NCBI GenBank assembly: GCA_021432655.1
Contig: MU271635.1
Coordinates: 1-36,882 of the forward strand
Source of the DNA: Atractiella rhizophila
Taxonomy: Eukaryota
DNA: 36,882 nucleotides
Direction of reading: 5' to 3'
Positions 1 to 36,882 of the stretch are shown one piece after another. The notes under the pieces were generated by a model, which searched no databases, was not told the DNA's origin, and saw nothing but the letters and a program-made list of their open reading frames with translations. Position 1 is the stretch's first letter; each line of letters opens with the position of its first letter. Made by a program: the position numbers and the translations under genes.

Positions 1-2821
1 AGAGGAGGCGTCATTTGGAGAGGATCAGGCGATTCTGTCTGTCTTCCCACCATCATTAGTCCAGTCCAAGGGTCTCTCTGAGGAACAAGACGTAGTGGGG
101 GTGTTACTGGCCGCTCTGGAGCTGCCTGTGGCCTGTCTGGTGCTTCTTCCCTCTCTTGCTCCGCTTCCTGGTCTTCTCCTTCATCTCTTAATCCTTCAAA
201 ACGATTTGGGGACTCCACCCTGAGTCTTTCACGTTCTCCCTTATCCTCCAAAGCATCCTCCTCCGCTTCATCTTCACCAAAATCCAAAAGGACGGCAGGA
301 GCATCTCTCTTTCCTTCTCCCACCTGATCCTGACGTTCTTTCCACTCGTCCAGTGGTCCCTGAGGCGGTTCCAACACGTTTTCCTTCCTCCTGACTTTGC
401 AGAGCATCTCCCTCTCATCAAATTTCGCAATATCTCGAGTGTAGACCTTCTTAGACACTGGATCCCAGAAATCCCAGCCTTTAGCGCTGGTAGAGTAACC
501 TATAAAGGCACATCTGCGTGTATGGGATGCCAGACTGTGCCTTCTTTCGTCCTTCTGAACTTGGACATAGGCAGTAGAGCCTAGGACTCTGAAACGCAAA
601 ATATTGACCAGTTGCCCTGTCAATTTTGTGTGGGGAATGGAGTGATTGATGGAGGAAGAGGGGGATCTGTTCCTGATGTGAACGACAGCCGAAGCAAGAT
701 GAGGCCAGAGGAATAGTGGCAAACCAGATTCCTCCAGTATCGCCACCATCCCCTCCTGAATCGTCCTATTCGCTCTCTCTGCTCTCCCATTTTGATGAGG
801 GGAGTTCCTAATCGTTTGCTCGCGCTGGATGCCACAATTTTGAAGGTATTCATCGAAATCTGTTGAGGAGTAGGCGCCTTCTTTGTCTTCCCTGAATCTC
901 TTGATCTTCCTTCCAGTCAACGTCTCCATCATAGCTTTGTACTCCTTAAAGCGTTGAGGTGCTTCTGACTTCTTCCTGAGGAAAGCAATCGTCCAGTGGT
1001 TTGTTGCCTCGTCTATGAACGTTACCCAATAGCGAAATCCTTCTCTTGAAGCAACAGGGAGTGGTCCATGAAGATCTGAGCTGATCCTTCCTAAAATTTC
1101 CGTCTCCCTATTCTCTGCAGCCTTGTTGTAGATCCTATGTTGCTTCCCAGCTATGCAGGGCTCACAAATAGGGTCAGGAGCGTCTTCTGAGTCCAGGGTC
1201 ATCCCCTTCACAAGTCCTCTCTTCAGCATTCGCTTTATATCTTCAAGATTCAAGTGGGCAAGTCTTCTATGCCACAGGGAAGCGTTCAGGGGGGTGGTGG
1301 AGACATATGCAACGAATTCTGAGGTAATGAGTGTTCTTCCATCGATGATGGCACTCATGCTTCTGTAAGGATCTAAGGCTAGGAGTAGTTGGTGGTCAAT
1401 AATGAGGCATTGATGAAGTATAGAGAGACATACCTAGGAGTAGTTGGTGGTCAATAATGAGCACCAACACTCCTAGGCAAAACTAAACTACATAGTGATG
1501 ACTCATATGAGTCATAAGAGGCAGATGACCAAAACAACACACTACAACTAACAGCTTCCTCTCCTGTGGTCGACTGTAGCTGTAAAACAGAGATTTCCGT
1601 CCTTGAGGAAGCGTACTTTGTTCCCAGTGATAGTGACAGTCATGTTCTTGAATATAGTGAGCTTGAAAACGGATAGGAGATTGCTGCAGAGCTTGGGGAC
1701 ATGAAGGACATTGTGAATGGTGACCTGCTTCGACTTTTTACCCTCCAATTTCGCTTCAATCACCACATCTCCAATCCCAGCAGACCAGACCACCTCTCCA
1801 TTCGCAACTCTGATGGGGACAACATGTTTTCAATAGGATTTGAAGAAGTGGGGGTGTGGAGTCATCGATGAAGTTGCTCCTGTATCGATTAGCCAGTCAG
1901 TCCCAGCTCTCTGGCGACTAATGGCATCGTCTACCGCTGCATAGCTTGTCTCCCCAGCAAATTCTCCCCCTTCTCCTTCGACTCTGGCTTCCCTAACATC
2001 TTCCAACTTCCCAAACTTCGCTTTATAACGTTCCAACTCGCCTTTGAGGCCTTCTGAGGATGTTCCAGGGCATTTTGAAGCGATATGACCCTTCTTGTGG
2101 CAGTTGAAGCACTCCACAGGTGGCCAATCCCTTCTCCCAGATCCCCCACCATTCCTTGCACCTGTCCCACGTCCTACAGGACGTCCCCTGTTGCTGCTGG
2201 ACGCCTGATTCACCATTTGGGTGTTTGAGATGGCTTCCTCTGAGTTCCTGGTGGCCTGAATCGAGAAGAAAGCTTGTTTAATCGATTTGAGATCAGTTGA
2301 GGTCATCAGGGTGATGTTTTGAACAAAACTGGCATATTCTGGGCCCAGAGAGCGAATGAGAGCAAAGGATTGAAGGTCCTCCTTCAAATTATCGAGGGAA
2401 TAGTCCTTGGACAGGGTATTGGTGAAGTCCAGAAGGAGCTGGTCGCTTCTGGCACAGAGGGTGACCAGGGATTCATCTTCTTTCTTCTGGAGAGCAAGCA
2501 GGGTCCTTAGGGAAAACATGTGGAAGACCTCTTCTGCTGATGGATTTTTTGAAGGGTGGACCAGATCTTGACTGGATCTTGAATAACAGACACCACATGA
2601 GCCTTCTGGGTGGATTCCAGGCTGAGGAACAGCATTCCTGCCGTTTTAGAGCGCTCCTTTTCCCATTGCTTTCCCTCCTTCAAGTCAACAGGCTTCTTCT
2701 TCTCTCCACACACAATCTCCCATAGCCCCTTTCGCATTAATTCAGCTTGCATATCGATGCACCAGGTGCCATAGTTCTTCTCTCCAAGGGGGGTGATCAA
2801 AATTTTACTTTCTTCAGACAT
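1..2821 (-). pseudogene. copia gag-pol polyprotein (gag, protease, integrase), disrupted
   Basis: ATG 2821 (MSEESK..LGEKNYGTW..MQAEL..KGLW); frameshift near 2510; TGA at 1830-1832; solo-LTR insertion at 1364-1553; further disruptions in the integrase. Confidence 0.9.
1364..1553 (-). mobile_element. solo LTR (190 bp) of a related copia subfamily, inserted in pol
   Basis: TGTAAG...CTAACA termini; TSD GCTTC at 1359-1363 and 1554-1558; removal restores the frame VDHRRGS|MSAIIDG...SLWHRRLAHLN; shares internal repeats with LTR 3028-3246. Confidence 0.93.
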
Positions 2822-3015
2822 GGCAATAAAATTCGAGTTTGGATCGTCTGATCTTCGTCGAAATGGGGGGATAGGGCCTTAGGAGGGTCTCGATTATGAT
2901 CCCAAAGTCTTGAATCGATTGGACAAAGGATGGCTGAGTGGTCAAAATTTTCAACCAAGTGGGTGGCAAAAGTGAAAATTGCAATTCCAACTGATCTGTC
3001 AATCCCTAGCCACTG

Positions 3016-3027
3016 CTCTCGCTACCA
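3016..3027 (-). promoter_or_regulatory. primer-binding site TGGTAGCGAGAG (probably initiator tRNA-Met)
   Basis: Starts with TGG immediately after the LTR's terminal CA on the - strand; TGGTAGCG is the typical tRNA-iMet PBS start. The tRNA assignment is inferred. Confidence 0.8.
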
Positions 3028-3246
3028 TGAGAGAAATAGACTGGATGGAGCTAGGGGACAGGAGTTGGTGGTCAAAGATGATAGGATTGATGAGGAAACA
3101 CATACCTAGGGGACAGGAGTTGGTGGTCAAAGATGATGACCACCAAGACTGCCCCCTAGGGAGAAAAAACTACGAAGTGAGTAAACACAGCAAAGGTGGC
3201 TGACCACACTAAGACAACACCATGAAATTTAACAGCTAATCCAACA
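3028..3246 (-). repeat. 5' LTR of the copia element (219 bp)
   Basis: TG...CA termini; adjacent PBS; near-identical inverted copy at 5339-5558. Confidence 0.93.
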
Positions 3247-4251
3247 GGTTGGGGTCGTGAGGGCGCTGTCTGATCACCTGGTGACTGCAACTACTTTCAT
3301 TTTGCCTGCAGCGTTAGGAGATCGAAACCCTTTGCCAGTGTGCCAGTCGCCGAATTTAGTGCCCGACGGGAAAGTGCGAATCGGCAACAAGGAATTAGAT
3401 GCGCCAACATACCAATACTTCTGGCCAGGTACTCGCAAGGCGTATTCTCACGCTGCGACGAACATCAATCTGGGTGAGTTGGAACTCGAATTGGTTATCA
3501 CCAAATCCGTGCATTCTTCCCACATTAGCAAGCATCAGGATGCAGTGATGTAGCAATTGTACCGGAAAGATTCGCGCGGTGCCTGTCAAAGCGGCGAAAA
3601 AGAAGGCCAAGGCCGACAACGACTCCCAGGTGTGCGACTTCTCTGTGGAGCATGTTGCAACCGCGTTCGGTCGGGTCTGTTCACGCTGTCACAGTTCGCG
3701 AAAAGGTGGGAGGTTTTGCCTTTGGGATATTTGCGAGAGCTCTCAATGTTAGTCGTAATGTCGACTACATTCCATCCTAAACGTGTCGGCGACGGGAAAA
3801 AACGTCCGTTGGCTTTCGCTGAGAGCAACTACGAGAACATATCGGACACCAACGAGGACTCATCCGCGCATTCGATGCTGACCGCCGCTTGGTTGTACTC
3901 TGAAGCGTCCAGCATGGATTTCGCACAAACCATGCTCACAGCCGCCAGGTTGAATGGACAAGCGGCAGCAGACACTCTTAAGCCGCTGAGTTGCAAATGG
4001 AGTTGTATATGAGGAGGCAGGATGATAGTGCTGCGGAGGATGGGCTAGTGAGGGTTCTGTGGTGGAAGGTGTGATCACCGATGTGACCGGTAGGTAAGTT
4101 TATCCATTTTTCGGCGACATGTCTGACTATGCAGCTTTGTTTAGGTATCGTAGGGCATCTAACCCGTCACCAGTTGCAAAAAAGGTGTTGTATCGGCGAA
4201 ATTCGAGTTCCGACTTGGCGACTTAGAACCTTTGTTGGCCCCAGAGGCCTA

Positions 4252-4473
4252 TGACAATTCTAATTAGGATGCGTATTCTGTTTCCTTTTCGAGTAGTAGT
4301 GATAGCGAGGAATCTGTCCAGAGTGGTGATTTTGAGCTTTGAAATGTATCTGGTTTGCGTCTTGGTATCAGCGGTGAATTGCCGGGTGGCGACAAGTGTA
4401 AATTGTATCATGGTGGCATCAGGGATTGTGGTGAGTGGGGAACTTTGGCAAAGTGGGTGAAGTAAGACTCACA
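4252..4473 (-). repeat. candidate 3' LTR of the gypsy element
   Basis: On the - strand a purine tract AGACAGGGGAG is followed directly by TGTGAG at 4473. The end at ...TGTCA (4252) is a guess; no second copy in the window. Confidence 0.35.
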
Positions 4474-5259
4474 CTCCCCTGTCTAGGGGAGGACCCTCAG
4501 GCGTTCCTCCCACTAGCTACCCAAGCTTATTTTGGAGCTCGCAACCAAATAGGCCTGGGCCACACACTTGTGGACACAACGCGCAGTATAACGGGTCAGC
4601 AGTTTGTGTGCTCGTCGCCGGTCTATCGTCTTTGTGGGGTAATGTGTTGTAGAGTGAACAAGGACGTATGAACCAAAAAAGCAAAAGCAAAATAGCATAG
4701 AATAAACATCAAAACTGAGTGTAAGGTGAGGGGGGAGTCGTTGTGCACCTCACAATTGAGGGATTTTGGAAATTTGACCGGTGTTGTTTTGGCGCAATAA
4801 GCAACCGTCTTTCGAAAATGGGGTGGGTAACTCACCAACAAACTGGTCGCCGATCTGTCCGTTAAGGAACAGACCGGCACCTCGCCTAGACCTATGTTCA
4901 ACAATGTGACTAGGGATTCACCCAGCGAGGTGTGTAGAGGAGTAGGACCTCTTAAAGTGATGGGGAGGAGACCTCGCGATTGAGGGCAATTTTTGTAAAT
5001 GTGACATTGGTGGATGGTGTGAGAATGCAATGAGCATTCGTCTTTGACAGGCAACGAATGGACTCACCAACAACCAAGTCGCCAACCTGCCCGAAGTACC
5101 AAAGACTAGGATGCCACCTGGCAAGGCATATAGGGGTGTTGGACCCCTTAAAGTGAGGAAGGCCGTCCAGAACGTTTTCGTCGAAGGTTATGAGAACGTG
5201 CATTGGGGCAATTTTTACAGAGTTTGGTATGGAATCGGGACGAACCGCAAGACGGTGTG

Positions 5260-6528
5260 CATTGTGATAGTCATTTACAGCATCTCACGAATTTTCTAGG
5301 TCTGCGATGCTGATCCACTTGTCCTCAGATGGTGAATATGTTGGATTAGCTATTAAATTTCATGGTGTTGCCTTTGTGTGGTCAGCCACCCTAGCTGTGT
5401 TTACTTACTTCGTAGTTTTTCTCCCTAGGGGGCAGTCTTGGTGGTCATCATCTTTGACCACCAACTCCTGTCCCCTAGGTATGTGTTTCCTTATCAATCC
5501 TATCATCTTTGACCACCAACTCCTGTCCCCTAGCTCCATCCAGTGTCTATTCCTCTCAGAATACCCTTTGTATTGAACGCGATATTTGAAAACTCTATTT
5601 CGGGTACCGAACCATTTTCCATCAATGATTTTTTCCTCCTCCCATTCTTCAATTCCATTCACCAATTCCGGAGGTAGTTTGGGCAACTGGACTCTGCCAG
5701 GGATGTCGTCTTCGTTGACTTTTCGTATTAGGCCCACATGGAACACTGGATGTATCTTCCATGAGGATGGCAACTCGAGTTTAAGGTTGAGGGGACCCAA
5801 AACTTGCAAAACGCGAAAAGGGCCATGCCATTTCTTGTCCAACTTTTTTGACAGGTCTCATCGATTTGATGTTTTTTGCGCTCAACCAGACGAAATCACC
5901 GACATGATATTCGGGCGCTGGTGCACGTTTTCTATCATAATGCTTTGCCATGAGCTGCTTGCTCGAGTGCCGCTTGTGCTTCCCAGTCGGCGATTTACAT
6001 CTTTTCGACAAATTGCGCCGCTGTGGGGATGTCCTCGTCCGAGATGGTTTCAAAAGCCATGTGGGAATGTTGACCGCAATCGAGTGAAAATGGAGTTACG
6101 CCCGTCGCCGAACTGACACAATTGTTGAGCGCAAATTCTGTGTTGGGAAGTCCTTCTACCCAATTATCCTGAAGGTGGTTGCAGAAAATGTGCAAATATT
6201 GTTCAACCTCTTGGTTCATATGTTCAGTCTGACCATCACTTTGTGGATGATAGGCTGTTGATGGTGAACCTTTGATACCTAATAGGCGAAAAAGCACAGA
6301 TGTGAATTTGAACACAAACTCTTTGCCTCAATCGAAAATTGCGACATCGAAAAGTCCATGTAACTTCCAAACGTGATCGCGAAAAAGTCTTGCAAGGCAT
6401 TCTGCATCCATTGTCAAATGGGTGGGGATGAGATGGGTGCGTTTTGAGAGTCTGTCAACTATGACGAAAATCGTGTCAAACCCCCCTGATTCTGGGAGTG
6501 GTCTAACCAAGTCCATGCTGACAATTTG
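5260..6528 (-). pseudogene. Ty3/gypsy (chromovirus) integrase with GPF motif and chromodomain, truncated and decayed
   Basis: IVSMDLV..LP.S.GFDTIFVIVDRLSK, STAYHPQSDGQTE, GPFRVL, IHPVFHV, chromodomain EWEEEKII..YRVQYKGYS|PSEDKW; stops and frameshifts; upstream pol replaced by other repeats at 6529. Confidence 0.93.
5339..5558 (+). mobile_element. solo LTR (220 bp) of the same copia family, inserted in the gypsy chromodomain
   Basis: TGTTGG...TCTCA; TSD GAATA at 5334-5338 and 5559-5563; reverse complement closely matches 3028-3246. Confidence 0.95.
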
Positions 6529-6859
6529 TGTAATGGTTAGGCCACATACATTATAGGAGATACTGGAACCTTCTGGAGCCTCTTAGAACAGCCTAGAACA
6601 TTACTCTGGAATATGGTAGAACAGTCTAGAATATCCTCTGAATAACCTTAACTGCCATTGCTTAGAGTGTCTGGAATATTCTGGAACAATTCCATAACCA
6701 CATAAAAGGAGCTCAAACGAGTAAGGAATCCAGACATTCCAATGACTCTACTCCTTCAGTACATTCCAGAGACTAGATCAATATATCTTATTTCCGAGTA
6801 TTCCCTTTATTGCTTTCTTGATCCAACTATCTTAGGTGTTTCAATAAACATATGTTACA
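6529..6859. repeat. LTR-like fragment of a third family
   Basis: Begins TGTAA exactly where the gypsy integrase is cut; repeated CTGGAA/CTAGAA motifs like those in the LTR at 8822-9006; possible ends TTACA (6859) or CTAACA (7029); no TSD found. Confidence 0.5.
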
Positions 6860-7265
6860 GTTTATGGCAGTGCCTTTACATATGTATATATACATTGAGA
6901 TGTAGTGGTGGTGACCTTAGAGTATTCTCTTAGGTTTACCTCCACTACAGGTTAGTCTTCTCATGCCGTACTACTCTCTTAGGTTTACCTCCGCTACAGA
7001 CGCATCGCCCGTTGGCGTTTGCCCTAACAATTATATCTTATATCTGATTATTCTGTTTGTTGCTTGCCTAATCTAGTTATTCTACATGTTTTTATGAGAT
7101 ATACTTTACAGTTCATGGTGGTGCCCTTACATATGTATAAATAAATTGAGATGCAGTGGTGACAATGACCTTAGAGTACTCTCTTAGGTTTATCTTGACT
7201 ACGGGTTAGTTTTCTCATGCCATACTATGCTCTTAGGTTTATTTCCACTACAGACACATCATCCT
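6855..7265. repeat. diverged ~165-bp direct repeat (about 6855-7020 and 7106-7265); third partial copy about 8055-8140
   Basis: Shared ttacagtt.atgg..gtgcc.ttacatatgtata...gaccttagagta.tctcttaggttta...ggttagt.ttctcatgcc.tacta..ctcttaggttta blocks. Confidence 0.75.
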
Positions 7266-7353
7266 TTGACCACCGTAAGCTTGGTGATTAAAGCAACAAG
7301 GGGTAAATTTGATCTTTACAAGAGTGATTGAGTCTAACAAGAAACTGTGAAGT

Positions 7354-7730
7354 ATGGACTTCAAACCCAGCAACTCAGAGGTAACAATCTATACTAAGAG
7401 AGATGAAAAGACCGGGAGATATATACTGGTAGTGGTATACATTGACAACTTTCTCGCTCTTGCCAAGAACGATAATGGGCCCATTGTTGTTAAGCAAGAA
7501 CTTGAAAAACATTACAAGGTCAAGGACAGAGTGAGACCTCACTAGTTCCTCAGTATCCACATAACCTAGTCTGATAATGGGATCCTCAGTCATCAGGAAG
7601 CAGTTATGAGGCTGCTGGAGAAGTCCAGGATGAAGAGCTGCATGCTGGTTTTAAAGGGAGTCTCAAGAGTGAAGATGGATAATGCAATGGAGGAAATTAG
7701 GATGAATGGAACATAGAATGTGAGGGGAGT
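7354..7730 (+). pseudogene. degenerate copia reverse-transcriptase fragment followed by a PPT-like tract
   Basis: FKPSNSEVTIY...ILVVVYIDNFL...VKQELEKHYKVKD resembles the copia RT YVDD region; TGAGGGGAG at about 7721-7729. Confidence 0.7.
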
Positions 7731-9006
7731 TTTATCAGGTGACTGCAACACTTACACCTTCTACGTTCTGGAAGCATTCATGCCTCCTATTATCTTTGCT
7801 TTGGTGTGCTCAAGTTTTCTTTTCACTTCTAATTATGCTTTCTCATTATTCAGCACACTCCTGAGATAACAGCGAATTGCCCTACAAGTGTGAGACCACA
7901 TTCTTATTTGGTTTAGTCTCATACCTTGCAGGTGATGTATTTCACTTTACATAGTTAGAATACATTCTCATTTGGTTTGGTCTCGTGCCTTATATCCTTG
8001 CCAGTTGTGCATTCATAAACTTATCAGTATATAGATTGGAGACAAGTGGAGGTGGCATTATAGTAGTCTCTTGGGTTTTTCTCTGCTATACGTTAGTCTT
8101 TCCATATCATATTATGTACTTAAGTTTACCTATACTACAGCCAAATCACCAATTGACGACCGTACATAACATCTGCCTTAACACCTTCAGCCCAACCTTA
8201 CCTACATGGTTGAGAGGAGCATCTAAAGCAAAGACTATTGTCTGTACTATTCTTTCTTCCCTTATATGAACCATGCAACTTGTATGTTTAGTTACCATAC
8301 ACCTATATAAATACCTAGCTTTAGACCCATTTCTATCACCAGCAAAGCAAAGCAAACTTTACAAAAGTACACTGATTTAATAAGTTGTCTCCATTCAGTT
8401 TGCCACCCAAACAGAAAGAGGCATCAGGGCTGGCATTGGACATATGTATACTCAAACAGGGTTTGTAATTTAGTGGTGAATGACCGTTTCTCCTTTTACA
8501 TTATAAGTACAGGCAAAGTAATCCTGGTAAAGTAAAGGTAAATGTCCAGTTTACTTGGTGTAGTACTTGATAAGGGGTAGCTTCTCCAATTTGTAGAAAA
8601 AGTACTGAAATCGAATTATTATTTATACTCTCTGTTTAAATAAGTCATTTGAAGCGTGAAGAGGATTTGTTGTAGTTAAAGAGATATAAGTTTTACTCTG
8701 CCACAGTTTTGTTGCAATACTTTCTTAGCTTCTCTTCCAATCCAGGAGCAGAGAGATGCTCCCCAACCTGTATCATCTTCATGGATAAACTTCACAAACA
8801 ATGTAGTTGTTCATGTTCTTCTGTCAGGGTTTGCTTATGGAGCATGATTCATATTCTGGAATACGTGGCAAATGGTCTAGAAGATTCTATTAGACATGTG
8901 TCAAATAGAGTTAATGATGGAATATACTGGAACATTCTGGAACTTGTGTCTGTCTATATATAAATACCCCTGCCAATAGAGTGAGATATCCAGATTGGTT
9001 CTCTTA

Positions 9007-12000
9007 TGGTGCGAAGCGCCTAGTCCCAACCAAAGTGTCCAATTCTGAAACTCAAAATGCAATACTAACCTTATGGACTATCCCTCTTGTAAATATGTTG
9101 CTTTAAGGGTCTAGATGGAAACTACAAAACAGATTTTCAATTGCAGTTCTTCCCGCTGAGAAGTTCTTTTTTTCTGCTCAGAAATTGGAACAGAAATCAG
9201 GTGACTACAGGTACCGTCATTGTACATGCCATTGTACGCCGGAACCGACGGCTCCAAGGCAAGAACCTTAACTTTATATGAAACATTTGCCCCACCATGC
9301 GGCGTTATATCTGTCTGTCCGTCCATCCCAGTCTTTCCCAGCTTTTCTCTCCCACATCTCTCCTGTTGCTTCTTTGCCACTTTGCCTTTGTAACCCCCTT
9401 CACTCTCTTACAGCTCTCCACCACCTACCACTATTCAGCATCAACATGACCAATGACTCTGGTGGGAGACCCACCAGAGGGCAGGCTCAACGGAAGCAGC
9501 AAGCCCTTCGTGCACGACAAGCCAACCTCACAAAGAAGAAAAATGATGTGGCGACTTCACTTTCTCAGGCTGACTTGCCGATTTCATCCTCCAACAGTCC
9601 AATTGACCCGGTTCTTCTCTCATGGTACGGCATGGAACGTGAAGGAGATGAAGAGGTGGATGCTGATGAGGAGCGGGAATCAGTGATTGGTGATGATGAA
9701 GCTGAAGAGAAAGAGGAGTATTCAGAGGAGGAGGATATGGGGGAGTGGATGCTTGAGGATGAGGTGGTGCCACTGACCAGAGAGCGTCGAGAGGAGCTTC
9801 TCATTGTTCTGGATGAGCTTCCAGGATCTGTTTATGATGAGTTGATGAAGGAAGAGGATAAAGAACAGTGGGAGGTTGGAGAGGGTTGGTTGAGAGAGCG
9901 AGGACAGCCGGCATTGGATACTCAAAGTTGGAGCACAAGCAAGGGAGGACGACAAAATGGAGGCATGAGGAGGAGCGAAAAAAGAGGGCACAGTATGTCT
10001 GTTTGTCATTGCTTCAGACTCTGATGCTTCTTCACAGAAATTGTATGAAGCTAGATGACTTCGGCTTTACAATACAGTCTTTTGCTCCATCACCGCCATC
10101 CCCTACTCCTTCTCCCTCACTTCCAAACTCTCTCAATGACAACTTTGCAGACCTTTCTGATGAAGACAACGAGTACGAAATTGATTGTCAACACCTCCCT
10201 GTGTCTTCATCACCTAATTCCCCATCTGCTTGCACTCATCTGCATTCCGCCTTGGCTCCTCTCTCCTGTTCCACCTTGACTCAAAGCACGATAACAGATG
10301 GAAAGCACTCGAGGACAAAAGATGATGAAGACCGGATATCTCCTTGCTACAGAGGTCGCCGTTTTAATAAGCGCACAAAGGAAGAGAGTGTGAAATGGAA
10401 GGAGCAAGAGATGGAGCGGTACAGGAAGCAAGCAGCAGCAATCGAGAAGTGTCTAGGGAAGGGAAAGTTTGATACAGAGCTGCAGGCGAGGAGAGTGAGG
10501 GCATTGGGATCATTTTATAATCTGTTGAAGAGTGGGCAGAGAGGGCGTGTTGAGGCATCAAAGTACGCAGCAAGTGCAACTCGTTTCGGTGAGGTGTATG
10601 GAGCAAGATGTATTCGGATGTGGGCAAGACATTATGAGGAGACAGGAGAGCTTCCGGTCTCGAACAGAGGTCTGTCTTTAACTTTGACCTTCATTCCTTT
10701 ACTGAATGTGACTCCAGGACGGCACGTAAAGACCTACAGCCTGCTGAATGATGAAAAGCTTTGTGCCGATATGCGTGCATGGCTCCACGAGCAGAAATGG
10801 AACATGGACCCAACCAAGATCCGCAACTATACTCTCTCCACACTTATCCCACAGGAGAACCATAAATATGTTCAGATGGAGCTGGAACAACAGATGCCGA
10901 AAGGACTAAAGCATTACCTTGAAATCTCCGTTTTCCCTCATATTCAATACAAGCCAGGGAAGCGAGGAATTGCTTTGAGCACTGCTTGCCGATGGTTGAA
11001 AAGGGAAGGTTTTAAGTGGACCAATTATAAAAAAGGTCTTTATATTGAGTTAGTGGCTTTATGTCTGTGTTGTCAAAAGAGAACCTGACATTTTTTGCAG
11101 TGGGCATGAACGACCAGATGTTGTTCATTACCGTCAGAGCATCTTCATTCCGACATGGGAAAGCTTCCTCCCTCACATGCGTCAATACGACATTGATGAT
11201 ATTGAGAAAGAGATCATTAAAGACCTCCCTTCTGGTGTTACCAAGGTTGTTGCTGTTTTCCATGATGAGTCCACCTTCACCGCCAATGATGGTCAGCACC
11301 ATTCATGGTGCTTGGATGGTCAGTCAAAGCTTCGGAAGAAAGGTGCAGGAAGGGGGATTCATCGGTCTGATTTTATCTGTTCAACTTATGGCTGGCTAGA
11401 AGATGCAGGAGAGCAGTTGGAATATGGAACGGCCCATGAAGGCTATTGGGATGCTGAGAAGCTTATTGAACAGGTATTCTTCTCAGGTTCGTCCAGCCAT
11501 AAGCTTTGAAGGTGATTTTTTTGCAGGTGGAGAAAAAGTTTATACCAGTTTTCGAGAGACTGCATCCTGGGCAGACAGCTCTTGTTGTTTTTGATGATTC
11601 CACAGGGCACGGCGCAATGGCAAGTGATGCACTCAATGCAAAGAACATGAACTTGGGGCCAGGTCAGTTGGTTCTCTTCTTGGCAAGTCAATGTTGATGG
11701 AATCTTTTGACAGGTGGGAAGCCGGTGATGCGTGATGGGTGGTGGTCTAAGGATGGTATAAAGGTACCCCAACCAATGATGGATGTACAAGGAGTCCCAA
11801 AAGGGATGAGAGCTGTATTGCAGGAGCGAGGTCTCTGGAGGCCAGGCCTACGGGCAAAATGCAACCGCGTTGTGGATCACACTGATGACAACATGTGCTG
11901 TGCAGGTAAGTTTTGTTTATCACAGGTTGAAGAAGAAATCTGAAGCTGCCACAGAGAGATTGTTGGGTTCTCAACCTGATTTTCTTGAACAGAAACCTCA

Positions 12001-12589
12001 ATTGCAGGAGTTGCTTGAGCATAAAGGACATCATGCCATCTTCCTACCAAAATTTCACTGTGAAATCAATTGCATTGAGTTTGTATGGGGACATGCAAAG
12101 CGATATACACGTGGTAAGCACATTGGGCTCCTTGTGGTTGATTAATGCTGAAGCTGTTTCCAGCGAACTGTGATTACACTTTCGAAGGATTACGTCGTAC
12201 AGTTCCAGAAGCCCTGAAGTCTATCAAACTCTCCACTATCAGAAAGTTTGAGCATCGCTCTCATCGCTGGATCAGAGCTTACAAGGAGGGGAAGAATGTT
12301 ATTGATGCTGGATACCAGGTAAAGGAGCATGCCTCACATCGAAGAATTCCGGAGGCACGAGCTTCGACTGGGGATATTTCTTTCATTTGAATCATACTGC
12401 CTTCTTGTTCTTTGCCAAATTAATAATGCATATGTACATATATATGTGCTTCTAAGAATATCAAACTCTTGCAGGTCCGCACTCAGCTTGCAAGCAAGAA
12501 GGGGAAAATTTTCGCTCAAAAAATTGGAACATGTGAGTCATGATGAGTCATGGTTGGACACCTTGGTTGGGACTAGGCGCTTCACACCA
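9007..12589 (+). mobile_element. IS630/Tc1/mariner-superfamily DNA transposon (3583 bp) with 36-bp TIRs and TA TSD
   Basis: TIRs 9007-9042 and 12554-12589 match at 34/36 (TGGTGYGAAGCGCCTAGTCCCAACCAARGTGTCCAA); TA at 9005-9006 and 12590-12591; encloses a transposase. Confidence 0.95.
9446..12390 (+). CDS. DDE transposase, 7 introns, one apparent frameshift near 9870-9890
   Basis: GT-AG introns 9993-10037, 10670-10717, 11049-11100, 11474-11526, 11663-11713, 11906-11954, 12114-12163 join YIDGHERPDVV, VFHDESTF, VVFDDSTGH, FLPKFHCEINCIEFVWGHAKR in frame; stop at 12388-12390. Confidence 0.88.
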
Positions 12590-13107
12590 TAGGATATCCA
12601 CTCTACTTGGCAGCTTCCCCTATTACTCACAATAACAAGAGTGTTAGCCCTAACATCTTCACCTGTCCTGGAAATCTGCTAAAACAATCATGCATTGGAT
12701 GCTTGTTGGAGGCTCGCGGTATTTTCAGGCTGGAAGACCACATGGGGATTCAAATGGATGTGGGGGAAAATTTTGCAGTTTGGGGTGGCCAGAAACCTTA
12801 AATGTTATTATCTTTACCTAAAGCTGGACGTCTTGGTGCTTTAAGAGTAAAATACTGGTAGGGTAACATAAGGCAGTAAGTGTGAACACTTCACTGAAAG
12901 TCTTGAGCACTAGAACTAGTGCAGTACACATTTTGGTCATAAAAAAGGACTTGTTGGTACCGTGAATCGAACACGGACAGGCAGAGAACCGTGACCCCAC
13001 AATCTGACATGCAGCCATTACATCATACCAACTACACTGTGCGTTCTTCCCTTTGACAAAAATATATACACACAACGTAAGGCGGCTCGTTGCAACCCTA
13101 CTTAATC

Positions 13108-13114
13108 TGACTCA
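13108..13114 (+). promoter_or_regulatory. TGACTCA Gcn4/CpcA (AP-1)-type site upstream of ThrRS
   Basis: Exact 7-mer; such sites are known upstream of fungal aminoacyl-tRNA synthetase genes; function here is inferred. Confidence 0.4.
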
Positions 13115-13131
13115 GGATTCTTTCATTTCTC

Positions 13132-16100
13132 ATGTGTTTTCATCTCTCAAATCTTTGGCTTCGACGTCTGGCTTCCCCCCTGTCGTTGATTAGTGCATCC
13201 AACTCCGTTCTACGCGACCTTCCGCGCTCACTGAGTACGCAATCTCGTTACACGATGTCGAAAGAAAAGAAAACAGCAGCCCCAGCCCTTCCTTTAGAGC
13301 GCAACCCACCCTCTGCTTTTATTGCCGAGAGAATTGAGAAATGGAATAGGCTGAAGGCAGCATTGGAAGCAGAACTTGCGACGAAGGAGAGAGATGCAGT
13401 AAAATACATTATCAATGGAACGGAGGGTGATGGACGTAGGTGGGAAACGAAACCTTGGGACCTGGTTGATAAGAGCGCCAAAGATAGAATTGTAATTGCA
13501 AAGGTATGGTTTTCATGTATGAGCAGTAGGGTATCTTTGATCGGGTGAGAACGTAAATGCTGCTTCCGCAACAGATCGTCAGACAGCAGAGATCTCAGGA
13601 GTCTGCATATAATGCAATTAGCCGAGTATTTGCACTTAGATAGTTCTGGGGACTATGTTTCGTGTCGTTTGCTGGATTCAGCGCATTCCTACATGTACTA
13701 ATGACAGTGCTAGGTGAACGGCGAGTTATGGGATTTACAACGACCGTTAGAAGCGGATTGTTCTACAATAGAATTTTTGGACTTTGAACATCCAGAAGGT
13801 AAATTTACGACAATACTTAGATGCAGACTGAATGATTCAAATCTCGAAGGAAAACAAGTATTCTGGCATTCGTCAGCTCATGTTCTGGGAGAGGCTGCTG
13901 AACGACACTATGACAATTGCCATCTGTGCCTGGGACCTCCTACTGATGAGGGCTTTTTCTACGAAATGGCTTTGGGAGAAGATGGCACCGGGTCAGTAAT
14001 CATTCTTATTACCTCGTCGTCTTTCCTAAGCCAACCTAACAGGGTCGTTAAAACGGAAGAATGGCCACTCCTTGAGCAGGTGTCGAAGAAGGTTATTAAA
14101 GAAAAACAACCGTTCGAACGTTTAGTTGTGAAGAAGGAAGATCTATTGGACCTCTTTGGGGTACCTTGCCAAGATTACTTATATTTATGGACTGACCTTC
14201 CCTACATAGTACAACAAATTTAAGGTACATCTCATCAAGGACAAGATCCCAGATGGCTCTTCGACGACTGTCTACCGCTGCGGGCCTATGATCGATCTCT
14301 GCCGTGGCCCGCACATACCGCACACAGGCCGCATCAATTCCTTCGCTGTCGTGAAAGTAGGTTCCTTCTCGCACTCTTGTACCTTATTATCGTTAACGAT
14401 ATGGATGGTATCTAGAGTTCTTCGTCCTATTTCTTAGGCAATGCAGACAACGAAAGCCTTCAGCGAATCTACGGTATTTCATTTCCGGATAAGAAGCAGA
14501 TGGATGAATACAAGAAGTTCAAAGAGGAAGCTGCGAAGAGAGATCATCGAAAAATTGGCAAAGTACATACTTCGTGATATAGATAGGCGTTTGAGCTGAT
14601 GTTTTGTCCAGGATCAAGAGCTTTTCTTCTTCCACGAACTGTCGCCAGGAAGTTGCTTCTGGCTGCCAAATGGAACGAAGATATACAATAATATCGTGGC
14701 ATTGATCAAGGTGAGCTACGAGCATGATTAGACGGAATTAATAACGAAGTCACCGGTAGGAAGAGTACCGAAAGAGAGGATACCAAGAGGTCATCACCCC
14801 GAACTCGTTCAACGTGGACCTTTGGAAGCAATCTGGACATTGGGATCACTATCGGGAGAACATGTTTCAATTCGGCGTCGAGAATCAAACCTTTGCTCTG
14901 AAGCCTATGAACTGCCCCGGACATTGCCTCATATTCAACTCAAGAGAGAGAAGTTACAAGGAACTGCCATTACGCATGGCGGACTTTGGCGTGATACATA
15001 GAAACGAGGCGTCTGGTGCTTTGAGTGGTCTTACTAGAGTGCGAAGGTTTCAACAGGATGATGCGCACATCTTTTGCATGCCAGAACAGGTTGCTAGCCG
15101 TTTCCTTGACACCTGGCTTGTCTTAACAAGTCTTTAGATCGAGTCTGAGATGTCCGGCGTCTTTGACCTGCTGCGAGCCGTCTACGGCCTGTTTGGATAT
15201 GATTTCTTCCTCGAGTTGAGCACGAGACCGGAGAAGTATCTCGGAAAACTAGAGACCTGGGAATATGCCGAGAGCGTATAGTACCCCACCACTCTTTAAT
15301 TTCGCGAAAGAGCTCATGAATGCTAGACTTTGAAACGCGTGCTCGAAAAAGAGGTCCCAGGAAAGTGGACTCTGAACCCAGGAGACGGTTAGCACCAACT
15401 TTCCTCTTCTCGTTTTAAAGTTGAATCCTTTCAGGTGCATTCTACGGACCCAAAAGTGAGCGTCTTTTCGTTTGACCCTGGCACATGTTCAACGCTGTCA
15501 TTAGTCGACATCACCATTCAGGACGCTTTACGTAGACGTCATCAATGCGCTACCATCCAGCTCGATTTCCAACTACCAGAAAGATTTCAGTTAAATTACA
15601 GAACAGCGGAGGGATCGGCTGCAGATACGCTAGATCAACGTGCGAGGCCCGTTATGATCCACCGCGCCATCGTGGGAAGCATAGAACGCTTTTTCGCCAT
15701 TCTCGTAGAGCATTTTGCTGGCAAATGGCGAGTTTATCCTCTACTCATAGCGCAAACCCTAAACTCAGGTCAGGCCGTTTTGGTTGAGCCCTCGTCAAGT
15801 CGTCGTCATTCCCATCGCCGCTGCCCATAAAGAGTACGCGAAGGAGGTTGTTCAAACGCTATGGAATGCCGGCATCGACGCCGAGGCTGATTTAAGTGAT
15901 CAGACACTACCAAAGAGAATTGTACGTGCCTGTATCGTGTGGTCTCATCATGCTAAGGTGTTCGTTGCAGAGAAATGGCGAGATCGCCCAATTCAACTTT
16001 ATCCTAGGTGAGTACTCTCATTGTTCATAAAAACACCCAGGGGCTCATGTGAAAGCAGTGGTCGGAAGTGAAGAGCTTGAAACCAAAACAGTGAACGTCC

Positions 16101-16213
16101 GCAACAGAGACGAGGTGGATTCAAAGGGGAAAGGCGAAAGGATTGCTCTGGAAAAAGTTGTGCACGATATGGTAAAGCTAAAGGAAGAAAGGCGATTGAT
16201 CAATAAGTTGTAG
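13132..16213 (+). CDS. THS1: threonyl-tRNA synthetase (multi-exon; in-frame ATGs at 13132 and 13255)
   Basis: TGS domain ([17 protein letters not shown]), [88 protein letters not shown]; stop TAG at 16211-16213. Confidence 0.98.
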
Positions 16214-16343
16214 TGAGATATCGAGTCAGTGCCAATTTCAGATATAGTTTTGTTTGGAAGCTGGAACTTGACTTCCCGCATATCTTTAGACAAGTACTTC
16301 TAACGGACTGCAATAGGCATAAATCTTGTGCATTCTAAGGAAG

Positions 16344-18103
16344 TCATAAAGTCGCTACTTTCTCTCGCTTGCGTGGTCCTCCAATAATCTCGTCTCGTTT
16401 CCGTTTCTTCCGCTCCTTCTTCTCTGCGGCAAGTTCGGCCCTCTTCACTTTCCTTTGCATATGGAAACCACACACGCTTGATCCTTCCCATGCGATCTCA
16501 CAGCAAGTTTTGCACATACCTCGTGAACACTTAGTTCCCGACATATTCTGGCAATCAGGGGAAGAGCATATAGTCCGGTGTAGCAATTCCACCAACGGTT
16601 GAAGTGCATTAATCATCGTTGCCGTTTGCGTAGAAATGTCCGGCGGCAATGGACGGATGTACGGCTGACAATGCGAATATGGAATGGAGTCGCCGTTAAG
16701 AGGAAGATAGACACTGAGAGCGTCAGGCAGTCGACCTGCTACAACATCATCCTGCGCCAAAGCTCAATACAATCCCCTACATTAGCGACGCATAGCAACT
16801 AACCTTGAGGCGTTGTTCAAGCTCGTCAGTAAGCTCTTCAAACTCATGTACGCTGGACAATCGATCCCGTATGTCAGAATAATCGTCACGAACGAGTACT
16901 GGCTTCCAAATCTTGAAAAGGTGGCCGCGCTGTGATGATGTCGGAGTGGGAGTTTTGAGATGACGCACAATGGCGAGATACTGGCGGGTAATAAAGATTA
17001 TCGGAGGGAAAATATTAGTTTGTCGGTCCCGTTCTGTTGAAGGGACCTGCATAGACATGTGCCGCTTGATGCTTTCTAAAGCATCACGAAGATCGCCAGG
17101 AATCGAACACAGGAATTGTTTGGATATGCTTCCATCGCGATCTAGAGGGGCGAAAATTGACGGGTTATAAAGACTTCCTTCGGCACTCATCACACCGTCA
17201 CAGGAGGTATAAGCAAGACAGCGCACGACATCCTGGTGTGTGAGAATGTTACCGTTAGAAAAGACAGGAATCGAGAGCGCTGCTTTAACAGCTCTAACGT
17301 GATCCCTGAGCAAGGGGTCAGTAGATACGTTCACATGTGGGCTGTAACTCACCAATCTGCTAAACCGGTGTACTGTCCCTTCATTTCTTTCGTCCGCCCG
17401 TGCAACACGACCCAACTGGCCCCTGCTGCCTCCAGCATCTTGGCGTACTCGACTGTTTTCTCAATGGTTTCCAACCTTCTGAACTTGGCCAAAATGGGAG
17501 TCCCCTTGAGCTTCTTGCTGCCCGCCAGTCGGCTGATCATGTCTTTCACCCTCTCTCTCTTCTCCATCAAGAAAGCACCATATTCCCCTCGCTTTGCAAT
17601 GCCCTGAGGGCATCCTAAATTCAAATCGATGGCATCGCAAGCTTGACGTTCAGCAAGAATCGATGCGCTGTTCTCCCATATCTCAGGGTCGTTCGCGCAG
17701 AACTGAGCAACAAGTGGTCGGTCGAAGCTTGAGCCTTCTTCACCTTTGGAAAGGGAGAAGTAACCTTCTTGTACGGATGGTTGTGGGAAAAGGTGAGCGT
17801 GAATCATTGGAGTGTAACAGAGCTCCGCCCCGTGTAGGCGCGAGAGCATGCGCCATGCTAATTCGGAAGCATCTATGGGGGCGCATCAGTCACTGCGTCC
17901 AGGATAGGAAGCATCGGGTAAGACCAAGGCGAGTGGTGAAGGGACGCACCGACCATAGGCGCAATGAGATACTTTGGAGAGCCGAGGGAGCGATAAAACT
18001 CCCAAGCAGCTTCAGCTTGTGGTGCTGTTGCCATCATAAAAAATCGACGGGGAGCTTGAACTGGGTGGCGAAACAGGAGAGAGTGGCACAATAGTAGCCT
18101 CAT
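16344..18103 (-). CDS. DUS1: tRNA-dihydrouridine synthase Dus1 with C-terminal Cys/His domain (in-frame ATGs 18103, 18037, 18034)
   Basis: APMV|DASELAWR, QFCANDP, DLNLGCPQGIAKRG, VLHGRT, ADW, IPVFSNGNI, DGVMSAEG; introns 17873-17949, 17306-17352, 16752-16803; C-terminal C..C..C..CKTCC..CGFH as in DUS1L. Confidence 0.95.
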
Positions 18104-18603
18104 TCAATGTCAGGCGACACGACTGAGAGCAAAAACGTTAAGAGTGAGAAGGGGCGGGCTTAGCGGTACAGGAGAATAACGCTGGGTGGTTGGACGTAAA
18201 GGCGGGAAGGGCTCTCTTCCTGAGTCATGCTTCGTCACCACACATCATATGCCAGCTCGGGTTTTGTCAGCAAGCTGATCGATCGACAGCAGCCGCGGAC
18301 CGACTGACTGCGAAGTAGACATTATATCTCCTTATGATATCCTTGTGGTTGCTTGTTTGATGCTCTCACTCGTCCCAGCAACGAATTACAGATAACCTTT
18401 CTTGTAGACTATAGTCCTACTGTTTTGGATACAGGAATATCCATTTTTTACTTTGCTTGCTTATACTTATACAGTCGCTATCTCTGCACTGTCAAGACCT
18501 ATCATTAAACTTTATGGGACAACCGAGAGTCACTATCGATGGTCGGAAACTGTAATATTATGTCAGCAAATCGATGCTGATGTACACGTCCCTGGCCTGT
18601 TGT

Positions 18604-20438
18604 TGCTGATTTTGAAAGGTTAACCTACGCTTATCCAGATGCAAGTCGACGAGGCTGCCTTTATCACTCTGCTGGATTGGTCGCCAATAGAACACAGTCA
18701 TCTTCCAACGCCGGAAGAAGTCTTCAGATCAAAAGTGCTTTCGGACCAGAGCACGGTTGCAACTGTGAGGCTAGTCGACGGGCGAACTGTTGCGAAGTAT
18801 GGCAGTAAGGTCTTTGTTCAAGAGGCCAATGCGATGATACTGGCGGCCAGCATTGGCGTGCCAGTCCCAGAGGTATGCTCTTTTAGCTTTTACAAGGAAG
18901 CTTCATTGATGCGTGGTTCCACGTCAGGTATACGGGGCCTATCGATACAACGAGCAGATCTTCATCTTCATGGCTTTCGTACCTGGGAAGACGCTTGAAC
19001 TTGAGTGGGACGTGATGACAGCCGAGCAGAAGGATCGTCTCATACTTGACCTTCGGGAAGCATTTGCCTCTCTCCGAAAACTCACCTCAACCTACGTCGG
19101 TGGCGTAAACAAGGCGCCGATTACTTATCTTGCGAATTATGGCAACGCGGGCCCATATTCAACGGTCAAAGACTTCAACGATGCTATCATGAGTGCCATC
19201 GAAATCGACAACGGACAAGAGCCTTTCTTCAGAGCTTCTCATCGGCGACTCATTGCTTGTAGTGAAGACAAACCTCCGGTATTTTCTCATGGGAGCTTTC
19301 AACGCCAACATGTAATCATGCAAGGAGGGAGGCTAAGTGCAGTAGTTGGTTGGCGAAAAGCGGGGTTCATGCCTGTCCATTGGGAATGGGTTCAAGCATC
19401 CATATCAGAAGAATATTCTCTTGTTTGGAATTCACTCCTGGAAAGCATACTACAGCCATTTGATATGGAATTGCTTGTCTATTGTGAATATGCCCCTGCA
19501 TTGAAAAATGCTCAATAAAATTGTAAAATAAACTGTTCTATATTCTTCAACCCAGAGAAAGCCTGAATTGACGGTCTCTCTTTATCATAAGGTTCCAACC
19601 ACCTATCCATCAATGCAAACCATTCTGCTGGCATTTCTATTGACCCAAACTCGGCTTTCACCCATTCCCAAGGAAGCGGCATGAAGCCTGACATTTCCCA
19701 GTCGATTATGGCACGCAATGTGATCGTCGCCTACGATAACGTTGCGAGGCGAAAGGTCACCATGGGTGAACACGATGGGGTACTGTTCGTAACGCCTTAG
19801 CAAGCGGCGCAAGTAGCGATGGGAATTTGCTGATCCTCTGGCGACGTGCAAGAAGTTGCTAAATAGGCCGTCACAAAATTCCGAGACATTTTCAAACGGG
19901 CCAACGTGTGGATGGGACATAAATAGGGGGTCACCACACGGCGCCATGTTTACGCCACCGATGTAGGTTGCGGTGAGTTTTCGGAGAGAGGCAAATGCTT
20001 CCCGAAGGTCAAGTATGAGACGATCCTTCTGCTCGGCTGTCATCACGTCCCACTCAAGTTCAAGCGTCTTCCCAGGTACGAAAGCCATGAAGATGAAGAT
20101 CTGCTCGTTGTATCGATAGGCCCCGTATACCTGACGTGGAACCACGCATCAATGAAGCTTCCTTGTAAGAGTTAAAAGAACATACCTCTGGGACTGGCAC
20201 GCCAATGCTGGCCGCCAGTATCATCGCATTGGCCTCTTGAACAAAGACCTTCCTGCCGTACTTCGCAACAGTTCGCCCGTCGACTAGCCTGACAGTTGCA
20301 ATCGTGCTCTGGTCCGAAAGCACTTTTGATCTGAAGACTTCTTCCAGTGTTGGAAGATGACTGTGTTCTATTGGGGACCAATCCAGCAGAGTGATAAAGG
20401 CAGCCTCGTCGACGTAGGTTAACCTTTCAAAATCGGCA
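18604..20438. repeat. inverted repeat: arms about 18604-19119 and 19939-20438, spacer ~820 bp
   Basis: By eye ~13 substitutions in ~475 bp, plus a 16-bp indel near 18630-18645; includes the shared intron; about 18891-19086 appears identical. Confidence 0.95.
18639..19518 (+). CDS. APH/choline-kinase-like fold protein, predicted pseudokinase (~274 aa, intron 18873-18927)
   Basis: VAKYG..EA.AM..VPVPE|VYG..IFMAFVPG.TL..W; catalytic loop reads VFSHGSFQRQH (no Asp or Asn) and the DW motif reads VVGW; AGFMP.HWEW retained; open frame. Confidence 0.85.
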
Positions 20439-20527
20439 TTAGAATTCTCTTCTTCACCAGCACCTTCATCTCTTAATGAACTTGCAGTACTGATTGTGGC
20501 ATAAGACAAGGCAACTACAAACTGCAT
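19512..20527 (-). CDS. APH/choline-kinase-like phosphotransferase with catalytic motifs (intron 20131-20185; 1-nt frameshift near 19714, real or error)
   Basis: Same N-lobe as its neighbour, then VFTHGDLSPRNVIV and, after the frameshift, AIIDWEMSGFMPLPWEW; start codon uncertain. Confidence 0.8.
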
Positions 20528-21775
20528 TAGGTGCCTCTCTTCTTCTCTGCCTCGCCCTGAGCTTTCTTTTCCAATTCCTCCAGCTCCCCCTCCCGCTCGA
20601 TGAATCTCCTCTCCATCCCCTTTACTAGCATGTGAACCTGTTCCAAATATCCCATCAAGGCGCTTGGGTCGAAGTCTTGCCTCAAGTTCCTCAAACTCTT
20701 CGAAGGCGAGACATCTATGCCGTCAGGCTCATTTGTAACTGGGTCTGCGAGCAGTTTGTAATGTCCGTCTTCTCCGACTCCAGCGGAGGACTCATAACTC
20801 TGGTCTTCAATGGTGCTGAGCTCGCCAACATTCCCACGGCCAAGAGTGCTACTATTGCCGAAAGAGTCTGTACGACTGCGACCGCTGCGTGGGGTGGATG
20901 TTGATGAGTTAAATCCCATCCGAAGGTGGGCGTTTGGGCCAACGAAGATAGACCCGTTTCGCTGAGCGTTGGATGACGCGCTGGAGAGTTGAAGGGATCG
21001 ACCCGTAAGGGGAGGAGAGGTGAAGGAGGAAGTAAGGCTAGAATAAGACACAGAGTTTGAATGGTTATGAGAGACTGAGAACGTTGTTGACTGTATATGT
21101 GACTCGTATTCCTCTCCGTAAAGCTTTCTCAAAGCTTGACCATAAAGCCTTTCCCTGTCCTATCCATTTAGCGACTGGTTTTGCGACGAGCCTGCCGACT
21201 TACTTCTTTCGTAACTCTTCGATCGTCACCATACACTTCTCATTTTCCTTCTGGTACCCCTCTAGCAGCTTCTCTTGAGCTGCAAACTGCCTCGTCAGCT
21301 CCTCTACTTCACGAGCTTGCAAGGTGGTCTTTCCTCCTCCCTCCTTCAGCTTCGCGACCTCAACCTTGAGTGCATTCCTCTCATTCGTCAAGCCAGAAAT
21401 TTGCGCTCGAAGGGTAGAAATGAGGTATTCTTGGTCCTCCGCTCTCTTCTCTAAGGCGGAATGGGACACTAAAGACGAAACATTTGAAGCAGAACTCGCG
21501 GGACGTGATCTCTCCCCTTGGGACACCACTCTGGACGGACGTGCTGTTCCTTCTTCCTTTTTTCGCGGGCTCTTCTGCGGGGTCGTTTGGGAGGAGCCGA
21601 GGCCTAGATTGCGCATGATCTCAGCAGCTTCAGTGCGTTGCTGGCGCAATCGATCCTGGTCTGGGACGTGGGAGGAAGGACGACTGTGGCCGCGTTGCGT
21701 ACGGGTAGAGGTGGATGGGGCCAGAATGGAGTCGAGGGTCTGGGCGACGAACGGCGTGGAAGGAACAGAACTCAT
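20527..21775 (-). CDS. hypothetical coiled-coil, Ser-rich protein (~400 aa, intron 21155-21203)
   Basis: ATG 21775; a GTAAGT...CAG intron joins the two long ORFs in frame (ELRKK-ERLYGQALRKLYG); heptad-rich segments; family not recognised. Confidence 0.75.
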
Positions 21776-22041
21776 GTTATTGCTTCGTCGTTTGCAACTC
21801 GCGACAACAACAGCAAACACCAACCAAGCTAAGGCACGTGCCTTGAAATTATCAGATTACGTACGAGGAGGCGGCTGTAGGGTTAGGCCCGGTGGCTCCG
21901 TTTATTTTCCTTCCAGCCAAAACAAAGACAGCGGGTGAGTTAACACAACCAAGGTGAGCAAAGCGGCTTCTGTGCGGATAATGTCCGGGAATCAGTGGAA
22001 TGAGGAGTGTCTGACAAGTATCCCGTGCTGGCAGCTTCACC

Positions 22042-23077
22042 ATGTCGCAACTTCCTCCCGTGTTCGCCCTCAATGAGGAGGATCTTAGCTTGATGCTGGC
22101 TGCTCAGACACACATTGGAGGCAAAAATGTTACTAAGGTATGCCGTCACTCATAGTGGTTCCTACTCTTATGCGCGACTGCAGGGAATGGAGCCTTACGT
22201 CTGGAAGCGACGACCAGATGGTGTGAACATTATCAAGTGTGCTCTCCTCGTACTGTGGGACGGAAACGGTGCTGAAGGCAGATTGTAGCTTGGGCATCAC
22301 TTGGTCCAAAATTGTCCTCGCTGCCCGACTCATAGTCACGATTTCTCCCGCGAACGACGTCGTTGCCATTTCCTCCAGGCCTTACGGTCACCGTGCCGTC
22401 CTCAAATACGCTTCGCACACAGGTGCCCACGCTATTGCCGGAAGGATTACTCCCGGTAATTTCACCAACTACATCACCAAATCTGTAGGTCGAGGTTTGA
22501 TTCTCTGACTGAGATTTTGATCGAGTTTTTGTTTTGGCTTTTAGTTCCGTGAACCGCGCCTAATTATTGTCACTGATCCCCGTGTGGACACTCAAGCCAT
22601 CCGCGAATCATCATACGTCAACATCCCCATCATTGCCCTTTGCGACACCGACGCTCCTCTCCAATTTGTTGATGTTGTAATTCCCTGCAACAACAGGTCT
22701 GTTCACAGCATAGGTCTCATCTGGTGGCTGCTTTGCAGGGAAGTCCTCAGACTCCGTGGAACTATTGCAAGGGGACCTGACGCTTGGGGAGTCATGCCCG
22801 ATCTGGTTCGTCGTTAGTGGTCCAACCGACGAATCTTAACATGATCTGTCGTAGTTTTTCTTCAGGGATCCTGAGGAAATCGAAAAGGAGAACGAGGCTA
22901 AAGGCGCAAGCGCTGAAGTTGCCGCAGCAGCCCCCGCTCCTGAGTGGGATGGGGCTGCTGCCAACATCGGCACAACTGGTGGGGAGGCAGCTTTGGATTG
23001 GGCACAGGAAGGTGGTGCTGTGAGTTACTCCTTCCATTCCAGTATGCATGATGAAACTCACCATGGATCTAGGATTG
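22042..23077 (+). CDS. RPS0: 40S ribosomal protein uS2 (S0/SA), multi-exon; final exon displaced (see 25176-25218)
   Basis: [104 protein letters not shown]. Confidence 0.97.
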
Positions 23078-23105
23078 TAAGCTGGTTGTTCTGTTGGTTG
23101 TTACC

Positions 23106-23171
23106 NNNNNNNNNNNNNNNNNNNNNNNNNNNNNNNNNNNNNNNNNNNNNNNNNNNNNNNNNNNNNNNNNN
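23106..23171. other. assembly gap (66 N)
   Basis: Run of N. Confidence 1.
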
Positions 23172-24758
23172 TTATTTACCCCACCTTAGTTTCTGTTTCG
23201 CGCTACGTTCGCAGAACACCCTCTTGTTTAGTTTGTCGAAAGAGGGTTCTGCACCCTCTTATCCGTACTTAACCACGTAAAGCACCTCTGACTTCTTCAA
23301 GACCTCGCTCGAAACCTACTACACCTCTCTCTCCTGGTCTTGCTCTCTCTTCAGCTTAAGCCAGTAGAGCTTGTCTCGGAAGCTAGAAAACACGAAAACT
23401 TCTCCAGGGTCAGCTTCGAGCGGGGGCGATCCGTAATAGAGGAGTTGGAGGAGCGACTAGAGCGGTAAAACCCTCTGCGCTTGCACCGACGTCGGCTCTT
23501 CCTCAACCTCCAATGACAAGTTCTCAACCTTTCTTAATACGGACTCTTACTCTCCAACTTATTCCGCTCCCTACTCCAACTCCTCCTGTAGTGCTCCCAC
23601 CTCCTCCTCTAGCACCTTTCACACTCCTGGAATCGGAACTGCTTCGAGTTTTGGCGTCAGTTATAATAACCTCTACCTGCACAGTAAGGCAAGTTGGTTC
23701 CTCCACGGTTCCTCCTTCGCTAAGCAGCGGAATAGTACCTACTGCCGAAAGTGTAAGGGTGGGTGGAGGGACTTATAGGGCCATAGGATCCTTAAACCGT
23801 TACCCGACGACTCCAGTCCCTGAGCGAACAATACAGCAACCTTCCCCTCCAGTCCAACCACCTTCTTCATTGCTCCGTTCTTTGCTGACGACCTCAGGCG
23901 CTCTAGTACTACCTGGATCCGTTGTTCATAGAAGGTCTCCGGCTTTTCCTTTCTTACTAGCACAAAAGTCTGGCCTCCAGTACAAGTTGTTCTCCTCCTT
24001 CCCTAACCTGTCCGCAAAGGTCCAAGAACGACCTCCGCAACCTGAGCCACGCTGAGTCTTAGTAAGATAACTCCAAAGACACGAGCTGAAGAAGCTGGAG
24101 CTGTCTAACAAGTTCCAATAAGTTCCTGTCTTCCGGCAGGTTTTCCAGCTTCTTCGACTACGACCTTGAGAGTCACATCAGTCGGAACCGCAACCTCGGA
24201 AGTGATACAAACCAAGCTCCCGTTAACCGCATTCCCCTAAACACCTTCCACACAGAGCGAAACGGCTCTATAATCCTTCGTTCGTGCGGTCCTTCACCCG
24301 ACCCGGTCAACAACCACAAGAGTCATGCAGTAGTATGGTAACTGAACTTACTAAGGTTGATTGCTAGAATACTATCGAGAGCCGAACCGGCAGATGCACT
24401 AATAACTGGACGGAGCACGGTAGGGAGCTTTGTAACCTTTCTTTGAAGTCCGAAGAATGGAAGGGCGAAGCAGGAGAAGAGTGGAAGAGCGTAGTAGGTG
24501 TTTGCTCCTCAGAAAGCGCTCGCGAGTGAGCCTAGCTCACAGCTTTCTTTGAGCTTTTCAAGAGGCGTACCGACCGACCCTAGAGTCCCTCTTCAAGTCC
24601 TCACGCAACCTCTTCTCACTCCTTCTCTTCTTTCTTGAGCTCCGCAGCTTCTTATTCCGACTTGTACGCGACCGAACCGAGCTGTCAAGAACCCAGTCCA
24701 TCCCTGGCTGCTCTTCTTCCATTGGCTGCACTTAAACTGGGGGTTTTGACAAGAGACT
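23172..24758. CDS. FZO1: 3' half of mitofusin FZO1, readable only as the complement left to right
   Basis: NKWGGIKDKARCKRLVGEQIKQLSPKTW..ELVHFV; FGHLEQSLRSFVLLKRSQSKLAPARHYL; PEYPGILGIWQWA; hydrophobic segments; an intron near 24324-24376; RVSKETRKVLR; small indels near 23950 and 24685 make the stop uncertain (about 24702 or 24758). Confidence 0.93.
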
Positions 24759-25175
24759 AGGCAGAAGGGAACAAACCACTGAAGTACTACTATCTTAACT
24801 AGATCAAAGCGTGAACTAAAGCTAGTTAATACGTGGACGAGTGAGTTCCCAGCGGTATCAAACAAGAAAAACTATATATAGCGGTTATAACAACTATCCT
24901 TTATAAGACGAAATAATGATACTTCGCAAGGGACGAGTCCAGCCGCGTGGTGATTCTTCCTAAACAATATGCATTCGTCATTGGACCGTATTGGTTTTCG
25001 ACTTTACCTTCGTAGGTTTTCTGGGTATGATACGACTCATGGTACGGAATGGTTAAGACCGCTGAAAAAAAGTACCCGACGAGTTAGGCCATGATCGAGT
25101 CTGAGCGTCTCCGTAAACGTTAGACTTTTACTCTCGTATTTTCGAACGTACCAAAAATCGTACCTCTCATGTAGT

Positions 25176-25218
25176 AGTAAGGGTAGGGCAGCTTCAGCCG
25201 ACTCGTCCGCACCGCAGG
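25176..25218. CDS. RPS0: terminal exon of RPS0, readable only backwards on the + strand
   Basis: Backward read gctaaatctgctcag|G GAC GCC ACG CCT GCT CAG CCG ACT TCG ACG GGA TGG GAA TGA = (W)DATPAQPTSTGWE*, a typical uS2 Trp-containing tail behind a branch site and acceptor. Confidence 0.8.
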
Positions 25219-25265
25219 GACTCGTCTAAATCGATATCTAAGAGAACTTCCGTATCTATTTGGAT

Positions 25266-26508
25266 CACGACGACGAAAACGTAGGCCTTCTCCCTCGAAG
25301 CATTGAGGAGGAATTCCTTTGCAGACAGCGTGAAGTGATTCTCGGCCGACACGACGAAGACGATGACGTCGATTTCGGATTGGCGTGCAAATACAGCAGT
25401 CGTAGAGAGCGTATCGCGGTTAAGGCCTGGCGCATCGATGAGAGAGATGTTAACGAGGCCGTTGTTAATGAACGTCTGCTGAGGGGTTCCGGCATTAATA
25501 TGTTCCTCTTCCAGCTCGTTGATGTAGACCTTAATGATCTGGTACGGGGACTTTGGCTTTTCCTCGAACTCATCATCGATGTCGTCTGCGTCCACGGTCT
25601 CTTCGATCTGTACCAACTTGTCCAGTTGCTCCAGACTGAATCTCTCGAAACTGGCTGGTTCCTTCGGGTCGTACCTTTCAAGCTCTCCGATACGAATAGC
25701 ATGCACTTCCTCGAGACCGCCATTGAACTTGGCAGCGTCGACAACCTCGCAGAAGACTTCGGTGCAAGGTTGCTGATCGGTCGGCATGAGTTCCCTCCTC
25801 AACAGAGCGTTGACCAGGGTAGATTTTCCGGCATTTAGGTCACCAGTCACGAGAACACGGGAGCTGTTGTCTAAGACCCTATTCTTGAGCACGGAGAGAT
25901 GAGCAAGAGAGGAAGTGAGCCGCCTGGAGAGGAGTTGAGATAGCGTGGAAAGCGACAGCGACGGAAGGAGGGCCGGGAGCGTCGCACCAGAGGTTGTGGT
26001 AGGAAGGGACGTTTTCAAGTCGAGGGAGAGGATAGAAAGGGGATGGGTAGGGGTTGACTTGGAAGGAGCGGGAGGAGACGAAAGACCATTGACGACGTCG
26101 ATGGAGAGAGCACGCTGAGGCTCAGGTCGTGAGGGCTCTTCCGAGGGGGATCCGGTGAACAGCGACGCAGACCTCTTGAAGGGAGCGGACGAGGACTTGC
26201 TGAGACCTAACTGGTGTGGGTAGCGGATGCTCCAATGCTCGGAGTTGAAGTTTTGAAGCGAAGAGAGGAGGTTTGAAGCGGAGTCGATGGATCCGACGAG
26301 GCTATCAATCGACAATTTTGAAAGGTGGTGAACCAGCGTTGCAACAAAGAATGAAGACTCACACTGCGCGGTTCTGAGCAAACACCTCGGGATGCTCTGG
26401 GTTAGAGGCGACTCCGTCAGAAACGGGGGAGGGAAGGGTTGATGGGAGGTCGGAGGTAAGGGACGAGATTGAGTCCCTCGACAGGGACCTCTTTTCTGCC
26501 AGCGACAT
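25266..26508 (-). CDS. FZO1: mitofusin (dynamin-related GTPase), 5' half
   Basis: ATG 26508; intron about 26303-26362; RVLVTGDLNAGKSTLVNALL, PTDQQPCT, LIDAPGLNRD, IDVIVFVVSAENHFTLSAKEFL..EKAYVFVVV. Confidence 0.95.
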
Positions 26509-26754
26509 GGTTTATTATGATGGGATATACGACGTTAAGTGCTGAGTGTCTAAGTGGCAGGATAAGTGGGTAGGGAAGGAGTAGGCGGATAGGTGGATAA
26601 AGAGAAAATAGGGTGGCGAACTCCCTGAGGGGTTAACTCTAGTCAAGGGAAACTAGAAATGAAATTAAAATCTTTGGGGCAGCTGAGCGACCAAGCGCTC
26701 GTTCAAGACAGCTAGAGGGCACTCAACATCGCTGTGTAGCATCTACGAGCACAT

Positions 26755-29700
26755 ATGGAAGACTTCTCAAACGAAAGCGCTTCTCCTGAGGACCTCCCAC
26801 TTCACACACCACCCAGCGACTCGTACTACAACCACTATTGGGACTCCCACAGCGTTCAAATGGACGGATACGGCATAAAACAGAATGGAGCTGTGAAAAA
26901 CGAGGAGGATTGGAATGCTCGCAACATATCTTTCGAAGACATAATAGCTGAGGACGAGTGCGGGTCTGTCTCTTCTGTTTTGGTTCAGAATGCAAGATGG
27001 CTCAAGGAGGTTTAGACCTTCGATGAGCGATATTCCAGTCGACCCTTCCTTACTCCCGCAATCCCTACCCTCTACTTCCTCTGGTCCATTTTCCAGCGTT
27101 TTCAAACACCTCAGTGCTTTCATTCCACCTCAGTTCACCTCGCCAGCCTCTCTCTCCATCAAACCCTCCGACCCGGCCACCGTTCAACCTCAGCACGCCG
27201 CCGCTCCTCTTCAAATGCATCCTGAATTTGTTCAGGCCGGCGCACGAAAAGCTGTTCCACTCGTCTCCAACATCCAAGCCTTTTCCACCCCAGCACGAAC
27301 ATCCTTACCGCATCCCGCCAGTGCGTTTGCTCATTCTTGGTCTACCAGACGAAGGAGCACAGAACCGAGTGGAGACGCAAATGAAGATCACGCTGGCCCT
27401 GGTCCAAGACAAAGATCCTGACGCCATTCCTGTGGAACGATGCAAGAATGCGATGGTTGGCTCACGGAGGAGGCGAGCGAGCAATACATGCGGGTGGGAA
27501 GCTACAGTCACATCAAGCTACCAGGTTTCTCTGCCCTAAAGAAGAGGAACCCAAAGCATATCAAGCAAGGCATTCCCGAAGAGGAGACCCTTTTTGTGGA
27601 TGTTGAAGTCGTCGCTTGCACCACCGGAGACGTCGTCAGCTGTTGCTCCTCCTGTATTGAGAGGGAACGAAAGCGCTCACAGCGGAAGATCGAGAACCGT
27701 GTGCGACCTGCTTTGGAGGTACCCCCAGACAGGGAGGAATTGGAGGATGATTTTGAGGCCAAGAAGATTGTCGTCTTTAATTGTGGGCAGATGATCAGCT
27801 TCGAGAATGGAGAGGCGACCCTCCCAATGCGGATAACTTGCTACTGCCGACATCATTTCAAGGAGAAGAAAGGATTCGTGTTTGTCTCCCTTCCTCTCAT
27901 TTGCAAGCTTTAAACTCACAAACTTGCAGCGTCTGCTTCCGACTACGCAATCACGTTGGACAAATAGTCGCTGAATCCATGACACCTCCAATCATGATAA
28001 CCGACAATCACAAGGCGAAACCAGCTTCTGCTGCCGCTAACCTGGACAATTTTGGCTCTACCTCGACATCGTACGACACATCCATGTCGCTAAAGGCTCC
28101 ACGACGTGCACGAAAAGGGAAGGAGCTCCCGGCACGTAGTTCAAGAGGCAAATTACGAGCAGACGAAGACGATAGCGAAGAGGAGGCATGGGTACGGAAG
28201 GAACACGAGAAGAAGCCATACGAAAGACCCTTACATGCCAAGAACAACGGTAGAAAAGCGTCCAAGCTTACCATGACGCCGCTCAATCTTTCAAAACCGC
28301 CCTCTCCTCAACTCCATCCTCTTTCCTCGGGGATGGCTACTCCACCAGACTTCTTCAACCTTCATGGCCCATTCTTCAGCATCTCATGAGCCTGTCTTTG
28401 CAAATGCATTCGCCTCCTACGGTTCCCAGACCTCTAGCTCCGTTCCTTCCCCTGTTGCGCTACGGAACAACACTCCGCTCCCTTCTCGTGGATCTCAGGG
28501 TCATCCAGCTCTGGCGGCAGATTCACCTGAAGCGAGTATTGACAGCGCTTTCTCTTCAATGTTTGGAGGTGGACCAGCGGGAACGAGCGCGACGTCAACA
28601 ATGAATGATGCCCTGGACGGCAAGCCGGTGCTCAGCAGGGTCATCCCAAGCTCGGGACCTACGTATGGTGGAATAGAAGTGACTATCGTACGTTAATCAT
28701 TCTTGCAAACGAAAAGCCACTCATTTCATTCATAGCTTGGGGAAAACTTCGGAGACCGCATTATGGGACAGACTTTACAAGTTATGTTTGGCGACACACC
28801 CGCTACAACTATGTGGTACTCGTCGACAACCCTTCTGTGCACCTTACCTCCATGTTCGACTCCTGGACCTGTTCTTGTCAGTCTGAAGGATATGCCGATT
28901 ACTCTTGAGCAAGGAAATGTCCTCCCTCTCTTCACATATACAGACACCACTGACAAGCAGCTCCTCGAGCTTGCACTTCAAGTCGTCGGATTACAACTAA
29001 GTAAGCTGCGGCCTATTGTAGATGTCCACTCTGACAGTTTGGGGCAGTGGGACGAGTTGAACCGCCAGCTAACATTGCACGTCGCCTTCTTCAAAGCGGA
29101 CAAGGGTCGCTTAACCAACAAAGCTTCGTGGGTCAGCGAGACGGTTTCGGCTTTGAATCCATGGTTCTGCGTTTCTTGTCCCTCTTGGAGACGGAGACCG
29201 ATCTTGGGGAAAACGACGCAATCTCTCACGTGACTCGCCAGGGTCACACGCTCCTACACCTTGCTGCATGTTTAGGATTCAGCAGACTTACTGAGTTTTT
29301 GATTAAGAAGGATGTGGATATCGATGCTCGTGATTTGAACGGGTATACATGCCTGCATTTTGCGTCCGTCGCTTCACATCATCAGTTCTTGAGGCCGTAA
29401 CTGATAATGACTTGCAGGGCCTTATTCAGCCGCCAGAAAATCACGCGCTTGTTGTTACAAGCAGGAGCTAGTCGGTTCATTCGCACAAACGATGGGAGGA
29501 CTGCGCTCAGGATCGCTAAGGCAAATGGGCAAGATGATATCGTTGCCCTGTACTCAAAGTATCGTGGAGGGGCTATGACTCCACCGCATCTGAGAAGGTC
29601 GGGATCACTGGCATCGCTCACCTCGATCAGAGCAGAAGCGACGGAAGCATCTTCTGAAGGAGATCAACCTGATTCCTCAGAGACATCAGATTTGGAGAGA

Positions 29701-30434
29701 CGGTGTGTCTGAGTCGACTATTGGTCCCTTCGCTGACTGTACATCAGGTTATCGAGACCAGCTACTCGTCCCGTTTCCCCTCAAATTTCTCGAGCACAAC
29801 TCAAGATGGAGGAGAAGGAAAATCTGCCACCAACAGATTCCAGAGCACTGTGGACCAAAGCCGGACAACCCGTCAGCCTTGCAGAAATCGCTGCTACCTT
29901 CTCCCACTGGCTCCCGACGTTCAATCATATGGAGCAGCCGCAAAGTGAAACTTTGGAAAAGGAAAGCCAGGTTGGCTCGAAACCTCCATGGAGCGGATGG
30001 GGAGTGCTTCAACAGTCATACATGGCCATGCCTGCCTTGACTCCAAACCTCGAACTGAGCAAACTCCCCTGGTTCATCCCCAGGCCTCCAGCTGTCAAAA
30101 TCTCCCGCACTCCATCGCCGCCGCCTCTTGACGTCGCATCTCCACCTGAGTCGGAGGAACACATGCTCCGCCTGAAATTAGCGAAACGTTTGGGTGAGTT
30201 TTTACCACTTCCGGTAGTGGCCACAGAGGTGACTAGTTAATAGGTTTCTTTCCTGCTCATCTGTCGGAAACAACCATCCAGAGCTACACGCGACACTCGA
30301 AAAAGTACATTTCTCTTAAAGCCGACAAAATGCTCTTTCTTTTTTGGCTCCCCATTTTGCTAATATTTGCGGGCTACCTGTCGTACCAGTTCCTTTCGAA
30401 TCCTGAGAGACGATTGTTGCCCGTTTCTTTCTAA
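26755..30434 (+). CDS. MGA2: Mga2/Spt23-like membrane-tethered transcription factor (IPT, ankyrin, C-terminal TM)
   Basis: RVETQMKITL, CSSCIERERKR, LPMRITCYCRHH..EKKGF, IPT VIPSSGPTYGGIEVTI, FTYTDTTDKQLLELALQVVG, ankyrin GHTLLHLAA, DKMLFLFWLPILL; compensating frameshifts near 27310 and 27435. Confidence 0.92.
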
Positions 30435-30826
30435 GGGTTCGTTCTACCTTTGTGACCTTAGAGTGCCATTTCATTTTGTTTCGTCTCCACATATGTAGCA
30501 GTTTTGGATATTAGTTGTGCCTCAGAAGCGTTCAAGTGTGTCAAGCTGAATAAAAACCAAGTGAAACCCGCAGTACCCATCATTGTAACCATTGGAAGAA
30601 ATCTGTGAAGGATGGGAGGAAGACAACAGTGGAACTGATGCCCTCACCGCCATACCTGATGTGGTATGCAGACGTACTTGAAACAACTTCATCGCCAATA
30701 AACACCTACTGAACAATATACAACATTCCAAAATGAAATAGATATTTTAGCTTAACATAACATAAACTGTACCTTGACATATTAGGATCTAGGATAAGAG
30801 TAGGATGTTAAGCGATAATGGGCTTT

Positions 30827-33800
30827 TCAATATGAACCAGAAGAAATGGGCTTCACCCTTCCCCGTCCCGCACCACCTCTTCGACCTCTTCCTCGACCCC
30901 TTCCAGTGCCGCGCTGTGCAGCCTGGACTCGTTTGCTCTCTTCTTCAAACCATTTCTCAAAACTCTCTTGCTCTTCTCTTCTCCTTCTCTCCTCGTCTTC
31001 TTCAGCTTGAATATCTTTCAAGCTTCGAGTATTTTTCACCTTCTGCTTAATTGCATCGCCTTCGACTTGTTGCTGAGCTTGTATACCAGCAAAGGAGGAA
31101 ATGGATGGAGACGTCGCCTCCAGAAAAAAGTCATTAACGTTAGAGTTGGTAGAAGTATAGTTGTTCCACGGCGTGCTTTGATCTGCTCGATTGTTGGGTC
31201 GGGAAGACGTGGAGCTGACTGACCTTAGGGGAGAGATAACAGGAGCACCAACAGCCGATGCGGGATTGCTTCCTCGTCTGTCTAACTGGGCAGGCGGAGC
31301 GGAAGATCTATTGAAAGAAGCATGAGAAACCTTCGATTGCATAGGACTGCTAGCTTTGCCCTGCTCTGCTTGGATGTCCACGAGGGAAACCTTCGAGGAG
31401 GCAGTTTGTGCGCGCCAGTTAAGACTCGATGCCGCTTTTCCTGGTGATCTTAAAGGGCGCGGAGGGGTAAGTACCTGACTGGAAACTGCAGGTACCGCAG
31501 TCGGAGGGGTGGATGAAGGTTGAGGGTATGGAGATTGATGACCTAAAGTGCGTTGCGTATTGGCCGAGGTTTCCACCATGATGTCCCGTAAACTGGCAGG
31601 TCTAGATAAATCATCAGCTAATAACGAACGAGCAAGGGAGGACTACGCGCCGATTCTGTTGAGAAGCTAATCTCCAAACCTGTCCTGTTGTTGTAACGGT
31701 TGGTGGAGTGGAGAAATTCCCCTGCATTGGAAGGTCTGCGGATACCAACAATTGCGCTGACGAGCCTGTTGGCGTTACAGGCAATTGGGCGGGTAACGCG
31801 TCTGATGGAGTGCCAACCGACATCACAGCAGATGGCAGTGTTGGGACCTCCTCGTCCATGTCCATGAGAAACTGTTCTTCACCTTCGTGAATTGCAGGTA
31901 TGGGGCTGCGGTCGGGCGATGAATACGGATTGAAGGGTGGAGAGAGGTGTCTCAATGGGCAAGGATTCGAATACAGAAGGTGAGATGTAGGATGAACTGC
32001 CGTATTGTGGAATAGAAAGACCATCTTCGCGAGCAGCAGCATCCACACAAAGTTTGAGGCAGTTTCCTGCTTCTAGACACCGGACTGAAGTCGAATTGGA
32101 GCTGGCGCGCATGTACAGCGAGATCGTTCATTAAAAAATCGTCTGCATCGTCCAGTAATCGCATCTCCATTGCCGTTTCGAGATTCCGGCAAAGGAATGA
32201 CATGATGACCTGTTTTAGTGAATGCAAGTGATAGAAATCTGCATCCGCGAGGATGGAGATGCAATTGTTAAGACTGATGATAGGACGCAGGACCGCACCG
32301 CAGATTGATTTCAAGCGGTCTAGTAAAAATTCGTTTGCGACCGAAAGCATTTCGGTCATGAAATCAATAAACTGATTCGTTTTCTCTCTCTCTGCGCCGG
32401 ATTATGAATATATGACATGACAATGAATGGGCACCGACCTATATCATCGAAGATCTGCTCCCCTTCTCCAACATAGATGTGACGCAATATCAAGTTCGCT
32501 AGTTCCATCGAAACGTGACCGACGTCGATCAAAATTTTGTCCTTCCGTCCTTCTCTTCTAGCTTTTGTCCAAACCTCGTCCCCCAGCAGAAGTGCGAAGA
32601 AGCCACACCGGGCTTTCATAACCTCTTCATGAACATCGATGTCACCATCTTTAAGCTTGAGCCACAGTCGGCTGGAGCAATAGTCCGGTCTCGGAACAAG
32701 CAATTAAAGTTCGAGGAAATTGTTCTTTGGATTGTTCGCAGATATGGAGCAGNNNNNNNNNNNNNNNNNNNNNNNNNGCGGGATTGCTTCCTCGTCTGTC
32801 TAACTGGGCAGGCGGAGCGGAAGATCTATTGAAAGAAGCATGAGAAACCTTCGATTGCATAGCACTGCTAGCTTTGCCCTGCTCTGCTTGGATGTCCACG
32901 AGGGAAACCTTCGAGGAGGCAGTTTGTGCGCGCCAGTTAAGACTCGATGCCGCTTTTCCCTGGTGATCTTAAAGGGCGCGAAGGGTAAGTACCTGACTGG
33001 AAACTGCAGGTACCGCAGTCGGAGGGGTGGATGAAGGTTGAGGGTATGGAGACTGATGACCTAAAGTGCGTTTGCGTATTGGCCGAGGTTCCCACCATGA
33101 TGTCCCGTAAACTGGCAGGTCTAGATAAATCATCAGCTAATAACGAACGAGCAAGGGAGGACTACGCGCCGATTCTGTTGAGAAGCTAATCTCCAAACCT
33201 GTCCTGTCGTTGTAACGGTTGGTGGAGTGGAGAAATTCCCCTGCATCGGAAGGTCTGCGGATACCAACAATTGCGCTGACGAGCCTGTTGGCGTTACAGG
33301 CAATTGGGCGGGTAACGCGTCTGATGGAGTGCCAACCGACATCACAGCAGATGGCAGTGTTGGGACCTCCTCGTCCATGTCCATGAGAAACTGTTCTTCA
33401 CCTTCGTGAATTGCAGGTATGGGGCTGCGGTCGGGCGATGAATACGGATTGAAGGGTGGAGAGGGTGTCCCAATGGGTAAGGATTCGAATACAGAAGGTG
33501 AGATGTAGGATGAACTGCCGTATTGTGGAATAGAAAGACCATCTTCGCGAGCAGCAGCATCCACACAAGTTTGAGGCGGTTTCCTGCTTCTAGACACCGG
33601 ACTGAAGTCGAATTGGAGCTGGCGTGCATGTACAGCGAGATCGTTCATTAAAAAATCGTCTGCATCGTCCAGTAATCGCATCTCCATTGCCGTTTCGAGG
33701 TTCCGGCAAAGGAATGACATGATGACCTGTTTTAGTGAATGCAAGTGATAGAAATCTGCATCCGCGAGGATGGAGATGCAATTGTTAAGACTGATGATAG

Positions 33801-36579
33801 GACGCAGGACCGCACCGCAGATTGATTTCAAGCGGTCTAGTAAAAATTCGTTTGCGACCGAAAGCATTTCGGTCATGAAATCAATAAACTGATTCGTTTT
33901 CTCTCTCTCTGCGCCGGATTATGAATATATGACATGACAATGAATGGGCACCGACCTATATCATCGAAGATCTGCTCCCCTTCTCCAACATAGATGTGAC
34001 GCAATATCAAGTTCGCTAGTTCCATCGAAACGTGACCGACGTCGATCAAAATTTTGTCCTTCCGTCCTTCTCTTCTAGCTTTTGTCCAAACCCCGTCCCC
34101 CAGCAGAAGTGCGAAGAAGCCACAGCGGGCTTTCATAACCTCTTCATGAACATCGATGTCACCATCTTTAAGCTTGAGCACACAGTCGGCTGGAGCAATA
34201 GTCCGGTCTCGGAACAAGCAATTAAAGTTCGAGGAAATTGTTCTTTGGATTGTTCGCAGATATGGAGCAGATGCAGCGAGCTCGAGTTGCGGAAGTTGCA
34301 GAAGCTTTGATATTTTCTGAAGCTCCAGACGGATGATGTTATAGTCGACAACGGTGGCTGAATTGCGAGCCTGAAGTTGTTTGAGGATCCCGTAATCCCA
34401 AATTGCGGCGACTTGGTCTGTGTAAAGATAGTAGATGAGAAGGAGGATGGAAAGACTTGAAGCATCGGAGAGTATTAGCCGCATTCGATGGTCCAGTGCG
34501 ATGTCCAATGCGATGCCCGCAACGGACTTTTTGCTTTGGATCGCATCCCGAAGGACCGAGCACCTAGCCATGACCACCGTGCTAGCAATCCTCCATCCTT
34601 TCAGATCACGCCCCATCAGCACCAAATCGTAATTTCCCATTTCCCCTTCCCACTCTTCAGCCATGAGAACCAACTGTTTCCCGACATGATAAGACCGCTT
34701 CAAGTCCTCAGCGTAATGGCCCGTGTCCTCCTCACCATTATCATCATCAACTTCAAAGCTCGGCATCCCCTTCTCCTACTCCTCGCTCTTGCTCCTTTTT
34801 CGCCTTCACCCACTCCAGCCCCTCCCACAACTCCTCTCCCCAATCAGCATTCTCGACCTCAATCCCATCTAGCCTTCCAAGTCTCCGAATCGCTGACCAG
34901 GCACCGGTACTATTTCCTCCAACTTGAACAATCCTCTGCAAGCCATGCACTCGATTCCATTTCCACCCATTCCCTCGATCCTTCATCATAAATACCTGCC
35001 CAGAGGCGGTGCACATGAGGAGTTGACCATCAAGTCCAACAGCGACGTCATAGGCGGCGGAGAAGCGAGAGCGGAGAGCCCACACGCGCTTTGGCAAGAC
35101 ACTCGAAGGTGGGAGAGGGACTGCTCCTTGAACAGGCGGTTCTAAGGAAAAGCGAAAAACTTCTCCGTCGGTAGAGAGACACGCAAAAGTTGTCCCACAA
35201 CTAGAAATCTTCCTCATTTTAGGCACGCTCGTCCGCTGAGGAGGAAAGTAGTGCTGAGCTGTCGAGCTTGTAACACGGTGAGGGAAATTGACGCGAACTT
35301 GCTGACCAGCGTGAAAGACGTAGATGACACCGCTGTCAAGCAGTACAGCAGTGGCATACTCGGTCACCTTGACATCCTGGATAGTCTCTGTGACGCCAGC
35401 CAGCTTCCGTGGGAGAATTTGAGGTCCTGTTGTACCGTATCCGAGCTGGCCTTTATTCGATCCCCAGCTCCAACACTCATCCTTCGTCCACGCAACTGTA
35501 TGAGCATTCCCGGCGGCGACCCCAACGACCTCTTCTTTTCTTAATACCCCAACTACCTTCCGCGGTTCCACTTGAATATCTCCTTCACCTTCAAGCTTAT
35601 ACCCAAGCTGCGATTGCTTGTTGCTCCCAAATGTGTAAACTGCGCCAGTTGAAGTGAGGAGAACGGTGTGATCCACTGCCACTGAAACAGCTACCACTCG
35701 ATGTGCAAAGGAGAGTGGAGAGAAATGAAGGACAGGTTGTGTGAAGGTGGATAAGCGACCTTGAGAGGGAGTCGTGTAGCCACAGATGTAGGTATTGAAG
35801 CTCTGTTGATTAGTGATCAAGACTAGACATTTCGTCAACTCAGTTCGTAAATGAGGGACCAACAAACCTGTATGCATCCGCGCCATTGCCACCTGCACAA
35901 TTGAAACAGATTGAAACTTCTTCCTTCCACTTCTCTTCCCTTCCTCTCTTCCAGGCATCAGTGTCACCGCTTCCGGCACAACGCGGTCCTTGTCTCCTCC
36001 CAGGCCAAGAACATAATTCCTGTTCGCCCCCCACATGAACAAATCCCTCCTCCCCTCCTCCTTCTCATCCTCTGCATCGTCCACTGGTATCGTCCCTCGG
36101 ATAGTGTGGTTCCACAAGTCGTAAGCAGTCAACCCTTCCCGATCCTTCACACCAGCGTCTGCACCCCAATAGTCCAACAACTTGACGATTCTCAAATTGC
36201 CGCTGTAAAGAGCGCGGTGCAAAGCAGTCCAGCCGCTCTCAAGATCTTGAGCATCAAGTAGAAGCCTGAGCTCAGACCGTTTGACTAACTGCTCGTCGCC
36301 CAACAAATGCAGGAACTCCAGTGCCAACTCTTCGTCACTCCACACTGCGAGGACATGGAGGACGGTGCGACCAACTGCGTCCCGAGCTCCCAGAGGCGAA
36401 ACGCTCGTCTTCGCCGCCGACGCTATAGGTGGAGATCTAGGAAGTGAGCTAGCTAGGGAGGATGTCGATTTCTTTGAAGCCACGGAATGCGAAATGGTTC
36501 GTAGATGCTTCTTGAAGGCTTGGAGATCGGGTTGGATGAGGACATGGTGAATAGAATAGACGGGTTTAGGCTTGTTCAT
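30827..36579 (-). CDS. ankyrin-RCC1-BTB/POZ protein (IBTK / fission-yeast Btb1-like); 3' part appears twice around a gap
   Basis: GRTVLH, DLESGWTALHRALYSGN, DREGLTAYDL, MWGANRNYVLG, VYTFGSNKQSQLG, WSWGSNKGQLGY, two BTB regions (YYLYTD; LRHIY..ANEFLLDRLKSIC), C-terminal SLKDIQ.EE..FEKWFEEESKR; frameshift near 34760. Confidence 0.9.
31260..34270. repeat. ~1.49-kb direct duplication (31260-32752 and 32777-34270) flanking a 24-N gap
   Basis: Near-identical copies with scattered SNPs and 1-2 nt indels; copy boundaries coincide with the gap 32753-32776. Confidence 0.95.
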
Positions 36580-36882
36580 ATACTAGGTGAGGACTAGAGA
36601 GTTCTCCTTCTTCCTGACTGAAGAGAAGAGAGAACGTATCAAGTCCCGGATGTGCTCGAACTGAGATAGTCAAGCGTGTGAGGATTTAGTTCGAACGTAA
36701 AGATTCCGACTCTTTACTAGCCTAAGCACTGACCCTAAGCTTTCGTAAAGAACACACACAAACGTGCTCACCAATTTGTACTGCTCTGGCTCAGGTTCAG
36801 AACGTGCTGTGGTACGTAAGCTGAATGTGGCGCTTTTTGTGAGAAAGCTCTTTGCTGTCCAAACTAGACTTCGGTATAGAGA

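Follow-up and report, generated by a model that had tools for sequence, protein, structure and literature searches.

The scaffold analysed here, contig MU271635.1 of Atractiella rhizophila, comprises 36,882 bases (referred to as the window) with two runs of N. It carries uS2 (RPS0) on the plus strand and the gene of the mitochondrial fusion GTPase Fzo1 (mitofusin) on the minus strand, which lie tail to tail and converge in the real locus. Between the correctly written parts of the two genes lies a block, 23172-25265, in which the true sequence is written in reversed order without complementing. The features of the locus are as follows.

22042-22135, 22182-22236, 22289-22484, 22545-22804 and 22854-23019, plus strand: exons 1-5 of uS2 (RPS0), correctly written (Pfam, contig joints).
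23073-23076, plus strand: candidate uS2 micro-exon GATT of 4 nt, predicted between a TAG acceptor and a GTAAGC donor.
23106-23171: run of 66 N, the scaffold gap directly left of the block.
23172-25265: reversed, uncomplemented block of 2094 nt (homology, k-mer and contig evidence).
23172-24323, complement-only, read left to right: Fzo1 coding exon continuing from 25266, starting NKWGG, with a 1-nt frameshift inside 23943-23956.
24324-24376, complement-only reading: Fzo1 intron of 53 nt (GTACGT .. CTAAC .. TAG).
24377-24702, complement-only reading: last Fzo1 exon (membrane-spanning region and C-terminal helix) with the TAG stop.
24703-25175: stretch between the 3' ends of the convergent genes Fzo1 and uS2 (UTRs and intergenic DNA), which, from the placement of both stops, would be written backwards too.
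25218->25176, plus strand read backwards: candidate last uS2 exon of 43 nt, encoding ..DATPAQPTSTGWE and a stop.
25219-25265, plus strand read backwards: uS2 intron tail of 47 nt with a CAG acceptor at its end.
25266-26534, minus strand: N-terminal half of Fzo1 (dynamin-type GTPase domain), correctly written (Pfam, homologs, contig splice joint).
26302-26362, minus strand: Fzo1 intron in the N-terminal half (contig joint 26301->26363, CT..AC).
32753-32777: run of 25 N, the second gap of the scaffold.

The first base of the block is the first one after the 66-N run, and its right end joins the neighbouring contig without any N. Inside the block a true position x and its written position are converted into each other as 48437 - x, and the reading frame at the junction is preserved exactly only with the block limits 23172-25265. 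The block, whether as written or reversed, showed no similarity to other parts of the window, so that it is not a copy of any of them.

The N-terminal half of Fzo1 (P0001) was recognized by its Dynamin_N domain (PF00350, E 2.8e-17, residues 227-423) and by Fzo1/mitofusin homologs with a best E of 1.3e-109, the top relatives being the Fzo1 proteins of Leucosporidium and Rhodotorula at 56-58% identity. Its minus-strand frame stops abruptly at ..AYVFVVV (25266), as an earlier note made from the letters of this DNA had pointed out. The same note had read the rest of the protein in the complement of the plus strand, from an NKW.. start through the membrane-spanning region and an intron to the C-terminus, and this continuation was seen, apart from a 1-nt frameshift. 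In detail, the complement of the plus strand, read left to right from base 23172, has an open frame of 335 codons that begins NKWGGIKD, whereas the longest frame in the true reverse complement of the block spans only 92 codons (92 aa). After removal of the 53-nt intron the protein reads ..GPVVGVLTLGLAVYVIIDLP, compared with ..GPVIGVLTVGLVIYVIVDLP in P0003, and its TAG stop ends at written position 24702.

Full-length Fzo1 homologs were then compared by tblastn, which covers both strands, with the window as written and with the block reversed in silico but uncomplemented, and a homolog was counted as reaching the block if an HSP with E <= 1e-5 extended into it. As written, none of the 120 homologs had such an HSP on either strand, whereas all 120 had one after the reversal, in continuous alignment across 25265/25266. 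The end of the aligned part shifted from a median 0.44 to a median 0.98 of the protein length (n = 120), and the median of the summed bits over the 120 homologs rose from 270 to 592. When six homologs were aligned, only residues from about 20 to 470 were matched by the written version, while in the reversed one three collinear pieces reached as far as residues 30-933 of 952. The alignment of the reversed version with P0003 ran ungapped through the junction 25265/25266 (..REKAYVFVVVNKWGGIKDKARC.. vs. ..REKAYVFIVVNKWNGIRDKARC..).

The C-terminal half of Fzo1 that the reversal restores, with its membrane-spanning region and terminal helix, was identified by local homology and is collinear with that of the relatives, one frameshift being left. 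This shift of 1 nt, in an A-rich run at written 23943-23956 (24481-24494 after fixing), persists after reversal; it lies between ..YLPEAEKE and NDRVFRPEVMF.., where there is too little space for an intron, and probably reflects an error of one base in the block. After the reversal, the Fzo1 proteins of the Pucciniomycotina yeasts Leucosporidium, Rhodotorula and Microbotryum are 51-57% identical over nearly the whole length.

On the other side of the block, uS2 was assigned by the domains Ribosomal_S2 (PF00318, E 1.4e-14) and 40S_SA_C (PF16122, E 1.9e-08), and its four GT..AG introns were confirmed by spliced contigs of two public runs, X3 and X10. It is 75-83% identical to relatives in the exon tested. 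Reading the plus strand backwards from 25265 gave what the earlier note had described, an acceptor (CAG) and then an exon that ends in ..TGWE and a stop. This exon has only 14 codons, too few for it to be tested separately by homology, and no readable sequence joins it to exon 5. Among the C-termini of 120 uS2 homologs, 93 have a W within the last 8 residues, 33 end in GWD and 8 in GWE; the stretch 25218->25176, read backwards, fits as the last uS2 exon.

The contigs also bear on what the 66-N gap contains. DNA contigs of the runs X1 and X2 extend 227 letters beyond 23105, and an RNA-like contig of X3 extends 162 letters beyond 23019/23020; in either case the first 30 of these letters are absent from the window, whichever of its four readings is searched. 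Since these loose ends are unmatched in the window, part of the uS2 3' end is missing in the N gap, which must contain the remainder of a uS2 intron and one or more further short uS2 exons. After 23019 the spliced X3 contig reads on as G-ATT, and its next letters are those found behind an AG in the X1/X2 DNA contig, 24 nt past 23105. GATT at 23073-23076, with a 53-nt intron on either side, is thus a possible uS2 micro-exon. Save for this possible 4-nt exon, both genes are unremarkable when compared with those of the Pucciniomycotina relatives. The claim that reversing the block repairs both genes therefore goes a little too far: Fzo1 homology is restored over its length and the candidate uS2 exon becomes readable, but the 1-nt frameshift of Fzo1 stays and a 3' part of uS2 lies in the N gap.

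The orientation of the block was also assayed from composition, independently of any gene, using a k-mer score in which each word is compared with its reversed spelling under a strand-symmetric model trained on the rest of the window, in 500-nt windows. For k = 2 to 6, the log-ratio of forward to reversed spelling was below zero in all 7 windows of the block. The mean score at k = 2 was -9.8 inside the block vs. +9.5 (sd 6.4) in 135 outside windows, and at k = 5 the scores ranged from -22.8 to -62.9 inside vs. an outside minimum of -10.0; the outside windows belonged to the training set, which inflates the scores at high k and leaves k = 2 and k = 3 unaffected. The cumulative score turns at 23075 and 25283, reported as within about 30 and about 20 bases of the block limits. 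The swapped dinucleotide ratios that the earlier note expected were borne out, TA/AT being 1.83 in the block vs. 0.67 elsewhere in the window and CA/AC 0.74 vs. 1.28; CG/GC was 1.12 vs. 0.81, and GA/AG was likewise inverted in the block.

No other reversed stretch was detected in the window by the k-mer score, the flanks of the second gap included, and this gap, the only other one in the window, has no reversed block of at least 200 nt beside it. Slightly negative k = 5 scores at 6501-7250, 8001-8750, 12751-13250 and 14001-14500 were not read as reversed, being far weaker than those of the block; the dips at 6501-7250 and 8001-8750 fall in a stretch of low GC (0.37-0.42). This low-GC stretch extends over 6500-9000, where GC is 0.37-0.42 vs. 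about 0.48-0.52 elsewhere and the orientation score is around zero.

Contigs from public runs, built with software other than the assembler of the record, were used to evaluate the written order at the right junction. The runs were identified by words of the flank 25266-29265, which is correctly written, and the contigs of four of them (X1, X2, X3 and X10) were aligned to 22000-26500. X1 and X2 come from one sample and are unspliced, hence genomic, while in X3 and X10 the introns of uS2 and Fzo1 are removed, hence these are RNA-derived. The X1/X2 sample may be the source of the assembly, and its contigs are independent of the assembly software rather than of the organism. The contigs of all four runs match the window from the right down to 25265 and then diverge from its letters. 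Beyond 25265 their consensus extends over 30 letters in X1, X2 and X3 and over 10 in X10, with an agreement of 1, and it occurs in the window only as the reverse-only reading 23202->23173, which adjoins 23172; the letter at 23172 equals that at 25265. As the run contigs continue as 23202->23173 backwards, the DNA and RNA of the organism (or of close relatives) carry the block in the opposite order.

Reads that follow the written block and cross its right junction had been named in the earlier note as the observation that would speak against a reversal; in the contigs built from such runs the opposite was seen, the reversed order being supported in four runs. Cover was zero in 13 bins from 23208 to 25170 in all four runs, which was not counted as evidence. 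At 25503-25641 X1/X2 gave two alternative contigs of 139 nt with different depths and 3-4 differing letters, and many single-letter differences were found between the X1/X2 contigs and the window; this looks like a heterozygous sample or one that differs from the assembled strain.

These results show that the written order of the block is wrong and unsupported by the independent read data, and the mirror-image block beside a gap that had been proposed from the letters is borne out by homology, by k-mer statistics and by independent contigs. Every ORF of the written block is therefore spurious, in agreement with the view taken beforehand of all ORFs called there; a 222-aa ORF at 23387-24055 is without a Pfam family.

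The scaffold shows a further irregularity at its second gap. A stretch of 1493 nt is duplicated on both sides of the 25-N run, at 31260-32752 and 32778-34270, with 98.7% identity; the duplicates differ by 13 mismatches, mostly transitions, and by 6 single-base indels. The duplication has the look of a contig overlap left unmerged, or of two haplotypes placed side by side, and would be a second finishing fault of the scaffold.

The public protein models were examined as well. In the public uS2 model, P0122 (317 aa), the gene is traced as far as 22977, after which the final 74 residues are encoded at 31666-31887 or at 33185-33406, where the sequence is an identical copy. This false C-terminus lies at least 8.7 kb downstream, beyond the entire Fzo1 locus and inside the duplicated stretch, and its sequence is without uS2 character. 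When the N-terminal half of Fzo1 was compared with the proteins of 232-741 and 742-2115 residues, nothing above 66% identity was found, so that no Fzo1 model of this scaffold between 232 and 2115 aa turned up in the protein collection.

The block is almost certainly an artefact of assembly finishing or data handling; a software artefact beside a gap, as suggested by the earlier note, is supported by the contigs, the homology and the k-mer orientation. During scaffolding, gap closing or record building, a piece would have received only one of the two operations that make up a reverse complement. Equivalently, the right-hand contig may have been extended leftwards into the gap, the new piece being stored in walking order and prepended unreversed, or complemented but left unreversed when it was turned back to the plus strand, which would yield exactly the reverse of the true sequence. 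The gap would thereby have been merely narrowed, leaving the N-run on the left of the block and a join free of N on its right; this layout is what an extension of the right-hand contig into a merely narrowed gap would give. The frameshift in the A-rich run and the 1493-nt duplication would be two further signs of rough finishing nearby. Which program and which step were responsible is something that we infer.

Gap fillers are described in PMC3504050 as extending the flanks and leaving Ns where a gap is only reduced. There, flank-extension filling of the PBJelly type likewise narrows gaps and leaves Ns, a gap there being 25 or more Ns, and its 'overfilled' gaps, in which two extensions have no overlap found, are resembled by the 25-N gap 32753-32777 with its duplicated flanks. 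No output in reverse order is described there, and PBJelly is named here only as a comparison. Among the papers matching Atractiella rhizophila and genome, none has a title or abstract start on sequencing or assembling the genome, and the assembly method was not found there.

The same artefact could have arisen at record building without any extension of a contig in place, if a separate, minus-oriented component of 2094 nt had been complemented without reversal by a script for conversion or hand editing. Complementing a minus-oriented piece without reversal gives exactly the reverse of the true sequence, as seen here, and the scaffold has at least two finishing faults; a separate component, however, is more often bounded by N on both sides, while the right side of the block has none. 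We regard this origin as rather unlikely, and it cannot be told apart from an extension of the right-hand contig within one window. That the reversal is absent from the public record and present only in the copy analysed is very improbable, given that the public uS2 model leaves the gene at 22977 for a false last exon, as expected of a gene caller to which the true exon is unreadable, and that no Fzo1 model of the scaffold turned up among the collected proteins of 232-2115 aa, the best identity being 66%.

Explanations in which the strain itself carries an altered locus fare far worse. A genuine chromosomal inversion, that is a reverse complement, or another rearrangement breaking both genes has only the two broken genes in its favour; tblastn covered both strands of the window as written and still placed 0 of 120 Fzo1 homologs in the block, and the genomic and RNA contigs show the intact order at the junction, which makes this reading exceedingly improbable. 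Real 'mirror' DNA, an uncomplemented reversal of two genes on the kilobase scale in the cell, is virtually impossible: the contigs of four runs contradict the written order at 25265, and no known chemistry leads to it according to PMC11403998, as the earlier note had also held of kilobase-scale mirror copies. Among the results there was no evidence for the block being real as written. The block is a data fault, and uS2 and Fzo1 are ordinary and intact in the organism.

An artefact of finishing or data handling could, in turn, stem from a strand-handling bug that acts systematically, in a gap-closing or scaffold-building step applied to many genomes, although we consider this speculative and quite unlikely. 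If it were true, other public assemblies, fungal and otherwise, would hold unmarked backwards blocks of kilobase size beside gaps, by which annotations would silently lose genes and protein databases acquire spurious ORFs, and the k-mer orientation score would detect such blocks on a large scale.

Reversal without complementation is used deliberately as a null model in PMC11403998 and in a preprint (bioRxiv 10.64898/2026.04.14.718546); it is the same operation on the letters, by which composition is kept and homology lost. There, however, it serves as an intentional negative control, while the block here stands unmarked inside a public scaffold. Among the papers listed by a phrase search for uncomplemented reversal as an assembly error, only such deliberate control uses were found and none dealt with an assembly error. 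Ordinary mis-oriented (reverse-complement) contigs likewise are wrong orientations beside a gap that result from scaffolding or finishing, but the genes of such a contig remain encoded on the opposite strand, where any search will find them, whereas the present block is unreadable on both strands (0/120 homologs).

An uncomplemented reversed block is invisible to homology searches on either strand, and standard checks for mis-orientation miss such blocks. The orientation-sensitive k-mer score cleanly separates the block from the rest of the window and could serve in the screening of assemblies. In a survey of gene presence and absence, the species would be wrongly counted as one without the mitochondrial fusion GTPase. 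The value of the finding thus lies in the correction of a public record and in a warning about data quality, and biologically it is of no consequence.
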